Positions 1-64,000 of a DNA stretch of 64,000 nt are shown here, piece after piece (within the stretch, counting starts at the first letter, position 1; each line of letters starts with the position of its first letter). Both the position numbers and the translations under genes were made by a program. Origin of the DNA: Deltaproteobacteria bacterium (GTDB taxonomy: Bacteria > Lernaellota > Lernaellaia > JACKCT01); the NCBI GenBank assembly GCA_020633895.1, contig JACKCT010000005.1, positions 155,789 to 219,788 on the forward strand, written 5' to 3'. The notes beneath the pieces are model-generated. The model was not told the origin of the DNA. It ran no database searches and saw only the letters and a list, made by a program, of their open reading frames with translations.

Positions 1-1456
1 AGCAGAAATCGTCGTCCTCGTCCTGGGACAGGCCGTCGCTGGAGGTGATGGTCTCCGGGTCGTCCTCGTCGTCCTCGCCGGGCGGGATGGACGGCGCGTC
101 GTCGTCGACATCGTCCGTGTCGTCATCCTCGTCGTCGTCTTCGTCTTCGGTGTCGTCGTCATCATCGTCATCGGTGAGATCGTCGTCGCCCGGGGGGAGG
201 GTGGCGATGTTGTCGAATTGAAAAAAGATCCCGCTTTCGTCGCCGTCCTGGTCGCCGGTGGACAGCCACACGACGGCGAACTGCCCGTCCTCGTTGGCCG
301 AAACGGCCGGCGAATCCTGCCGCCCGTTCTGAAAGTGGTTGACGATGATGTCGCCGGTGGTCGGATTTCCGTTTTTATCGAAGCGGCGCAGGTAGATGTC
401 GTCCTCGTCGCTGTGACCGCCCTCGCGAATGCCGGCCCAGATGACGATGAATTGCCCGTCGTCGAACAGCTTGGCCACCGGGCGCGTATTGCCGTCACGA
501 GGCAGGTGATTGGCCACGAACGGCTCGCCGACCGGGTCGTCGAACGACGTGAAAAGGCGCCCGATGACGTCGAAATCGTTGTCCGGGCGCCGGGACTGCC
601 AGACGATCAGGAAGTGGCCCGAGGCGTTGGCGGTGATGTAGGGCAGGGACTCGTCGCGCTCGTCTTCCACGCTGATGCGCTTGCCCGTCGCCAGGGCGTT
701 TCCGTCCCAATCAAACGGACGCAGGTACACGGCGTCCACGTCGCCCGAGTCGACGCCTCCCGCATGGCCGACGACGAGGAAGTCCTTGTCGTCATTGACG
801 AACGCCGACCCGCCGACGGCTTCCAGCGTGTCGAAATTGTTATCCAGGTTGGGAAAGATGGACTTGCCCAGCTTGGTGCCGTCGGCGTTCATGCGTTGCA
901 CCTCGGTGGAGGTGCCGCCCCAGGCCACGATGAAGTCTCCGTCCTCGAACACGGCCAGCGTGGGGGTCCGCTCCAAGGCTTTGACCGGAACCATTTGGCT
1001 GATGATGAACTCGTCGGTGGTCGGGATCAGGTCCTTGTCGAACACGCGGCCGAAGTTGTTGCCGAAGGCTTCGAATTGCCAGATCGCGACCAGGTTGCCG
1101 GTTCCGTCCAGGGCAATGTACGGCCGCTTCTGATCGCCGTTCGTGGTGACGTTGGCGAGGATTTCGCCGGTCTGGGCGGCGCCGTCTTCGTCGAAAGCGC
1201 GCAGGTAGATGCCGCCGAAAGAGCCGTCCTGATTGTCCGAGCGCCATCCCACGACGATGCGGTTGTCCGGGCGAATCACGACGGTGGGATCGCCCTGTTG
1301 ACCGGTGGTAAAGACATTGGCCTGCAAGTCGAGGTCCCCGATGTCGGCCGTCGCGGCACCGGCGGCGAAAAACAGAATTGCCGACAGGGCCGACAGGGCC
1401 GACAGGGCGACAAGGCGGAGTTTTCGCGGTTGCGTCGGGCCGATCCGCCGGATCAT
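1..1456 (-). CDS. Secreted repeat protein (beta-propeller-like blades) with poly-Asp C-terminal tail; 3' end cut by window edge
   Basis: Absent from the ORF track because it runs off the window. Reading the reverse complement from ATG (1456..1454) gives MIRRIGPTQPRKLRLVALSALSALSAILFFAAGAATA, a signal peptide. About 8 repeats follow, of the type 'DG.F(I/V)(V/A)W ... G(I/V)(Y/F).(R/Q).FD..G'. The protein ends in DDDLTDDDDDDDTEDEDDDEDDDTDD. The listed + ORF 218..1720 is its antisense shadow. Confidence 0.75.
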   Translation of the reverse strand, partial: MIRRIGPTQPRKLRLVALSALSALSAILFFAAGAATADIGDLDLQANVFTTGQQGDPTVVIRPDNRIVVGWRSDNQDGSFGGIYLRAFDEDGAAQTGEILANVTTNGDQKRPYIALDGTGNLVAIWQFEAFGNNFGRVFDKDLIPTTDEFIISQMVPVKALERTPTLAVFEDGDFIVAWGGTSTEVQRMNADGTKLGKSIFPNLDNNFDTLEAVGGSAFVNDDKDFLVVGHAGGVDSGDVDAVYLRPFDWDGNALATGKRISVEDERDESLPYITANASGHFLIVWQSRRPDNDFDVIGRLFTSFDDPVGEPFVANHLPRDGNTRPVAKLFDDGQFIVIWAGIREGGHSDEDDIYLRRFDKNGNPTTGDIIVNHFQNGRQDSPAVSANEDGQFAVVWLSTGDQDGDESGIFFQFDNIATLPPGDDDLTDDDDDDDTEDEDDDEDDDTDDVDDDAPSIPPGEDDEDDPETITSSDGLSQDEDDDFC

Positions 1457-1766
1457 GAACTTCTCCGTCGCGCTGGTGGGTGGTCGACCTTCAAATTCGC
1501 GCGCCGAATTGGGGACGTCAAGGGAAAAGCCGCATCAGGGTTTAATCCCGAATTTCAATATTTGAGATCTAACGTCATAATACCGATAGTATCGAACCGA
1601 CAGTGGCAGGACAATTGCCGTGGTCCGGGAGCGGCGGGATTTCCCGAATCTCCGATGACAGGCGTTGCCCCAGGCGCCCGGATGCCCGCAAAGCTTCCGG
1701 CGAGACGAAACCACCTTTGAAAACAATTCGTCGTCGCAAGGCTGTTGCGGCGGCAAGGAGCGGTCG

Positions 1767-4454
1767 TTGTCTGGATTCAAGGCACCGGCACTGGAAAGTA
1801 TTCTCGCCGATGCGTTAAGCAAAATCCGCATTCCCACGTTTGTGGCCACCTATCCCGGCCCCAGCCGCATCCGATTTGCCAACCCGGCCTTGGCGACGGC
1901 GCTGGCGTGTCGCGTCGAGGATTTGGTCGACCGTCCGCTGGAGGACGTGTTTTCCGGCGCGAAATTCTGCGGCAACACCTGGCTGCATATCGAAGAAGCC
2001 TTCAAGGACAACCAGTCGTTCTCCCTGCTCGAGCACCTGGACAAGGACGACGAGTTGCACGCGGCGCGCGAAATCCTCATTGCGCCGATCGCCGTTTCGT
2101 CCGGAACGACGGGGCACATGGTCGGCACGGTCCGGGACATTACCGAGTCCTTGCGCCATCGCCACGTCATGGACGACGCCCACCGACGTCTGGGCATCTA
2201 TCTGGATATCGCCCGCATCTCCCTGTGGCAGACCGACCTGATCGCCCAAAAGACCCACTATGACGACCTGTTTTTCCAATTCCTCGGCTACGAGCCCGGA
2301 GAGATCGAGCCGGACTGGCCGTGGTGGATCGACAATGTCGACCCGACATATCAGTCCATTGTGTCCATGCGTCTGCGGGATGCGGTGGAAGGTTTCAAGT
2401 CGGTGTTCGAGGTGGAGTATCCCATCCGAGGCAAGGACGGGAGCTGGGTTTGGGTTTGGTCCCGAGGCAAGGTGGTGGCTCGCGACGAAAACGGACAGGC
2501 GACGCGCCTGTACGGCGTCCTGATCAACACAACCGCGTATCACGAACAGACCGCGTCCCAAGCCCGCAGCGAGCAGGTCATCAAAATGCTCGTGGGAGGC
2601 GGCACGGTGGCCCTGTGGCATCGGGATCTGGGAACCGGCGAAATGCAGATCGATTCCCACTACTTCAAGATGCTGGGTTTTGACGTGGATCAGGTTCCGG
2701 ATCGGGCCGTCTGGTGGCACAAGCACCTGGGCCCGGCGCAATCGGAAACGGTGATCCGCCGTATCGACGATTATCTGTACGGCGAGGTGCCCGGGGTCGT
2801 TGTCGAGCTGCGCGTCGTGGACTCGGCGGGGAACGATCGTTGGATGCTCATGCGCGGGGAGACCGTTTCCCGATCGGAAACCGGGCGGCCGACGCAGATT
2901 GCCGGGCTGTTCCAGGACATCACCGACCTTAAGCGCGCCCAGGAGCGCCTCGTCGAATCCGAGGATCACATGCGGCGCGTGCTCAACGCCGTGCCGGACA
3001 TCATCGCGGAAATCGACACGTTGGGCGCGCTCCGATATGTCAATCACGCCAGCGCCTGGCTGGCCGAGGAGAAAAAGAGCAGCGCCAACATTTTCGATTG
3101 GATTCCCGCGGACGCGGCGAAGACGGTGAGCGACAGCCTCGCGATGGTCCGTGCCACCGGAAAAATGACCTCCACCGAGGCACAGTTCGTGGATCCGGGC
3201 AAGGAGTTGCGAAAATTCGCGCTACGGATGATGCCGCTGCCGCCCAAAGACGGCGATGAACGATTTTTGTGCGTCGCCACGGATCTGACCGAGCAGATTG
3301 CCGCGACGCAGGCCGCCGCCTTGTCCGAGCAGCGCATGCGTTGGCTTTGGGACAACGTCCCCGACATCGTCGCCCACCTCGACCTGGACGGACGGGTGAT
3401 CTACATCAACAAGGTGCTGACGGGATTCACCGTTGACGACGTGATCGGCACCAAGGCGGAGGACTGGTTTCCCGCCAAGGCGGTGCACGCCCATCGCAAG
3501 GCCATGGACGACGCGAAACGAACCGGAATCGTCCAGCAATTCGAAACCTGGTTTGAAAAGGACGTGGAAAAACGTATCTGGTTCAATATCCGCATGATCC
3601 CGCTTCTTGCCGACGGCGAGGTCGCGGGATTCTTGTCGATCACGGCGGATATCACGACGACCAAGGAAGCCGAACTCGCACGCCGCCGCTACGAAGGGCA
3701 ACTGCGTCAGCAGCAGAAGCTCGAATCCATCGGCGTCCTGGCCGCCGGCGTCGCCCACGAGATCAATAATCCGATCCAAGGCATCATGAACATGGCCGAG
3801 CTGATGCTGATGATGACCGAGGACGAGCAGCTCAAATCCAATGCCGGTTCGATCGTCCGCGAATGCCAGCGGGTGGCCACCATCGTCCGCAATATGCTCA
3901 CTTTCTCGCGGCAGGGGGCGCAGGAGTTCATCCAGGCCGATCTGCGCAAGATGATCGACGAGACGCTCTCCTTGGTGAAGATTCTCATCAAGCGCGACAA
4001 CGTGGAATTGCGCACCGAGCTGCCCGACGAACTGCCTCCCGTCGTTTGCCGCCCCCAGCAGGTGCAGCAGGTGCTCATGAATCTGATCACCAATGCCCGG
4101 GACGCGGTCAACAGCCGATTCGGCGACAGCCGGGACGTCAAGCGGGTCGTTCTGGTCGTCAAACTGGCGGCGTCCGGCGAGTCGGAGAACGAGGACTTGG
4201 TCAGCCTGGAGGTGACGGACAACGGCGTGGGAATCAAAAAGGACGCCCTGCACCACATCTTCGATCCGTTCTACACCACCAAGGGCGAGGCGGGCACGGG
4301 CCTGGGGCTGGCTATCAGCCATGGTATCGCCCGGGACCACGGCGGTCGCCTCGTCTGCAAATCCAGCCCCGGCATGTTCACGACCTTCACCCTGGAACTT
4401 CCCCTTGCCGGTCCGGCGAAGTCTCAACTTCAGAGAACCCGCACCGCGATTTAG
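1767..4454 (+). CDS. Cytoplasmic multi-PAS sensor histidine kinase
   Basis: ORF 1665..4454. H-box 'GVAHEINNPIQGI'. HATPase boxes 'LMNLITNARDAV', 'DNGVGI' and 'GTGLGLAISHGIARDHGGRL'. Several PAS-like segments and no TM helix. Start placed at TTG 1767 because AAGGAG (1755..1760) lies 6 nt upstream; the ORF opens at TTG 1665. Confidence 0.9.
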   Translation: MSGFKAPALESILADALSKIRIPTFVATYPGPSRIRFANPALATALACRVEDLVDRPLEDVFSGAKFCGNTWLHIEEAFKDNQSFSLLEHLDKDDELHAAREILIAPIAVSSGTTGHMVGTVRDITESLRHRHVMDDAHRRLGIYLDIARISLWQTDLIAQKTHYDDLFFQFLGYEPGEIEPDWPWWIDNVDPTYQSIVSMRLRDAVEGFKSVFEVEYPIRGKDGSWVWVWSRGKVVARDENGQATRLYGVLINTTAYHEQTASQARSEQVIKMLVGGGTVALWHRDLGTGEMQIDSHYFKMLGFDVDQVPDRAVWWHKHLGPAQSETVIRRIDDYLYGEVPGVVVELRVVDSAGNDRWMLMRGETVSRSETGRPTQIAGLFQDITDLKRAQERLVESEDHMRRVLNAVPDIIAEIDTLGALRYVNHASAWLAEEKKSSANIFDWIPADAAKTVSDSLAMVRATGKMTSTEAQFVDPGKELRKFALRMMPLPPKDGDERFLCVATDLTEQIAATQAAALSEQRMRWLWDNVPDIVAHLDLDGRVIYINKVLTGFTVDDVIGTKAEDWFPAKAVHAHRKAMDDAKRTGIVQQFETWFEKDVEKRIWFNIRMIPLLADGEVAGFLSITADITTTKEAELARRRYEGQLRQQQKLESIGVLAAGVAHEINNPIQGIMNMAELMLMMTEDEQLKSNAGSIVRECQRVATIVRNMLTFSRQGAQEFIQADLRKMIDETLSLVKILIKRDNVELRTELPDELPPVVCRPQQVQQVLMNLITNARDAVNSRFGDSRDVKRVVLVVKLAASGESENEDLVSLEVTDNGVGIKKDALHHIFDPFYTTKGEAGTGLGLAISHGIARDHGGRLVCKSSPGMFTTFTLELPLAGPAKSQLQRTRTAI

Positions 4455-4596
4455 CAAATTCCCCATACGAAATTTCACGAACACATCTGTAAAAATGTAA
4501 TGTCAGATTTGGTGCGCTTGTGGCGGGTGTGCCATTTTCGGCGCCAGGGAAAGTGTAACTTATTGATAATGCATGATTAATAATTTCGCTGATTCT

Positions 4597-4612
4597 TGGC
4601 ACCCGGGTTGCA
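4597..4612 (+). promoter_or_regulatory. Sigma-54 (-24/-12) promoter candidate
   Basis: TGGCAC-ccggg-TTGCA matches the TGGCAC-N5-TTGC(A/T) consensus exactly. It lies in an AT-rich island about 50 nt upstream of ATG 4664. Confidence 0.55.
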
Positions 4613-4663
4613 ATAAATTTTGGTGCGTCATTGACGACGCGTAGGCGAACAAGGAGCGTTGCC

Positions 4664-5005
4664 ATGGTTGTCGCGTTAGCACGGCCCCGGATGGCCCGGA
4701 AGATGATGACGGTGATCGGCAAGGGCGTGGATCCGACGGTGCAGGATGTGGACGGATTGTTCAACGAGGGACGGTTCGGGACGGCCACGCTGGAAGATTT
4801 CGAATACAACATGGCGTTCATCGAGCCGGTGTGCGCGCCGTCATGGGAGACGGCCGGTCAGGCCGAGCAAATTGCCGACGCCCATCTGAGCCGTCTTTTC
4901 CGTCAGGAGCAGGCCGGCTGCTACCCCTACCATTTGGAGTACGAGGAGTGCGAGTTGCCCGACCACCGGCGATTTTTCGTCGTGCGGGCGCTGCCGGCGG
5001 CCTAG
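4664..5005 (+). CDS. Hypothetical protein (113 aa)
   Basis: ORF 4631..5005. ATG 4664 is preceded by AAGGAG (4651..4656). No motif recognised. Confidence 0.5.
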   Translation: MVVALARPRMARKMMTVIGKGVDPTVQDVDGLFNEGRFGTATLEDFEYNMAFIEPVCAPSWETAGQAEQIADAHLSRLFRQEQAGCYPYHLEYEECELPDHRRFFVVRALPAA

Positions 5006-5316
5006 GGCATTTTCAAGCCCCGCTATCCCCAAGATTTGCGTGCGGATCGAATCGCGTCGCCGATTCGATCCGTTTGTCGTTTTTCGTCCGCGCACCCGCG
5101 GACCTCTCGGTGAGGAATTTACCGGTCGATTCGCCCGGCGTCGCCGATTGCCGGGGAGAAAATTCCAAAAGGATCGCCTACTTGTCCAAGATCCCCCAAC
5201 TTGTCGTCAACTTGACAGTGATAACGACGCCCCGCTAGTATTTTTTCCGCTGATAGCTTCAATATGCGCGCGCGCCCCATGAAAAGCGCCGTCTTTCGTC
5301 CTATTAGGTGGTGTCG

Positions 5317-6903
5317 ATGAGTTCGTCCGCCGGTGAAGGCTCCTACGTCAAGGGTTCCTTGGCCCAAACGCCTTTTCCCAATGTCCTTCACTACATCCAC
5401 ATCGCGAGCAAAACCGGCATTTTGGCCGTGGTGCGGGGCCCCAAGAAGGTCCATATCCACTATGACAGCGGGCGCATCGTCTATGTGACCAGCAGCTATT
5501 TCCCCGAATTGTCGATCGGGGAATATCTGGTGCACAAGAATCTCATCAGCAGCGAGGACGCCAAGGAATCCTTCGAGGCGACGCGCGACGGCGACACCAA
5601 GCAGGGCATGTACCTGGTCGATCAAGGCAAACTGACGCCTCACAAGCTGCATGAAGCCCTCAACGAGCACGTCAAACTCAAGCTGTTCAAGATTTTCGGC
5701 TGGCCCGACGGAGAGTTTTTCTTCAAACAGGGTCCCATCATCGAGCCCGAGCATCGGGTCCTGACGGTGCATATGGGCAATCTGATCTACACGGGCGTGC
5801 GCGACCATTTCCCGATGAAATCCCTTCCCCGGGAGTTCAAAGGGCGCAAGGAGTCGGCGGTCGTCAAGCGCGAAAGCCCGCGTTTCGCCATGGATGAAAT
5901 CGCCTTCGGTCCGGCGGACACGCGCATGCTGGCGCTGGTCAACGGGCAGCTCACCCTGCGCCAGATCGTGACCGCTTCCAAGCTCAAGAAGAGCCAGGCC
6001 TACCACATCCTTTACGGCCTCTACCTGCTGGGATTCGTGGGATTTCCCGAAAGCGTGCGACGTCGGCCGGAAGCGAATGCCGGCGGCAGCTACCAGGAGC
6101 GGGTGCTGCGCGAGCAGGAGGAAAAGGCCAAGCGCCAGGCGGCCAAGCAGCGCCAGGGCTACGAGATCAATATCGCCGACGACGTGATCGCCGAGGCGCT
6201 CAAGAGCGTGGACCGGGCCAAGGAAGCCGTCCGTAGTGCGACGACGACCATGCCGGCGCCGATTCCCGACGCGCCCGTGCCGACCGCTCCGGCCACGACG
6301 ACCCCGGCGACCGCCCCGGCCGAGACGACCGAGCCGGACATCTTCGGCGAGTCGGTGGACGCGGATTCGGAACTGTTTTTCGAGACGGCCGCCCAGCCCG
6401 CGGACGAAGAGGTCACGCAGGCCTTCGACGACAATTACGGCTGGCAGCACGAGCCGGAAGAGACGCCGACCGAGTTCGAGGACATCAGCCCCGAGACCTA
6501 TCTGGAAACGGAGGACACGGGGATCGACCTGTCGGCGTACGACAACGCCGAGGATCTGACCAAGCAGGGGCAGTACCTCATGGAGGAGGGCCGCTTTAAC
6601 GACGCGGAGAAGTTCTTCGAGAAGGCCCTGGAGATGGACCCGGACAGCGCCGAGGCGTCGGTGCATCTGGGGTGGACGAAATACAATCGGTCGGCGGGCA
6701 TGGAGGTGCAGGACTCGGAGCGCCTCATCCGCGACGGCCTCAAACGCAATCCCGCCATGTTTCAGGCATTCCTCTATCTGGGCAAAATCTACATGGCCGA
6801 AAACCAGATGGAGTTCGCCGAACTGCATTTCGTGAAGGCGCTCGAACTGAACGTCGACTGCGCCGAAGCCCGCGAGCAGATCAAAAAAATCCACGCCGGT
6901 TAA
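5317..6903 (+). CDS. DUF4388 (PatA-N-like) domain protein with Pro/Thr-rich linker and C-terminal TPR repeats
   Basis: N-terminus 'GSLAQTPFPNVLHYIHIASKTGILAVVRGPKKVHIHYDSGRIVYV' is DUF4388-like. The C-terminus has TPR-like helices ('AEKFFEKALEMDPDSAEA...', 'AELHFVKALELNVDCAEA'). AGGTGG lies 5 nt before ATG 5317. Confidence 0.7.
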   Translation: MSSSAGEGSYVKGSLAQTPFPNVLHYIHIASKTGILAVVRGPKKVHIHYDSGRIVYVTSSYFPELSIGEYLVHKNLISSEDAKESFEATRDGDTKQGMYLVDQGKLTPHKLHEALNEHVKLKLFKIFGWPDGEFFFKQGPIIEPEHRVLTVHMGNLIYTGVRDHFPMKSLPREFKGRKESAVVKRESPRFAMDEIAFGPADTRMLALVNGQLTLRQIVTASKLKKSQAYHILYGLYLLGFVGFPESVRRRPEANAGGSYQERVLREQEEKAKRQAAKQRQGYEINIADDVIAEALKSVDRAKEAVRSATTTMPAPIPDAPVPTAPATTTPATAPAETTEPDIFGESVDADSELFFETAAQPADEEVTQAFDDNYGWQHEPEETPTEFEDISPETYLETEDTGIDLSAYDNAEDLTKQGQYLMEEGRFNDAEKFFEKALEMDPDSAEASVHLGWTKYNRSAGMEVQDSERLIRDGLKRNPAMFQAFLYLGKIYMAENQMEFAELHFVKALELNVDCAEAREQIKKIHAG

Positions 6904-7031
6904 GTCAGGATTTGCCGCTTGGGCAAACGCAACGACGGTTTTCCTTGCGTTGTGTATAAATTCCTGCGCACAATTATCTCCTGTTAGCGATATATTCCTG
7001 GACGCAAAATTAAGGGAGGGCATTTCCGCCC

Positions 7032-9407
7032 ATGCTTTCGCCGCGACATATCTCGCTCCTTGCCGTCCTTCTCTTTTTGTTCGCTCCGCTTGCGTGCGGG
7101 GGAGAGAGCGACGAATCGGACCCGGTCTCGTCGGAATCTGAAGCGATCGATGGCGATGACGATGGCGATGGCGACGACAGTTCCGCGAGCGACGTGGATG
7201 ACGATGATTCCGCTGACGACGATACGACTGATACGGCCGTCGACGACGATACCGACGACGATACCGACGACGGCGAAGTCAGACCAACTTCCTGCCCCCA
7301 AGGCGAACGCATCGCCGAAGGCGAGCCCGGCGCCGGCGGGTGCCTCTCACAGATTACCTCGGGTTCGTACCTGAATTGGGAAGAGGAAGAGACGGTGATG
7401 GATTCGATTCTCACCGACGACGGTCAATTTCAAATTATCGTCGGCTCGGGGCGTCGAATCGAGGTCTATGCCACTGACACGATCGGGGCCAAGGACTCGG
7501 GCGAACCCGAATTCCGGCGGGAGATCGTCGCGCAAACGGGTAAACGTCCCGCGATCACCGTGGACGGCGACGGAGTTCGCCACGCGGCCTGGTATGACGC
7601 CCGCCACCGCCGTTTGTTGTATGCCAACGACGCGTCCGGCGAATGGATTCCGGAAATCGTCGACGACAACACCTACACGTCCGGGTCGCGGCCGTCGATT
7701 GCCGTCGATGGGCAAGAGACCGTTCATCTGGTCTATCGCAGCGGCCGTTATGCCACCAACGCCTCCGGGAAATGGGAGCATCGAGATCCGTTCGGGACGG
7801 CGAGCTACGGTGACAGCTCCATCGCGGTCGGCGCCGACCAAAAGGTCTACGCATGGTTCGGAAACTCCGGTGCGCTGGCGCAATTGGAGGACGGGGAGTG
7901 GACGCTTCTCGAACCCATCGAGGAAACCTACCAATCGGACAACGGCCGGATCCGCGTCGCTCCCGACGGGAAAATCCACCTGGCTCGATGGGAAAAGATT
8001 GTCGAGGTGTTGGAGTACAATACGTATTCGCCGGGAGTCGGATGGGCCGACGACGACCTGCGCTATCGGACATCCTCCCTGCCGGCGCTGACTTTGGACG
8101 CGCAAGGCAACGCCCACACCGTCGCCTATGTCGTCCGATCGGTCCGCTGCGACGATTGCGAAAACGACAAGGACGGCATCTGTATTCCCGAGTATTGCGA
8201 ACAGAAGTATGCCTTTCGTCACACGGCTTGGAACGGGGCCGAGCGTTTCGACGACGATCTGATCGATCTCCATGAGGTTGTGGAGGAAATCACGGCCCGG
8301 ATGGCGCCCGATGGCCGACTGCATGCCGCGTGGCTGACCTATGACGAATTCGAGTATGCGCTCCTGGAGGAGGGAGTTTGGCGGAGATTCGTCATCGCCG
8401 CCGACGACTCCAAATCGGCTCCCGGATTGGCGTTCGAAAAGGATCAGATTCCGCACGTGGTTTACGCGACGCAGACGGGAGTGTTCGATCTTTTTCGGAC
8501 GGGCGACGATTGGCGACAGCGAGAGATCATCGAAGTTCCGGTGGAGACTTATCCGAAATCGCGAAGAATTATTTTTCGCCCCCGCAATGCGCTCGCCGAC
8601 GCCTCGGGAACCGTTCACGCCTTTTTCTATGAATCCGCCAGGGACGAAAATCTAGTCTGGACATACACTCTTTACCACGCGTTCCTCGTCGGCGACCGAT
8701 GGGAAAGGCAAGAGATCACACCGACGGACTTGCCCGACCCGTCGGCCGGCAAAAACGGACTCGATTTTACCGTGGGCCTGACTGCCGCCGGCGAGGTCTA
8801 CCTGATTTATCTCGGCAACCAAGGCATTCGCGCCGCCGTGCAAAAAGACGGTCAATGGAGCGACTACCAAATCCGAGACGAGATCGCCGCTCCGGTGGAC
8901 AGCGATTATCACCCCGAGGTGGGAACGACGATCCTTCTGCGCGATCGCAATTCGGGCCGTATCTCTTTGGCGACCGATTCGTCCGGCGCGTGGGAGGTCG
9001 AGACGGTTCCCTTCGGCGTGTCCATGGAGGACGCGGTGGTTTCGATCGCGCCCGACCGGCGGATCTTCGTCGCCGCTCGTCGAGAGAACGGCGGCGTGTT
9101 CCTGGCCGTCAAGGACAACGGGTCGTGGACCGATTTTTCTTGGGAGAAGAGGGCGACAGCGGGGAACATCGCCATGGCGATCGACGCATCCGGCGCCCCG
9201 CAGATTTATTGCGCCACCGGCGATCAGTTGCTCAACCTGACCTTGCGTGACGGACAATTACAGTCTGCGCAAGTGGATTCCTTCGAGGGATATTGGACCT
9301 TCGTGGGTGTCGCGGCGATTCGTCCCGACGGAACGCACTGGGCTGTGCATACCTACCACAACGCGATCCAGCTTTTTGAAGGTCCGCCGCCGATTCCGAG
9401 TGAGTGA
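7032..9407 (+). CDS. Large lipoprotein with Asp-rich tether and repeated beta-propeller-like units
   Basis: Signal peptide plus lipobox 'LFAPLAC'. About 70 aa D/S/T-rich linker (DGDDDGDGDDSSASDVDDDDSADDDTTDTAVDDDTDDDTDD). Then repeated units of the type 'S(I/L)AVD..G..H.(A/V)(W/Y) ... L.YA....G.W'. Confidence 0.8.
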   Translation: MLSPRHISLLAVLLFLFAPLACGGESDESDPVSSESEAIDGDDDGDGDDSSASDVDDDDSADDDTTDTAVDDDTDDDTDDGEVRPTSCPQGERIAEGEPGAGGCLSQITSGSYLNWEEEETVMDSILTDDGQFQIIVGSGRRIEVYATDTIGAKDSGEPEFRREIVAQTGKRPAITVDGDGVRHAAWYDARHRRLLYANDASGEWIPEIVDDNTYTSGSRPSIAVDGQETVHLVYRSGRYATNASGKWEHRDPFGTASYGDSSIAVGADQKVYAWFGNSGALAQLEDGEWTLLEPIEETYQSDNGRIRVAPDGKIHLARWEKIVEVLEYNTYSPGVGWADDDLRYRTSSLPALTLDAQGNAHTVAYVVRSVRCDDCENDKDGICIPEYCEQKYAFRHTAWNGAERFDDDLIDLHEVVEEITARMAPDGRLHAAWLTYDEFEYALLEEGVWRRFVIAADDSKSAPGLAFEKDQIPHVVYATQTGVFDLFRTGDDWRQREIIEVPVETYPKSRRIIFRPRNALADASGTVHAFFYESARDENLVWTYTLYHAFLVGDRWERQEITPTDLPDPSAGKNGLDFTVGLTAAGEVYLIYLGNQGIRAAVQKDGQWSDYQIRDEIAAPVDSDYHPEVGTTILLRDRNSGRISLATDSSGAWEVETVPFGVSMEDAVVSIAPDRRIFVAARRENGGVFLAVKDNGSWTDFSWEKRATAGNIAMAIDASGAPQIYCATGDQLLNLTLRDGQLQSAQVDSFEGYWTFVGVAAIRPDGTHWAVHTYHNAIQLFEGPPPIPSE

Positions 9408-9437
9408 GAACCCCGGGTCGACAGGACATCCGCCGGG

Positions 9438-10004
9438 TTAACGAGGCAAGTCCCGACCCCGACAGCCGAATCCGCCGCCGTCGTCATCATCGTCGGTGTC
9501 GTCATCCGGCGTTGTGTCGTCATCGGTCGTGTCATCGTCGTCGTCGGTCATCATCGCCACGGCCAAGACCTCGTTGCCGTCGTCCAGGCCTCGCGAATCG
9601 CTGTAGGTTTGGCCATCGCGAAACGAATAGTACCAGGCGTTGGAATCGCCCCAGAAATCCCCGCAGACGATGTCAAAGACCGGCGAAATGTGCAGCGTAT
9701 CGTCCGGGCACGCCTCGGTGCTCCATGCGAATTCGGTGTCGTAAAGGGAGTCCAATTCGACCTGGGTCGGCATGCGCCAGGCGTATCCCGCCGTTTCCAA
9801 TTCGCCGACGTAATAAATTGCCGCGTCGAAAAACGAGATCGAACGACTGCCGTTGCTGCGTTTGGTCCAGATGAGCCCGCTTTCGGTGTCGGTTACGGTT
9901 CCGTCGTCATTGTCGACAATCCCGGCGAGCGCGTCCGACGGCACGGCGGCGAAGCCAAGATGCAGGCATGCGAAGGACAAGAGCAGGAAGACAATTGTTT
10001 TCAT
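9438..10004 (-). CDS. Secreted DUF1566-like protein with D/T-rich C-terminal tail
   Basis: Start MKTIVFLLLSFACLHLGFAA is a signal peptide (ATG at 10004). 'TESGLIWTKRSN...WRMPTQVELDSLY' resembles DUF1566 (Lcl C-terminal-like). The tail is 'MMTDDDDDTTDDDTTPDDDTDDDDDGGGFGCRGRDLPR'. Confidence 0.65.
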   Translation of the reverse strand: MKTIVFLLLSFACLHLGFAAVPSDALAGIVDNDDGTVTDTESGLIWTKRSNGSRSISFFDAAIYYVGELETAGYAWRMPTQVELDSLYDTEFAWSTEACPDDTLHISPVFDIVCGDFWGDSNAWYYSFRDGQTYSDSRGLDDGNEVLAVAMMTDDDDDTTDDDTTPDDDTDDDDDGGGFGCRGRDLPR

Positions 10005-10093
10005 GGTCGTACGCCTTGTGAGAAACGGTGGCTGATGCCGATATGATACGGTGTCACAGCCCAATCCTTCCACCTCGGTTTGCCGCACGGCGA

Positions 10094-11275
10094 CTACGGC
10101 AAAAAGGTGCCCTTCTTCTCGTCCCGGGTTTGCCGGTAGTAGCTGTCCTCGCCCTTGTCGGCGCGGGCGAACAGGTCGTCCATCACCGAGCCGCGAGAGC
10201 CGCGGTCAATCAACAGACGCACCCGCGTTTCCGGGTATTCGACGAGCATCTCGAAATCCGTGTCCGAATCGCCGGCGACCAGCACCGGCGCGCGGCCGAT
10301 GACCGAGTCGATCACCTGCACCTTACCCGGTCCGTACGTGACCGCGTAGCCGTGGCGCGTGTCCAATTCATCGGTGAACGTCCATTCGTCGTCGGGCCCC
10401 GCCACCGGCGTCGCCTCGGCCGCGTCGTCGACCGGCGGCCCGTTGTCGATGTGCTCGGCGGGCATCAAGCGGGTGCCGCACACGCGATCGCGCCCGACGA
10501 AATAAGGATGTTCGAACTCGTAGGCCAATGGCGTGATGATCTCCTGGAAGCTCGCCGTCACGATGTAGACGTGAAATCCGGCCGCCCGCAATGCCCGATA
10601 GAGGCGCGCCGTTTCGTCCACCACGCGAATACCCGACAACACGCGCGTGCGTTGGACGCCGCTACGGCTCTTGAGATTCGCGGGGCTTTCGAGGTCGATC
10701 ACGCCGATGGGCGCGCGCAGTTCGTGCTCCCATACCGAATGGGACAGCTCATGCAATCGCCGGCGCGTCATTCCCGCGAAGATTTGGATGGACCAGGGGT
10801 AGGCGTAGATCTTGCCGATGCCCGGCGTTTCGATCAGGGCGTCGAACAGCAGATTGAATTTGGCGCGAAATTCCGGATATTCGGGCAGGCGGCGCGTTTC
10901 TTCCAACGAACTCCCCCCGCCCAGCCCTTCATAGGCGCCGTGAAGGACGGCGTAAGCGTCGGCGATGTCGGCGGCCAGATCGTTGATCGCCGCTCCGCCG
11001 AATTTTTCCGCCACGTGGGTGATGCCTCGCGGATTGTCGGGCATGCGCTTGGCGAAATGTTCCGGCGTCATGCCGAAAACCAGTCGGTCGACCTGATGGC
11101 GAAAAACCTGTTCTCCGAAATCGCCGAAGACGGTGGTGTTGTCGAAATCGAACACGGCCACCGGCGCGTCCGGCGGGTCGAAATCCGACGGTTCCACGCG
11201 GTATTCGGCGATCAGGCGCTCGAGCGCCGACTTCAAGCGGGGGTTCCAGCCGGAGCCCAGATCCGGGGTTTGCAT
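10094..11275 (-). CDS. HAD-superfamily hydrolase (subfamily IB-like)
   Basis: Motif I 'VFDFDNTTV' (DxDxT). Motif IV 'VAGDSDTDFEML'. ATG 11275 preferred over TTG 11347, which has no RBS. Confidence 0.7.
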   Translation of the reverse strand: MQTPDLGSGWNPRLKSALERLIAEYRVEPSDFDPPDAPVAVFDFDNTTVFGDFGEQVFRHQVDRLVFGMTPEHFAKRMPDNPRGITHVAEKFGGAAINDLAADIADAYAVLHGAYEGLGGGSSLEETRRLPEYPEFRAKFNLLFDALIETPGIGKIYAYPWSIQIFAGMTRRRLHELSHSVWEHELRAPIGVIDLESPANLKSRSGVQRTRVLSGIRVVDETARLYRALRAAGFHVYIVTASFQEIITPLAYEFEHPYFVGRDRVCGTRLMPAEHIDNGPPVDDAAEATPVAGPDDEWTFTDELDTRHGYAVTYGPGKVQVIDSVIGRAPVLVAGDSDTDFEMLVEYPETRVRLLIDRGSRGSVMDDLFARADKGEDSYYRQTRDEKKGTFLP

Positions 11276-11389
11276 CGGTGCGAGCCTCGTTCGTTTAGCG
11301 AAGATGAAGTGCGTCGCTAGCCTAGACGGGGATCGGTGTTGTGCCAAGCGGTGTTCCGTTGATCGGATCCGTGACGTTGAAAAAACGCT

Positions 11390-11734
11390 GTCATCCCGAA
11401 CGCAGTGAGGGATCTCTCGTTCGTTGTGGACGGGAATCTCGATGCCTCTGATCCGTGATGGTCAGGGCGCCGATCGCTTTCCACACCGAAGCCGTTACCC
11501 GCTCGCTACGGCTCGCGGCTCGGTTAGGCCGGGCGCGTTCTCAACATCGTTTGAATTTGACCCCTCACTACCCGCCTTCGCCAAGGCTACGGCGAGGCAA
11601 GTCGGTCGGGTCTCTGACGGACCTGTTGCGATTCTGAATGTTGTTGGAGCGAAGCGACGACCCTAGAGGCACACCCAACATCGCGCCGGCGTCAGAGATG
11701 CAAAGCATCTCCTAGTCCGCCGCGACTACGCGGC
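11390..11734. repeat. Cluster of interspersed hairpin repeats (families R4, R1-like and R3)
   Basis: gtcatcccgaacgcagtgagggatctc at 11390..11416. Reversed R1-like units at 11497..11523 and 11559..11615. ttggagcgaagcgac at 11644..11658. gcgtcagagatgcaaagcatctcctagtccgccgcgactacgcggc at 11689..11734. All recur elsewhere in the window. Confidence 0.8.
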
Positions 11735-13089
11735 TACATGGCGAGGCGGATGTCGCGTTTGATGCGTTCCTTGCCGAGGATGGAGATGACGTCTTCGTCG
11801 TAGGGGGTTTCCTGGATCTTCTTGGCGGATTCGTCGACGAAGACCATGGTCGATTCGATGCCGTAGGCGCCGAAGATGTTGCGCAGATTGGAGTGGTCGC
11901 GGGACAGGGCCTTCTTGACCGAAAGATATCCCTGCTCGGCGGCCTTGGAGCGCTCGAAAAACGAGAGAGGGTTGATGTCCACATAGGCGCCGTCTTCCAG
12001 GCGCGGTTCGAGCAGGACGATGTCGCCCTTGAACGTCGGGAGTTGTTCGTAGCGCTTGAGCACCCGATGCAGTCGATAGTGCAGCAGAGCGCGGAAAGCC
12101 TGACCGAGAACGGCCATGACCCCGTCTTCCGAGAGGCGGTCCTTGTCGGAGGCGTAGGTGCCCAGCTCTTTGTAGTAGCGGACGTTGAGTTGGTTCTTAA
12201 CGGGGCGGAAGGGGTTGTAGACCACGATCAGGTCGGCGCCGTGGTCGATGGCCACGTCGATGTTGGACGTGGAGGTGATGCCGCCGTCCAGGTAGTCCCG
12301 TCCCCGCACCCGCGCCGGTTTGAAGAATCCGGGCATGGCCGTGGCGGCCTGCACCGCCTCGCTGATGGTCAACTCGTTGTTCTCGTCGTGGCCGAAGACG
12401 ACGCGCTCGGCCGTGTCCAGATCCAGCGCCGTGACGTACAGCGACTTCTTGCGCCGATGGTAGAGTTCGGCGAAGTCGTTTTTCTTGTTGTTGCGTTCCA
12501 GATTTTCCCGGATGTACACCTCAAGCTGGCGATTGTCGAACACGCCCGAGGGGATGTAGTTGAACGGGCTGGGGATGCGCGTGGAGGTGGTGGTCATGCG
12601 CACCAGCACCTTGAGGAACGCGTCCGCCGTGCGCCAGTTGGGATGGCGCAGAAATTCGATCAACGACGCCAGATAGCGCTGCTCCGGGTTGACCATCGCC
12701 GTGGTGAAGTTGACGGCGAAGCGGGGGAGCATCGCCATGGAATCGAACGCCAGCTTCAGCGGCTTGCCGACGAACTCGCCCCAATTGGGATGGTAAAAAT
12801 CCAAGGGCTTGAGCTGGGAGAAGCGGGCCGAGCGGCCGTCATAGCTTTTGAGCAGTTCTTCCACGGAGATGCCGTGGGCGATGGGCGCGGCGATGAAGGC
12901 CCCGGCGGACAGGCCGACAAAGATGTCAAAGTCGGTGACGTCCTTATTGACCATCCAATCGTTGAGGGCTTTGAGCCCGGCCAGGGTGTACGCCCCGCCG
13001 GAGATCGCCCCCCCGGCCAGCACCATGGCGACCTTGGGATTGCGTTTGCGGACCGACAGGTCGCTTTTCTGAACAACGGTGATGGCCAA
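11734..13089 (-). CDS. Patatin-like phospholipase
   Basis: Oxyanion 'LAGGAISGGAY', nucleophile elbow 'GLSAG' (GxSxG) and catalytic Asp motif 'YLDGGI'. TTG start 13089 with GGGAGGA 5 nt upstream. Confidence 0.85.
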   Translation of the reverse strand: MAITVVQKSDLSVRKRNPKVAMVLAGGAISGGAYTLAGLKALNDWMVNKDVTDFDIFVGLSAGAFIAAPIAHGISVEELLKSYDGRSARFSQLKPLDFYHPNWGEFVGKPLKLAFDSMAMLPRFAVNFTTAMVNPEQRYLASLIEFLRHPNWRTADAFLKVLVRMTTTSTRIPSPFNYIPSGVFDNRQLEVYIRENLERNNKKNDFAELYHRRKKSLYVTALDLDTAERVVFGHDENNELTISEAVQAATAMPGFFKPARVRGRDYLDGGITSTSNIDVAIDHGADLIVVYNPFRPVKNQLNVRYYKELGTYASDKDRLSEDGVMAVLGQAFRALLHYRLHRVLKRYEQLPTFKGDIVLLEPRLEDGAYVDINPLSFFERSKAAEQGYLSVKKALSRDHSNLRNIFGAYGIESTMVFVDESAKKIQETPYDEDVISILGKERIKRDIRLAM

Positions 13090-13394
13090 ATCGGATCCTC
13101 CCGCGTCGCCCGTAGCCGTGACCGGATCGGTGGGCGGCGCCTTGAGGACATCGGCCGAAACGTACGATTACCCAAGAGGCAATCCGTTCGACCGGAGCTA
13201 TGCAGGAGCGCGGGCATTCGGAATGCTTTACGCAGACCGGTCATTCTAGTAGAAGACTAGGGAATTCTGACGCACAATGTCAAGATTTCCGAGCAGGTTT
13301 CGGGTCGCTTTGTCCGGACGCCGACGATGGGGAAGATTGTGATTTTTCTCGGAAAAATGTCCGTATTTCACGCCGACGATCGGGCCGGGACGTC

Positions 13395-15686
13395 GTGGTA
13401 AACTCCGAAAATCCCCGTTGGGTCGAGATCGTCCTGCGCCGCCGTCGGCTGGTGCTGGCGGTAGTGGGCGTGGTGACGGCGGTCTTGATTTTCTTCGCCG
13501 CGCGCATCGAATTCGACTCGTCGATGGAGATCTGGTTTCTCGAACACGACCCGACGCTCGTGACCTACCACCGGTTCCTGGACCGCTTCGCCGCGGAGGA
13601 AATCTCCATTGTCGGCCTGATCGCCCCGGACCGCAGCATCTTCCATCCCGAAACCCTCAAAACGCTGCGCCACGTGACCGAGGAGTGCGAGAAGGCGCCC
13701 TGGGCGCACCGCGTGACCTCCTTGACCAACCTGCGCATGCCTCAGGCCGTCGGTGACATGGTCGAGATCACGCCGATGGTGCCGGAAAAAATTCCCGAGT
13801 CCGATGAAGAGATCAACGCCCTGCGCGAGAAGGTTTTGGGCAATCCCCTGCTGACCGGCAGCCTGGTGTCCGAGGACGGGGCGGCGGCGGCGGTGGTCAT
13901 CCAACTGACCGGCAAGGGCTTGGATTTCGACGCCAAGATCGAGCACACCGAATACCTCAAGGCACTCAAAAAACGCCTCCAGGACCAGGGCTGGACGATC
14001 CATCTGGCCGGGGCGCCGGTCTTCGACGAAGCGTTTCTGAAATACAGCCAGCGGGACTTCTCGGTCTTCGGGCCGGTGACGCTGGTGTTGGTGATCCTGT
14101 GCGTGTTTTTCGTGTACCGGCGCTTCTCGGCGGCGGTGATTCCGCTGTCGGTCGTGGGGCTGACGCTGGTGTGGACGTTCGGGCTGATGAACGTCTTCGG
14201 CGTGAAGCTCAACGTGATCTCCACGGCGATGACGGGCCTGATCCTGGCGGTGGGCATCGCCGATTCGGTGCATATTCTCAGTGAGTATTATCAGGAGATG
14301 GCCGGCGGCAAATCGCCCGAGGACGCCGTGCGAGGCACCATGGCCCACATGCTCACGCCGTGTTTTTTCACGTCCATCACCACGGCGGCGGGCATGCTCT
14401 CGCTGCTGGTTTCGGACCTGCGCCCGGTGCGGGTGTTCGGCGTTTTTTCCGCCATCTCGGTGCTCATCGCCCTGGGCCTGAGCTTCACCTTTCTGCCGGC
14501 GGTGCTGCGTTTCGCCAAGCCCCCCTCCGCCGAGTTCGTCGAATCCCAAAAGCGCGACCGCCTCTCCCGGATGCTGGCCGCGATCGCCCACCCGCAACGG
14601 CGGGCCAGCGGCCTCGTCCTGCTGGCCACGCTGGTGTTCGTCGGGGTGTGCGTGTGGGGTTTGTCCAGGCTGACGGTCGGCGCCAACGCGATGAACTATT
14701 TCAAGCCCGACGAGCCGGTGCGCTTGATGGCGACGGCGATCGACGAGGCCCTGGGCGGCAGCGCCAGCGTGGAATTTCTGGTCGAGGCGCCCAACGAGGG
14801 CTTGAAGGAACCGGAGGTGCTCCAACGCATCGACACCTTCGAGCGCTGGATGGAGTCCCGGCCGGGTATCAACCAGGCGCTGTCGATCGTCGATTCCCTC
14901 AAGGAGATGAACCGGGTCTTCCACGACGGCGACCGGGAGTATTTCACCGTCCCGGATTCCCGGCCCCTGGCGGCGCAGTATTACCTGCTTATGGAAGGCG
15001 AGGACGACTTCGAGAACTCGGTGCAGGAAAACTACTCCGTCGGACGCATCAGCGCGCGCCTGTCGCTCAGTCAGGCCGCTCAGCTTTCCCATGAGGTTCC
15101 GCTGATCGAAAAAGAGGTGAAGCGCGCCTATCATGACGACCAATTGAAGCTGTCCGGCACCGGGTTTGTGCATCTGATGAGCCGGATGGAGAACTACTTG
15201 CTCGACTCCCAGATCAAGAGCTTTTCCATCGCCTTCGTGGTCATTATTCTCATGATGATGCTGCTTCTGCGTTCGTTCACGCTGGGGCTTTTCGCCATGA
15301 TTCCGAACCTGTCGCCGATCCTGATGGGTATCGGGATCATGGGCCTGACGCGCATTTCCCTGGATCCGGGGACGGTGATGATCGGGTCCATTGCTATGGG
15401 CCTGGTGGTCGACGACACGGTGCATTTCCTCGTGCGCATGAAACGCAAACTGGCCAACGGCGGCTCCATCGAGGAGGGCATCGCCTATGCCATGTACGAA
15501 TCGGGGCGGCCGATTGTCATCACCAGCGTGGTCCTGGCGTTGGGCTTCTCGGTGCTCATGCTCGGCAGCTTCATGCCCAACATCTACTTCGGTTTCATCA
15601 GCGCCATCATCATCATGCTGGCCCTGGCCTGCGACTTGATCGTCCTGCCGGCCGCCCTGGTCGTGTTGCGCCCGACGATTCGTTGA
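13395..15686 (+). CDS. MMPL/RND-superfamily membrane transporter (sterol-sensing-domain type, HpnN-like)
   Basis: ORF 13200..15686. Two blocks of about 6 TM helices, each preceded by a large soluble loop. Both 'GIADSVHILSEY' and 'GLVVDDTVHFL' are typical of the MMPL family. Start is uncertain; GTG 13395 lies just before the first TM helix. Confidence 0.85.
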   Translation: MVNSENPRWVEIVLRRRRLVLAVVGVVTAVLIFFAARIEFDSSMEIWFLEHDPTLVTYHRFLDRFAAEEISIVGLIAPDRSIFHPETLKTLRHVTEECEKAPWAHRVTSLTNLRMPQAVGDMVEITPMVPEKIPESDEEINALREKVLGNPLLTGSLVSEDGAAAAVVIQLTGKGLDFDAKIEHTEYLKALKKRLQDQGWTIHLAGAPVFDEAFLKYSQRDFSVFGPVTLVLVILCVFFVYRRFSAAVIPLSVVGLTLVWTFGLMNVFGVKLNVISTAMTGLILAVGIADSVHILSEYYQEMAGGKSPEDAVRGTMAHMLTPCFFTSITTAAGMLSLLVSDLRPVRVFGVFSAISVLIALGLSFTFLPAVLRFAKPPSAEFVESQKRDRLSRMLAAIAHPQRRASGLVLLATLVFVGVCVWGLSRLTVGANAMNYFKPDEPVRLMATAIDEALGGSASVEFLVEAPNEGLKEPEVLQRIDTFERWMESRPGINQALSIVDSLKEMNRVFHDGDREYFTVPDSRPLAAQYYLLMEGEDDFENSVQENYSVGRISARLSLSQAAQLSHEVPLIEKEVKRAYHDDQLKLSGTGFVHLMSRMENYLLDSQIKSFSIAFVVIILMMMLLLRSFTLGLFAMIPNLSPILMGIGIMGLTRISLDPGTVMIGSIAMGLVVDDTVHFLVRMKRKLANGGSIEEGIAYAMYESGRPIVITSVVLALGFSVLMLGSFMPNIYFGFISAIIIMLALACDLIVLPAALVVLRPTIR

Positions 15687-15704
15687 GCGCCCGAGACCAT
15701 CATT

Positions 15705-15949
15705 CAGAGCCTCGAACGCCTCTTCAGAGCCCCGAACGGTAGTGAGGGGTCAACTCGAACGTTGTCATGATGAGATTCCGCCCCTTCGGAGCCGCGACCG
15801 TCAGGGAGCGGGTTGGTCCGCACCGGCACGCTTCGATCGTTGTTTAACACATCCCGCGAGGCGTACTGAATTGCACCAAACCGCTTACTACCGTGCGCGG
15901 CTCTGACGGAAGGGGGCGCGGCTCCGACGGAGGGGCTCGCGGCTCGGAC
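15705..15949. repeat. Cluster of R1 hairpin units (REP-like)
   Basis: cagagccccgaacggtagtgaggggtc at 15725..15751. Variant at 15787..15813. Inverted copy aaccgcttactaccgtgcgcggctctg at 15879..15905. Degenerate copies continue to about 15949. Confidence 0.85.
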
Positions 15950-16047
15950 ATCGCAGGACGCGTGTTGCCACGGTCGGCCCTTTCGCGATTCTTGGTAGGC
16001 CGCCCGCATTGACCGGACTTTCGGTTGCGCGCTAGCTTGAAGGCGCT

Positions 16048-17487
16048 TTGACGCAGGAATCTTCCACACCCTCGGCCCCGATGGCCGCATCGGAAGCCTA
16101 CGACGTGATCGTGGTGGGCGCGGGCGTTTGCGGGATGACGGTGGCCTACGAGGCGGCCAAGCTGGGCAAGAGCGTGCTGGTGCTCGAACGGGAGGGGGAG
16201 GTCGGCGGCCTGGCTCGGTCGTTTCAATACGGCCCCCATGCCTTCGACGTCGGCCCCCACCGCTTCCACACCGCCGACGCCCGCGTCAAAGCCTTCATCG
16301 CCGAGGTGCTCGGCGAGGACAAGCTGGAAATCCCGCGAGTGAGCATGGTCTATTTTCGCGGGCACTATTACCACTGGCCCGTGCATCCGAGCCTGCATCT
16401 GCTGCGGTTTCCCTGGCGCATCGTGATCGGCATCGGTATCGACCTGGTCTTTCGTCTTTACAAAAAACGCCCGCCCAAGTCGTTTGCCGACTACATCGTC
16501 AATATGTACGGCAAGACGCTCTACAACGTGTTTTTCCGCGATTACTCCACCAAGTTCCTGGGCATCACGCCCGAGCAGACCGACGCCGACTGGGCCAAGA
16601 CGGGCATCGACCGGGCGATCATCGACGAACGGCTGAAGATCAACACCCTCTCCGAACTCATCAAGTCGCTGTTCGTGCCCAAGAAGGACCGCGTCGAGTC
16701 GGTGTTCTATTACGGTCGGGGCGGCACGGGGATCTTTGCGGAAAAGCTGGTCGACCACATCGAAAAGTGGGGCGGCGTGATCCGCACGAATACGGCCGTC
16801 GACGCCGTCGAGACGCACGACGGCCGCGTCACGGCGGTGTGCGCGGGCAAGGAGCGTTTTGCCTGCGGCCGGTTGGTGTGGACAGCGCCGATGCCGTTGT
16901 TGCGCGAGTTGATGGGAGAGGCGCCCCGCGCCCACGAGATCCCCGCCGGCGAGGGACTGCGTTATCTGGACATCGTCTTCTACAACTTCGTGACGAAAAA
17001 TCGCCAGGGTCCGGCGTTTCAATGGTGCTATTACGGCGAGAAGCACATCCCGTTCAACCGCGTCTCCCGGCCCGACCAATTCGACCCGGACATGATTGCC
17101 GACGGCAAGGGCGGGCTGTGCGTGGAGGTTTCGGCGCCGCCGGGCACGACGGTTTGGGACGACCCGGAGGCGCTGGTGCCGGATATTGTCGAACACCTGA
17201 AGATCGTCGGGCTCGTCGACGGTCCGGACGATATCCTCGAGACGCACATCGAGCGCGTGGTGGAATGCTATCCGGTTTACTTCGCCGGCTACCGCAAGCC
17301 GCTCAAGGATCTGCGCGACGGACTGCATCAGTTTGATAACTTGCGCCTCGCCGGCCGCACCGGGCTGTATTGGTACAACAACATGGACCACTCCATCGCC
17401 CTGGCGCAGAAGCTGGGCCGCAAGATGGCGCGGGATATGGCGAAGGGGGATGCGGGCGCGGAGGACGACGAGCCGATTGAGGTTTAG
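16048..17487 (+). CDS. FAD/NAD(P)-binding oxidoreductase (amine-oxidase/phytoene-desaturase-like fold)
   Basis: Rossmann motif 'YDVIVVGAGVCGMTVAYEAAKLGKSVLVLEREGEVGGLARS'. C-terminal 'LAGRTGLYWYNNMDHSI'. Start is TTG 16048 or ATG 16081. Confidence 0.85.
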   Translation: MTQESSTPSAPMAASEAYDVIVVGAGVCGMTVAYEAAKLGKSVLVLEREGEVGGLARSFQYGPHAFDVGPHRFHTADARVKAFIAEVLGEDKLEIPRVSMVYFRGHYYHWPVHPSLHLLRFPWRIVIGIGIDLVFRLYKKRPPKSFADYIVNMYGKTLYNVFFRDYSTKFLGITPEQTDADWAKTGIDRAIIDERLKINTLSELIKSLFVPKKDRVESVFYYGRGGTGIFAEKLVDHIEKWGGVIRTNTAVDAVETHDGRVTAVCAGKERFACGRLVWTAPMPLLRELMGEAPRAHEIPAGEGLRYLDIVFYNFVTKNRQGPAFQWCYYGEKHIPFNRVSRPDQFDPDMIADGKGGLCVEVSAPPGTTVWDDPEALVPDIVEHLKIVGLVDGPDDILETHIERVVECYPVYFAGYRKPLKDLRDGLHQFDNLRLAGRTGLYWYNNMDHSIALAQKLGRKMARDMAKGDAGAEDDEPIEV

Positions 17488-17506
17488 CGATGGGGTCCGT
17501 GTCCGT

Positions 17507-17764
17507 CAGAGCCGCGACCCTTGCCCGTCAGAGCCGCGCACGGTAGTAAGCGGTTGGTTTCGAGCCCGGATATATCGTTCGTTGTTCGTCTGTTTCTTCG
17601 TCTGTTTCAGAGCCCCGACCTGTAGGGAGGGGTCTGATGTAACCCGGAACGCCGCGTATGTTGTTCGAACTTGCGTCTGACAGAGCCGCGCGCGTCAGCA
17701 AGCGGTCCAAATCGATCGACAAATCGAACCGCTCGACAACCCCGCGCTAACGCTTGGGGCTCGG
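17507..17764. repeat. Cluster of R1 hairpin units (REP-like)
   Basis: Units at 17529..17555, 17608..17634 and 17681..17707. A reversed variant lies at about 17729..17764. Confidence 0.85.
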
Positions 17765-17851
17765 ATTTGTCGATGGCTATGCATTCAACGATGTGTTCGC
17801 GGCGGCGAGCGGGATATCCCCTCAACTCCCCATTCCTGCTATAACCACCCC

Positions 17852-19051
17852 ATGACAATGCAAAACTCCCGACGATTTTGGATATTGGGTGTCGCCGCGC
17901 TGGCGGTGGCGTGGTCGAGTCTGGCGTGCGTTTCGGTGACGACGTCTTCCGGGGCACGGCCGCAAGCCGAGGCGCCGACGACCCCCACCGGGCGGGCGGC
18001 GTCCCGGGCTTCGGGTCTGGGGCCCAACGCGCCGAACATATTCTGGACCGAGGGCGGGGGCACGGCCGGCGACGTGAAGCTCTCGGGCGACACGTACATC
18101 CACCTGGCCGATCAGGCGAGCCCGGCCGTCGTCTCTATCTTCACCACGCAGGAATACGAGGCGCGCATCGGGGATCCCCTGGGCATCCTGCGCGTGCCGT
18201 TGGACGCGAACCTGGAGGCCACCAGCCTGGGCACCGGCTTTTTCATCAGCCGCGACGGCTTTCTGCTCACCAACGCCCATGTGGTCGCCAAGGCCGACCG
18301 CATCCACATCTTCATGCACGACCGATCCGAGGCCAAGGAGGTGCGGGTCGTCGGGGTCGACTCGTTGACCGACCTGGCGCTGCTCAAGGTCGAAACGCAG
18401 GAGCCCACGCCGTTTTTGTCCCTGGCCGACTCGGATGACGTGCGCATCGGCGAGATGGTGGTCGCCATCGGCAACCCCTTCGGTCTGGATTATTCGGTCA
18501 CGACCGGCGTGATTTCGGCGAAAAACCGCGTGCTCAACGCCGGGCGGCGGCGGGGTCTTTACGAGGACTTCCTGCAAACCAGCGCTCAGATCAATCCGGG
18601 CAACTCGGGCGGACCGCTGATCAATCTGCGCGGCGAGGTCGTCGGTGTGAACACGGCCATCATCGCCCAAGCCCAGGGCATCGGCTTCGCGGTGCCTTCG
18701 AATCTGGTCAAGGGGCTGCTGCCGGGTCTGGCGCGATACGGCAAGATTTCGCGCGGCTATTCGGGCATCGGCCTGGCCGAGTTGAATCCGGCCATCGCGC
18801 GACGGCTGGGGGTGAATCGCAGCAAGGGCGCGGTGGTGGTGTCCTTGGATCCGGACGGGCCGGGCGCGCGGGCGGGGGTGAAGGTCGGCGACGTGATCAC
18901 CGCCATCGACGGCGAGTCGATCGAAAGCTCCATCGAGGCCTCGCGGCGCATCACGGTCATGGAACCCGGCCATCACGCGACGCTTTCGATTCAGCGCGGC
19001 GGGGGCGAGACCGTGACGGTGAAATACACGACATCGAGCAAGACGGAATGA
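17852..19051 (+). CDS. htrA: HtrA/DegP-family serine protease (S1C) with one PDZ domain; probable lipoprotein
   Basis: Catalytic triad motifs 'LTNAHVV', 'DLALLKV' and 'NPGNSGGPLINLRGEVVGVNTAI'. PDZ segment 'GIGLAELNPAIARRLGV...GDVITAIDGESI'. N-terminal 'AVAWSSLAC' is a lipobox. Confidence 0.92.
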   Translation: MTMQNSRRFWILGVAALAVAWSSLACVSVTTSSGARPQAEAPTTPTGRAASRASGLGPNAPNIFWTEGGGTAGDVKLSGDTYIHLADQASPAVVSIFTTQEYEARIGDPLGILRVPLDANLEATSLGTGFFISRDGFLLTNAHVVAKADRIHIFMHDRSEAKEVRVVGVDSLTDLALLKVETQEPTPFLSLADSDDVRIGEMVVAIGNPFGLDYSVTTGVISAKNRVLNAGRRRGLYEDFLQTSAQINPGNSGGPLINLRGEVVGVNTAIIAQAQGIGFAVPSNLVKGLLPGLARYGKISRGYSGIGLAELNPAIARRLGVNRSKGAVVVSLDPDGPGARAGVKVGDVITAIDGESIESSIEASRRITVMEPGHHATLSIQRGGGETVTVKYTTSSKTE

Positions 19052-19488
19052 CGATGAGAATTCCAACACCCGACCGCGTTCGTTGGCTCCTTTTCGGTCT
19101 CACGCTCTTGGCAGTATTCGCCTTCGGTGCGTTCGCGTGCTCCGGCGATGACGACGATGACGATGACGCCGGAGCGGATGACGACGTCGCGGACGATGAC
19201 ACGTCTGACGACGACACCTCCGGCGACGACGATGCCGCGGGCGATGTGTGCGAGACCAACGAAGACTGCCCGATCACCTATTTCTGCAAAAAAGCCGTCG
19301 GCCTTTGCGGCGACGGACAAGGCGCCTGCAAGCTTTCGCCCCGCGCCGGATGCGACGAGGGCGACGAGGGCTGCGGCTGCGACGATGTCTACGAACCGGT
19401 ATGCGGTTGCGACGGCGAGACCTACGGCAACGAGTGCGACTCGGAACTGGCCGAGGTCAATATCGCCTCCGAAGGGGAGTGCCCCTGA
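19048..19488 (+). CDS. Lipoprotein: Asp-rich tether, Cys-rich module and Kazal-type domain
   Basis: 'AFGAFAC' lipobox, then 'SGDDDDDDDAGADDDVADDDTSDDDTSGDDD'. Kazal signature 'YEPVCGCDGETYGNECDSELAEVNIASEGEC'. Its ATG overlaps the htrA stop (ATGA at 19048..19051). Confidence 0.8.
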   Translation: MTMRIPTPDRVRWLLFGLTLLAVFAFGAFACSGDDDDDDDAGADDDVADDDTSDDDTSGDDDAAGDVCETNEDCPITYFCKKAVGLCGDGQGACKLSPRAGCDEGDEGCGCDDVYEPVCGCDGETYGNECDSELAEVNIASEGECP

Positions 19489-19518
19489 CGCGTTCGCGTC
19501 GGTGAGGAGGGTCGACCC

Positions 19519-19938
19519 ATGAAACTGATTTCGCGAGAATTCGGATGGATCCCGGCGGTCCTGATTCTGTTGTTCACGGCAATGACCGTGAGCGCTGTTT
19601 CCTGCGGTGACGACGACGATGACGACGAGACCGGCGCGGATGACGACATCGTGGATGATGACACGTCCGATGACGACAGCGGGGACGACGACGACACCGA
19701 AGGAGGATGTGCCTCCAACGACGACTGCGACGTCTTCGAGTACTGCGCGAAGGACGTCACGCTGTGCGACGAAGGCACGGGCGTCTGCATGGAGACGCCG
19801 GCCGCGTGCGACACTGACTACACGCCCGTTTGCGGCTGCGACGGCATCACGTATTCCAACGAATGCGTCGCGGCGTCGAATCGGGTGAATGTGTCCTACC
19901 GTGGGGAGTGCGGTTCCACAATAACTTCGGATAGTTAG
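19519..19938 (+). CDS. Lipoprotein: Asp-rich tether, Cys-rich module and Kazal-type domain (paralog)
   Basis: 'VSAVSC' lipobox, then 'GDDDDDDETGADDDIVDDDTSDDDSGDDDD'. Kazal signature 'YTPVCGCDGITYSNECVAASNRVNVSYRGEC'. Confidence 0.8.
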   Translation: MKLISREFGWIPAVLILLFTAMTVSAVSCGDDDDDDETGADDDIVDDDTSDDDSGDDDDTEGGCASNDDCDVFEYCAKDVTLCDEGTGVCMETPAACDTDYTPVCGCDGITYSNECVAASNRVNVSYRGECGSTITSDS

Positions 19939-19998
19939 ACGATCTTCAGCGCGCGCCGGGGCGACGCTCCGGGCGTGGAAAAGGCCAAGTCTTCGGCG

Positions 19999-20033
19999 AA
20001 ACGGTGCCCCTTGTGGGCATCGTTTTTGTTTAA
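19999..20033 (+). terminator. Rho-independent terminator after the Kazal genes
   Basis: aaacggtgcccc-ttgt-gggcatcgttt followed by ttttgttt. Confidence 0.6.
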
Positions 20034-20588
20034 TTCCTTACCGATTCTCCCCGGTTTTTTCGACGTTCAAAAATTTTTCGGACCGGTGTGACGAGTGAAC
20101 ACGGTTTCGGGCCCTCCCGGTGCTATTCCTCTTCTTGTGAAAGGCGGACGGCGCGATCGCAAATCGCAAAAACCGGCCGCCGGCCCAAGGACGGGCGCAC
20201 AAATCAACCGCACAGCATTGCATCCTGATCGAGGGAAACCCCTGCGTAGCGGGGAGGGATGACGCTTCACCATGGGTCCGAGGATTTTGCGGACCGCCGG
20301 TCGACAGGAAGTCGCCGGACACCGAAGGACGGACGGAACCGGACATGATCCATCGAGGAATTAGTTGGGGTGACTGATCTCGTTAAAGCCGTGGGGACGG
20401 CTTGGATTCGGCGCCTTGCCACCGGCTCGGAAGTTGACGGCCGGGTCGGTGGCGAGGCCCGAGCGACTCTCGAGGCCCGCTGACAATCCGACGCTGGAGC
20501 CGGCCATGGAGGGCCGGGCTCGCGTCTTTCGCCAAGGCTCCTAGGCGCCCTACGCAATAGGGCGTAGTCCACACATTCCCCCACCGTG

Positions 20589-20628
20589 AGAAGCGGCGCC
20601 TCCCACACCGGGGCGTCGCTTCTTTTTT
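20589..20628 (+). terminator. Rho-independent terminator with no recognisable upstream gene
   Basis: agaagcggcgcc / ggcgtcgcttct form a 12-bp stem with one G-U pair, followed by TTTTTT (20623..20628). The T-tract is on the plus strand only. Confidence 0.45.
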
Positions 20629-20681
20629 GCGGGCTCAGCTTGTCGTGTTCAACTTTCCGGGTTCAGCGTGACGCGGGCAAT

Positions 20682-21818
20682 TTATCGGCAGTCGTAGAGA
20701 TATTCGGTGCAGACGTCGACGGTGTCGTCGCAGCCGTAGTCCGTGTTGTAGATGGACCAGCGGCCCTGCTCGTCCAGCACGACGGTGTCGCAAGTGTCGG
20801 CTTTGCCGTCGCACGTGTCGTCGACGGTGTGGGCGACGAGCGCGCCGGTTTCGTTGAAGGTCCACCCGTTGCAGGCGGCGTCGTCGGTGCCGTCACAGTC
20901 GGTGTCCAAGGCGGTGACGGTCGTCTGCCCGCCGGCGTTATATTCCCAGCGCATGCATTGCGAGTCGCCGGTTTCGTCGCAGTCCGCGTCCTCGCCGCGA
21001 AATTCCGTTTGGCCGTTTTCGTTGAAGTATTCGATCGTGCAGCCTTCCAGCACGTCGTCGCAGCCGTCGTCGACCCGGATATGGCGCGATGAGTCGGGCT
21101 CGTCGGGAAAGGCGTAGTCGGTGCAAAATTCCGCTTCGCCGTCGCAGCCCGTGTCCTCGTTCCGATCGGTCAGGCGGCCGCTTTCGTCATAGGTCTGCGT
21201 GATGCACAGGTCCGGTTCGCCGTCGCAGGTTTCGTCGCGCGCCGTCCGCTCCAGGCGCCCTTCGTCGTCGTAGAAATATTCGGCGCAGTTCTCGTCCGCC
21301 TCGCCGTTGCAATCGCTGTCGAAGAACGTCGCCTCCAATCGGCCGGCCTCGTCGACGACAAAGGTGTCGCACTGGTCGGCCGCGCCGTCGCAGTCGGCGT
21401 CCGCGCCGGAAGTGACCAGATAGCCGCGCGAGTCATAGGTGTTGGCCCGGCAGTCCATGCCCTCGCGATCGCAGCCTTCGTCGTCCCACGTCGTGAGGTT
21501 TTGGCCGTTGGCGTTGTAGGTGGAATAGGTGCAGTGGTCCGGCGTGCCGTCGCAGTCTTCGTCGCGCTCGACGGTGGTCGGCAGGCACACCGGCTCCTCG
21601 TCGTCATCGCCCCCGGCGGTGTCGTCGTCGTCCGAATCGTCGTCGGAGGCGTCGTCATCGTCGTCCACGGTGGGCACCGCGTCGTCATCGTCGTCGTCGT
21701 CCGTGGCGGCTACCGAGCCGCGCGGCGTGGACGCATCCTCGTCGCCCCCGCATCCCGCCAGGGAGAACAGGAGCAACAGCAAGGCCGTCAGGGCGGCGGC
21801 GATCCAACGAAAACTCAC
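20682..21818 (-). CDS. Cys-clamped YD-like repeat lipoprotein, paralog A
   Basis: ORF 20682..21893. GTG 21818 gives (M)SFRWIAAALTALLLLLFSLAGC, a lipobox. The Asp-rich linker is followed by 11 repeats of the D.DCDG..D.C....YD..GR type. C-terminus is 'TEYLYDCR'. Confidence 0.85.
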   Translation of the reverse strand: MSFRWIAAALTALLLLLFSLAGCGGDEDASTPRGSVAATDDDDDDDAVPTVDDDDDASDDDSDDDDTAGGDDDEEPVCLPTTVERDEDCDGTPDHCTYSTYNANGQNLTTWDDEGCDREGMDCRANTYDSRGYLVTSGADADCDGAADQCDTFVVDEAGRLEATFFDSDCNGEADENCAEYFYDDEGRLERTARDETCDGEPDLCITQTYDESGRLTDRNEDTGCDGEAEFCTDYAFPDEPDSSRHIRVDDGCDDVLEGCTIEYFNENGQTEFRGEDADCDETGDSQCMRWEYNAGGQTTVTALDTDCDGTDDAACNGWTFNETGALVAHTVDDTCDGKADTCDTVVLDEQGRWSIYNTDYGCDDTVDVCTEYLYDCR

Positions 21819-21859
21819 CGATACCCGATCCTTCCCGCCCGGCGACGCCTTACACGTGC

Positions 21860-22990
21860 CTAGGCATCGCACTGGAACCCGTACGACTCGCATTCGTCGG
21901 CGACGCCGTCGCAGGTTTCGTCATAGTTCCACTCGACCGTATATCCGTATTCGTTTCCGACACCGCTGTAACACGATTCGGGCGTCCCGTCGCAAAATCT
22001 GTCGTACCTCTGGCCGATCAACGCGCCGTTTTCGTCGTAATCGTACGCGAAACAATATTCGTTCAGGCTGCCGTCGCAACCCGTATCCTGGCCCTCCGTC
22101 AAAACACGGCCTTGAGCGTCATACGTGGTGCGCGCACAGGTGAGGTCCGGGACTTTGTCGCAATTGTCGTCAACGCCATAGAGAGTTTGCCGACCGTCGT
22201 TGTCGAACTCGAGGACGTAGCAGGACAAATCCTCGCCGTCGCATCCGATGTCGTTACTCGTCGTTTCCCGATAGCCGCCGCCCTCCAGGTCAGTGTAGAC
22301 GTTGACGATGCACTGGTCCGGCGTTTCGTCACAGCCGGTGTCGACCGTGTTGGTCAACTCGCGGTCCTTGGCGTCGTAGGTCGACGTTCCGCAGGTTTCC
22401 GGCTTGCCGTTGCAATCGCCGTCGAATCTGATGCCGATGCGACGGCCTTTGCCGTCGTTTTCAAAGAGAACGCACTTGGAGTCGGCGAAGCCGTTGCAGT
22501 CGGTGTCGGAGAACTGCTCGATCAAGCGTCCGTCCTCAAACACCGAGCGCAAGCAGTCTTTGTCGGCGACACCGTCGCAGTCGGTGTCATCCCCATATAG
22601 GGTCTCGTTGCCGTTGCCGTCGTACTTTTGCAGGAAACAGCTTTCCGGCGATCCGTCGCAGTTCGCGTCATCCGCGCTGCGCGTCTGTTGGCCGTCGTCG
22701 TTGTATTCGTACGTGCGGCAGGTGTCCGGAAGGCCATCGCAGCCGTTGTCCACGGTCTTCGTCGTCCGGAGGCATTCCACCGCGTCGTCATCGTCGCCGG
22801 TGTCGTCGTCGCCCGAGTCGTCATCGACGGCGGAATCGTCGTCATCGGTCGCGTCATCGTCGACCGCGTCGTCATCCGCCGCGTCGTCGTCATCTCCGCC
22901 CCCGCCGCCGCCCCCGCCGCAGGATAGCGCCACGCCGGCCAGGGTCAGAGCCACCGCCAAAATCCACCACTGAGTGCGTTGCAGAGCCAT
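21860..22990 (-). CDS. Cys-clamped YD-like repeat lipoprotein, paralog B
   Basis: ATG 22990 gives MALQRTQWWILAVALTLAGVALSC. This is followed by a GGGGGGG-DDDD... linker and 11 repeats (for example 'DDTDCDGVADKDCLRSVFEDGRL'). It ends 'ESYGFQCDA'. Confidence 0.85.
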   Translation of the reverse strand: MALQRTQWWILAVALTLAGVALSCGGGGGGGGDDDDAADDDAVDDDATDDDDSAVDDDSGDDDTGDDDDAVECLRTTKTVDNGCDGLPDTCRTYEYNDDGQQTRSADDANCDGSPESCFLQKYDGNGNETLYGDDTDCDGVADKDCLRSVFEDGRLIEQFSDTDCNGFADSKCVLFENDGKGRRIGIRFDGDCNGKPETCGTSTYDAKDRELTNTVDTGCDETPDQCIVNVYTDLEGGGYRETTSNDIGCDGEDLSCYVLEFDNDGRQTLYGVDDNCDKVPDLTCARTTYDAQGRVLTEGQDTGCDGSLNEYCFAYDYDENGALIGQRYDRFCDGTPESCYSGVGNEYGYTVEWNYDETCDGVADECESYGFQCDA

Positions 22991-23075
22991 GGTCGAAACC
23001 CGCCTATGAAGCCGATGTCCCCGTATTTTATTTCCCGGGTGACGGCTTTGGGGAGGCGGTCCATCGGCCAGACGT

Positions 23076-23110
23076 AAAAAAAGACGGCGCCCCGTCAAAG
23101 GAGCGCCGTC
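23076..23110 (-). terminator. Rho-independent terminator after paralog C
   Basis: On the minus strand: gacggcgc-tcctttgacggg-gcgccgtc followed by ttttttt. Confidence 0.6.
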
Positions 23111-23159
23111 GTGTTCGATCGTGAAATGTCGTCGCTTTGGCCGAGGGCGGGTCGGCGCC

Positions 23160-24254
23160 TTAGAAGCAGGCCATGTCCCAGTCGGTGCAGCTCTCCGGGT
23201 CGCCGTCGCAGCCTTCGTCCTGCGTGACGACGTCCAGTCGCCCGTTTTCATCAACGGTCGCCGAAGTGCAGGAATCCGGCGTGCCGTCGCACTCATCGTC
23301 CCGCTGGCTGGAAATCGTCACGCCGAATTCGTTGACGACCCATTCGTAGCAATCCCGATCCGCTTCGCCGTCGCAGTCTTGATCCAGAAAGGAGCTTTCC
23401 AGGCCGTGCTCGCCGTACGTCCAGTGATAGCATCCCTCGTCGGCCTCGCCGTCGCAGTCCGCGTCGAAGCCTTGGAACAGGGTTCGCATCTCGTCGTCCA
23501 AAAGACTCACGTCACAATCCTCGAACGGCTCGCCTTCGCAGCCCAGGTCGGGTTTGTAGAGTTGATGCGTGTTGCCGTCCTCGTCGAGCGTGTAGGTCGT
23601 GTAATGGCATTCATCCGGTGTCTCGTCGCAGTCGTAGTCCACGTAGCGCTCGATTTGGCGCCCCCGGCTATCGTACACGGTGGCGTAGCACGTGTCGGGT
23701 GAGTCGTCGCATTCGGTGTCGAGGGCTCGGGTCGCCTCCAGGCCGGCGGCGTTGTACGTGATATTGGAACAGGCTTCGTCGGCCTCGCCGTCGCAATCCG
23801 GGTCCGAGCCGCTGAACACGACCAGGTCGCCCTCATATTTGTAAATGTAGCAGGATTGATCCGGCGTCCCGTCGCATTCGTTGTCCCGACCTTCGCCGAC
23901 GCGGCGGCCCTCGTCGTCATATTGAACCACGTAGCAGGATTCCGGCGATCCGTCGCACAGTTCGTCCGTCTCCCGATACAGCAGGTTGCCGTCCTCGTCG
24001 AAATGCGAGCGATCGCAGTAGCTCGGATCGTCGCCGCATTCGGGATAGATCGTGATCGATTCCGGCTGGCAGACCTGGTCGTCGTCGGCGGTGTCGTCAT
24101 CCGTCGTGTCGTCGTCATCGTCCGTATCGTCGTCGGTCACATCGTCATCGGACGAGTCGTCGTCGTCTCCGCCATTGTCGCAGGCTGTGGGAAGAACGAT
24201 CAGCGCCGAGGCGATGAGCAAAACGATCGTCAGCCAAAGGCCATATCGCGCCAT
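23160..24254 (-). CDS. Cys-clamped YD-like repeat lipoprotein, paralog C
   Basis: ATG 24254 gives MARYGLWLTIVLLIASALIVLPTAC. The Asp-rich linker is followed by about 11 repeats (for example 'DNECDGTPDQSCYIYKYEGD', 'DYDCDETPDECHYTTY'). It ends 'TDWDMACF'. Confidence 0.85.
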   Translation of the reverse strand: MARYGLWLTIVLLIASALIVLPTACDNGGDDDDSSDDDVTDDDTDDDDDTTDDDTADDDQVCQPESITIYPECGDDPSYCDRSHFDEDGNLLYRETDELCDGSPESCYVVQYDDEGRRVGEGRDNECDGTPDQSCYIYKYEGDLVVFSGSDPDCDGEADEACSNITYNAAGLEATRALDTECDDSPDTCYATVYDSRGRQIERYVDYDCDETPDECHYTTYTLDEDGNTHQLYKPDLGCEGEPFEDCDVSLLDDEMRTLFQGFDADCDGEADEGCYHWTYGEHGLESSFLDQDCDGEADRDCYEWVVNEFGVTISSQRDDECDGTPDSCTSATVDENGRLDVVTQDEGCDGDPESCTDWDMACF

Positions 24255-24288
24255 GAGGACACCCTCCCAAAAATCCAGTTGACGATTT

Positions 24289-25341
24289 CTAATAGCACTC
24301 GGTTTCGTATTCCAGACACACGTCGGTCGATCCGTCGCAGCCGCTGTCGACGAAATACGTTTCCCACAGCCCGTTCTCGTCAATCTCTCCGCCGGCTTCG
24401 CAGTATTCAGGCTCGCCGTCGCAGTTTTGGTCCGTCGTTACCGTCGCGACTAATCCAAAGTCGTTGTAGGTAATGGTCCGGCAATCCGTGAACGAACCGT
24501 CGCAGCCGTCGTCGGATTTGGAGAAGGTCGGCTGTCCGTCGGCCGAATACTTTTCTTCGTAGCAATACTCGCCGTTTTCGTCGCAGCCTTCGTCGAACTT
24601 GGACGCCAAGTCGTAGCTGCCGTCCGGGTGATCGGTGTAGGTGATTTTGCCGCAGTCGAACGGCCCGGCCAGATCGCATCCTTCGTCGACGAGGACCGCC
24701 GTCTGGCGTCCTTTTTCGTCATAGGTGTATTTCGTGCATACGTCGGGCACGTCATCGCACGCCTCGTCCGTTTCCTCGTTCGTCAGGCGGCCGTCCTCGT
24801 CGTAGATCCGCGCCCGGCAGTTGGTCTTCACCGAGTCGGTGCAGTCGTCGTCGAAATAGGTTTTGTAGGTTCGGGTCGACTCGAAGTATTGGCCGCGAAA
24901 GCACGAGTCGCCCTTGGGACCGTCGCAGCCTTCGTCGGAGCGGTCGAGGAGAATCCGGCCTTCGTCGTCGTTTTCGGAGGTGCTGCAATAATCCCGCTTG
25001 CCGTCGCAATCCGTGTCGATGTCGAAGGCGGTTTCGTTGCCGTTCTCGTCGTAGGTGAAGAAAATGCAGTTATCGCCGTCGCCGGGCCCGTCGCACATCA
25101 GATCGAAGGTCCGTTCGGTAACTCGGCAGACCTCATCCTCGTCCGTGTCGTCATCCGCGTCGTCGTCTGTCGTGTCGTCGTCAACGGAGTCGTCATCGCC
25201 GGTGTCGTTGTCATCATCGGCGACGTCGTCATCCGCGGAGTCGTCATCGTCACCACCGCCGCCGCCGCAGGCCAACGGCACGGCGACAAACAAGACGACG
25301 ACGAAAAACATCAGGCAGGCCATTTGCGGAGTACGATTCAT
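24289..25341 (-). CDS. Cys-clamped YD-like repeat lipoprotein, paralog D
   Basis: MNRTPQMACLMFFVVVLFVAVPLAC lipobox, then 'GGGGGDDDDSADDDVADDDNDTGDDDSVDDDTTDDDADDDTDEDE'. Repeats follow (for example 'DTDCDGKRDYCSTSENDDEGRI'). It ends 'LEYETECY'. Confidence 0.85.
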   Translation of the reverse strand: MNRTPQMACLMFFVVVLFVAVPLACGGGGGDDDDSADDDVADDDNDTGDDDSVDDDTTDDDADDDTDEDEVCRVTERTFDLMCDGPGDGDNCIFFTYDENGNETAFDIDTDCDGKRDYCSTSENDDEGRILLDRSDEGCDGPKGDSCFRGQYFESTRTYKTYFDDDCTDSVKTNCRARIYDEDGRLTNEETDEACDDVPDVCTKYTYDEKGRQTAVLVDEGCDLAGPFDCGKITYTDHPDGSYDLASKFDEGCDENGEYCYEEKYSADGQPTFSKSDDGCDGSFTDCRTITYNDFGLVATVTTDQNCDGEPEYCEAGGEIDENGLWETYFVDSGCDGSTDVCLEYETECY

Positions 25342-25378
25342 CGGAGCGCCTTTCGCCGAAGTTCAGCAACCGTGGTCA

Positions 25379-26443
25379 TCAGACGCACGCATAATCGAAA
25401 TCGATACAGGAATTGATCGTTCCGTTGCAATCCTCGTCGATAATGTACAGGTCGACATTGCCTTCGTCATCGGACGAACCCACCCGTTCGCAATATTCAT
25501 CTTCGCCGTCGCATTCTTCGTCATGCTTGAAATCGATGACCTGTCCGGCGGCGTTGTATTCCCAGGTTTCGCACTCGGCAAACGTTCCGTCGCAGTCGTC
25601 GTCGCGTCTAGCCGCGATGCGTCGATTGTCCGCGTTGTAGGTCGTCTCGTTGCAGAATTCCTTGACGTCGTCGCATCCATTGTCCTGCGTTAGAAGAATG
25701 ACGAGCCCGTCGTCCGTTTCGGTGCGTTGGTATGTCAGGCAAACGTCCGCGCCGCCGTCGCAGCCGTTGTCCGTCTCGCGTGAAGCGAGATTGCCGTCGG
25801 CATCGTACCCATAGGCCAGGCACAATTCGCCTTTGCCGTCGCATTCCTTGTCCAGTTCGAAGGACGTGCTGTTGCCGTCGGCATTGTATTTGACCGTGGT
25901 GCAGTCGACCGGATCGGTGTTGTCGCAGTCTTCGTCGGTCAAAGCGGACAGTGTCTTGCCGTCTTCACTATAAGTATTCCGAATGCACACATCTCCCGAC
26001 GGGCCGTCGCAGTCGACGTCCGTGCGGATCAGGGCGATGCGTCCTTGTTCGTCGTACGTGGTCGTTCGACAGGCCTCCGATTTATCGTCGCACTCAAGGT
26101 CGTCTTCCATATAGGTGGCCTGATGATCGGCGTTGTATTGCCACGATTGGCAAAGATCTCCATCGCCGGGGCCGTTGCACATATTGTCGTAGTTCTTTTT
26201 CCGCATTTCGCAGACGACTTTCTCCTCCGTATCGTCGTCGCTGTCGTCGTCGTCCGAATCGTCATCCTCCGAGTCGTCATCCGTGGACGAATCGTCATCG
26301 GTTTCATCGTCGTCGTCGTCGGAGTCGTCGTCGGTGTCGGCCGCGTCATCGTCGTCGCTTCCGCAGCCACAGGCCGTCGGCGCAAACAAAGACATGAAAA
26401 CGAGCACGAAGAAAACAATGAGTTTCAGTTGGCGGCTTGGCAT
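25379..26443 (-). CDS. Cys-clamped YD-like repeat lipoprotein, paralog E
   Basis: MPSRQLKLIVFFVLVFMSLFAPTAC lipobox and an Asp-rich linker. Repeats follow (for example 'DVDCDGPSGDVCIRNTYSEDGKT', 'DDDCDGTFAECETWEYNAAGQV'). It ends 'IDFDYACV'. Confidence 0.85.
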   Translation of the reverse strand: MPSRQLKLIVFFVLVFMSLFAPTACGCGSDDDDAADTDDDSDDDDDETDDDSSTDDDSEDDDSDDDDSDDDTEEKVVCEMRKKNYDNMCNGPGDGDLCQSWQYNADHQATYMEDDLECDDKSEACRTTTYDEQGRIALIRTDVDCDGPSGDVCIRNTYSEDGKTLSALTDEDCDNTDPVDCTTVKYNADGNSTSFELDKECDGKGELCLAYGYDADGNLASRETDNGCDGGADVCLTYQRTETDDGLVILLTQDNGCDDVKEFCNETTYNADNRRIAARRDDDCDGTFAECETWEYNAAGQVIDFKHDEECDGEDEYCERVGSSDDEGNVDLYIIDEDCNGTINSCIDFDYACV

Positions 26444-26881
26444 GGCGTGGTCCTCCGTTCAGGGGTCGGACGCGCCGTCAAAAACCAGCGGATTTTCATG
26501 GATGGCAACGCTTTGTGGAGCCGCTGCCAAAACGAACGGCCGTGACGTCGATTCAGTCGCCGCCACGCAAGAAATACGCATTCCGTCGTGTGAAACCGCA
26601 GCATACCCCTTCCCGAGGCGTCCTAGGTAGAAAAAAAGCCGTCCGAGCGGGTTTTCCCCGGACATCCCCGGCGGTCCGGGAGGCAAACTCTGAAGTTATG
26701 ATGCAGCGCATCTTGAAATTTTATCCCCACCTCGATAGAAGGTAATGCCGCGCTGTGTCGTGCCGCATTCCCATGAGCTGAGAGTACCGACGCCGGGACG
26801 GAAAACCCCGGGATCTTGACCGGCGCGCCGAGTCGATTTTCGTTTTGCCCAAGGTCGCAAAGACAAGGAGATCCTGAAACC

Positions 26882-28624
26882 ATGGCCAAAGAACTCTATG
26901 ATATTGGCGACGCCCCGCCGGTCGGCGAGGTGCCCCCCAAGATGCACGCCTGGGTGATCCGCCCCGAGCGTTTCGGCGAACCCACCAAAGCCTTTCAGAA
27001 AGAAGTGCTCGACGTCCCCGAGATCAAGGACGACGAGGTGCTGGTCTACGTCATGGCCGCCGGCGTGAACTACAACAACGTCTGGGCGGGCCTGGGCATT
27101 CCGGTCAACGTCATCGCCGCGCGCAACAAGGCCGGTGAGCCGGAAGATTTTCATATCGGCGGTTCGGACGCCTCGGGCATCGTCTACAAGGCCGGCAAGG
27201 ACGTCACCAACGTGAAGGTCGGCGACGAGGTGGTCATTCACTGCGGCACCTGGGATCGCAACGACCCCTTCGCCCAACCCGGCAAGGACCCGATGTACGG
27301 CAACTCCTTCCGCATCTGGGGTTACGAGACCAACTACGGCTCTTTTGCCCAGTACACCAAGGTGCAGGCCCATCAGTGCGTTCCCAAGCCCAAGCATCTG
27401 TCGTGGGAGGGCGCCGCGGCCTATATGCTCGTGGCCGCCACCGCCTATCGCATGCTGCATCGCTGGTATGAGAACGCGGTCAAGCAGGACGACGTGGTCC
27501 TGATCTGGGGCGGCGCCGGCGGTTTGGGGTCCATGGCCATTCAGATCGCTCGGGCGGCCGGAGCCAAGCCGATCGCCATCGTCTCCTCCGAGGACAAGGT
27601 GGAGTACTGCAAAAACCTGGGCGCCGTGGGCGTCATCAACCGCAAGGACTTCAGCCACTGGGGAATGCTGCCCCACTGGAAGGACGCGGCCGGTTACAAG
27701 GAGTGGATGGCCGGGGCCCGCGCGTTCGGCAAGGCGATCTGGGACGTGCTCGGCGAGCGCCGGGGCGTGGACATCGTCTTCGAGCATCCGGGGGAGTCGA
27801 CGATCCCCACGTCCATTTTCGTGGCCGAGACCGGCGGCATGGTCGTTGTTTGCGCCGGCACCACGGGATACAATGCCACGGTCGACTTGCGGTACCTGTG
27901 GATGCGTCAGAAGCGCCTGCAAGGCAGCCACTTCGCCAACGACGATCAGGCCATCGCGGTCAACGAGCTGGTGATGGCCGGCGAGGTGGATCCGTGCCTG
28001 TCGCGCACCTTCGACTGGGACGGCCTGCCCGAGTGCCACCAACTCATGCACGACAACAAGCATCCCCACGGCAACATGGCGATCCTGGTGGGCGCCGGTT
28101 CCGAAGGGGAAGGAGCCTCGACGGCCTTGAGCGATCACTCCGGCATGAAGCGCGCGGTGCCCGCCCCGGTCCAGGACATTCATGACGCCGACGGCGAAGT
28201 GAAGATCCCCGTGGACACCACGCACGTCAAAGAGGTCTATTTCGAAGGCGTTACGGCCGTGAAGCCCGATTCGCCGCTGGCCGAGGTGGCTTCGACCATG
28301 ATCGACAACCACCTGCACATGCTGGTGGTCAACCATGACGACGGCTCCGTGGCCGGCATCATCAGCCAGACCGACCTGGTGCTGGCCCGTCAGCAGGGTT
28401 CGCCCTCGCAGGTGGCCGGCATGACCGCCGCCAAGGTCATGTCTCCCGACGCGCTGACCGTCGACCTGGAGGAGACGATTCAGCACGCCATTACGCTGAT
28501 GACCTCCCGGCGCATCCATCGCCTCGTGGTGCACGAGACCAAGGACGGCAAGAAGTACGCCAAGGGTGTGCTGGCCATGGACGACATCGTCCGCCACATG
28601 TTCGAGCTGGAAAAACGCAAGTAA
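26882..28624 (+). CDS. ccr: Crotonyl-CoA carboxylase/reductase-family enoyl reductase fused to a C-terminal CBS-domain pair
   Basis: AAGGAG precedes ATG 26882. Ccr-like motifs seen: '[12 protein letters not shown]', '[15 protein letters not shown]', '[18 protein letters not shown]', 'DIVFEHPG', '[16 protein letters not shown]'. The last ~130 aa look like two CBS motifs ('[28 protein letters not shown]', '[14 protein letters not shown]...[10 protein letters not shown]'). Confidence 0.8.
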
Positions 28625-28702
28625 GCGCGACGAATCTTCGAGACAACACCGACGCCGGGGCATCTCGCCCCGGCGTCGCTATTTGGACCAGCACAAACCG
28701 CC

Positions 28703-28808
28703 GGGTGCCACACTCTTAACCGACGCAGTCGGGGAAGGGTGTGAAGCTAAGGGAACTCGAATATTCACACCTTCCCATCGCCTTCGGCGCTGTGGAAGTG
28801 TGGCACCC
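28703..28808. repeat. R2 element (~106 bp, terminal inverted repeats gggtgccacac / gtgtggcaccc)
   Basis: Terminal inverted repeats at 28703..28713 and 28798..28808. Inner palindrome ccgacgcagtcgg. Nested inverted repeat ggaagggtgtgaa / ttcacaccttcc. A second copy lies at 38425..38524 and a partial copy at 49251..49295. Confidence 0.75.
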
Positions 28809-28896
28809 GTTTTTCGTCGCAGCGTATCGTTCGCCCCCCACCTTTGCGCGCTCGGGGCCATCGGCTAGAATGCGCCCACCTTTCCCGGAGTGAGCT

Positions 28897-29685
28897 TTGG
28901 ACGAAACCTGCCCGGCGTGCGCGTGCGAACAGACGGTGGAGATGTTCGAGCCCTTCGGCCCGAAGGACGACTCGGCGCCCTTCCGCCGCTGCCTGCATTG
29001 CGCGACGATGTTTTCGCCCGCGCTGGCCGGCCGGGAGATCACGCAGGACGCCTGGTCGCGCCGCCTTCGCGAGCCCATGCCCGGCGATCCGGTGCGGCAT
29101 CTGGCGCGCCTGCTGGGCCCGTCGCCGTCGATCGCCATGGCCGGTCGGCCGGATATCGCCGTGCTCGAATCCCTCAAACGGGGCGGCGCGGAGGTGGCGG
29201 CCTGCGACCCGGAGAAAAAGCACGTCGCCGAATGCGCGATCAACAAGATCCCGGCGCGCACCACGCTGCCGTCCCGGGAGGCGCTGCCGGGCAAGTACGA
29301 TCTGATCTTCGTGGCGGGCCTGCTGGAGTTCGTCGCCGATCCCTTCGCCGAGATTACGGCGCTCAAGAATCACATGACACTCGACGGCCAGTTGCGCATC
29401 GAGACGCCCTCGGCCAAGGCGCTGGTGGTGGAACAGTTCGGGCCGCGATGCTCGTTCTTCGCGCCCCCGGCGGTGCGGACGTTGTTCACGTTTGACGGCC
29501 TGTGCCTGCTGCTGGCGCGGGCGGGATTCGCGAATGTGAATCTGCGTCGCGAGACGCCGCCCACGCTGCCGGCGCTGTTTGATCGGCAGCCCTACCCGTC
29601 GAAAAACGCCCGCCGCTTCGCCCGATTCATCGATTCCCGCCGCGCCGAGCGGTCCATCCTGCTGGTCTCCGCGCGGGTGGAGTAG
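28897..29685 (+). CDS. Methyltransferase-like protein (Methyltransf_23-like) with N-terminal Cys4 zinc ribbon
   Basis: TTG start with GGAG 6 nt upstream. 'CPACAC...CLHCATMF' zinc ribbon. 'YDLIFVAGLLEFVADPFAEITALKNHMTLDGQLRIETPS' resembles the post-I/II motifs of class I SAM methyltransferases. Motif I is degenerate. Confidence 0.55.
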   Translation: MDETCPACACEQTVEMFEPFGPKDDSAPFRRCLHCATMFSPALAGREITQDAWSRRLREPMPGDPVRHLARLLGPSPSIAMAGRPDIAVLESLKRGGAEVAACDPEKKHVAECAINKIPARTTLPSREALPGKYDLIFVAGLLEFVADPFAEITALKNHMTLDGQLRIETPSAKALVVEQFGPRCSFFAPPAVRTLFTFDGLCLLLARAGFANVNLRRETPPTLPALFDRQPYPSKNARRFARFIDSRRAERSILLVSARVE

Positions 29686-29832
29686 GCGGCGGCCTCGTCA
29701 TTTTTCCCTTGGTCGACGCGCCCGTTTCGTCCATAATTCCTAGAGAAATCACACACGAGTTATGGGCGCCCGGCGCCGGCCGGAACGTCCGCCTTCGCGA
29801 CGGGGCGCGAAGAAAACTTGGAGGAATCGCAA

Positions 29833-31602
29833 ATGCCTCGGCGTCTACTGCCGCTGGCCGTCGCCGCGCTATGGGCGATGGCCGCACTTGCCCCCGCCGC
29901 CATGGCCGACGACGGTCGGCGCATCGAACCCAGCTTCGTTGACCTGTCCGATCAAGCCTTTCCGCCGGGGACGGTCTGGCCGGAGGATCTGACCCCGCGT
30001 TGGGAATCGACCGGCAGATCCGCGGCCGGGATTCCCGCGACGCAGGCTCCGGCCCTTAGCTTTGCCGGTCCGCGAAACGACGTGAACTTCTCTTACGACC
30101 TGCCGGATCACGACATGGCTGTGGGACCTGACCACATCGTGATTACTACGCTGCACGAGTGGGCAGTTTACTACAAAGACGGCTCCGTCGCGATTCCTCA
30201 ACAGCGGTTGGACGATACATTCGAAAGCACGACCAATAGCTATCTGGAGCACGGGCAGGTCGCCTACGATCACGAGGCCGACCGATTTCTCGTCGTCGCC
30301 GAGGATTCCTACGGCTATAGCAACAAAGGGACATATGAATCGAATTGGATTTTGTCGGTTGCCCAGAATCCCACCGGCGAATGGACGCGCTACGTCATCG
30401 ATACGGGAACCAGTCCGCTGAAGCACTGGTGGATGGTTCTGGGAATCGATCTTGGTTTCGACAGCCGGGACGGGGTGTTTCTCGCGGGAAATCTATACCT
30501 GGTCAATTACATCGGCCTGGACGACTACTGGACGCAGCCGAGAGAATACATCGGATGCGGCCTGATCGACCTGTCCAAATCCGAGATCTATGCCGGCGCC
30601 GAAGCCACGGTGGTCGCCAGACTCCTTGAATATCCCAACGGGGAATACACCGCCTCGGTAATCCCGGCGCTGACATTCGGCGATTCGGCCTACGAGTATT
30701 TCGCGGCGACACGCCACAAGGACGGCGACAAGTTTTCGGTCTGGCGGCGTCATACGCAGACCGGGGCGTTTGAACTCTACGATCAAGCCGACGTGGGGTT
30801 CGTTTACAACGAACCGCCGGACGTCGCGCAAGACTCCAGCGAGACCGTCGTGAGATTGTTAGACAACCGACTGCACAATCTGCAGTTTGTCGACGGCGAA
30901 TTGACCACCTCCTTTATGTATAGCTACACCCCTCCCGACGCCGACAAGCCGATCAGCGCCTCCCGGAGACTGCGTTACGACGTGGCGTCCAAGACGTTCT
31001 TGGAGAACGACCGCGTGGTGTTTGCCGAAGATGTGTCCACCTTTTCGCCCTCCCAGGTGCAAACCACGTCGAGTTGCACGATCGAGGCCTATGGGATTTC
31101 CGGGGAAGGGCATGATCCGTCCACGGCTTACCGGCAAGTCGGCAGCGATATCTGGCAGATGGCCGGCGTTGCCGGCGGTTCCTACGAACGGGTGGGGCGC
31201 TGGTCCGGCGACGTGGCGATGGCCTTGGACCCGGTTGACGATTCCGTTTGGATTCTGGGTGAGTACGCCAACGCCGATCAGACCTGGGGAACCAACATCG
31301 TTCAAGTGTATTGCGATGAGGATTACGGAGACGATGACGACGACATGACCGACGACGACACGACCGACGACGACACGGCCGACGACGACACGACCGACGA
31401 CGACACGACCGACGACGACACGACCGACGACGACACGACCGATGACGACACGACCGATGACACTGCGGACGACGATAGCGTCGATGACGATATGCCCGAC
31501 GACGATTCTATCGACGACGACGATAGCGGCGCGAATGCCTCCGACGCCGAGGAGCCTGATGAAGACTCCGGAAGTGACGACACCGCCGGTTGCGGTCGAT
31601 AA
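29833..31602 (+). CDS. Secreted protein of unknown function with (TDDDT)n C-terminal tail
   Basis: GGAGGA precedes ATG 29833. Signal peptide MPRRLLPLAVAALWAMAALAPAAMA. About 490 aa globular region with no motif recognised. The tail is 'DDDDDMTDDDTTDDDTADDDTTDDDTT...DDTAGCGR'. Confidence 0.8.
   Translation: MPRRLLPLAVAALWAMAALAPAAMADDGRRIEPSFVDLSDQAFPPGTVWPEDLTPRWESTGRSAAGIPATQAPALSFAGPRNDVNFSYDLPDHDMAVGPDHIVITTLHEWAVYYKDGSVAIPQQRLDDTFESTTNSYLEHGQVAYDHEADRFLVVAEDSYGYSNKGTYESNWILSVAQNPTGEWTRYVIDTGTSPLKHWWMVLGIDLGFDSRDGVFLAGNLYLVNYIGLDDYWTQPREYIGCGLIDLSKSEIYAGAEATVVARLLEYPNGEYTASVIPALTFGDSAYEYFAATRHKDGDKFSVWRRHTQTGAFELYDQADVGFVYNEPPDVAQDSSETVVRLLDNRLHNLQFVDGELTTSFMYSYTPPDADKPISASRRLRYDVASKTFLENDRVVFAEDVSTFSPSQVQTTSSCTIEAYGISGEGHDPSTAYRQVGSDIWQMAGVAGGSYERVGRWSGDVAMALDPVDDSVWILGEYANADQTWGTNIVQVYCDEDYGDDDDDMTDDDTTDDDTADDDTTDDDTTDDDTTDDDTTDDDTTDDTADDDSVDDDMPDDDSIDDDDSGANASDAEEPDEDSGSDDTAGCGR
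31336..31470 (+). repeat. 15-bp tandem repeat (gacgacgacacgacc, ~9 units) encoding (DDDTT)n
   Basis: Seven near-identical units at 31351..31455, with degenerate flanking units. Lies inside CDS 29833..31602. Confidence 0.9.
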
Positions 31603-31628
31603 ACGAGTTTTCGATCACGTCTCAACTT

Positions 31629-31662
31629 AAAAAAACGGGCCCGCGAGGGCCCGTTCGTTTTC
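31629..31662. terminator. Bidirectional rho-independent terminator between convergent genes
   Basis: aaaaaaa-acgggccc-gcga-gggcccgt-tcgtttt. There is an A-tract upstream and a T-tract downstream. Confidence 0.7.
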
Positions 31663-31696
31663 CGGTCGGATGGCGTCGGATTCGGTTGGGGGCGGA

Positions 31697-32026
31697 TTAC
31701 TGGTTCGCCACCGCCTGGCGGCCGCTGTTCCAGTATTCTTCCCAGGCGCCCCACCCGGTGACTTCTTGGCCGTATTCGGTGTTCAGGAAGTCCAGCAGCT
31801 TGGGCACGTCGGTCTTGGAGAGCTTGTCGTCCCCCTGCAGGCGCATCTTGTCCAGGGCGCCGAAGGTCACGGAGCGCTTGTCCTCCTTGGGCCAGTTCTG
31901 CCAAACGCCGTACTTCTGCCAGAGCTCCTCGGATTTTCCCGCGAAGGTCGAATCGTCGATGGCGCCGCCGGCCCAGTCGGTGAGCAGATCGCGCAGGGTC
32001 TGTCGGCTGAAACATTCTTCGGGCAT
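31697..32026 (-). CDS. Hypothetical small acidic Trp-rich protein
   Basis: ORF 31697..32095. ATG 32026 is preceded by GAGGAG. The sequence is protein-like ('MPEECFSRQTLRDLLTDWAGGAIDDSTFAGKSEELWQKYGVWQNWPKEDK...'). No motif recognised. Confidence 0.5.
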   Translation of the reverse strand: MPEECFSRQTLRDLLTDWAGGAIDDSTFAGKSEELWQKYGVWQNWPKEDKRSVTFGALDKMRLQGDDKLSKTDVPKLLDFLNTEYGQEVTGWGAWEEYWNSGRQAVANQ

Positions 32027-32516
32027 TGCTGGTGTCTCCTCGTCCTTGATGTTCCAAAGTTCCACATCGTCCCCGGCCGCCGGCCATGCAACCAAGCGAC
32101 GAGGTTGGGGCGCATTCTACCGGCCCCGGGATCGATTGACTATCTTGGACGTTCCATACGCCATTGCCCGCGCCCGCGTCGGTGAGCCATTTCACGTCGC
32201 GATGCCCGAAAAGCTGCGAAAGCAGGGCGGTTTTGTCAGCCGGACCGCAATCCGTTTGACCCAGATCATCCCGCGCGAATTCAGTCTTGCGCTCACGAAA
32301 TCAAACATGATAGTGTCGCCAGACTTGGGCGTAGTTGCTTCCTAATTTGGGTGTGGGTTTTCGTTAAATCTAACAAGCCCGTCCGGTTTTTTCATCACAA
32401 TCTTGATTCATGGACGGCGCGATCGGTACAGTACGCCGGATGAGTAACCCCATTCCCGTGGACCGCGGCGGCGCCGCCGGCGCATAGCACCGACGACGCG
32501 GACCAGGTGAGGCAAT

Positions 32517-34334
32517 ATGAAACTGGCCCTAATTTACCCGCCGTTTTACCATAAGAAGTTTAACGAAAATCTTCCGACCACGGACGATGAGTTCGGATTG
32601 TTTCCCCACATCGGTTTCGGCTGGGTTTCGGCCATGGCCAAGCAGACCGGGTGGGACGTGCGTCTGTTCGAGGCGGCGTGCCGCAAGTCGGACTACAACG
32701 AGGTCCTGCGGGACGTCATCGCCTACGGCCCGGACCTGATCGGGTTCGCCGGCCATGCCACGCAGACCTTCCGCGACATGCTGCTCTGGGCTCGGCGCTT
32801 TAAGCGGGACATGGGCCTGCCCCAGGTCGTCGGCGGCTACGAATGCAAGGCCTATCCCTACGAAATCATGGAGCACGAGTGCTTCGATTATTTGTGCGTG
32901 GGCGAGGCGATCACCTTCATGCCGCCCTTCCTGCGCGCCTTCGAGGCGGGCTCGGGATACGACAAGGTGCCCGATCTGCTCTATCGCGACAACGGGCAAC
33001 TCAAGCGCACGCACGACGCGCACCACATCCCTTACTCGGAGCATCCGTTCCCGGATCGGTCCATTTTCCCCAACGAAGAATTCTATTCGATGGTCAGCCA
33101 GCGAAAGAACTTCACCATCGGCATGAGCGAAGTGGGCTGCCCGTACCCGTGCACGTTCTGCTCCATGCGGCACACCGGCTTCGAGGGCCGCACCCCCGGC
33201 CAACTCGCCGACGAGATGGAAGACTGCATCAACAATCACGGCATCCACGAGATCGACTACTTCGATCCGATCATGCTCTACGACCGCCACCGGGCCATCG
33301 AGTTCGCCCAGGAAATCCAGCGGCGCAACCTGGACATCATCTGGTCGTGCCGGGCTCGGGTAGACAGCCTGTCGTTCCGCAAGCACAACGGCGACGTGGA
33401 CCGGGAGCTCATCCAAGCCCTGGCCGACTCGGGCTGCCGGCGCATCTTCTTCGGCATTGAATCCGGTGACGAGCAGGTGCTCAAGAACATCAAGAAGGGC
33501 AAAGTCACCAGCAACGTCGAGCGCGTGCTGCTCACGTTGGAAGAATACGAGATCCGTTCGCTGGGCTTTTTCATGATCGGCAATCCGGGCGAGACCGAGG
33601 AGACGGTGCAAAAGACCATCTCCCTGGCCACCAGCCTGCCGCTGCATTACACGCAGTTCACGTTGACGATGATCAAGCCCCACACGGACCTGGAAAAGGA
33701 ATACATCTTCCAGGCGACGGGTATCGACTACTGGCGGGAATACATTCGCGGCAACGTGGAGGAGCAGATCCTGCCCACGCCCTGGACCGAGCTGACGCGC
33801 GCCGACCTGGAGCGACTGGCCCGGAAGGCGTACCTGTCGTTCTACCTGCGCCCCGGGTACATGCTCAAGATGATTCTGCGCATCGAGTCCTGGCAGGAGT
33901 TCCAGCGCTATGCCCGTGTGGCGTTCCAGATGATGCTGCGGCCGCTGCGTCCGGAGAAGATCGGGCCTCAGCCGGTCTGGCGCAAGGTGCCGCGATTCGG
34001 CCTGGCGTTCCTGGACGGCCTTCTGGCCAACCTCAACCAGGGCGGACGTCATCCGGTCAGCTACTTCGGCGGCGGGGTCAAAGGCGCGTGGCGTCTGGCC
34101 ATGTACGAATGGCATCGCACCAGCACCACCGAGGACGTGGCCGCGCCGGGCAGCGTGGACGGAGAGCTGATGCATCCGGACGCTCACACGCGCATCCGCA
34201 AGATCGAGGAGTTCACCGGCGACAACCGCTACATCCCGTTGTCGGAAGGCGCGTTGGGCTATTCCCGCAAGCGGGGCCGCGACTCGGTCAACCCCTACAC
34301 CGAAGACTCCCCGGCGACCGTGACGGTCAACTAG
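32517..34334 (+). CDS. B12-binding-domain radical SAM enzyme (class B)
   Basis: N-terminal Rossmann-like B12-binding-type region ('MKLALIYPP...DLIGFAGH'). Radical SAM cluster motif 'GCPYPCTFCSM' (CxxxCxxC). 'RIFFGIESGDEQVL'. About 150 aa C-terminal extension. Confidence 0.85.
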   Translation: MKLALIYPPFYHKKFNENLPTTDDEFGLFPHIGFGWVSAMAKQTGWDVRLFEAACRKSDYNEVLRDVIAYGPDLIGFAGHATQTFRDMLLWARRFKRDMGLPQVVGGYECKAYPYEIMEHECFDYLCVGEAITFMPPFLRAFEAGSGYDKVPDLLYRDNGQLKRTHDAHHIPYSEHPFPDRSIFPNEEFYSMVSQRKNFTIGMSEVGCPYPCTFCSMRHTGFEGRTPGQLADEMEDCINNHGIHEIDYFDPIMLYDRHRAIEFAQEIQRRNLDIIWSCRARVDSLSFRKHNGDVDRELIQALADSGCRRIFFGIESGDEQVLKNIKKGKVTSNVERVLLTLEEYEIRSLGFFMIGNPGETEETVQKTISLATSLPLHYTQFTLTMIKPHTDLEKEYIFQATGIDYWREYIRGNVEEQILPTPWTELTRADLERLARKAYLSFYLRPGYMLKMILRIESWQEFQRYARVAFQMMLRPLRPEKIGPQPVWRKVPRFGLAFLDGLLANLNQGGRHPVSYFGGGVKGAWRLAMYEWHRTSTTEDVAAPGSVDGELMHPDAHTRIRKIEEFTGDNRYIPLSEGALGYSRKRGRDSVNPYTEDSPATVTVN

Positions 34335-34442
34335 CGACATTCCGAAACCGATCACGTCAACGCGCGGCCTTAGGGTCGCGCGTTTTTGTTGGGGCGCGGT
34401 TTCCGAGCCTGAACCCGATTGCGGAAGTTGCCCCTGCCCGAA

Positions 34443-34561
34443 CAGAGCCGCGCACGGTAGTAAGCGGTTGAGTTCGACCCGGCACGCCGTGAGCGACGAA
34501 ATGAACAGCGTTCCGATCCTGCAGGCGCGAACCAGACCCCTCACTACGGTTCGGGGCTCTG
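34443..34561. repeat. Composite inverted pair of R1 units (~119 bp, MITE/BIME-like)
   Basis: cagagccgcgcacggtagtaagcggtt at 34443..34469. gacccctcactacggttcggggctctg at 34535..34561, in inverted orientation. Confidence 0.85.
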
Positions 34562-34657
34562 ACGGATATGAGCGCGCAATGATGCGGCAAAGCCCCCTCG
34601 TCCCTGCCGCCGAATTCCACTAGGATTGCGTCGACATGAAGTTTTTCGGGAGACGCC

Positions 34658-35299
34658 GTGCCTCGCGACGACTACAAATTTCTGGCTCGCCTCTACGACC
34701 CGCTGCTGGCCTCGTCCAACCGGGGTTTGATCGGCGTGAGCATGAAGATGCTGGACCTGACGCCCGGGTCGCGCATCGTGGACCTGTGCTGCGGCACGGG
34801 GGAAGCGGTGATCGCCTACGCCAAAGCCGGGTACGAGGCGGTGGGCGTGGACGGGTCGCCTTCGATGCTGGCCGTGGCCCGGCCGAAGATCGACACGGCG
34901 GCGACGCTCATCCACGGCGACGCGGCCCGAACCGGCTTCGAGGCGGCGTCCTTTGACGCGGTGACGATCTCCATGGCCCTCCATGAAATGGCGCCGCCCG
35001 ACCGGGACGACGTCGTCGTCGAAATCGCGCGCATCCTGCGTCCGACGGGGCATTTGCTGGCCATCGATTACGACCCGGACCCGGTCATCGGCCTGAAGGG
35101 GCGCATCGGCCGGGCGATGACCTTCGCCGTCGAGCGGGCCGTGGGGGGAGAGCACTACGCGGGCTACCGCCACTTCATGGCCCATGGCGGCCTGCCGGCG
35201 CTGTTGTCGCGGCATGGCTTTCACCTGCACCGACGCAAGCGCCTCACCGGAGGCAACCTCTCGGCCATTCTCTTCAAGCCGCCCGGCGTTGCCTCGTGA
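34658..35299 (+). CDS. Class I SAM-dependent methyltransferase (UbiE/COQ5-like)
   Basis: Motif I 'RIVDLCCGTGEAV'. 'FDAVTISMALHEM'. 'LRPTGHLLAIDY'. GTG start with GGGAG upstream. Confidence 0.8.
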   Translation: MPRDDYKFLARLYDPLLASSNRGLIGVSMKMLDLTPGSRIVDLCCGTGEAVIAYAKAGYEAVGVDGSPSMLAVARPKIDTAATLIHGDAARTGFEAASFDAVTISMALHEMAPPDRDDVVVEIARILRPTGHLLAIDYDPDPVIGLKGRIGRAMTFAVERAVGGEHYAGYRHFMAHGGLPALLSRHGFHLHRRKRLTGGNLSAILFKPPGVAS

Positions 35300-36036
35300 C
35301 GGGCCCGTCGGCGCTGATCGAACATCTGGAAAACAACCCCCTGCTGCTCGAAGCGGTCGGCCTTGTCGTCTGCGGTCTGTATCTGACGGCGGTGACGGTG
35401 CTGGACGGCTACGTCTATCGCGCCAAACGCCGGGCCCGATACGGCCATCTGATGGGCCTGGCTGTCGTGTGCTGGCTGGTGATCGCGCACCCGATGCTCA
35501 ACGTCTTTTTCTCCGCCCTGGGTGTTTCCATCGGCGGTATCGCGGTGGTGAACATCGTCAAGGGGCGACTGCGTCGCCGGGGTCACGATCGGGAGCGCGT
35601 CAACGAATGGTTCGCGGGACGCATCCAGGCACATGGGGTGATTGCGGCGCTCAGTCCGGTATTCTGGGGCAAAAGTTGGCTGGGGCAGGGGTGGAAATTC
35701 GCGATTGTCGCGCCGTTGGTCGGCCACGGGGTCGGCAAGGTGGCGCAGGCCTGGGCGCCGATCGAAATGAAGCATCGCTTCCGTTTCAAGGGCGGGCGGA
35801 ATAAGACCATCGAGGGCTCGGCGCTTTATTTTGCCGGCCAACTCCTGACGCAAGGGCTGGTTTTCTACTCCTGGAGCCGCATTCCCGGCACGTACCACGA
35901 CGCCCGCGTCGCCGTCTGGGCCGTCGCCTCGGCGCTGGTCGCCACCGTCGCCGAACTCTACACCGACGAGGAATACCAATTCGCCGCCGTGCCGATGGTC
36001 AACGCGGTCGCGCTGGCGATTTATGTCGCGGCGTAG
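35296..36036 (+). CDS. Integral membrane protein, polyprenol/phytol-kinase- or CdsA-like (CTP-transferase-1 family)
   Basis: About 6 TM helices. 'GGRNKTIEGSALYFAG' resembles the K(S/T)xEGS motif of dolichol/phytol kinases. Its GTG overlaps the upstream stop (GTGA). Confidence 0.55.
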   Translation: MTGPSALIEHLENNPLLLEAVGLVVCGLYLTAVTVLDGYVYRAKRRARYGHLMGLAVVCWLVIAHPMLNVFFSALGVSIGGIAVVNIVKGRLRRRGHDRERVNEWFAGRIQAHGVIAALSPVFWGKSWLGQGWKFAIVAPLVGHGVGKVAQAWAPIEMKHRFRFKGGRNKTIEGSALYFAGQLLTQGLVFYSWSRIPGTYHDARVAVWAVASALVATVAELYTDEEYQFAAVPMVNAVALAIYVAA

Positions 36037-36062
36037 GGGGGCGCGAGGTGCTTCCATTCCGT

Positions 36063-36364
36063 CAGAGCCCCGAACGGTAGTGAGGGGTCAAACTCAAACG
36101 CTGTTGAAGATGAAGACGCCCGTTGTGAGCCGCGCACGGTAGTAAGCTGTTTAGTACGAATCAGCACGACACGACGGATTCGTCGGACAACGAATAGTGT
36201 GTTCTGAATCGGACCAGACCCCTCACTACCGTTCGGGGCTCTGAATGATCGGTTGTGACTCTGAAATGGTTGGAGCGAAGCGACGTATTTCCAAGGGTCG
36301 CTTAACCTTCGCGTCAGCGCGCAGGATACCTCGGGTATCCGTCAGTCCGCCGCGACTACGCGGC
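36063..36364. repeat. Cluster of R1 units plus an R3 module
   Basis: R1 units at 36063..36089 and 36125..36151, and an inverted one at 36217..36243. ggttggagcgaagcgac at 36268..36284. gcgtcagcgcgcaggatacctcgggtatccgtcagtccgccgcgactacgcggc at 36311..36364. Confidence 0.85.
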
Positions 36365-36408
36365 ACTACCCCTATGCATCTCGATAACCCTTCGCTATAA
36401 GAGCGCCC

Positions 36409-38406
36409 ATGAGTCTGGTGGTTTTCGATAACGTCGGGTTGCATTTCGGGCCGAAGACGATTTTGGAGGACGCGTCGTTTCGCATCGACGCCGGCGAGCG
36501 CGTCGGTCTGGTCGGGCGTAACGGCACGGGCAAATCGACGCTGCTCAAGATGCTCGCCGGGCGGCAGGAGTGCGACGCGGGGCGTGTCATCCGGTCCAAG
36601 GGCCTGCGCATCGGCTATCTGACGCAGGACATCACCGACCAGGGCGACAACACGCTGCTGCGCACGATCGTCCAATCCGCTCCGGGCAAAGCGCAGATCG
36701 AGGAGCACCTGGCGGCCGTCGAGGCGAATCTGCACACCGCCACCGAGGCCGACGAGCAGATGGAGCTGGCGGCGGAACTGGCGCGGCTGCACGAGGAGCT
36801 CGCGGCTTTCGAACGCCTGTACGCGCCCCACGAGGCCGAGTCGATCCTGATCGGCCTGGGTTTCACCACCGACGATTTTTTGCGCCCCATGACCGAATTC
36901 TCCGGGGGGTGGCGCATGCGGGCGGCATTGGCGTCGCTGCTGTACATCAAGCCCGACCTGCTGCTGCTCGACGAACCGACCAACCACTTGGACGTGCCCT
37001 CCTTGCGTTGGTTCGAGCGGTTTTTGGACACCTTCACGCACGCCTACATCCTCGTCTCCCACGACCGGGAATTTCTCAACAGCAAGATCCGGCGGGTGCT
37101 GTCCTTCGAGCCCGAGGGCCTGCGCAGCTACACCGGCAACTTCGAGGACTACGTCGAGCAGCGGGAGCAGGAGTTGGAGATCCTGGAGGCCCAGGCGAAA
37201 AATCAGGAGCGGTTCATCGCCCAGTCCGAACGCTTCATCAACCGCTTCCGGGCCAAGGCCACCAAGGCGCGTCAGGTGCAAAGCCGCATCAAGCAGCTTG
37301 AGAAAATCGAACGGGTGGAGACGATCAAGGACGCGCCGACGCTGGAATTTGCCTTCGCCCCCGCCGAACGGGCCGGGCGGGAAGTCGTCAAGATTCGCGG
37401 CCTGAAAAAAAACTTCGACGAGGTGAAGGTTTTCGACGGCCTGAGCCTGACCGTCCAACGGGGCGAGCGCATCGCGCTGATCGGCCCCAACGGATGCGGC
37501 AAGACGACGCTGCTGCGCCTGATCGCCGGGGAATACCGTCCCGACGGCGGATCCATCGAGTTGGGCGCGAACGTGAAGATGAGCTACTACGCCCAGCACC
37601 AGACCGAACAACTCAAGATGGACAACACGATTCTGGACGAGGTCTGGTCCGCGGACTTGAGCCAGAGCCAGACGCGCGTGCGCAGCATCTGCGGCATCTT
37701 TTTGTTCACCGGCGACGACGTGTTCAAGAAGTGCTCCGTGCTCTCCGGCGGCGAGCGGGCGCGGGTGGTGCTGGCCAAATTGCTGATGGCGCCCGGCAAC
37801 GTGCTGCTGATGGACGAACCGACCAACCACCTGGACCTCTACGCGGCCGAGGCGCTGGCCGACGCGCTGGAGACCTTCGACGGAACGCTGGTTTTCGTCA
37901 GCCACAACCGGAGCTTCACCAACCGCCTGGCCAACACGATCTGGGATCTGACCGGCGGGGAGTTGGCGATCTATCCCGGCAATCTGGCCGATTACGACTA
38001 CCACCTCTCCCAGCGCGAGTCGGCGACGATCTTCAACGCGAGGCATGACGACGGGGCGACGCTTTCGGACCATCGCCCCACGGCGCCGCCGGCCGAACGG
38101 GTCGATAAGAAAGAGGCGCGCCGCCAAGCCGCCGAAAAACGGGCCAAGGAAAAGGAAGTGCTCGGACCGCTGGAAAAGTCGGTGAAGGATCTGGAAAAGC
38201 GCATCGAGGCGTTGGAGGCGGAGCAGGCCGCGATGGGCGCCCAGTTGGCCGATCCGGATTTTTACAACGACGGCGAGCGGTCTCGTGAGGTCATCAACCG
38301 TTACGGCGTGAACAAGACGAAGCTCGAGGAATTGATGGCTCGCTGGGAGCACAAGACCGAGGAGTTGGAGCGGGAACGGGCGCGGATCGGCGAGGCGGAG
38401 GGGTAA
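36409..38406 (+). CDS. ABC-F family ATPase (two ABC domains, C-terminal coiled coil)
   Basis: Two Walker A motifs ('GRNGTGKST', 'GPNGCGKTT'). Two signature motifs ('FSGGWRMR', 'LSGGERARV'). No TM domain. Confidence 0.9.
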   Translation: MSLVVFDNVGLHFGPKTILEDASFRIDAGERVGLVGRNGTGKSTLLKMLAGRQECDAGRVIRSKGLRIGYLTQDITDQGDNTLLRTIVQSAPGKAQIEEHLAAVEANLHTATEADEQMELAAELARLHEELAAFERLYAPHEAESILIGLGFTTDDFLRPMTEFSGGWRMRAALASLLYIKPDLLLLDEPTNHLDVPSLRWFERFLDTFTHAYILVSHDREFLNSKIRRVLSFEPEGLRSYTGNFEDYVEQREQELEILEAQAKNQERFIAQSERFINRFRAKATKARQVQSRIKQLEKIERVETIKDAPTLEFAFAPAERAGREVVKIRGLKKNFDEVKVFDGLSLTVQRGERIALIGPNGCGKTTLLRLIAGEYRPDGGSIELGANVKMSYYAQHQTEQLKMDNTILDEVWSADLSQSQTRVRSICGIFLFTGDDVFKKCSVLSGGERARVVLAKLLMAPGNVLLMDEPTNHLDLYAAEALADALETFDGTLVFVSHNRSFTNRLANTIWDLTGGELAIYPGNLADYDYHLSQRESATIFNARHDDGATLSDHRPTAPPAERVDKKEARRQAAEKRAKEKEVLGPLEKSVKDLEKRIEALEAEQAAMGAQLADPDFYNDGERSREVINRYGVNKTKLEELMARWEHKTEELERERARIGEAEG

Positions 38407-38424
38407 CGCATCGCCCAAGGCGAA

Positions 38425-38625
38425 GGTGCCGCGCTCTTAGGCCGACGCAGTCGGACATGAGTGTGCGTCGTTTGGAAAGTCCATACCTTCTCTCGGGCTT
38501 CGCCCTCGCGAAGGTGTGGCACCCACTTCTGACGTGGTTCGGTGGCGGTTGGAGCGAAGCGACTTCCCCCCAAGGTATTTTCGACGACGCGCCGGCGTCC
38601 CTAGCCCGTGGCTGGCTACGCCGCC
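38425..38625. repeat. R2 element copy followed by an R3 module
   Basis: ggtgccgcgctcttaggccgacgcagtcgg ... gtgtggcaccc at 38425..38524. ggttggagcgaagcgac at 38547..38563. Confidence 0.75.
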
Positions 38626-38736
38626 ACCCGCCTTGATAAGGCCCGCCCTTGCCGCTATGATTTCCGGCGCTTTCGTTCGATATTTCCGGACCATATGTGC
38701 CGTTTGACGATGAATCGCTCTTGAGGAGCCGGGTGC

Positions 38737-41235
38737 ATGCCTTTTCCGAAGAATTACGACCATAAAGACGTGGAGCCGCGGCTGCAAAAGCGGTGGCACG
38801 AGGAGGGGATCTACAAATTCGACCCCGCCGATCCCCGTCCGATTTTTTCCGTGGACACGCCGCCGCCGTACGTCTCGGCCGCCCATCTGCATGTGGGGCA
38901 TGCGATGAGCTATTCCCAGGCCGAATTTATCGTGCGTTACAAGCGCATGCGCGGCTTCAACGTCTTTTATCCCATGGGCTTTGACGACAACGGTCTGCCC
39001 ACCGAGCGCTACGTCGAGAAGAAATACAAGATCGACAAATCGAAGATCTCCCGCGAGGAGTTCATCGAGTTGTGCCTGAAGGAGACGCGGGATGGCGCGA
39101 AGGTCTACCGGGATCTGTGGGAGGCCATGGCGATTTCGGTGGACTGGGATCTGACCTATTCGACGATCAGCCCCCGCGCGGTGAAGACGGCGCAGATGAG
39201 CTTTTTGGACCTCTACAAGAAGGGCCTGATCGAGCGGCGGGAAGACCCGGTGGCGTGGAGTTTCGCGCTCCAGTCGTCGGTGGCCCAGGCGGAGATCGAC
39301 ACCGTCGAACGCACCACCCTGCTCAACGACATCGCCTTCAAAGGCCCCGGCGGCGAAAACCTGATCATCTCCACGACGCGTCCCGAGCTGATCCCGGCGT
39401 GCGTGGCGCTCTATTGCAACCCGGAGGACGAGCGCTATTTGTCGCTGGTGGGCAAAAAGGCGCACGTGCCGCTGTTCGACTACGAGGTCGAGATCCGCAC
39501 GCACGAGGACGTGGCCAAGGAGTTCGGCACCGGCTTGATGATGGTCTGCACCTGGGGTGACGCCGAGGACGTGAAGAAATGGAAAGAGGACGGCCTGGAA
39601 ACCCGGTTCATCTTCACTGAATACGGCAAACTCAACGACATGGCCGGGCCCTACGCGGGGATGAAGCCCGAGGACGCGCGCAAGGCGATTCTCAATGACT
39701 TGAACGAGGCCGGCCTGTTGCTCAAGCAAAAAGAGCAGACGCAGTTCGTCGGCATCCATGACCGCTCGGGCGTTCCCGTCGAGTTCAACCACTCGCCCCA
39801 GTGGTTCATCAAGGTCATGCCCTTCGTGAACGACTACCTCAAGCGTTCGGAAGAACTCAACTGGTTCCCCGAACACTTCAAGACGCGGCTCGACCACTGG
39901 ATCGAAGGCCTCAAGTGGGACTGGTGCATCAGCCGCCAGCGGTTCTACGGCGTGCCCTTCCCGGTGTGGTACGACGAGGAGACCGGCGAGCCGATCGTCG
40001 CCGACGAGTCCATGCTGCCCATCGATCCGACGATGACCCAGCCGCCGGAATCGTTGACCAAGGGCCGCAAGGTCCGGCCCGAGCCGGACGTGATGGACAC
40101 GTGGATGACCTCCAGCCTTTCGCCGCTTATCAATGCGAACTGGGCGTTCGAGAACGACGCGGAACATCCGAACCTGGTCGGCAAGATTTATCCCATGTCC
40201 ATCCGCGTCCAGGCGTTCGAGATCATCCGCACCTGGCTGTTCTACACCCTGGTCAAAAGCCACCACCACACCGACAGCCTGCCTTGGTCGGATGTGATGA
40301 TTTCGGGGTGGGGTTTGGACGCCAAGGGCAAGAAGATGAGCAAGTCGGCGGGCAATTTCGTCGATCCGGGCCCGGTGATCGAGAAATACGGCGCGGACGC
40401 GGTGCGCTATTGGGCCGCCGGCGCCACGCTGGGCCACGACCTGCGTTACAACGAGCGGGACGTGGCCAACGGCAAGAAGCTGATGACCAAGCTGTGGAAC
40501 GCCAGCAAGTTCGTCGGGATGCAGCTAAAAATTGAAACGGAGGGGGACGAGTCCTGGCGCGAGCTGATGCCGGGCACGCCGACGATGATCGACCGCTGGG
40601 TCGTCTCCCGCCTGCAGCAGGTCATCGACGAGACGACGAAATATTTCGACAAATATGAATACAGCCACGCCCTGGCGGCGGTGGAGCGCTTTTTCTTCTC
40701 GGAGTTTTGCGACAACTACATCGAGATCGTCAAAGAGCGCTTCTGGAATCCGGATCAGTTCGACGAGGGCGTGGTCGAGGCGGCGCGGCACACGCTGGCG
40801 ACGGTGAACCTGACGGTCCTCAAGCTCATGGCGCCGGTGATCCCGTACATCACCGACGAGATCTACCGCATGATCTACCAGGGTTACGACCGGCAGGTGT
40901 CGGTGCATGTCGCCCCGTGGCCCGAATCGGACGCCGCGAAAATCGACGCCGACGCGGTGGAGGCGGGACGGTTGTTGATCGCCGTGCTGACCGGCGCGCG
41001 CCGTTGGAAGACGACGCAGCAGGTCAACCCGAATTTTCCCCTGGCGAAATTGACGGTCAGTGCTCCCGAGGCGATGGCCGCGAAGCTTTCGCCTCTGGCC
41101 GAGGACCTGAAGGCCGCCGCCCACGCCGACGAGCTGGACTTCGCCCCCGGAGGCGAGATCGAAACCGAGATCGAAGAGATCAAACTGGCGTGCGTGCTGG
41201 GCGAAAAGAAACCCCGGTCGGACGGGCAGGGTTAG
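38737..41235 (+). CDS. valS: Valine--tRNA ligase (archaeal-like class Ia form)
   Basis: 'NYDHKDVEPRLQKRWHEEGIY', HIGH motif 'HVGH', 'PMGFDDNGLPTE', 'WCISRQRFYGVPFPVWY' and KMSKS motif 'KMSKSAGN'. Val versus Ile specificity was judged by eye only. Confidence 0.75.
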   Translation: MPFPKNYDHKDVEPRLQKRWHEEGIYKFDPADPRPIFSVDTPPPYVSAAHLHVGHAMSYSQAEFIVRYKRMRGFNVFYPMGFDDNGLPTERYVEKKYKIDKSKISREEFIELCLKETRDGAKVYRDLWEAMAISVDWDLTYSTISPRAVKTAQMSFLDLYKKGLIERREDPVAWSFALQSSVAQAEIDTVERTTLLNDIAFKGPGGENLIISTTRPELIPACVALYCNPEDERYLSLVGKKAHVPLFDYEVEIRTHEDVAKEFGTGLMMVCTWGDAEDVKKWKEDGLETRFIFTEYGKLNDMAGPYAGMKPEDARKAILNDLNEAGLLLKQKEQTQFVGIHDRSGVPVEFNHSPQWFIKVMPFVNDYLKRSEELNWFPEHFKTRLDHWIEGLKWDWCISRQRFYGVPFPVWYDEETGEPIVADESMLPIDPTMTQPPESLTKGRKVRPEPDVMDTWMTSSLSPLINANWAFENDAEHPNLVGKIYPMSIRVQAFEIIRTWLFYTLVKSHHHTDSLPWSDVMISGWGLDAKGKKMSKSAGNFVDPGPVIEKYGADAVRYWAAGATLGHDLRYNERDVANGKKLMTKLWNASKFVGMQLKIETEGDESWRELMPGTPTMIDRWVVSRLQQVIDETTKYFDKYEYSHALAAVERFFFSEFCDNYIEIVKERFWNPDQFDEGVVEAARHTLATVNLTVLKLMAPVIPYITDEIYRMIYQGYDRQVSVHVAPWPESDAAKIDADAVEAGRLLIAVLTGARRWKTTQQVNPNFPLAKLTVSAPEAMAAKLSPLAEDLKAAAHADELDFAPGGEIETEIEEIKLACVLGEKKPRSDGQG

Positions 41236-41241
41236 GCGACG

Positions 41242-42381
41242 ATGGGCGACGCACGGTCGGGCATTCTGCCGTCCCAATGGATCAGGCAGGCGATCGACGA
41301 CGGTGTCATCGAATCGGCGACGCCGATTGCCGACGACCAGATCCAGCCCAACAGCCTCGACCTGCGCATCGGCGAGCGCGGCCATCGGGTGCGTTGCTCG
41401 TTTTTGCCCGGCCGGGAAGGCGTCGCTAAAAAGCTGGATCGTTACCGGTGGTACGACCTGAATCTCTCCAAGCACGACGACGACGGCAGCTTCCTCGAAC
41501 GCAATCAGGTCTACCTCTTTCCCCTCGACGAATCGCTCAAGCTGCCCAAGGGCATCAGCGGGCGAGCCAACCCGAAAAGTTCAACCGGGCGTCTGGACGT
41601 GTTCACGCGCTTGGTGGTGGAAGACGGAACGGCCTTCGACGAGGTGCCGGACGGCTACCACGGCAAATTGTACCTGGAAGTGGTGCCGCGCTCGTTCGCG
41701 ATTCGGGTACGTCCGGGGGATTCGTTCGCGCAGATCCGCTTCCAACGGGGCAATGCCCAACTGGCCGACGCCGAGGTGGCCGAACTGCTGAAGACCGAGC
41801 CGATGGTGCTCAGTCGGGGTCGCGAGGCAATCCCGGTCGATACGCTGACGATCAGCTCGGGCGTGTGGCTGTCGGTGCAGTTGACCAAGTCGGCCGAGGC
41901 CGAGGACGACATCATCGGTTTTCAGGCGCGCAAAAATACCCAGCCGATCGACCTGCGCGACCGGGGCTTGGACCCGAACGAATATTGGGACGTCATCCGA
42001 TCAGGCACCGGGCCGGTGATCCTGGAACCCGACGAGTTCTATATCTTCGCATCCCAAGAGTTGGTGCGCCTGCCGCCCGAGTATTGCGCGGAGATGGTGC
42101 CGTTCGACGCCGGCAGCGGCGAGCTACGAACGCACTACGCGGGTTTCTTCGACTCGGGTTTCGGCTTCAACCGGGACGGTCAAAGCGAGGGCGCGGCGGT
42201 GGTTCTGGAAATCCGCAATCGCGACGTGCCGTTCCTGGTCGACAACTCCAACGTCCTGTTCCGCCTGCTCGTCCTGCGCAACACCGAGCCGCCGGAAATC
42301 CTCTACGGCGCCGACCGGCCGTCGAACTACCAGGGTCAGAAGCTCAAGCTGGCCAAGCAATTCGGGGCGCCGAGGGGATAG
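41242..42381 (+). CDS. 2'-deoxycytidine 5'-triphosphate deaminase-like protein (long DCD form)
   Basis: 'IQPNSLDLRIGE', as in dCTP deaminase/dUTPase-fold enzymes. The ~379 aa length fits the duplicated long form. Confidence 0.6.
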   Translation: MGDARSGILPSQWIRQAIDDGVIESATPIADDQIQPNSLDLRIGERGHRVRCSFLPGREGVAKKLDRYRWYDLNLSKHDDDGSFLERNQVYLFPLDESLKLPKGISGRANPKSSTGRLDVFTRLVVEDGTAFDEVPDGYHGKLYLEVVPRSFAIRVRPGDSFAQIRFQRGNAQLADAEVAELLKTEPMVLSRGREAIPVDTLTISSGVWLSVQLTKSAEAEDDIIGFQARKNTQPIDLRDRGLDPNEYWDVIRSGTGPVILEPDEFYIFASQELVRLPPEYCAEMVPFDAGSGELRTHYAGFFDSGFGFNRDGQSEGAAVVLEIRNRDVPFLVDNSNVLFRLLVLRNTEPPEILYGADRPSNYQGQKLKLAKQFGAPRG

Positions 42382-42418
42382 CGGGCGCCGTTCTTTCCGG
42401 AGCCGCGATTGGGTCCGA

Positions 42419-42784
42419 CAGAGCCGCGCGCGGTAGCAAGCGAGTTCGTCCAACCTCATGAGAATCGTTGTCATCCCGAGTGTAACGAGGGACCGCTCGT
42501 GCGTTGTATGTAAAATATTTCGACGAATCAGAGCCCCAAGCGTTAGCGCGGGGTTGTCGAGCGGCACGTCCCCGCGTTTCTCTTACAACGTCCATTCTTG
42601 ACGCTCGATCCGCTCGACGACCCCTCCCTGACGGTCGGGGCTCTGTTTGGGCATGGCCTCTACCGACATCGCACGCGAGGTCCCTCATTGCATTCGGGAT
42701 GACAAGCATTTTACCAAGGCCGTCTCGAAAACGCGTCAGCGTCGGAGACGCGAAGCATCTCCCAGTCCATACCGACTACGGCAT
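42419..42784. repeat. Dense cluster of R1, R4 and R3 repeat units
   Basis: R1 at 42419..42446. R4 at 42470..42499. R1 variant at 42529..42555 with an inverted R1 at 42619..42645. Inverted R4 at 42677..42703. R3 module at 42739..42784. Confidence 0.85.
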
Positions 42785-42872
42785 AAAAAAAGCGGGGCTG
42801 CTGGAGGCCCCGCGTTGATCGAGATCTCGCGCGCTGTTCGTAGGACTTCGCGCGATTCGGTTTTTCGGTCTT

Positions 42873-45800
42873 TTAAGAACAGCCCGTCGTCGTGCCGCAG
42901 GACACGCATTTCAGGCACGTGCCGTTGCGGACCATGGTGAACTGACCGCATTCGGTGCAAGCGTCGCCGGTGAAGCCTTTTTCCCGCGACTGGCGGATCT
43001 TGCGCATGGTGGACGACTCGTTGCGCACCGGTACGGTCGTCTTCTTGGCGTGCTCGACGCTGTGGTCCAGCGTGTGCTCGACGACGACCTGGTTCTTGGC
43101 CAGGGCGATGTTGCCGTGCGTGGGCGCGTCGTGGGAAGGCACCGCCTTGAGGGCCGCCCGTCCGCCGGCCTGGTTGACCGGTCCCGTGGGAGCCGATCCG
43201 TTGGCGCCGGACACCACGTTGGTCGAGGTCGCCTTGGTGGACCCGCCGCCGTTTTTGTTGGTGGGGCTGGGCAGCGGCACGTTGCGGATGATGACCTCTT
43301 CCTCGTCCGAGTCGTGGCTCTGGTCGTCCCAGGCTTCGCCCGTGGTGAGGGGATCGCGCTGCAGGGCGTCGGCGGTCACGTCCAGTTCGTCGGCCGAGTC
43401 CACATGGGCCAGATCCTCCCGGCTCAGGTAGCTGATGGCCAGCTCGCGGAAGACGTAGTCGATGATGGAGGTGGCCATCTTGACGCGGCCGTGGCCGTCG
43501 ACCATGCCGTTGGGCTCGAAGCGCGTGAAGATGAACGCGTCGACGAATTCCTCCAAAGGCACGCCGTGCTGCAGGCCCAGGCTCACCGCGATGGCGAAGC
43601 TGTTCATCAAGGACCGGAACGCGGCGCCCTCTTTCGCCATGTCCAGGAAGATCTCGCCGAGCCCGCCGTCTTCGTATTCACCGGTACGCAGATAGATCTT
43701 GTGTCCGCCGATGGTGGCCTTTTGGGTGTAGCCCCGGCGGCGGCCCGGCAGGCGGCGGCGCTTATTGACGTAACGCACCACGATGCGTTCGGTGATGTGC
43801 TCGGCGACCTTCTCGATCTGCTCGACCACCGACTCGCTGTCCTCCATGGCCGCGGCCAGGGGCTGGGAGAGCTTGGAGCCGTCGCGATACAGGGCCACGC
43901 CCTTGAGCATGAGCTGCCAACCCTTCAGGTAGGAGTCCTGCACGTCGGCGATGGTGGAGTCGGTGGGCATATTGACCGTCTTGCTGATGGCGCCGGAGAT
44001 GAACGGCTGGGCCGCGGCCATCATCTTGATGTGGCCGTCGATGGCGATGAAGCGCTTGCCCTTGCGTCCGCAGCGGTTGGCGCAGTCGAAGACCGGCAGG
44101 TGCTTGTCCTGCAGATAGGGCGCGCCTTCCAGCGTCATCGTGCCGCAGACGTAGTCCTCGGCGGCCTGGATGTGGTCGTCGGAAAAGCCCAGGGCGCGCA
44201 GCAGGCGGAAGCCCGGCAGGTCCACCGACTCGGCGCTGATGCCCAGGGTCTGGGTGAGGAATTCCTTGCCCAAGGTATAGGTGGAGAAGGCCTGTTCCAG
44301 CGAGAACGCGGTGGACAGGGATTTTTCGATCTTGTCCAGGACCTCCTGCGTGAAGCCCTTGGCCGACAGGGAGTCGTGGTTGATGTGGGGCGCGCCGGCC
44401 AGGGTTTGGCGGCCGGTGGCGTAAGCGATGATCGCGCTGATCTCCGACTCGCCGTAGCCCAGCTTGCGCAATGCCGGGGGGATGCCCTGGTTGATGATCT
44501 TGAAGTAGCCGCCGCCGGCCAGTTTCTTGAACTTGACCAGGGAGTAGTCCGGCTCGATGCCCGTGGTGTCGCAGTCCATGACCAGGCCGATGGTGCCGGT
44601 GGGGGCGATGACGGTGGTCTGGGCGTTGCGATAGCCGTTCTTTTCGCCCAGGCGCAGCGCCCGGTCCCAGGCCTCCCGGGCCGCCGCCAGCAGATCTTCC
44701 GGGCAGTCGTGAGGATCGACACCCTGGGGCGCGATGGTCAGGTCCTCAAAGGCGTCCGGCGCCTCGTTGTACACGGCGCGGCGGTGGTTGCGGATGACGC
44801 GCAGCATGGATTCGGCGTTTTCGCTGTAGCGCTCGAAGGCGCCCAGTTCCCCGGCCATTTCGGCGCTGGTGGCGTAGGACTCCGCGGTCATCAGCGCGGT
44901 GATGGCGCCGCAGATCGCCCGTCCGGCGTCCGAGTCGTAGGCCAGGCCCATGCGCATGAGCATATTGCCGATGTTGGCGTAGCCCAGACCCAGGGTGCGG
45001 TACTCGTAGCTTTTGAGGGCGATTTCCTCACTGGGGAAGGAGGCCATCAACACGCTGATTTCCAGGGCGATCGTCCACAGGCGGCAGGCGTGCTTGAAGC
45101 CGTCGATGTCGAAGGTGCCGTCCTCATTGAGGAAATGCACCAGGTTGATCGACGCCAGGTTGCAGGCGGTGTCGTCCAGGAACATGTACTCGGAGCAGGG
45201 GTTGGACGCGTTGATGCGTCCGCCGGCCGGGCAGGTGTGCCATTCGTTGATGGTGGTGTCGTACTGCACGCCCGGATCGGCGCTGGCCCAGGCGTTGTAG
45301 CCGATTTTGTCCCACAACTCGCGGGCCGAGACTTCCTTGGCGACCTTGCCGTCCCGGCGATAGTAGAGCTTCCAGGGCTCGTCGTTTTGCACGGCGCGGA
45401 AGAACTCGTTGGGGATGCGCACCGAGTTGTTGGCGTTCTGGCCGGAGACGGTGCCGTAGGCCTCGGACTGCCAGTCCACGTCGTACTCGTTGATCTCGAT
45501 GTCCACCACGCCCTGCTTGGCGTAGCCCACGATGCGTTGGATGAATGTTTCGGGGATGCGCGCGTTCCTCGCGTCGGACAGGGCGATGCGCAGTTTTTCG
45601 TTCTTTTTGGGATCGAACTCGGGTTCGCCGCTCGCCGTGTCCCGGGCGGCGCGAAGGATGTCGCGGAAGCGCTCCTTCATGATCTTCGAACCCGTGACCA
45701 GGGCGGCGACCTTCTCCTCTTCCTTGGTCTTCCAGTCGATGAACTCCTCGATGTCCGGGTGGTCCATGTCCAGGCACACCATCTTGGCCGCCCGGCGGGT

Positions 45801-46571
45801 GGTGCCCCCCGACTTGATCGCGCCGGCCGCCCGGTCGCCGATCTTCAAAAACGACATCAGGCCCGAGCTTTTGCCGCCGCCGGACAGGCGCTCGCCCTCG
45901 CCCCGCAGGTTCGAGAAGTTGGAGCCGGTGCCCGAGCCGAACTTGAACAGCCGGGCCTCCCGCGTCCACAGATCCATGATGCCGCCCTTGTTGACCAGAT
46001 CGTCGCTGACCGACTGGATGAAGCAGGCATGGGGCTGGGGGCGCTGGTAGGTGTTCTTGCAGCGCTCGAGCTTCTTGGTCTTGGGGTTGAAGAAATAGTG
46101 CCCCTGGGGACGGCCGGCGATGCCGTAAGCCCAGTACAGACCCGTGTTGAACCACTGGGGCGAGTTGGGTGCCGCGATCTGGCGGCACAACATATAGGCC
46201 ATTTCTTCCTGGAAGGCCCGGCCGTCCTCGGCCGTGTCGAAATAGCCGTTCTTCTTGCCCCAGTCGGCCCACGTGCCGGACAGGCGATCGAAGACCTGGC
46301 GGGCGTCGTTCTCGCCGCCTTTCTTGATCCGACCGCTTTCGTCCTTGACCGATTGGCTGCTCTCGTCGAGGACCGGCACGTCGGTGCGTCGGAAGTACTT
46401 CTGAGCCAGGATGTCGGTGGCGACCTGAGACCAGCCCTCCGGAACCGTCACGTCGTCATTGCGATGCACCACCGACCCATCCGGGTTGGTGATCACGCTG
46501 GAGCGCTTGACGAACTTGAAGGAGGAGTAAGGGCTTTGGCCTTTCTTGGTAAATCGCCGAGGAATTTTCAC
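42873..46571 (-). CDS. nrdJ: Adenosylcobalamin-dependent ribonucleotide reductase (class II) with C-terminal zinc ribbon
   Basis: '[20 protein letters not shown]', active-site loop '[21 protein letters not shown]' and '[10 protein letters not shown]'. The C-terminus is '[22 protein letters not shown]'. Confidence 0.93.
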
Positions 46572-47252
46572 GGTTGCGACTCCGATGATGCGTTTGAGGG
46601 TTTCTCTCCAAAATGCGGGGGCCAGTCATTGTTTTGGAGCGACAGCAATCGCTCGGCCCCGATGCCTACCGTCCATTGATGTCTGAAAACCAGGACCCAC
46701 AAGATATAGACATTTTGCGACGGATGGCAAGCAAAATATTTCCGGCCGCCGAGAAAAGGGGGCGGGCATGCATTTCACCGCGGGACGGCGATCCCACAAC
46801 TCAATTGTATCAGGCGGATGGCAGCGTACGAGCAGAATTTTTCGGGCGAAAGGGTGGGGATGGGCGGTGGATGAAACTGTGGACGGTCGAAAATCGGCCG
46901 GAGCATGGCTTAAAAGCCTTATAATTTTAGATGCTTATCTTGTTGGCTTTGGCCGTAAGTCGTCGAGGCTGGGCGAACTTGTCCACATCGGCGGCCGAAA
47001 TATTTTTTTCGCGGCGCGATTTTTCCTCATGGCGGTGGCGTGACGCCGGCCCGCGATCCGGCGGCTGTCGGCGGGCTGAACGGCGGTCTGTCCGGGCAAA
47101 TCGGGGCCCCCAAGATGTTGCGTCCCGGCAAGGGCCCGTCCCCCAGGGGGTTGGGCCGAAAAGTTGTAGAAAACGGCCCGTGGAGGCGAAAAGTTATCCA
47201 CAAGTAACTTTGGCGCTCGCGGACGGCGAAAGACCGTCGTTCGGGGACGAAA

Positions 47253-48188
47253 TCAGCGCGTCAGCGAGTAAATCAAAGCGCCGATTCCCACCGCCGCGCC
47301 GATGCCGACGATGAGCGCGACGACCTTGGCCCAGGACGTGGGCGCCTTGCCTTGCACTTTCCCGGACTGGCCGTTGACGAGGAAGCGATAGACTTCGCCC
47401 TTGTAGCGATAGGCCGCGATCCAGAGGGGTAGCAGGGCCAGATCGTGCGTGACGTTCGAGAGGCGCGTGACGACGTTGACGTTTTGGTATCGGTCGCCGG
47501 GCACCATCGCCTCGCACGCTTCGTGCTCCATGCGGTGAAATTCCTCTTTTGCCGAACGCACCGCCACTTCCAGCGTCGTGGTGGGATTTTCCGCGGCGTA
47601 GCCCATGAGGTATTCGGGGGCATAGGGAACGGCCTTGGTCATGTCGAAGGGCTGGATATTCGTTTCCCAAGCCTGCGTCATGGCGGCGGAGGCCACGACG
47701 AGCAGATCGTCGTACCGGGATTGATGCTGCCCGGAGGCGGGTTGCCAGCGCGTCTTGGTGACGGTGCGATACTCGGTGCGCGATTGTCCCTGGGCATCGC
47801 GCACGGTGTGCGGCTCCTGCTCGGTGTAGTCGTAGCCCGCGTCGCCGGTCCACGACGATTCGGCGTTCGCCCCCACCGCCCAGAAGGGCAGGTACACGCC
47901 CCGCAGATTCTCCACCGACGCGCTCGACGTCAGATCCCGAGGCCGAAACCACCCGTTGCCCAGCCATTTCCAGAAAAGCTCCAGCGCCTTGTCCCGATCG
48001 ATTTGGAACAACACGAGGCGTTGCGGCCGGGGGATGTCCGGCTCGGCGGTCTCGATGACGTGATTCGATCCGCAATAGGGACACGTCAGCGAGCGCGTGT
48101 GGATGTCGTAGCTGATCTGGGCGCCGCAGGATTCGCACTTGAGCGTTTTGACCTGCGTATCAAAGCCGGTCGGCGTGGATTCGGGCAT
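47253..48188 (-). CDS. Zinc-ribbon protein with C-terminal TM anchor, unknown function
   Basis: ATG 48188. 'CESCGAQISYDIHTRSLTCPYCGSNH' zinc ribbon. C-terminal helix 'WAKVVALIVGIGAAVGIGALIY'. Confidence 0.65.
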   Translation of the reverse strand: MPESTPTGFDTQVKTLKCESCGAQISYDIHTRSLTCPYCGSNHVIETAEPDIPRPQRLVLFQIDRDKALELFWKWLGNGWFRPRDLTSSASVENLRGVYLPFWAVGANAESSWTGDAGYDYTEQEPHTVRDAQGQSRTEYRTVTKTRWQPASGQHQSRYDDLLVVASAAMTQAWETNIQPFDMTKAVPYAPEYLMGYAAENPTTTLEVAVRSAKEEFHRMEHEACEAMVPGDRYQNVNVVTRLSNVTHDLALLPLWIAAYRYKGEVYRFLVNGQSGKVQGKAPTSWAKVVALIVGIGAAVGIGALIYSLTR

Positions 48189-48400
48189 GACGTCCTCGAT
48201 GGGCAAGGGGGATGTCGCTCTATCGTGCCGGGAAAATTTTCCGTTGCCAATTCCAAGATCGGGTTCAGCAAGATCGCGCTCGGATTGGAGAGGCGATGCG
48301 TGGGGGTTGGGCCGGGTTGACTCCCACGAGGCATCCGTATTTGATAGGGCACTTTTCTCGCTATCCCGATGCCCGAATGCTCGAAAGGAACGCGACGCCG

Positions 48401-49240
48401 ATGGCCCACGCCGACAATCCCGCCGCCGACGCATTGCTCGACAAGGAATTTCCCGTTCTGGACAAGGGTTTCGTCCGGCTGGTGGACTATCTGGGGGGCG
48501 ACGACCGCATCGTGCAGTCGGCGCGGGTGTCCTACGGCGCCGGGACCAAGACGGTGCGCGAGGACAAGGGGCTGATCGACTACCTGATGCGCCACCTGCA
48601 TACCTCGCCCTTCGAGCAGGTCGTGTTCACCTTCCACGTCAAGATGCCGATCTTCGTCGCCCGCCAGTGGGTGCGCCATCGCACGGCGCGGATGAACGAA
48701 ATCTCCGGCCGCTATTCGGTGATGCGCGACGAGTTCTACCTGCCCGACGTGGACATGCTGCATTTCCAGAGCGAAACCAATAAGCAGGGGCGCAACGAGG
48801 AATCGGAGATGCCCCTGGCCGATCGGGAAAAGATTCACGACACCCTCGAGACGCGCAACAAAGAGACGTACGCGAACTACGAGGCGATGCTGGAGTCGGG
48901 CCTGAGTCGCGAGTTGGCGCGCATCGACCTGCCGCTGTCGCTCTATACCGAGTTCTACTGGCAGATCGACCTGCACAACCTCTTTCATTTCCTGAACCTG
49001 CGCATGGACTCCCACGCCCAGTTGGAGATCCGCCTGTTCGCCGAGAAGATGGCCGAGATCGTGAAGGTCGTCTGCCCCTTCGCCTACGAATCCTTCGAAC
49101 GCAACATCCTGCACGGCGCGCGCTTCACCGCCGACGAAATCCAGGCCGTCAAAAACCTCCTGGACGGCAAGGAGCACGGCCTCAAGGGGCGGGTTCTGCG
49201 GGAATTTCAGGCGAAGTTGGGGCTGGAAGAGCCGGAGTAA
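48401..49240 (+). CDS. thyX: FAD-dependent thymidylate synthase
   Basis: ThyX motif 'RHRTARMNEISGRYS' and 'VLDKGFVRLVDYLGGDDRIVQSARVSYG'. ATG 48401 with AAGGAA upstream; the ORF opens at 48212. Confidence 0.88.
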   Translation: MAHADNPAADALLDKEFPVLDKGFVRLVDYLGGDDRIVQSARVSYGAGTKTVREDKGLIDYLMRHLHTSPFEQVVFTFHVKMPIFVARQWVRHRTARMNEISGRYSVMRDEFYLPDVDMLHFQSETNKQGRNEESEMPLADREKIHDTLETRNKETYANYEAMLESGLSRELARIDLPLSLYTEFYWQIDLHNLFHFLNLRMDSHAQLEIRLFAEKMAEIVKVVCPFAYESFERNILHGARFTADEIQAVKNLLDGKEHGLKGRVLREFQAKLGLEEPE

Positions 49241-49250
49241 GCCGACACGC

Positions 49251-49522
49251 GGGTGCCGCACTTTCGCGAGACTGAAGGTCGAGTGAAGGTGTGAATGTCA
49301 TGAGTCCGGATCGACCCTTCAGAGCCGCGCACGGGAGTAAGCGGTCTAGTTCAACCTGCCACGTCACAAACGATGTTCGAAACGATCATGATTTGATTGT
49401 TCAGCGAAAGTGACGTTCCGGGTCGAGCCGGACCCCTCCCTACCGGTCGGGGCTCTGACATCGCAGGGACGCGAAGCGATTGCTGATTCGCACCCAACCG
49501 CTCACTACCGTGCACGACTCTG
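49251..49522. repeat. Partial R2 copy plus R1 inverted pair and an extra inverted R1 unit
   Basis: gggtgccgcac at 49251..49261. R1 at 49320..49346 and inverted R1 at 49431..49457. Inverted degenerate unit at 49496..49522. Confidence 0.8.
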
Positions 49523-49542
49523 ATATGTCGCAAGCACTTCCA

Positions 49543-51042
49543 TCACCCCTCCGTCGCCTTCGCCGGATACGCGCCTTGGCCGACGCGTGCGAGCACGTCG
49601 GTGAGCAGCTTGAAGAAGGGTTCGACCGAAGGGATCTTCGCGGCCTCGTCGGGGGAATGAGCGTTGATGATGTCCGGGCCGAAAGAGATCATGTCCATGC
49701 CCTTGAATTTCTCGCCGATGATGCCGCACTCCAGCCCCGCGTGAATGGCCTTGATTTTCGGCGCCGCGCCCAGCACCTCTTCGTGGGCCTTGGCGACGAG
49801 CTTGACGATCGCCGCGTCGGGTTTGGGCTGCCAGCCGGGATATTCGCCCGTCACCTCCGCCGGTGAGCCCGCCAGACGGCACACGGCCAGCGTCTGGTTG
49901 ATGACGCCGCGCATGGCCGAGCGCTGGGACGAGCGGGGCGAGTTGCCGATTTTCAGCACCAGCCCGTCGACGTGAGCCGCCGCCACGTTCGTCGACGTTT
50001 CCACCAGCCCCGCGATCTCCCGGCTCATCGCCAGCACGCCGTTGGGCAGCGCCAGCAACAGGTCCAGGGCCTTGTCCCGACTGGCCGCGGTGAACATGCG
50101 TTCGGGCAGGTCCGTCTCGTCGATGGTCACACCCAGATCCTTGTCGTCCGGATACTCGTCCCGAAGCTCCGCCAGCTTGCCCCAGACCGCCACCCGCGCC
50201 TGGGCCAGCTTTTCCTCGTCCACAACCAGGATCGCCGTGCCTTCCCGGGGGATCGCGTTGTGCTTGTCGCCCGCGCGAAAGTCCGCGAGCTGGGCGCCGA
50301 CCTGGTTTTTGAGCGCCAGGATCGTGCGCGCCAACAGCTTGACGGCGTTGCCCCGGTTCTCGTGGATATTCGCTCCCGAGTGTCCGCCGCGAAGACCCGT
50401 CAGATGCAGCCGCACCGCTGTCTGGCCCTCGCCGGGGGCGGTCCATTCGATCGGCAGACGCGTTTCGATGCCCGCGCCGCCGGCGCATCCGATGTAGAGA
50501 ATGCCCGTTTCTTCCGAGTCCAGATTGATCAGGATGCGCCCCTTGACGAGTTGCTCGGAGAGATTTGTCGCGCCGGTCAGGCCCGTCTCCTCGTCCATGG
50601 TCAGCAGGATTTCCAGCGGGCCGTGGGTGTATTTCTTGTCCTGGTCAAAGGCGATGGCCAGCGCCGCCGCCACGCCAAGGCCGTTGTCGGCGCCCAGGGT
50701 GGTGCCGTCCGCCTTGAGCCAGTTGCCGTCCCGCACCAGACGAATGGGGTCCTTGTCGAAGTCGAACTCGGTGTCCGCGTTTTTCTCCTGCACCATGTCC
50801 ACGTGCCCCTGCAGCACGACGATCGGCGCGCCCTCGCAACCGGGGGTCGCCGCCACCGCGATGCAAAGGTTGCCCGCCTTGTCCGAACGCACCGCCAGGC
50901 CGCATTCCTCGGCCCGGGAGCGGATGTATTCGCTGATGGCCGTTTCCTTTTTCGAACCTCGGGGGATCTGGGAGATCTTCTCGAAGAGTTTGAAGACGGA
51001 AGCCGGTTCCAGGCCTTCGATGGCGGATTTGGCGGCGGTCAT
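49543..51042 (-). CDS. pepD: Aminoacyl-histidine (Xaa-His) dipeptidase, M20 family
   Basis: 'LEPASVFKLFEKISQIPRGSKKE', 'VVLQGHVDMVQEKN' and 'TMDEETGLTGA'. Confidence 0.88.
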   Translation of the reverse strand: MTAAKSAIEGLEPASVFKLFEKISQIPRGSKKETAISEYIRSRAEECGLAVRSDKAGNLCIAVAATPGCEGAPIVVLQGHVDMVQEKNADTEFDFDKDPIRLVRDGNWLKADGTTLGADNGLGVAAALAIAFDQDKKYTHGPLEILLTMDEETGLTGATNLSEQLVKGRILINLDSEETGILYIGCAGGAGIETRLPIEWTAPGEGQTAVRLHLTGLRGGHSGANIHENRGNAVKLLARTILALKNQVGAQLADFRAGDKHNAIPREGTAILVVDEEKLAQARVAVWGKLAELRDEYPDDKDLGVTIDETDLPERMFTAASRDKALDLLLALPNGVLAMSREIAGLVETSTNVAAAHVDGLVLKIGNSPRSSQRSAMRGVINQTLAVCRLAGSPAEVTGEYPGWQPKPDAAIVKLVAKAHEEVLGAAPKIKAIHAGLECGIIGEKFKGMDMISFGPDIINAHSPDEAAKIPSVEPFFKLLTDVLARVGQGAYPAKATEG

Positions 51043-51084
51043 GGTCGTCTCGTCCTTGCGTTTGAGGGCGGTCGGTTTGGAATT

Positions 51085-53223
51085 TTATAGCCCGAGGTGC
51101 GTTTTGAGCCAACGCAGGATCTCATCGTACCAGACCTGGGCGTTGGCGGGCTTGAGGATCCAGTGCCCCTCGTCGGGGAAATGCAGCAGCCGTGAGGGAA
51201 CTCCCATGGTCTGCAAAGCGGTGAACACGCCGATGCCCTCGGAGATCGGGCAGCGATAGTCCAACTCGCCGTGGATCACCAGCGTCGGCGTCTTGAAATT
51301 CGCCACGTGCAGATGGGGCGAGGACTTCGCGTACGCCTGGCGGTGCGTGTGGGGCAGGCCGCCGTGCTCGTGCTCGTCAAACCACAACTCGTCGGTGGTG
51401 TAGGCCATGTTTTCCGAATTGAACACGCCGTCGTGGCAGACCAGGCATTTGTAGCGGTCGGTATGGCCGAGGATCCAGTTGACCATGTAGCCGCCGAAGC
51501 TCGCCCCCGCCGCCGCGACGCGGTTCGGGTCCAGGAAGCGGTGCGTCGCGAGCAGGTAGTCCACGCCGCGCATCAGGTCGGTGTAGCAGCGGCCGCCCCA
51601 ATCGCCGGAAATCTGCTCGGTGAAGCGTTGGCCGTAGCCCGTCGAGCCGCGCGGATTGATCATCGCCACCACCGCGCCGATGCCCGCGAAGACCTGGGGA
51701 TTCCAGCGGAAGTGAAAGGCGTCCATGAACGCCGATTGGGGCCCGCCGTGGATGAGTTGGACCAAGGGATATTTTCGCCGTGGATCGAACCCGGCCGGTT
51801 TAATGAGGAAGCCGTGCACCGGCGTGTTGCCCGCTCCGGGGAACCAGAATTCCTCGGCCTCGTTCATTGTCGCGCCGGACAGGGCGTTGGAAAAATGCGT
51901 CAGACGCCGCACCGAGGCCCCGGCGTCGGGCAGCTTGGGCGTCGGGGCGGGACCGGGCCGCGTGCTTGGGCGAATCCCGTGACCGGAGGCGACGACGTAG
52001 AACTCCGGCGAACGGGTGGTCCGTTCGCGGATGACCAGCGCCATGTCCGTCTCCGGCACCAGCGTGAACGACGCGTTGTTGGTGCCGTGGGTGAGTTGAA
52101 AAACCTTGCCGTCGGGCATTTCCAGCCGATAGAGCGAGCAGCGTCCGCGATCCTGGGCAACGAAGACCAAGCACTCCTTTTCGTCGTCGTCGACGATCTC
52201 GAAGGCGTCGGGGCTGCGGTCGAATTTTTCCAGATAGACGCGCGTCTCGCCGGTGCGTCGGTCGTATTCCTTGAGGCGGTGTCGGTCGGCTTCAAACTCC
52301 GGCGTTCCCATCGCCAGGTAGAGGACCCGCGTGCCGTCGATGGAATATCGCGGGTGCGTGTCGGCGGCCTCTCCGGTCGAAATACACACCGCGTCGCCGC
52401 CCGGACGCATTCCGCGCAGCGGCATCAGGAAGACGGACAGATTCGTCGAGCGGGCGACGACCTCGTCCGGGTTCATGACAAACGCAATCTCCTTGCCGTC
52501 CGGCGAGAAGGCGTAGTCCTGCCCCGATCCCAGGGAGATGGGCGGCACGTCCGCGTCCCAGGGCGTCAGGTCGACCAGGCGGCCGGTGGTCGAATCCAGC
52601 AGGAAGAGATGGTTGCGATGCCGGTCGCGCCAATGGTCCCAGGGCCGAAACAGCAGATCGTCGATGAGTCGGGCGGAGGATTTTTCGTTGGCCAGGCCGT
52701 AAATCTGGGCGGTGCTGGGGCCGTTTTTCGGATCGACCGACGCGTTCTTGGGCGGTGTGTAATCCGGTGAGACGATCACCCGGCGCTTGAATGCGATGCG
52801 CCGCGAATCGGGCGCCCACAGCGGCCCTTCGGCCCCGCCATAGCCGGAGGTGAGCCGCCGGGCTTCGCCGCCGTCCGCGGGCATGACCCAGATCTGCGCG
52901 CCCTCTTCCTCGTCCCGATCGCTGACGAAGGCGATGTGGTGGCCGTCGGGGGAATAGACCGGGTTGCGGTGATTGCCCGGCCCGGGGGTCAGTTCCACGA
53001 TCTCCCGCGTGCCCAGGCACAGCCGCTTGATCGTGCGATGCACCTTGTTCTCGGTCGGGTCGTGCGTCGCCGAGGTAAAGACGGCATAGCGCCCGTCCGG
53101 CGAGACGGACGGATCCGACGGCCGCTCCACGGCCATCATGTCCTCAAAACGCAGTCCCCGAATCGTTGACGACTTGCGCGGCATGATCCCCTCGAACCCG
53201 GCGGCCTCGGCGCGCCCGGTCAA
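51085..53223 (-). CDS. S9-family serine peptidase (beta-propeller plus alpha/beta hydrolase)
   Basis: Nucleophile elbow 'GASFGGYM'. TolB-like propeller repeats ('SPDGRYAVF', 'SPDGHHIAFVS', 'SPDGKEIAF'). C-terminal 'HGELDYRCP...FPDEGHW'. The start could be ATG 53184. Confidence 0.88.
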   Translation of the reverse strand: MTGRAEAAGFEGIMPRKSSTIRGLRFEDMMAVERPSDPSVSPDGRYAVFTSATHDPTENKVHRTIKRLCLGTREIVELTPGPGNHRNPVYSPDGHHIAFVSDRDEEEGAQIWVMPADGGEARRLTSGYGGAEGPLWAPDSRRIAFKRRVIVSPDYTPPKNASVDPKNGPSTAQIYGLANEKSSARLIDDLLFRPWDHWRDRHRNHLFLLDSTTGRLVDLTPWDADVPPISLGSGQDYAFSPDGKEIAFVMNPDEVVARSTNLSVFLMPLRGMRPGGDAVCISTGEAADTHPRYSIDGTRVLYLAMGTPEFEADRHRLKEYDRRTGETRVYLEKFDRSPDAFEIVDDDEKECLVFVAQDRGRCSLYRLEMPDGKVFQLTHGTNNASFTLVPETDMALVIRERTTRSPEFYVVASGHGIRPSTRPGPAPTPKLPDAGASVRRLTHFSNALSGATMNEAEEFWFPGAGNTPVHGFLIKPAGFDPRRKYPLVQLIHGGPQSAFMDAFHFRWNPQVFAGIGAVVAMINPRGSTGYGQRFTEQISGDWGGRCYTDLMRGVDYLLATHRFLDPNRVAAAGASFGGYMVNWILGHTDRYKCLVCHDGVFNSENMAYTTDELWFDEHEHGGLPHTHRQAYAKSSPHLHVANFKTPTLVIHGELDYRCPISEGIGVFTALQTMGVPSRLLHFPDEGHWILKPANAQVWYDEILRWLKTHLGL

Positions 53224-53315
53224 TGCGATGCTTGGAATAAAGTCCCGACGACGACTTTAACCGCCGGGCAACCGCCGTTCAAGCAAGCCGGGGCCGGAAA
53301 ACGCTATCGACCTTT

Positions 53316-53459
53316 CAGAGTCCCGAACCGTAGTGAGCGGGTGACGCGGGCGTTGTCGGCAGCGCACCCGATCCGTCAGAGCCGCGCGCGTAAGCAAGCG
53401 GTCCAGAGCGTTCGCCAATCCGAAACGCAGACGACCCCTCACTACTGTTCGGGGCTCTG
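53316..53459. repeat. Cluster of R1 units including an inverted pair
   Basis: Units at 53316..53342 and 53377..53403, and an inverted unit at 53433..53459. Confidence 0.85.
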
Positions 53460-53473
53460 AAAGATTGTCCCGG

Positions 53474-53599
53474 CTAATGATAAATCGCCGGGAGGATCGC
53501 GTCGTTGCCGGTGAAGGTGAAGAAAAGGACGCCCGCCAGCAGCAGCAGGGCGACGACGAGCCAGAAATGGCGGGCCAGCCAGGAGAGAACGGCTTTCAT
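53474..53599 (-). CDS. Small (41 aa) single-TM protein translationally coupled to the SGNH hydrolase gene
   Basis: Its ATG overlaps the upstream TGA (ATGA at 53596..53599). The sequence is MKAVLSWLARHFWLVVALLLLAGVLFFTFTGNDAILPAIYH. Confidence 0.45.
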   Translation of the reverse strand: MKAVLSWLARHFWLVVALLLLAGVLFFTFTGNDAILPAIYH

Positions 53600-54900
53600 G
53601 GGGCGGTCTCGGCCGGTGGGAACAGGCGAGGGGCCAGAACTTTCGCGAGAGCGTCGGCGATCAACTTGTGCCCGGCGGCGTTGGGATGAAACGGATCGGC
53701 TTCCGAGTTCCACAGGCCCATGCCCCGTCCGTCCTTCGGGAAGATTTCCACCAGATCGACCATCGGCCGCCCGGTCGCCTCGGCGACTTCGCTCATGGCC
53801 TGATTGTAGGCCAGGTCGGGCCGGTCGCGAAACGACGCGGCGAAGATGTAGTCCTGACGAATGCGTCGCGCCGCCTCGTCGTTGCCGTTCTCGACGTACA
53901 GTTCCCAAAGCCGGTGCAGCGCGTCCAGGTGCGTCGGATCTTCGATGATCGCTTGCGTGAGATCGGCGATGGCCCCCGTTCGGTTGCCTTCGGCCAGATC
54001 GGTCCGGGCCTTGCCGTAGAGCGCCTGGGCGGCCTTGGCGTCGTGGACTTGCAGGCGGTCGAACGGCAGGTTGATCGGCATCTTCAGAAACACCAGGTCC
54101 ACGCCGCCGTCCCGCGCGAGGTTGTCGATCGCCGTCAGGTTGGCTTTGTATTCGTCGACGCTCACCCGCCGGGGCATCGTCGTCGGATCGAACGCACCGC
54201 GATCCACCACGACGCCGATGATCGCCTTTCGGGCGGCCCGGTAGGCGGCCGAGCGGTTGAGCAGATTCTGCACGGCGATGGTCAGGGGCGAGCGGGGAGT
54301 CCGGGCGCTGTCCGGTCGGCCGTCGTTGTCGAAAAAGCGGTAGCGGTCAAAATCGTTGATGGCGTAGGAAACGGTGATCGCCGTCGGGCGCCACGGCAGA
54401 ACATCGCGCCGGAAATAGCCCACGCCCTGCCAGGAGGTGTAGCCCGGCACGCCGCCGTTGATGACCTCCACGCTCGGCGCCGGTCCGGAATTCGCGCCGG
54501 GCACGAACGTCCATGCCTTCAGCCGCCGCTCCAGCGTCGCCGGATACGCCTCCCCCCCATGCACCCCCCAGCCGAACGTCGGGCTCGCACCCAGGCACAC
54601 CACGCGCGCGCTCGCGGTGGTCGTCGCCGGATCGAATCGTCCCGCGCGCTCGTCGGCGACGCGAAATCGCGCCTTGCCGGTGATGACCGATGCGCCCTCG
54701 AAGGTGATGTCCAGGTCCGCCCGCAGGCGCCAGATCAATTCGTCATCCCGATCCAGCAGCAGCAGCACGCGTTCGAGCTGATCGGCCGGCACGAAGTGGC
54801 GCACCAGCATTTCGGCGACGAGGAACGCCAGCACGACCGCGATCGGCGGCCACCAGAAGCGCGGTCCGGCGCGAAAGGGCGAATTTTCCGTGGGCGGCAT
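53596..54900 (-). CDS. Membrane-anchored SGNH/GDSL-type hydrolase with TPR-like insert
   Basis: N-terminal TM helix. Block I 'VVCLGASPTFGWG'. Block V 'DPFHPNAAGHKLIADAL'. Confidence 0.7.
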   Translation of the reverse strand: MPPTENSPFRAGPRFWWPPIAVVLAFLVAEMLVRHFVPADQLERVLLLLDRDDELIWRLRADLDITFEGASVITGKARFRVADERAGRFDPATTTASARVVCLGASPTFGWGVHGGEAYPATLERRLKAWTFVPGANSGPAPSVEVINGGVPGYTSWQGVGYFRRDVLPWRPTAITVSYAINDFDRYRFFDNDGRPDSARTPRSPLTIAVQNLLNRSAAYRAARKAIIGVVVDRGAFDPTTMPRRVSVDEYKANLTAIDNLARDGGVDLVFLKMPINLPFDRLQVHDAKAAQALYGKARTDLAEGNRTGAIADLTQAIIEDPTHLDALHRLWELYVENGNDEAARRIRQDYIFAASFRDRPDLAYNQAMSEVAEATGRPMVDLVEIFPKDGRGMGLWNSEADPFHPNAAGHKLIADALAKVLAPRLFPPAETAP

Positions 54901-54982
54901 GAGGGGATGTTACGAAGCGACGACGGGGATCGCAACTCGGTTTCACTCGCCAGGGGGGGCTGTTCACCTGTATAACAACCCC

Positions 54983-56068
54983 ATGCCGATCCGAACGATT
55001 CGCGTCGCGCGCTCGGGCCTGCGCTGGTTTTTGCGTTGGCAGGTGCCGATCCTGCTGGCGCTCCTGATCGGCGCGACGGTCGGCGCGGAACTCTACTTGC
55101 GCGGCCAACCCTTGCGTCCCTACCTGGCAGATCTCATCGCCACGCAGGGCGCGGACCTGCCCGTCCATCGGCCGGTGGACAATGTGCATCTGTTGTTCGA
55201 CCTGAAACCCGGCGCCCGGGAAAACTTGGCTCGGCCTCATCGCTCGGACCGCATGGTGACGATCAACGCTCTGGGGATGCGCGACCCGGAACGCACCCTC
55301 GAAAAGCCGCCGGGGACGTTTCGCATCGTCGTGCTGGGCAGTTCGACGACATTCGGCGCCGAAGTGTCCGACGGAGAGACGTTCCCCAACTATGCCGAGG
55401 AAATTCTCAACGCCCGGCGCGACGGCCGCCGCTACGAGGTCTGGAACGCGGGCATCAGTTCGTACACGCCCCACCAGATGGCGGCTTTCGGCCGACGCTT
55501 GATCGAGCAGGGCGCGGCGCCGGATCTGATCGTTTTCCAGATTTTCCTGCTCGGCCCGCGTTCGTTCCTCAACGGCCGCATCAACCTGACGCAGTACCGG
55601 GACGATCCCTCGCTCCTTGACGAACACCTGGTGCGTCCGTCGTGGCTTTCGCGGGCAACGGCGATCGACTTGCTCGTGCGCTCCCGCTTGGCCGGGCTGC
55701 TGCTGGCCCATTACAACCGGGTGGTCGATCAAAAAGAGCGCGGGGCGGCGACGGAGGCGGCGAGCTTTGAGCACCACATCGAGCAACTCGCCGCGTTCGT
55801 GAAGGATTTCGGCGACAAGGTCCGGCTGATGGCGATCTACATGCCGTGCTCGGACGTGGAGGAATTCGGCCCGGCCGGTGAGTTGGTGGACGCGGCGGGC
55901 CTGAAAATGGAATGCCTGAGCCTGCCCGGCGGCGAGATGTACGACGAACTGCTGCATCCGGACGCGGCGGTCTACCGCGTCTACGGCGAGCAGCTTGTGA
56001 AGATGTGGGACGCGCGGGGGGATTTGTCGCCGTCTACAAAATATACCGCGACAAATCCTGATCCTTGA
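54983..56068 (+). CDS. Membrane-anchored SGNH/GDSL-type hydrolase
   Basis: ATG 54983. TM helix '[17 protein letters not shown]'. Block I '[11 protein letters not shown]'. Block III 'NAGISSY'. C-terminal '[15 protein letters not shown]'. Confidence 0.65.
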
Positions 56069-57488
56069 CGATATCGGCCAGGCGTTTTTCCACGTACGCC
56101 TTGTCGATGGCGAATTTGCCGGTCATCTCCGGCGCGTCGAACGAGATTTCCTCCAACAGCCGCTCCATGATCGTATGCAGCCGCCGGGCGCCGATGTTCT
56201 CCATCTTGGAGTTGACCTCGAACGCGATGCTCGCCAACTCCTCGATGGCCTCGCTCGGCCAATCGAGATGCACGTCCTCGGTGGCGAGCAGGGCGGTGTA
56301 TTGCTTGATGAGCGCGTTCTTCGGCTCGGTCAAAATGCGCACGAAGTCTTCCTTGCGCAGGGCCTGCAACTCGACGCGGATGGGAAAGCGGCCCTGCAAC
56401 TCGGGGATGAGATCCGAGGGCTTGGAGACGTTGAACGCCCCGGCGGCGATGAACAGGATGTGGTCCGTGCGCACCATGCCGTACTTGGTGGAGACGGTGG
56501 AGCCCTCGATGATCGGCAGCAGGTCGCGCTGCACGCCTTCCCGCGACACGTCCGGTCCGTGGCCGCCTTCCCGAGCGCCGATCTTGTCGATCTCGTCCAG
56601 GAAGATGATGCCCGACTGCTCAACCCGGTCCAGCGCCGTGCTGATGACCGTGTCCATGTCGATCAGCTTCTGCGCTTCCTCGGCCTCGATCATGTCCAGG
56701 GCCTCGGGCACGGGCATTTTTCGCATCTTGGTCTTTTTCGGGAACATATTGCCGAACATGTCGCGGATGTTGATCTCCATGTCCTCCATGCCGCCGGTAA
56801 AGACCTCCACCATGGGCGTGGTCGAACGGTCGGGCACGGCCAACTCCACCTCGGACTGGTCGAACTTGCCGTCCCGGAGCATCTTGCGCATCTTCTCGCG
56901 AGTGCGTTGGTAGGATTCGGCCACGACCTGGGGATCCTCGTGGACGACCGACATCCCGTCCTCGTCGATCGTCATGCCGTCACCGCCCTTGGGCGTGGGA
57001 GCGGGCGGCGGGGGCGGGGGCAGGAGCAGGTCGAGCACCTTTTCCTCGGCGATCTCGGCGGCCTTTTCCGAGACCAGGTCCATCTCTTCGGTCTTGACCA
57101 TGGTGATGGCCAGTTCGGTCAGATCGCGGATCATGGATTCCACGTCCCGGCCCACGTAGCCCACCTCGGTAAACTTGGAGGCTTCGACCTTCAGGAACGG
57201 CGCGCCCGCCAGCTTCGCGAGCCGCCGGGCGATCTCGGTTTTGCCGACGCCGGTGGGGCCCATCATGATGATGTTCTTGGGTGCGATTTCCTCGCGCAAC
57301 TCGTCGTCGACCTGCTGGCGGCGCCAGCGGTTGCGCAGGGCGATGGCGACGGCCTTCTTGGCGTCGTTTTGGCCGACGATGTACGCGTCGAGCTGCTCGA
57401 CGATCTGCCGGGGCGTGAGCTGGGCGGCCAGGTCTTCGTAGTCGTCGTCCGCGGAATTGTTCGAATAGGGAACCGGTGTGTCGCTCAT
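56034..57488 (-). CDS. hslU: ATP-dependent protease ATPase subunit HslU
   Basis: '[34 protein letters not shown]', Walker A '[15 protein letters not shown]', and the ending 'DLSRYIL'. Confidence 0.95.
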
Positions 57489-57523
57489 GAAATATGCCTC
57501 ATCGGAACGGCTCGGGCCGGGGC

Positions 57524-58075
57524 CTACAGCTCGTCCACGGTAATGTTCTCATTGGTGTAAATGCAGATTTCGCCGGCGATCTTCATGGCCTGTTCGACCA
57601 CGGTCCGGGCGTCCATCTCGGTGTTGCGCACCAAGGCGCGGGCCGCCGACAGGGCGAACGAGCCGCCCGAGCCGATGGCCGCCACGCCGTCGTCCGGTTC
57701 GATCACCTCGCCGTTGCCGGAGATAATCAGCGTGCGTTCGGCGTCCGCCGCGATCAGCAGCGCGTTGAGCTGGCGCAGATATTTGTCCTTGCGCCAGTCC
57801 TTGGCCAATTCCACCGCCGCCCGCGACAGATTGCCCGAATATTGCTCCAATTTGCCTTCGAGCTTTTCGAACAGGTTGAACGCGTCGGCCACCGCGCCGG
57901 CGAATCCGACAATCACCTTGTCGTGGTAGAGACGGCGGATTTTACGCGCGCCGTGTTTCATCACCTGATCGCCCAGCGTGACCTGTCCGTCACCGGCGAT
58001 GGCGACCTGGCCGTTCTTCCGAACGCACACGATGGTGGTGGCGTGCAAGGTCGGCGCGTGGTTCGAATGGGACAT
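57524..58075 (-). CDS. hslV: ATP-dependent protease subunit HslV
   Basis: N-terminal '[25 protein letters not shown]' with the catalytic Thr exposed after processing. Confidence 0.95.
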
Positions 58076-58108
58076 GACGATGGATTCCTTTATTCGGGAA
58101 GCGGCCGA

Positions 58109-59059
58109 CTATTTTTCGCCGGCCGTGGCGGGGCGTTTGCGCCCTCGCGGGTGAGCCGATTCGTAGGCCTCGCGCAGATGCTCGACCGACAGGTGCGTGT
58201 AGACCTGCGTGGACGAGAGGCTGGCATGGCCGAGCAACTCCTGGATCTGACGCAGGTTCCCGCCGCCTTCCAACATGTGCGTGGCGAAGGAATGGCGCAG
58301 ACGATGGGGCGTGACCCGCTTGCCCACCGCCGATTCCAGGCCGTATTTGCGCGCGACGTAGTACGCCGATTGGCGTGAGAGGCGGTCGTTTTTGTCGTTC
58401 AGAAAGATCGGGCCGTCGTCGGGGGCGCCGTATTTCGCCCGGCGAATCGCCGCCGTCTCCCGGCCGTATTGCGCCAGGGCGCGAATCGCCGCGTCGCCCA
58501 GGATGACGATGCGCTGCTTGCGGCCTTTGCCCATCACTTTGAGCGTCCCCAATTCCCGGTCCACGTCGGCCAGGTCGGCCTGCACGATCTCGCTGATGCG
58601 CGCTCCGGTGGAGTAGAGGACTTCCAGCAACGCCAGGTTCCGCGAGGCGGATTTGTCGTCGTGGGGGGCGTCGAGCAGGCGGCCGACCTCCGGCGCGGTC
58701 AGAAATTCGGGCAGGGCCTTGTCCTTCTTGGGGCCGATGATGCCTCGGGCGGGGTTGGCCTCCACCTGACCGGCGGTGCGCAGATAGTGGTAAAAGCGCC
58801 GAATCGCGACGAGTTTTCGCCGCAGGGTCGCCTTGCCGTCCGAGTCGGCCCGATGGGCCAGAAACGCCCGCACGCACAGACGATCGGCCCGGGACAGATC
58901 CGGACGCTCCTCGCGCACCGGCACCAGCTTTTGGGCCGCCAGAAATTCACCGAATTGCAGGAGGTCGGTTTTGTAGGCGAGGCGGGTGTGCTCGGAGGCG
59001 TCGTTCTCCAGACGCAAATTCTCCAAAAAGCTGTCGATCAGGGGATGGGATCCCGTCAA
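58109..59059 (-). CDS. xerC: Tyrosine recombinase XerC
   Basis: 'RISEIVQADLADVD', 'HRLRHSFATHMLEGGGNLRQIQELLGHASLSSTQVYTH'. Conserved position upstream of hslVU. Confidence 0.9.
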   Translation of the reverse strand: MTGSHPLIDSFLENLRLENDASEHTRLAYKTDLLQFGEFLAAQKLVPVREERPDLSRADRLCVRAFLAHRADSDGKATLRRKLVAIRRFYHYLRTAGQVEANPARGIIGPKKDKALPEFLTAPEVGRLLDAPHDDKSASRNLALLEVLYSTGARISEIVQADLADVDRELGTLKVMGKGRKQRIVILGDAAIRALAQYGRETAAIRRAKYGAPDDGPIFLNDKNDRLSRQSAYYVARKYGLESAVGKRVTPHRLRHSFATHMLEGGGNLRQIQELLGHASLSSTQVYTHLSVEHLREAYESAHPRGRKRPATAGEK

Positions 59060-59128
59060 AAGCCGCCTCCAAGGCCGATTGGAGGCAAGCTAACCACCGT
59101 CTCCGGGGGTGTCAACGCCGATTTTGAC

Positions 59129-59635
59129 TCAGGAATCCGGGCCCGGGGCGCAGGCGATCAGTTCGTCACAGTCGCCGTTATAGGCCGCGAAGCAATCGGC
59201 CGCTTGCTGTTCGAGCTTGCCGTCCAGGCAGTCTTCCAGGCAGAGTTCGGCGAGCATCGTGACCGTCGGCGGGTTGTTCTCGCCCCAGTCCAGGCAATCC
59301 TGCAAGCCGTCCATATTCGCGTCGACGCAGTAGTCGTCGCACTGTTCCGCCGGCACGGGATTGACCGCTCCTTCTTCGTCGTCATCGTCCCCGATGTCGT
59401 CGTCGGCCGCGTCGTCGTCATCGTCGCCGGGGGCGGGATTTTCGTCGAAATAATCGCCCGGATCCCGGTCCGCGTCGGAGTCGTCGTCGTCGTCCGCGTC
59501 GGACACGCCCTCATCGGACGAATCGTCGTCGTCGTCCCCCGCCGAGGCGCAGGCTGCCGCCAAAGCGGCCAGAAACGCGCTCGCCGCCAGGGCGGCGAGA
59601 ACGAGTCGTTTGGGATGAGGCCGGCGCGCGTTCAC
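59129..59635 (-). CDS. Small lipoprotein: Asp-rich tether plus 8-Cys (twin Cx3C) domain
   Basis: ORF 59129..59827. GTG 59635 gives (M)NARRPHPKRLVLAALAASAFLAALAAAC, a lipobox. Next comes 'ASAGDDDDDSSDE...DDDDDAADDDIGDDDDEE', then 'CDDYC...C...CLEDC...C...C..LIAC'. Confidence 0.7.
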   Translation of the reverse strand: MNARRPHPKRLVLAALAASAFLAALAAACASAGDDDDDSSDEGVSDADDDDDSDADRDPGDYFDENPAPGDDDDDAADDDIGDDDDEEGAVNPVPAEQCDDYCVDANMDGLQDCLDWGENNPPTVTMLAELCLEDCLDGKLEQQAADCFAAYNGDCDELIACAPGPDS

Positions 59636-59640
59636 GACCC

Positions 59641-60066
59641 TTACCGTCCGACGCACGCCAGGAAGGCCGCGCACTCGCCGTCTTCGTAGTTTTCGAAGCA
59701 GGTCAAGATGCCCAGGGGCATGGCTCCGGCCTCGCATTGGGCCTTGCATTCGGCGATTTGCTGCGCGGTGGTCATGTCGGCGTCCTCGCCGCAGGTGTGG
59801 ACGATATTCGCGCTTTCTTCCGTGCACAATTCGCCGCAGCGTTCCGGCGGCAGGTATTCTTCCTCGTCGGTGTCGTCATCCGTCGCGGACGTGTCGTCGT
59901 CGGCGCCCGAGGTGTCGTCATCGGTGGTCGTGGACGAGGAATCGTCGTCATCGTCGCCGCTGTGGCAACTCGAGCCCAACACCGCCAAAGCGATCGTCAA
60001 AACCGCCAGGGCGACCAGGTACGCGCGCCAGGTGTGGGGGGAAAGCCGTGCCGTCGTCGCTGTCAT
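59641..60066 (-). CDS. Small lipoprotein: Asp-rich tether plus 8-Cys (twin Cx3C) domain (paralog)
   Basis: ATG 60066 with GGAGG upstream. 'YLVALAVLTIALAVLGSSC' lipobox. 'HSGDDDDDSSSTTTDDDTSGADDDTSATDDDTDEEE'. Then 'CGELC...C...CKAQC...C...C..FLAC'. Confidence 0.75.
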   Translation of the reverse strand: MTATTARLSPHTWRAYLVALAVLTIALAVLGSSCHSGDDDDDSSSTTTDDDTSGADDDTSATDDDTDEEEYLPPERCGELCTEESANIVHTCGEDADMTTAQQIAECKAQCEAGAMPLGILTCFENYEDGECAAFLACVGR

Positions 60067-60212
60067 CTTCGCTCGCCTCCGTCGGAAAATGCCGGTTTGA
60101 CCGCGGGTCATCACCGCGTCGCTCCGTGGGCCGATGGGGATAAATTACCGACCCCATGCCGAAAAACAATCATTATTCTCATAATTTCGACGATTTTGTC
60201 CACCGGCGGACG

Positions 60213-61589
60213 TCAGACGACGGCCCGTCCCGTCTCGGCGGACGGGCCGCCGAGCAGGCGCGGGTCCAACTCGGCGACCCAACGGCGGAAGTCGGCCAGC
60301 GCCCGCTCGATCTTGGCGGCGCGGCGTTCCTTTTTGCCCACGCGCTTGCCGCCGGGGATCTCGATGGCCGGCAGGATGCCCAGGTTGGCGTTCATCGGCT
60401 GGAAGGGGTGCGTCGGCGAGGCGGTGACGTGACGCAGCAGGGCGCCGATCATGGTCGTTTCAGGGGGAGGGGCGATTTCGATGCCCTTGGCCTCGGCCGC
60501 CGCGAACAGCCCGGCCATCAGCCCGCAAGCCGCCGACTCGGTGTAGCCCTCCACCCCCGTCATCTGACCGGCGAGGCGGACGTTGGGTTTGGCGTTCAGG
60601 CGCAACGTGGCGTCCAGGACGCGCGGGCCGTCGACGAAGGTATTGCGATGGATGACGCCCAGGCGCAGGAACTCCGCGTCGGCAAGGCCCGGAATCATGC
60701 GCAGCACGCGTTGCTGATCGCCCCACTTCATGCGCGTCTGGAATCCGACCAGGTTGTAGGCCTCGCCGTCGGCGTCCTCCTTGCGCAGTTGCACGACGGC
60801 GTAGGGTCGCTTGCCGGTGCGCGGGTCTTCCAGGCCGACCGGGCGCATCGGGCCGTAGCGCAGCGTGTCCACCCCCCGCGCCGCCATCACCTCGATCGGC
60901 ATGCATCCCTCGAAGACGCATTTGTTCTCGAACTCGTGGGGCGTGACCATTTCGGCGTGGGTCAACGCGGCATAGAACGCCTCGTATTCCTCGCGGGTCA
61001 TGGGGCAGTTGATGTAGTCCGGGTCGCCCTTGCCCCAACGGGCGGCGGCGTAGGCGATGTCCATGTCAATGGTGTCGGCGGCGACGATGGGCGAGGTGGC
61101 GTCGAAGAAAAACAGCGCGTCTTGGCCCGTGGCCTTCGCGATGGCGTGGGCCAGGGCGTCCGCGGTCAAGGGACCGGTGCCGATGACGCACGGCCCGTCG
61201 GGCAATTCGTCCACCCGCTCGCAGGTCACGCTCACCCCGCGCGCGTCGAGCAATTGCCGGACGTTTTCGGACATCGCCTCCCGATGGACCGCCAGCGCGC
61301 CCCCCGCCGGCACGCGCGCCGCGTCCGCCGCCAGCAGGATCGTCGAACCCAGCAGGCGCATCTCGTCCTTGAGCAACCCGCCCGCCGTGCTTGAGTCGGC
61401 CGAGCCCAGCGAGTTGGAACACACCAACTCGGCGGGTCCGTCCAGTTTTTGCGCGGGGGTGCGTTCAGCCGGTTTTTGATCCACCAGACGCACCCGCAAC
61501 CCGGCCCGCGCGGCCACCGCCGCCGCCTCCGACCCGGCCAGGCCGGCGCCGACGATGAGCAGGTCGTAGTTGTTGTTGGGGGTGTTCAT
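60213..61589 (-). CDS. trmFO: Methylenetetrahydrofolate--tRNA-(uracil54-C5)-methyltransferase TrmFO
   Basis: FAD motif 'LLIVGAGLAGSEAAAVAARAG', 'LVCSNSLG' and 'AGQMTGVEGYTESAACGLMAG'. Confidence 0.9.
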   Translation of the reverse strand: MNTPNNNYDLLIVGAGLAGSEAAAVAARAGLRVRLVDQKPAERTPAQKLDGPAELVCSNSLGSADSSTAGGLLKDEMRLLGSTILLAADAARVPAGGALAVHREAMSENVRQLLDARGVSVTCERVDELPDGPCVIGTGPLTADALAHAIAKATGQDALFFFDATSPIVAADTIDMDIAYAAARWGKGDPDYINCPMTREEYEAFYAALTHAEMVTPHEFENKCVFEGCMPIEVMAARGVDTLRYGPMRPVGLEDPRTGKRPYAVVQLRKEDADGEAYNLVGFQTRMKWGDQQRVLRMIPGLADAEFLRLGVIHRNTFVDGPRVLDATLRLNAKPNVRLAGQMTGVEGYTESAACGLMAGLFAAAEAKGIEIAPPPETTMIGALLRHVTASPTHPFQPMNANLGILPAIEIPGGKRVGKKERRAAKIERALADFRRWVAELDPRLLGGPSAETGRAVV

Positions 61590-61671
61590 GGCTGTCCTTA
61601 GCCGATCGCGACCGACAGGAAACGGGCTGGTTCGGGTGTCGTTATATGACAGGAATCGTCTTTAAGAAAAT

Positions 61672-61702
61672 GTCATCCCGAACGCCGTGAGGGATCTCTC
61701 GC
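61672..61702. repeat. Single R4 hairpin unit between topA and trmFO
   Basis: gtcatcccgaacgccgtgagggatctctcgc. Same unit as at 11390, 42470 and 42677 (the last inverted). Confidence 0.8.
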
Positions 61703-61772
61703 ACAATGCGTCCAACATCGGCCGAGAGGTTCCTCGCTTTGCTCGAATAGCAACGAACTTTGGGACCCCACC

Positions 61773-64000
61773 TTACGCCTTCTTCTTCGCCTTCGTCGTC
61801 TTGGCGGCCGTCTTCTTTTTGGCGGTTTTGGCCTTGGTGGTCTTCTTCGCGCCTTTGCGGGCCTCGCGGGCGGCCAGCAGGTCCAGGGCCTGCTCGAGCG
61901 ATACGTCCTCGGGCGCCATGTCCTTGGGCAGGGAGGCGTTGGTCTTCTGGTGCTTCACATAGGGGCCGAAACGCCCGTCGAGGATCGCGATCGGCTCGCC
62001 TGTTTCGGGATGGTTGCCGATGGTGCGCAACGGTTCCTGCCCGCCGCGCTGCTTCTTGGCGGCGAGCAATTCCACCGCCCGGTCCAAGTTGACCGTCAGC
62101 ACGTCGTCTTCCGGCTTGAGGGAGGCGTATTTCCCGGCATGCACCACATACGGCCCGAAGCGCCCGATGCCCGCGTTGACGACCTTCCCATCCTCCGGAT
62201 GCAGTCCCACCCGCCGGGGCAGGGACAGCAGATCCAGCGCCTTGTCGAGTGTCACGTCCTCGGGCGCCAACCCCTTGGGCAGGGAGACCTTCTTGCTCTT
62301 GGGCTCCTCGTCGTCGTTTTCGCCGAGTTGCACATAGGGCCCGAAGCGGCCGACGAGCACATAGACGTTGCGGCCCGACTCGGCGTCCTGGCCGATGGGC
62401 TCGTTGCCCAGCTTTGCCTTGGCGACCAGATCCTCGATGACGTCCTTGGTCACATCCGCGGGGGGGATGCCTTCGGGCAGGGAGACGGTGGTCGCCTTCT
62501 CTTCCGGGTTTTCGGCCGGAATCTCGACGAACGGACCGTAGCGTCCCACCCGCACTTCATAGGGCGCGAACGAATCGGCCTTGAGAGTGCAAACCGTGCG
62601 CGGGTCCAGGTCGCCGCCCGACTCGATGCCGCCGATGAGTTCCTTGTCGTAGAACTCCTTGAGCAGGCCGTCGGCGGTCTTCCCCTCGGCGATCTCGTCG
62701 AGCTTTTCTTCCATGCCCGCCGTGAATTCCACGTCCACCACGTCGCCGTGCGTCTGTTCCAGGAGGTTGGTGACGGCCATCGCCGTGAACGTCGGGATCA
62801 GCGTTTTGTTCTGCGTGAAGACGTAGCCGCGCTGCTGGATGGTGTCGATGATCGTCGCGTAAGTGCTCGGGCGGCCCACGCCGTCTTTTTCCAGCGCCTT
62901 GACCAGGCTGGCCTCGGTGTAGCGCGCGGGGGGCTTGGTCTCGTGGCCCAAGGGCTCCACGTCCTTGACCGGGTGGCGCTCGCCTTCGGTCAGGGGCGGC
63001 AGGGATTCCTCGTCGTTTTCCTCCGACTCGCCCACGTCCAGCGTCTCCTGATAGGCCAGGAAGTAGCCGGGGAAGGTGATCTCCTTGCCGAAGGACTTGA
63101 ACTCGAGCTTTTCGCCGTCCACGTTCACCTGCCAGGTCACGGTCGTGAAACGCAGCTTCGCCTCGGCCATCTGGGTGGCCATGGTGCGTTTCCAGATCAG
63201 GTCATAGACCGCCGCTTCCTTGCCCTTGAGCCCGAGTTGGGCGGCCGTGCGCATCTGGTCCCCGGCGGGACGGATGGCCTCGTGGGCCTCCTGGGCGCCC
63301 TTGGACGACGTCTTATATTGGCGCACTTTTTCGGACAGATACTGCTCGCCGAAACTGGACGCGATCGCGCCGCGCGTGCCTCGGATGGCTTCGTCCGACA
63401 GGTGCGTCGAGTCGGTACGCATATAGGTGATGTACCCGGCTTCGTAGAGGCGCTGGGCGATGGACATGGTGTCGCGAGCGGAGAGGCCGAGCTTCTTGTT
63501 GCCCTCCTGCTGCAGCGTGGAGGTGATGAACGGCGGGCCCGGGGAGCGCTTGGTGTCGCGCGTTTCGACGGCGTCGACGGAGAGTTGGCTGTCGCGCAAT
63601 TTCGCGGCCAGGGCCTTGGTGCGGTCCTCTTCGAGCAGGAGCACCTTGCGGTCCTCGCGAATCTTGCCGGTGTTTTCGTCGAAGTCCTTGCCGGTGGCCA
63701 GACGCACCCCGTCGATGGCGACGAGCTGGGCGTGGAAGTCCTTGTTGTCCTTGGCCAGATGGGCCTTGATGTCCCAATAGGTGCCCGCGTGAAAGGCCAT
63801 GCGTTCGCGCTCGCGCAACACCAGCAAACGCACCGCCACCGACTGCACGCGTCCGGCCGACAGCTTGGGTTTGACCTTTTTCCACAGCATCGGCGAGAGC
63901 GTGTAGCCCACCAGGCGGTCGAGCACGCGCCGCGTCTCCTGGGCCTCGACGAGCTTCTGATCGATCTCCCTGGTCGCTTCGATGGCGTGCTGGATCGCGG
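61773..64000 (-). CDS. topA: DNA topoisomerase I (N-terminus beyond window edge)
   Basis: 'RRVLDRLVGYTLSP', 'ITYMRTDS' with the active-site Tyr, four Cys-less C-terminal repeats '(G/D)RFGPYV', and the Lys-rich tail 'KGAKKTTKAKTAKKKTAAKTTKAKKKA'. The frame stays open to position 64000. Confidence 0.93.
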   Translation of the reverse strand, partial: AIQHAIEATREIDQKLVEAQETRRVLDRLVGYTLSPMLWKKVKPKLSAGRVQSVAVRLLVLRERERMAFHAGTYWDIKAHLAKDNKDFHAQLVAIDGVRLATGKDFDENTGKIREDRKVLLLEEDRTKALAAKLRDSQLSVDAVETRDTKRSPGPPFITSTLQQEGNKKLGLSARDTMSIAQRLYEAGYITYMRTDSTHLSDEAIRGTRGAIASSFGEQYLSEKVRQYKTSSKGAQEAHEAIRPAGDQMRTAAQLGLKGKEAAVYDLIWKRTMATQMAEAKLRFTTVTWQVNVDGEKLEFKSFGKEITFPGYFLAYQETLDVGESEENDEESLPPLTEGERHPVKDVEPLGHETKPPARYTEASLVKALEKDGVGRPSTYATIIDTIQQRGYVFTQNKTLIPTFTAMAVTNLLEQTHGDVVDVEFTAGMEEKLDEIAEGKTADGLLKEFYDKELIGGIESGGDLDPRTVCTLKADSFAPYEVRVGRYGPFVEIPAENPEEKATTVSLPEGIPPADVTKDVIEDLVAKAKLGNEPIGQDAESGRNVYVLVGRFGPYVQLGENDDEEPKSKKVSLPKGLAPEDVTLDKALDLLSLPRRVGLHPEDGKVVNAGIGRFGPYVVHAGKYASLKPEDDVLTVNLDRAVELLAAKKQRGGQEPLRTIGNHPETGEPIAILDGRFGPYVKHQKTNASLPKDMAPEDVSLEQALDLLAAREARKGAKKTTKAKTAKKKTAAKTTKAKKKA

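Follow-up and report, generated by a model that had tools for sequence, protein, structure and literature searches.

Two small genes encoding Kazal-type proteins, here called K1 and K2, lie directly 3' of an htrA gene in an uncultured activated-sludge bacterium, and the question raised by this locus is what these proteins do beside a protease: inhibit it, inhibit other proteases, or serve an unrelated purpose. An earlier note on the same DNA regarded the locus as a split version of the eukaryotic HTRA1 architecture, which could encode a cognate inhibitor or regulator pair for the protease and could hint at the origin of the fused protein. The present analysis covers the locus within its window, which is the whole 64-kb stretch of DNA, together with comparisons to related loci, protein families and solved structures.

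The three open reading frames were confirmed (Table 1) and make up a tight same-strand unit with a terminator-like hairpin at its end. The ATGA overlap previously described is present in the sequence, with the htrA stop codon TGA (19049-19051) overlapping the K1 ATG at 19048; a public gene caller instead begins K1 at a further ATG in the same frame, at 19054, and the junction thus measures -4 or +2 nt depending on the K1 start. The K1 stop codon occupies 19486-19488 and the ATG of the second paralogue (19519) is found 30 nt further on, as had been reported, and the terminator said to close the unit was also recovered; this hairpin (19998-20026 in the scan) is the strongest of six terminator-like sites in the region, where shuffles expect 3.2 +/- 1.8. 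A promoter scan found no sigma-70-like promoter upstream of htrA, there are no Rfam matches in the window, and the stretch was found in no RNA run. The htrA-K1 junction is spanned by activated-sludge contigs X4 (18616-19063) and X6 (18811-19101), and the K1-K2 junction by X1 (19410-19615) and X3 (19361-19580); since both junctions are spanned in independent data sets, the gene order is not an assembly chimera. We infer that htrA, K1 and K2 are probably co-transcribed and translationally coupled.

Table 1. Positions of the features of the htrA-K1-K2 locus, numbered along the window
Feature	Position	Strand	Remarks
htrA	17852..19051	+	ORF confirmed
HtrA His143	18278-18280	+	catalytic; motif TNAHV
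HtrA Asp174	18371-18373	+	catalytic; motif DLALL
HtrA Ser252	18605-18607	+	catalytic; motif GNSGGP
K1	19048..19488	+	ORF confirmed; start ATG 19048 or 19054
K1 reactive-site-equivalent loop	19378..19404	+	Cys111-D-D-V-Y-E-P-V-Cys119; P1 equivalent Asp113 (19384-19386)
Shine-Dalgarno-like GAGGAGG	19504..19510	+	8 nt upstream of K2 ATG; sequence reading
K2	19519..19938	+	ORF confirmed
K2 reactive-site-equivalent loop	19807..19833	+	Cys97-D-T-D-Y-T-P-V-Cys105; P1 equivalent Thr99 (19813-19815)
Intrinsic-terminator-like hairpin	19998..20036	+	12 bp, 6 G-C pairs, then T-run; hairpin and T-run scan
Five paralogous genes	20682..26443	-	lipobox, poly-Asp leader and Cys-rich body; convergent to htrA unit; leaders resemble K1/K2

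The protease is a protein of 399 aa belonging to the HtrA/DegP (S1C) serine proteases, with an intact Ser-His-Asp triad, one PDZ domain (~18749-19018) and Pfam matches to Trypsin_2 (1.2e-34) and PDZ_2 (2.1e-12). It scores 319 bits against TIGR02037, under the 416-bit cut-off of this Do-family model, because it has a single PDZ only. A lipobox SSLAC with Cys26 (17927-17929) was recognised as a pattern match, which predicts a lipoprotein signal, and it is kept in most orthologues; this is an addition to the earlier description, where only the small proteins had one.

K1 consists of 146 aa (144 aa from the ATG at 19054), with a lipobox AFAC at Cys31 followed by a poly-Asp spacer (residues ~32-65), and K2 of 139 aa, with a lipobox AVSC at Cys29 and the spacer at residues ~30-61. 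Together with the SLAC of HtrA, lipobox patterns are therefore found on all three products, which are predicted lipoproteins. K1 and K2 share 48% identity (E 3e-15), and lipobox, HMM, fold model and identity bear out the proposal that they are predicted Kazal-fold lipoproteins and tandem paralogues. No NCBIfam model fits either of them. The mature part had been divided into a 6-Cys module and a Kazal domain; the Kazal part of this description stands, but the two modules are not separate, and the mature domain is one hairpin and Kazal unit with 10 Cys in K2 (19702-19935) and 12 Cys in K1 (19243-19485), where there is a 10-residue, 2-Cys insertion.

The poly-Asp spacer had been listed as a tether in the layout of both small proteins; as a special feature of an inhibitor pair it was rejected, being a lineage-wide leader. 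Poly-Asp lipoprotein leaders occur in 10 ORFs of the window, namely K1, K2 and eight others, and also at two loci encoding related HtrAs (L086 and L088). The five convergent genes of Table 1 (20682-21893, 21860-23296, 23160-24383, 24289-25341 and 25379-26443) carry such leaders; a Pfam scan of the first three gave no match. These observations bear on the possibility that the adjacency has no specific function, or that K1 and K2 are clients of HtrA: a cassette of poly-Asp lipoprotein genes, of a mobile or variable nature, would have been inserted at the htrA 3' end, and the link to HtrA would be one of general quality control over disulfide-rich lipoproteins made in abundance. With poly-Asp lipoprotein genes as dense as 10 ORFs in 64 kb, finding one beside htrA is unsurprising, and the ATGA overlap is the commonest gene junction in bacteria. 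Besides, L086, the closest orthologous locus, has a different and apparently disrupted poly-Asp/Ser lipoprotein gene plus an rve transposase 3' of htrA. On the other hand, the tight junctions, the intactness of both copies and the recurrence of the same arrangement in sludge metagenomes of several studies point to a unit that is maintained, and this explanation, which is judged improbable, leaves the role of the Kazal module unaccounted for.

The Kazal identity (MEROPS I1) of the small proteins, for which an HMM search had been proposed as a check, was found directly in K2, with 35.0 bits for Kazal_1 (cut-off 21) and 29.0 bits for Kazal_2 (cut-off 22.8); K1 did not reach these values, its 19.9 and 20.1 bits being just below the respective cut-offs. 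A family profile that includes K1 matches ovomucoid (E 2.5e-15), Galleria silk protease inhibitor 2 (SPI2; 1e-11) and LDTI (1.4e-11). The AF2 models (pLDDT 91.5 for K2 and 90.8 for K1) are assigned to the Kazal fold, in which a short helix lies against a small three-stranded sheet and a loop is exposed, by Foldseek with a probability of 1.00 and rmsd values of 0.7-1.2 A to OMTKY3, LDTI, SPI2 and SPINK1. The K1 model superposes on GmSPI2 at 0.7 A and on LDTI at 0.8 A, and the K2 model on OMTKY3 at 1.2 A over 44 columns, the Kazal halves lying within 1.0-1.2 A of OMTKY3. Among solved structures, the Kazal half comes closest to SPI2 (4hgu/2m5x; 46% identity) and LDTI (1an1/1ldt; 50%), which fit at 0.7-0.8 A over 37-38 columns with equal loop length. 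These are free secreted animal proteins of ~40 residues with shown inhibitory activity, whereas K1 and K2 have an added N-terminal hairpin, a predicted lipid anchor and the poly-Asp spacer.

Canonical features are kept in the loops of both proteins: C-x7-C spacing, the P1 residue second after Cys2, Tyr at P2', PVCG, and the Asn in TYGNEC / TYSNEC. The C-x7-C register agrees with ovomucoid in the HMM alignment, and the P1 equivalents read earlier by eye, Asp in K1 and Thr in K2, were thereby reproduced. The classical six-Cys Kazal pattern (disulfides 1-5, 2-4 and 3-6, Cys5 following Cys4 by two or three residues) is not matched, as K1 and K2 have no Cys after NEC: Cys5 of the classical domain (NxC-xx-C) is missing and an additional Cys is located within PVCGCDG, as it is in 801 of the 831 family units. 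Judging from these sequences, K1 and K2 are consistent with a non-classical Kazal domain in which the first disulfide is relocated.

The N-terminal subdomain had been described as IGFBP-like, and this identification was not upheld. Neither K1 nor K2 nor any of 10 N-subdomains gave an IGFBP match at E <= 10; Dickkopf_N gave sub-threshold matches only, in six of the 10 N-subdomains (12.7-17.7 bits against a 25-bit cut-off), and apart from such weak matches no Pfam family, FOLN included, was reported for the N-terminal part (E <= 1 or 10). IGFBP, FOLN and Dickkopf_N were consequently discarded as its identity, none of them being above threshold. It is the whole unit that aligns with follistatin (FS) domains: the family profile matches them over positions 5-70 (E 1.3e-5 to 9e-5), follistatin was aligned to the K2 model over 69-81 columns, and Foldseek aligned 68-90 columns with FS modules, the rmsd being high over the full unit (4.4-5.5 A). 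In the predicted models the module resembles an FS module, that is, a hairpin plus a non-classical Kazal rather than IGFBP plus Kazal. The bacterial unit may share the build of the FS modules of follistatin, FSTL1/3 and agrin (~70 residues and 10 Cys, with a disulfide hairpin at the N-terminus followed by a Kazal subdomain), and tandem arrays occur in both groups; the Cys register of the Kazal half differs, owing to the PVCGCDG Cys and the missing Cys5 of the bacterial unit. The binding of TGF-beta ligands or of heparin, known for FS modules, is counted as a difference as well.

The module is a stereotyped unit of ~70 residues and 10 Cys that is matched by 15,351 representative clusters in an exhaustive profile search, and 491 stretches match its pattern in a scan of 185,579 species-representative genomes. 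The statement that Kazal domains are uncommon in bacteria is consequently true in a relative sense only. The module had also seemed rare in a word-index search with the K2 domain, which returned 3 proteins only; this picture did not survive the two broader searches. Of 831 family units, 630 have ten Cys, tandem arrays are frequent (4-29 units, with a maximum of 29 per protein), and lipobox-like signals were found in 68 of 120 small family members. The P1-equivalent residue is highly variable over 737 units (D, E, A, L, K, R, Q, T and others); Asp is the commonest, and Asp and Glu dominate.

The resemblance to follistatin opens an alternative in which the modules are non-inhibitory and disulfide-rich, acting in ligand, metal or surface binding or as an acidic Ca2+-binding envelope layer, with a Kazal loop that has no protease role. 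The FS domains of follistatin, agrin and SPARC are a precedent for non-inhibitory use. The alignment of the whole unit with FS domains, by sequence as well as by structure, the long arrays of 4-29 units, which recall matrix proteins, the prevalence of Asp and Glu at the P1-equivalent position and the five other Cys-rich poly-Asp lipoprotein genes adjoining K1 and K2 all fit such a role. Nevertheless, the Kazal half is closest in sequence to true inhibitors, the loop-stabilising Asn and Tyr are kept, and multi-headed arrays are typical of real Kazal inhibitors too, as in ovomucoid and LEKTI; a non-inhibitory role is considered unlikely.

The pairing of htrA with Kazal genes was searched for from both sides. 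Of 87 loci that encode relatives of this HtrA (39-67% identity), not one had a Kazal module, and all six of the closest orthologues (59-65% identity) have another gene 3' of htrA. From the side of the module, an HtrA-like gene was found at one of 80 Kazal-module loci (the best 80 of 491; 755 kb in total), and there was no fusion to HtrA among 270 family proteins. The pairing is recent and, at the loci compared, not conserved, an outcome that the earlier note had itself named in advance as evidence against its proposal. When the +/-1 neighbours at 76 other family loci were compared with Pfam, no peptidase family recurred, so that genomic context gives no clue to the targets of K1 and K2; the sole recurrent contexts at these 76 loci are clade-specific, for instance DUF533-Kazal-VWA_CoxE in Caulobacterales-type loci.

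What the operon has in common with vertebrate HTRA1, HTRA3 and HTRA4 is the joint encoding of a Kazal-fold module and a single-PDZ S1C protease. The parts are fused in the vertebrate proteins (IGFBP/Mac25 + Kazal + trypsin-PDZ) and are separate polypeptides here, and the bacterial upstream subdomain is a hairpin of ~30 residues. IGFBP7 (8ivd) is a weak structural match to the K1 and K2 models, and the HTRA1 N-domain is absent from the sequence and fold matches listed for the module. Besides, published phylogeny traces the HTRA1/3/4 fusion to an IGFBP7-like gene in the ancestor of the vertebrates (PMC5823240), and there is therefore no descent relationship between it and the bacterial operon. 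The operon is no precursor of the domain arrangement of human HTRA1; the split-HTRA1 claim and its account of the fusion's origin fail, and the operon should not be promoted on that ground.

A cognate pair could also have arisen by convergence, K1 and/or K2 binding the HtrA active site through the Kazal loop as tethered inhibitors or regulators, in an in-trans analogue of HTRA1. The 4-nt overlap or 2-nt gap with a single terminator for the unit, the canonical loop geometry of the predicted models and the presence of three predicted lipoproteins, which could co-localise on the same membrane surface, are in agreement with this; DegP/HtrA proteases prefer small aliphatic or beta-branched P1 residues, and the Thr of K2 fits. 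It is opposed by the Asp of K1, by the absence of the pairing at the related HtrA loci, the six closest included, by its rarity at Kazal-module loci and by the lack of fusions among the 270 family proteins, and a cognate pair is judged unlikely. In HTRA1 and HTRA3, moreover, the Kazal-containing N-domain is dispensable for activity, its deletion shifting it only ~3-fold (PMC4481513). Direct inhibition of HtrA by K1 or K2 is possible but unsupported. It is quite doubtful that K2, with its P1 Thr, and perhaps K1, would be a lipid-anchored standard-mechanism inhibitor of the co-encoded HtrA, in an independent in-trans reinvention of the Kazal and HtrA combination; if true, we know of no earlier example of a protein inhibitor dedicated to a bacterial HtrA.

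The reading preferred here, tentatively and with somewhat less than even confidence, takes K1 and K2 to be tandem duplicates specific to the lineage, which may act as membrane-tethered standard-mechanism serine-protease inhibitors, preferably of proteases other than the partner HtrA. One module copy each would have been placed at the end of the lineage's usual lipobox and long poly-Asp leader, and the duplicated pair would have landed directly downstream of an htrA encoding a lipoprotein with a single PDZ. K1 and K2 could then be displayed in the cell envelope as canonical-loop inhibitors, preferably of S1 or S8 proteases other than HtrA, which might be foreign, coming from a sludge community rich in proteases, or be secreted by the cell itself; the transcript shared with htrA would reflect a common envelope-protection expression and not a cognate pairing.

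An inhibitory role of this kind is favoured by the superposition of the Kazal halves on the proven inhibitors OMTKY3, LDTI and Galleria SPI2, by the retention of the loop-supporting residues of functional Kazals, and by the variability of the P1-equivalent residue, as in canonical inhibitor families. Against it, the literature yielded no experimental characterisation for any of these bacterial modules, so that inhibition is read from the fold, and the FS/Kazal modules of follistatin, agrin and HTRA1 are non-inhibitory. Asp is a poor P1 residue for most S1 and S8 enzymes, according to the OMTKY3 P1-variant data, which counts against K1 as an inhibitor. As for targets other than HtrA, the tight coupling to htrA would be equally expected of a cognate regulator. 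Among envelope-located inhibitors of Gram-negative bacteria, a functional parallel to the preferred reading is offered by ecotin, a periplasmic pan-serine-protease inhibitor that guards the cell against exogenous serine proteases (review PMC9904509); it differs in having an unrelated fold (a dimeric beta-barrel), in being soluble instead of lipid-anchored and in lacking a link to htrA.

The locus draws attention to a very large family of follistatin-like modules, spread widely over bacteria and archaea and made of a hairpin plus a non-classical Kazal, of which databases annotate the Kazal half only. Within this family, the operon is a compact and easily cloned test case, with one protease and two single-module proteins that have different P1-equivalent residues, and it could show if such modules inhibit proteases and if a canonical inhibitor can engage an HtrA.

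The htrA gene and the two genes behind it, K1 and K2, which encode small Kazal-type lipoproteins, are tightly arranged. The htrA stop codon overlaps the ATG at 19048 (ATGA), and the public gene caller starts K1 at the next in-frame ATG (19054), so that the junction measures -4 or +2 nt and is tight either way. K1 and K2 are separated by 30 nt, and K2 is followed by a hairpin with a T-run; overlap, spacing and hairpin were all found as the earlier note had described them. The region is covered by contigs from four activated-sludge/wastewater data sets, two of which span the htrA-K1 junction (X4, X6) and the two others the K1-K2 junction (X1, X3), so the layout is real. We infer that the three genes are co-transcribed. 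Set against window positions 19519-19581, the public model of the K2 orthologue P0001 (118 aa) has its start within the signal peptide; the 139-aa ORF with its strong Shine-Dalgarno box is the better model. The K2 sequences of the two strains also have different poly-Asp runs and a single residue change (RGEC vs RGGC).

Coordinates of the htrA-K1-K2 genes and surrounding features in the window
Feature	Position	Strand	Description
htrA	17852-19051	same as K1, K2	ORF, 399 aa
K1	19048-19488	same as htrA, K2	ORF, 146 aa
GAGGAGG box	19504-19510		ahead of K2
K2	19519-19938	same as htrA, K1	ORF, 139 aa
Hairpin	19998-20026		12 bp, with T-run
Five tandem paralogous genes	20682-26443	-	immediately downstream of and convergent with htrA-K1-K2
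Three further ORFs	7032-9407, 59129-59827, 59641-60114		lipobox and poly-Asp leader
REP-like repeat	15723-15910, 17525-17706		direct and inverted copies

The HtrA protein contains Trypsin_2 (1.2e-34) and one PDZ domain according to Pfam, an intact catalytic triad (His143, Asp174, Ser252) and a lipobox (SSLAC, Cys26) common to most orthologues. A lipobox near residue 20 is conserved in this clade of proteins of ~380-400 aa with one PDZ (window 17852-17930, orthologues P0005-P0045), which points to a single-PDZ lipoprotein HtrA, lipid-anchored rather than soluble in the periplasm. The nearest HtrA relatives of this activated-sludge bacterium are labelled as anything between Deltaproteobacteria and Candidatus Lernaella.

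The two small proteins are paralogues of each other, with 48% identity (E 3e-15); each consists of a lipobox, a poly-Asp stretch of some 30 residues and, at its C-terminal end, a domain rich in Cys. In the HMM search K2 exceeds both Pfam thresholds for Kazal domains (35.0 and 29.0 bits) and K1 lies slightly under them (19.9 and 20.1 bits). AlphaFold2 models built with a 123-sequence alignment are confident (pLDDT 91.5 and 90.8); the predicted C-terminal halves superpose on Kazal inhibitors of solved structure, on OMTKY3 at 1.0-1.2 A, and such a half on LDTI at 0.8 A (50% identity) and on Galleria SPI2 at 0.7 A (46% identity), so both proteins are predicted to adopt the Kazal fold. The P1-equivalent residues assigned by eye, Asp113 in K1 and Thr99 in K2, are right in the ovomucoid frame. 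K1, as a variant, has 10 inserted residues, two of them Cys, ahead of the loop.

The Cys-rich domain had been divided into a "6-Cys module" plus a Kazal domain, but an exhaustive profile search showed all ~70 residues (profile positions 2-71) recurring together as a single unit, often in 4-29 copies per protein. At E <= 1e-3 the profile matched 15,351 representative clusters, and at E <= 1e-10 it matched 5,612. Among 831 full units taken from the top 150 proteins, 630 have exactly 10 Cys and 801 the C[GAS]C[DN] motif (PVCGCDG). The extra Cys of this motif probably replaces the classical Cys5 as partner of a hairpin Cys, since it is missing where a Kazal-only unit has the classical C-x3-C behind its helix. 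Follistatin FS domains align with the entire unit in sequence (positions 5-70, E 1.3e-5 to 9e-5) and in structure (Foldseek, 68-90 columns). No IGFBP or FOLN match was reported for the N-terminal part, and Dickkopf_N matches were faint and sub-threshold in six of ten family members.

Two strict peptide patterns, searched against 185,579 species-representative genomes, matched 535 stretches, 491 of them encoding a module relative (tblastn E <= 1e-3). Carriers include Myxococcota, Planctomycetota, Caulobacterales, Nitrosomonas, Sorangium and MAGs labelled as DPANN and Heimdall archaea. Multi-module 10-Cys proteins occur in MAGs labelled Heimdallarchaeota, Nanoarchaeia, Woesearchaeota and Pacearchaeota (L008, L016, L040, L064, L067, L080), which reflects either wide transfer or contaminated binning. 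Small single-module proteins (93-142 aa) are common; lipobox-like signals were present in 68 of 120 and a poly-Asp run in none of them. Module and small-lipoprotein format are therefore already known, the poly-Asp spacer being the local feature. In marine Caulobacterales-type genomes (L002-L005; Hellea/Algimonas/Caulobacterales loci among L013-L034), single-module Kazal lipoproteins lie in a conserved order, DUF533 - Kazal - VWA_CoxE, with start/stop overlap of the first two genes, apparently a different, conserved context for the same module.

At the best 80 of the 491 module loci (755 kb in total), an HtrA-like gene lies within 6 kb only once (L070); its product has Trypsin_2 but no PDZ, and the gene sits close behind one for a Kazal protein of five modules. 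Pfam scans revealed no recurrent peptidase family among the immediate neighbours at 76 loci. The HtrA side comprised 87 loci, whose best tblastn segments show 39-67% identity, with at least 600 bp of downstream sequence in 76 and at least 1,500 bp in 65. For the six closest orthologues that come with context (59-65% identity), the gene after htrA is in every case convergent or unrelated, and no Kazal module lies within 4 kb in 80 further metagenomic relatives. Among 270 family proteins there is no fusion to an HtrA domain. Only a same-species contig (L001, GCA_020440635.1) repeats the arrangement, and the loci examined show the lack of a conserved pairing in relatives that the earlier note had named as speaking against its idea; the pairing is of recent origin and narrow distribution. 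A role of K1 and K2 as true cognate regulators of HtrA is quite unlikely: the Thr of K2 would fit the S1 pocket of HtrA-type proteases, but comparison of genomes lends the idea no support.

The earlier note had also seen here a split HTRA1 architecture that might hint at the origin of the fusion. According to published phylogeny, the Mac25/IGFBP plus Kazal N-domain was gained in the vertebrate common ancestor, when an IGFBP7-like gene took part in one fusion event (PMC5823240). In HTRA1/HTRA3 this N-domain is dispensable for activity, its deletion raising activity only about 3-fold (PMC4481513). Unlike HTRA1, the bacterial operon has no IGFBP domain and its Kazal-protease linkage is not conserved; it cannot inform the origin of the vertebrate architecture, and the likeness is at most a coincidental or convergent co-occurrence.

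Ten ORFs of the window combine a lipobox with a poly-Asp leader. The products of the five-paralogue cluster (350-478 aa, 24-27 Cys) share both features and repeated D-x-D-C-D-G-like motifs, the three members scanned, of five, match no Pfam family, and the leader pattern xDDDVxDDD is common to the cluster, K1 and K2. Poly-Asp/Ser lipoproteins also occur at related-organism loci (L086, L088), and the acidic spacer looks like a lineage-wide lipoprotein leader, an apparent hallmark not specific to the K1/K2 pair. At L086, whose HtrA is the closest orthologue (65% identity), htrA is followed on the same strand by a gene for a different poly-Asp/Ser lipoprotein, apparently broken up into ORFs that overlap, and then by an rve-family transposase (L086 6706-8233 and 8483-9553), which suggests a variable region downstream of htrA. 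This locus and the density of such genes in the window favour incidental adjacency, or K1 and K2 as HtrA clients, a reading that we also consider improbable.

The leader DNA of K1 and K2 (19140-19237 vs 19602-19699) is 81% identical over 98 nt, against only 48% for the proteins as a whole; gene conversion or the repetition of low-complexity codons could account for this. An interspersed, REP-like repeat of ~30 nt (CAGAGCCGCGCACGGTAGTAAGCGGT) flanks an FAD amine-oxidase gene in intergenic regions, and three of its copies lie a short way ahead of htrA. Metagenome contigs over the repeat are 10-100 times as deep as over the flanking sequence, which marks it as a multi-copy element.

The best-supported reading, tentative as it is, would make K1 and K2 membrane-tethered, standard-mechanism serine-protease inhibitors, whose modules the acidic spacer would hold away from the membrane and which would be expressed together with the envelope protease/chaperone HtrA. 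Their Kazal half most resembles proven inhibitors, the C-x7-C loop, P2' Tyr and spacer Asn are retained, and the P1-equivalent position is hypervariable across the family. Against inhibition, Asp is the commonest P1-equivalent residue and is present in K1, a characterised member of the module family was not found in the literature, and FS-type modules of other proteins do not inhibit. The rival reading of K1 and K2 as binding or structural modules with no inhibitory role is rather unlikely. The sequence observation of the earlier note is confirmed and its interpretation supported only in part. The interest of the operon is modest and lies in the convenient way it offers for experiments on a very large, uncharacterised bacterial Kazal-module family.

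Follow-up and report, generated by a model that had tools for sequence, protein, structure and literature searches.

A tandem array of putative lipoproteins built from a cysteine-clamped variant of the YD/RHS repeat

Gene array and protein layout

The window analyzed here, a 64,000-nucleotide stretch of genomic DNA, harbors five consecutive minus-strand genes at positions 20682-26443; all five open reading frames are present and, as the original prediction had stated, they follow a single blueprint. In array order, these genes encode paralog E (25379..26443, 354 aa, with an SD-like GGAGG at its 5' side), paralog D (24289..25341, 350 aa), paralog C (23160..24254, 364 aa), paralog B (21860..22990, 376 aa from an ATG) and paralog A (20682..21818, 378 aa from a GTG). 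According to their ORFs and cysteine spacing, E carries ten Cys-clamped YD repeats and D ten Cys loops; C, B and A have 11 Cys loops each. The deposited annotation of the same genome lists proteins of 354, 350, 364 and 376 aa for E to B, in agreement with these coordinates. For paralog A, an upstream ATG at 21893 is also in frame and would yield a 403-aa protein, but this start is probably too far upstream, because a second assembly has the gene at this position annotated as 378 aa.

The intergenic gaps measure, from E to A, 37, 34, 169 and 41 nt. The spacer between C and B contains a strong terminator-like hairpin, detected by a consensus scan (23083..23110, minus strand), with an 11-bp stem that includes nine GC pairs and a T7 tail. 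Since this hairpin separates C from B, the array putatively comprises two transcription units, E-D-C, in which C is the last gene, and B-A, as had been proposed. A different contig of this MAG (GCA_020633875.1) carries two further paralogs, so the genome encodes seven, and a back-translated DNA pattern spanning two repeats matched the window eight times, against 0.00 matches expected from shuffled sequences. The neighbors of the array encode an HtrA-like protease, Kazal-like lipoproteins and a Zn-ADH/CBS reductase; genes for VgrG, PAAR or immunity proteins were not found near it. No conserved gene neighborhood was found across the carriers of the family, so that gene context indicates no function.

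All five paralogs begin with a signal peptide ending in a putative lipobox cysteine, followed by an acidic tether and the repeat domain; in paralog D, these parts map to 25267-25341, 25129-25266 and 24292-25128 of the minus strand, respectively. The lipobox of A (SLAGC, with LAGC) is canonical and that of B (VALSC, with ALSC) acceptable, whereas those of C, D and E (PTAC, PLAC and PTAC) present an atypical proline at -3 with respect to the [LVI][ASTVI][GAS]C consensus, and in E the APTAC segment is directly followed by a second cysteine (CGC). The cysteine after the h-region is kept in homologs from other MAGs, and the number of cysteines in the mature domain is even without it. The paralogs are predicted to be secreted and are probably lipid-anchored.

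The tethers are indeed of the poly-Asp type, but their computed length is 36-54 aa (52 aa in E, 48 aa in B and 54 aa in A) instead of the 40-70 aa originally given, with an Asp+Glu content of 50-63% and a charge between -22 and -32. The tether had also been considered part of the family blueprint, but it turns out to be a genome-wide lipoprotein feature, present on nine lipoproteins within the window and borne as well by Kazal-type inhibitor-like proteins. The repeat domain would hang from the membrane on a polyanionic spacer common to many lipoproteins of this lineage.

The repeat and its relationship to YD/RHS proteins

The mature repeat domains span 277-304 aa, have a net charge of -47 to -71 and contain 24, 24, 24, 22 and 22 cysteines, an even number in all five paralogs. 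Short (7-9 residues) and long (19-23 residues) distances between cysteines follow each other in strict alternation (C-x6/7-C and C-x19-22-C), and repeat length across the seven paralogs of the genome ranges from 26 to 31 aa, with 57 of the 68 repeats measuring 27 or 28 aa.

To elucidate the identity of this repeat, we compared the five paralogs with curated profiles. Paralog D scored 22.3 bits against Pfam RHS_repeat (PF05593; cut-off 22), followed by E (20.0 bits) and A (11.9 bits), with no match for B and C, and paralog E reached 17.6 bits on TIGR01643 (cut-off 15.8). The agreement with RHS_repeat is thus borderline and confined to D at the cut-off, and neither of the other two models suggested for comparison, TSP_3 (PF02412) and the Myxococcus Cys-rich repeat TIGR02232, matched any of the five paralogs at E<=1. 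Residues 180-216 of paralog D align to positions 1-31 of the RHS_repeat profile, with a loop longer by about 6 residues.

Structural prediction and fold comparison, performed on paralogs A and D, point to the same relationship. The AF2 models (A: pLDDT 96.4, pTM 0.85, 22 strands; D: pLDDT 93.2, pTM 0.81, 20 strands) are composed entirely of beta-hairpins, and their best Foldseek matches in the PDB are Rhs T6SS effectors, teneurins, TcB/TcC and SGS1, with E-values of 1e-8 to 1e-11; for paralog A, the best 41 matches are all YD shells, with E-values down to 1e-11. TM-scores to the Rhs shells are modest (0.24-0.49, with TMq up to 0.49), compared to only about 0.18 for OspA sheets. The OspA protein of Borrelia, which appears among the Foldseek matches (TM about 0.16-0.21), is likewise a lipid-anchored, tethered, all-beta hairpin meander, but it forms a flat, open single-layer beta-sheet with globular end domains and lacks repeats, cysteines and the YD motif.

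Taken together, these data indicate with high confidence that the paralogs are built from 10-11 successive beta-hairpins of the YD (Rhs) type, which repeat every 27-28 residues. They share with the YD/RHS repeat of T6SS Rhs proteins, TcB/TcC and teneurins the hairpin core x-Y-x-Y-D-x-x-G-R/N-L and its antiparallel hairpin sheet, here predicted. The canonical repeat, however, comprises about 20-21 residues, whereas in the window proteins the inter-hairpin loop is longer by roughly 6-7 residues, acidic and provided with a two-Cys clamp. The original description of a candidate novel family is therefore too strong: D and E narrowly pass curated RHS/YD thresholds, and relatives reach up to 118 bits on such models (P0009, 118 bits; P0008, 52.7; P0017, 39.2; another, 49.5). 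We are highly confident that the five paralogs represent instead a divergent, unnamed, Cys-stapled subclass of the known YD/RHS repeat. Three of the five paralogs escape the current RHS_repeat model, so that databases would benefit from a dedicated curated one.

An exhaustive profile search retrieved 3,206 representative relatives at E<=1e-3, of which 269 reach E<=1e-30, so the repeat is no orphan. Among the top 151, 57-63 are of the Cys type and 87 are Cys-free, the latter being retrieved by the Cys-type profile with E-values down to 1e-81 (for instance P0009, P0016, P0011 and P0013, the last with a BapA_N prefix domain). The Cys-clamped form occurs in small lipoproteins whose uncultured hosts are Myxococcota-like or FEN-1099-like bacteria, and all carriers are uncultured MAGs. 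Many of the Cys-free proteins are also lipobox proteins, but they differ in lacking the terminal Cys caps and in conserving the Ca-ligand set almost fully, and many of them are adhesin-like giants of up to 6,479 aa. Proteins with TIGR02232 or MopE-like CDG-rich repeats, which are secreted proteins of Myxococcota with similar Cys/Asp-rich CDG motifs, were retrieved by the DNA pattern scan as well; unlike the window paralogs, these lack the YD hairpin, and they failed the family HMM.

The loop of the Cys-free homologs is a canonical D-x-[D/N]-[G/A]-D-G, with the same period and in the same register as the Cys type (D1-x-D/N3-x-D5-G6-x-x-D9 ... Y16-D17-x-x-G20), which bears out the initial view of the repeat as an acidic DxDxDG-type loop joined to a YD core. 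The cysteine had been thought to replace the central Asp of DxDxDG; it actually occupies the x4 position (D1-x-D3-C4-D5-G6), with the second cysteine at position 11/12, where the Cys-free relatives have G/A at position 4 and I/V at the hydrophobic position 11. The loop Cys pair is conserved at about 98%, and D1, D5 and D9 are conserved as D or D/E at 84-93%, 84-93% and about 77-86%, respectively. D/N at position 3 is found in 93% of Cys-free repeats, 59% of Cys-type repeats and 20 of 48 window repeats, and the complete Ca-ligand set (D/N at 1, 3 and 5 plus Gly 6) in 15 of the 48 window repeats, at two to four per paralog. Judging from these residues, Ca2+ may still matter in the roughly one third of window loops that keep all ligands. 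The resemblance to the DxDxDG Ca loops of EF-hand-like and TSP type 3 proteins (D/N at 1, 3 and 5, Gly 6 and an acidic residue at 9) hence holds for part of the window loops, which differ in being spanned by a predicted disulfide.

In the model of paralog D, C4 directly follows one strand and C11 opens the next. Within every repeat, the pair would be joined by a disulfide that bridges the loop at its neck, and this bond would take over the stapling role presumably played by Ca2+ in the Cys-free relatives. If this disulfide pattern is correct, the family would be a clear-cut evolutionary case in which a covalent staple has replaced one made by Ca2+.

Cap cysteines and closure of the hairpin sheet

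Besides the loop pairs, each of the five paralogs has one N-cap cysteine located exactly 11 residues before the first loop cysteine and one C-cap cysteine located exactly seven residues after the last. The proteins end one or two residues past the C-cap cysteine, as seen in the C-caps LYDCR (A), GFQCDA (B), DMACF (C) and DYACV (E). Across the family, 20 proteins have both caps, 49 have neither and 15 are discordant (Fisher p=1e-7), and in the doubly capped proteins the N-cap spacing is 11 in 17/20 and the C-cap spacing seven in 18/20. Several of the 15 discordant proteins, though not all, are regex artefacts. Capped members have between eight and 12 loops, so the family does not keep to one ring size.

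When mapped onto the repeat, the C-cap cysteine corresponds to position 18, right after Y16-D17, and the N-cap cysteine to position 20, the place of the turn glycine. In the A and D models, the first strand begins at the N-cap cysteine and the last strand ends at the C-cap cysteine, and the terminal residues are assigned DSSP 'E' even though the opposite residues of their own hairpins are not. The pairing of the two caps, originally offered as speculation, gains support from their co-occurrence, their fixed spacings and this mapping to the YD turn. A disulfide between them would substitute for the YD turn that is lacking where the last strand meets the first, and the 20-22-stranded sheet would then close on itself as about one turn of an Rhs-like shell. 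We place moderate confidence in ring closure through a terminal disulfide. If the disulfide pattern holds, the repeat array would be cyclised exactly at the missing beta-turn, and the result would be a hyper-stable, compact (about 30 kDa) and very confidently modelled scaffold that might serve protein engineering.

YD/Rhs repeats have so far been described almost exclusively as large, hollow toxin-encapsulating shells (Rhs, Tc) or as teneurin scaffolds. The window proteins, by comparison, have only 10-11 hairpins, by estimate roughly one turn of such shells, and are small lipoproteins with capping cysteines and without plug, autoprotease core motif or toxin. Together with their relatives, they point to two large uncurated YD branches, namely the 27-residue DxDxDG form found in lipoproteins and giant adhesin-like proteins, and its Cys-clamped derivative.

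Possible functions of the paralogs

The explanation that we consider reasonably probable overall is that of a lipid-anchored, disulfide-stapled, ring-closed YD domain carried on a spacer and acting as an envelope scaffold. Devoid of toxin, plug and autoprotease, such a domain would serve the cell envelope as a rigid scaffold for binding or display that resists proteases and chelators; the invariant motif would be its frame, and the diverged strand and loop residues would offer each paralog its own ligand surface. The binding function itself is proposed with low confidence. A bolder version, which we hold tentatively and at somewhat less than even chances, envisages a topologically circular YD protein in which 20-22 strands make up a single-turn ring or a short, wide barrel, with the terminal disulfide replacing one beta-turn and a rim of 10-11 disulfide-stapled former Ca2+ loops, the seven diverged paralogs being rings on tethers, able to bind polymers of the envelope or the extracellular space or to thread them. 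If correct, this circular arrangement would give YD repeats an architecture that has no name yet, and it would be a natural case of disulfides taking the place of Ca2+ in stapling a repeat fold.

The charge of these proteins allows for an alternative, if improbable, explanation, in which they mainly act as a polyanionic cation sink or brush that binds Ca2+, Mg2+, metals, cationic peptides or mineral surfaces with no specific macromolecular ligand. The strongly negative domains and tethers, the conservation of D1, D5 and D9, the EF-hand-like DxDxDGxxD loop kept in Cys-free relatives and the density of poly-Asp lipoproteins (nine in 64 kb) are all compatible with this role. Nevertheless, the complete Ca-ligand set has been lost in about two thirds of the window loops while the Cys pair is nearly invariant, the tether looks like a generic spacer given that it is shared with Kazal-type inhibitor-like proteins of different expected function, and a plain charge role would not need seven paralogs with 31-41% identity and a strictly kept fold.

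The paralogs could also constitute a variable surface coat or decoy, that is, differentially expressed alternative antigens or decoys for phage or predator receptors, as suggested by the tandem arrangement in two putative transcription units, by strong divergence outside the motif and by a tandem trio of family genes in another MAG (L020). We regard this as distinctly unlikely. The window paralogs share 31-41% identity with dS values of 1.07-1.95, in keeping with the old, maintained duplications originally proposed, and neither near-identical stretches of DNA nor invertible elements nor traces of gene conversion were found. Because dS is saturated, the sequences speak for ancient copies that have been stably retained, and against a system of rapid switching.

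A further and very unlikely scenario is head-to-tail assembly, with the C-cap cysteine of one subunit bonded to the N-cap cysteine of the next, perhaps between paralogs, to build a larger Rhs-like spiral or shell on several lipid anchors. The complementary YD-turn positions of the caps (18 and 20) fit intermolecular as well as intramolecular joining, and both the seven paralogs of one genome and the variable loop number of capped members would be in line with it, but the monomer models are confident and compact, their terminal strands appear paired within the monomer, and many carrier loci are single-copy. Finally, a classical Rhs/YD polymorphic toxin or Tc-like encapsulation device, the identity of the best fold matches notwithstanding, is effectively refuted: the 20-22 strands amount to about 1/4 to 1/3 of the length of the matched Rhs chains of ~1000 residues, the proteins carry a Sec/lipoprotein signal instead, and the Rhs core motif (PxxxxDPxGL, DPxG) and a C-terminal extension are absent from all five paralogs, as are the partner genes from their surroundings.

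Quite apart from the repeat domains, the genome-wide poly-Asp tether offers a lead of its own on how this lineage sorts or spaces its lipoproteins.

Gene models and duplication history of the array

The five lipoprotein-like paralogs are encoded on the minus strand in the order E-D-C-B-A. The gene models for E (25379-26443; 354 aa), D (24289-25341; 350 aa), C (23160-24254; 364 aa) and B (21860-22990; 376 aa) agree in length with the annotation deposited for this genome, and A (20682-21818) has a GTG start, 378 aa being called for the gene in its position in a second assembly. A purine-rich, Shine-Dalgarno-like stretch lies 5' of every start. The genes are separated by 37, 34, 169 and 41 nt, and the long gap between C and B contains a strong terminator-like hairpin on the minus strand (23110..23083).

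All five proteins present the same order of elements: an h-region ending in Cys (LAGC in A, ALSC in B, PTAC in C, PLAC in D and PTAC in E), a spacer of 36-54 residues composed of 50-63% Asp/Glu, a lone Cys, the repeats (10 in D and E, 11 in A, B and C), and a final Cys located 1-2 residues from the C-terminus. From this layout we infer lipid anchoring, with the acidic tether acting as a spacer. Along the repeat region, short distances between cysteines (7-9 residues) alternate strictly with long ones (19-23 residues), and, among 68 repeats taken from the paralogs of this genome, 57 have a length of 27 or 28 residues. A back-translated DNA pattern of two consecutive repeats matched the window 8 times (0.00 expected). 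The five-gene array of the original prediction is thus borne out, except for small numerical details and one register error.

Paralog E carries a second Cys two residues past the lipobox Cys (residues 25-27; window 26363-26371), forming 'C-G-C', and such a second Cys ('C-G-C' or 'C-D-C') is also seen in loci L018, L052 and L054 of other genomes. With this extra residue the cysteine count of the mature protein becomes odd, and its role may lie in an intermolecular disulfide or in a second modification. The region 20586-26630 also contains many long ORFs that overlap the genes in other frames or on the opposite strand (e.g. 21529-22143, 24628-25416 and 25055-25693); their translations are rich in Ser, Val, Thr and Arg, and they are a side effect of the high-GC, GAC/GAT-rich coding sequence, not genes.

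Two further paralogs reside on contig JACKCU010000002.1 of MAG GCA_020633875.1, on either side of an alpha-amylase gene (P0002 at L001:10001-11158 and a second at L001:13154-14266), bringing the family to at least seven copies in the genome. The seven are all about equally distant, with pairwise identities of 31-41%, and dS among the five window paralogs is saturated at 1.07-1.95. No near-identical DNA blocks were found in the array, where DNA repeats are only 60-80% identical and at motif level, which led us to reject recent duplication or gene conversion. The sequence divergence hence agrees with the earlier proposal of old, maintained duplications, and the paralogs are most readily seen as ancient duplicates that have been stably maintained. 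The dN/dS ratios suggested for this question were computed, and are uninterpretable because dS is saturated.

Relationship to the YD/RHS repeat family

To place the repeat, we compared the paralogs with curated models and with predicted and solved structures. Curated-library matches of the paralogs were borderline only, and all of them were to the YD/RHS repeat: Pfam RHS_repeat scored 22.3 bits for D (cut-off 22), 20.0 for E and 11.9 for A, and TIGR01643 scored 17.6 bits for E against a cut-off of 15.8. The TSP_3 and TIGR02232 models, put forward initially as candidates, gave no HMM match at E<=1 with any of A-E. Database relatives, drawn both from the class with the Cys pair in each repeat (Cys-type) and from the class that lacks it (Cys-free), passed RHS_repeat clearly (P0009, 118 bits; P0008, 52.7; P0029, 49.5; P0017, 39.2).

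AlphaFold2 models of D (12-sequence alignment; pLDDT 93.2, pTM 0.81) and A (32-sequence alignment; pLDDT 96.4, pTM 0.85) consist entirely of β-hairpins, with 20 and 22 strands, respectively, of 5-10 and mostly 7-9 residues. In Foldseek comparisons against the PDB, the top matches were Rhs T6SS effectors, teneurins, TcB/TcC and SGS1, with E-values between 1e-8 and 1e-11; all of the 41 best matches of model A were YD shells. TMq values to YD shells ranged from 0.24 to 0.49 over the whole query, whereas the flat single-layer sheets of OspA reached only ~0.18. The predicted fold is accordingly of the YD sheet type, with the curvature of a segment of an Rhs shell. When the family profile, P0009 and P0008 were searched against PDB sequences, no chain was found, and the link to solved Rhs structures runs through the Pfam model and the fold only.

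Word-indexed homolog searches returned only 7 and 10 matches and missed the window's own paralogs, badly understating the family. An exhaustive profile search of 1.84 billion representatives recovered 3,206 relatives at E<=1e-3, 1,489 at E<=1e-10 and 269 at E<=1e-30, and on the first of these counts we rejected the notion of a rare family. The best 151 relatives fall into two sharply separated classes. Among them, the 57-63 Cys-type proteins are mostly 240-770 aa long, about half with a lipobox-like N-terminus, and the 87 Cys-free proteins span 300-6,479 aa. Seven giant Cys-free proteins (P0009, P0011, P0012, P0013, P0020, P0026 and P0033; 1,100-6,479 aa) contain dozens of 27-residue repeats combining DxDxDG and YD elements, and a BapA_N adhesin prefix domain in one Cys-free protein suggests that the giants may be adhesin-like. 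P0009 has 36 YDxxG motifs against 20 DxDxDG loops; motif counts and visual inspection suggest that shorter YD repeats may coexist with the 27-residue form in this chain.

A single-repeat HMM was too weak to retrieve Cys-free repeats, and repeat composition was taken from regex-anchored logos. The Cys-free consensus, with a dominant period of 27, is D1(100%)-x-[D66/N27]3-[G46/A30]4-[D93]5-G6-x-x-[D69/E16]9-x-[I45/V13]11 ... Y16-D17-x-x-G20-N/R21, and that of the Cys-type class is D1-x-[D49/G21/N10]3-C4-[D93]5-[G93]6-x-P-[D62/E24]9-x-C11(12) ... Y-D-x-x-G. The repeat really is a YD hairpin with a DxDxDG-type loop between hairpins, as originally predicted, but the cysteines do not replace the central Asp of the loop: they sit at x4 and at a hydrophobic site. 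The proposal of a novel family goes too far: the 27-residue repeat has no curated model, but the Cys-clamped repeat is clearly a branch of the YD/RHS repeat. Title and abstract keyword searches found no paper on a 27-residue repeat of the DxDxDG-YD kind, with or without the Cys clamp, a search on the MAG accession returned nothing, and lipoproteins, YD and Rhs go unmentioned in the Ca. Lernaellota paper.

Probable loop disulfides and proposed closure of the predicted sheet

In the predicted models, C4 lies just past the end of one strand and C11 is the second residue of the next, the geometry that would be expected of a disulfide across the loop neck, and we infer one disulfide per loop. Both loop cysteines are 97-98% conserved in the Cys-type class, in which the position-3 ligand has decayed, and D or N at positions 1, 3 and 5 together with G6 is kept in only 15 of 48 window repeats. 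This pattern suggests that, among Cys-type proteins, a covalent staple may largely have displaced one based on Ca2+.

The lone cysteines capping the repeat domain occupy an equally defined register. In A-E, the C-cap Cys falls 7 residues past the last C11, at position 18 and right after Y16-D17 ('C-T-E-Y-L-Y-D-C-R' in A), and the N-cap Cys falls 11 residues ahead of the first C4, at position 20, the turn-glycine site. Both caps consequently lie inside the YD turn, which spans the four residues D17-x-x-G20. The caps tend to occur together: of 84 Cys-type proteins, comprising database representatives and complete ORFs from genome loci, 20 carry both and 49 lack both (odds ratio 17.5; Fisher p=1e-7). 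The other 15 are discordant, several of them through detection artefacts. The N-cap spacing is 11 in 17 of the 20 capped proteins and the C-cap spacing is 7 in 18 of 20.

In both models (D and A), the N-cap Cys is the opening residue of the first strand and the C-cap Cys the closing residue of the last. The extreme strand residues are assigned DSSP 'E', but the residues facing them in their own hairpin are not, which implies that the two terminal strands are paired in the models. The cap pairing first raised as speculation is thereby supported in a sharper form by co-occurrence, fixed spacings, YD-turn register and terminal-strand DSSP assignments. These data support a model in which a terminal disulfide would replace one missing YD turn and close the 20-22-stranded sheet into a ring, which would amount to roughly one turn of an Rhs-type spiral. 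Loop numbers in capped members range from 8 to 12, with no single ring size. The cap register would also suit a head-to-tail bond between molecules.

Distribution, possible function and genomic context

The family alignment has no conserved stretch of 7-10 columns, and other genomes, the GTDB species representatives, were surveyed with a degenerate DNA pattern that matches two Cys repeats in succession. The pattern hit 57 loci. HMM rescoring removed unrelated Cys-rich proteins and a few chance matches (Microbacterium, Clostridia and an archaeon), leaving 26 true-member ORFs in about 20 genomes. Every carrier is an uncultured MAG; most belong to Myxococcota, Polyangiales or 'Deltaproteobacteria', and the others are the fen_1099 MAG and several unclassified 'bacterium' MAGs. 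Several carriers harbor multiple copies, including a tandem trio in L020. Lipobox, poly-Asp tether and caps recur together in L018, L052, L054 and L062 (fen_1099), and L031 has the lipobox and tether with no C-cap detected. Six of the loci hit by the pattern (L008, L014, L015, L026, L029 and L039) encode Myxococcota proteins of 1,300-2,700 aa with 80-140 cysteines and 'CDGxDDDCDG' motifs; these failed the family HMM and represent a different Cys-rich repeat class.

The tether is not specific to the family. It is found on nine lipobox proteins in the window, including unrelated domains (outside the array, at 7032-9407, 19048-19488 and 19519-19938 on the plus strand and ~59129-59560 on the minus strand), and on unrelated proteins at L001:8458-9135 and L001:9301-9828. 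The arrangement, in which a poly-Asp spacer of 35-70 residues with loose 'DDDxx' periodicity comes after the lipobox Cys, occurs genome-wide in this MAG, and the same tether is present in unclassified MAGs and the fen_1099 MAG (L018, L031, L052, L054 and L062). The tether may serve as a sorting or surface-export signal particular to the lineage, or else as an electrostatic spacer.

As to function, we tentatively propose a rigid, covalently stapled scaffold for binding or display in the envelope, in which the invariant motif would build the frame and the diverged residues would give paralog-specific surfaces. A charge-based cation sink is a rival reading, favored by the domain charge of -47 to -71, and a variable coat and a head-to-tail polymer are others. 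We rejected an Rhs toxin or Tc-like reading: the strands of each protein amount to about one turn, the DPxG and PxxxxDPxGL motifs are absent, the chains end 1-2 residues past the C-cap Cys and so have no C-terminal toxin domain, and no T6SS, VgrG, PAAR or immunity-like genes lie near the array. The predicted swap from Ca-binding loop to disulfide, with cyclisation at the missing turn, offers an attractive and directly testable structural idea.

The array is flanked by genes for an HtrA-like protease, two Kazal-like lipoproteins and a Zn-ADH/CBS reductase, and no conserved synteny with the HtrA, Kazal or reductase genes was found in other carriers. A B12-binding radical SAM gene (32517-34334, plus strand) lies 6 kb from the array, and such genes occur near family genes in two other MAG loci (L051:3430-5196 and L053:1223-2701); with 22-25% identity in a huge enzyme family, this linkage is probably coincidental. 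The HtrA-like trypsin+PDZ protease (17852-19051, plus strand) is directly followed by two small tethered Kazal-type lipoproteins on the same strand, with a sub-threshold Pfam Kazal_1 match in the first (19048-19488) and E=1.5e-8 in the second (19519-19938), and may form with them a module of protease and cognate tethered inhibitors. The same arrangement is found in assembly GCA_020440635.1.
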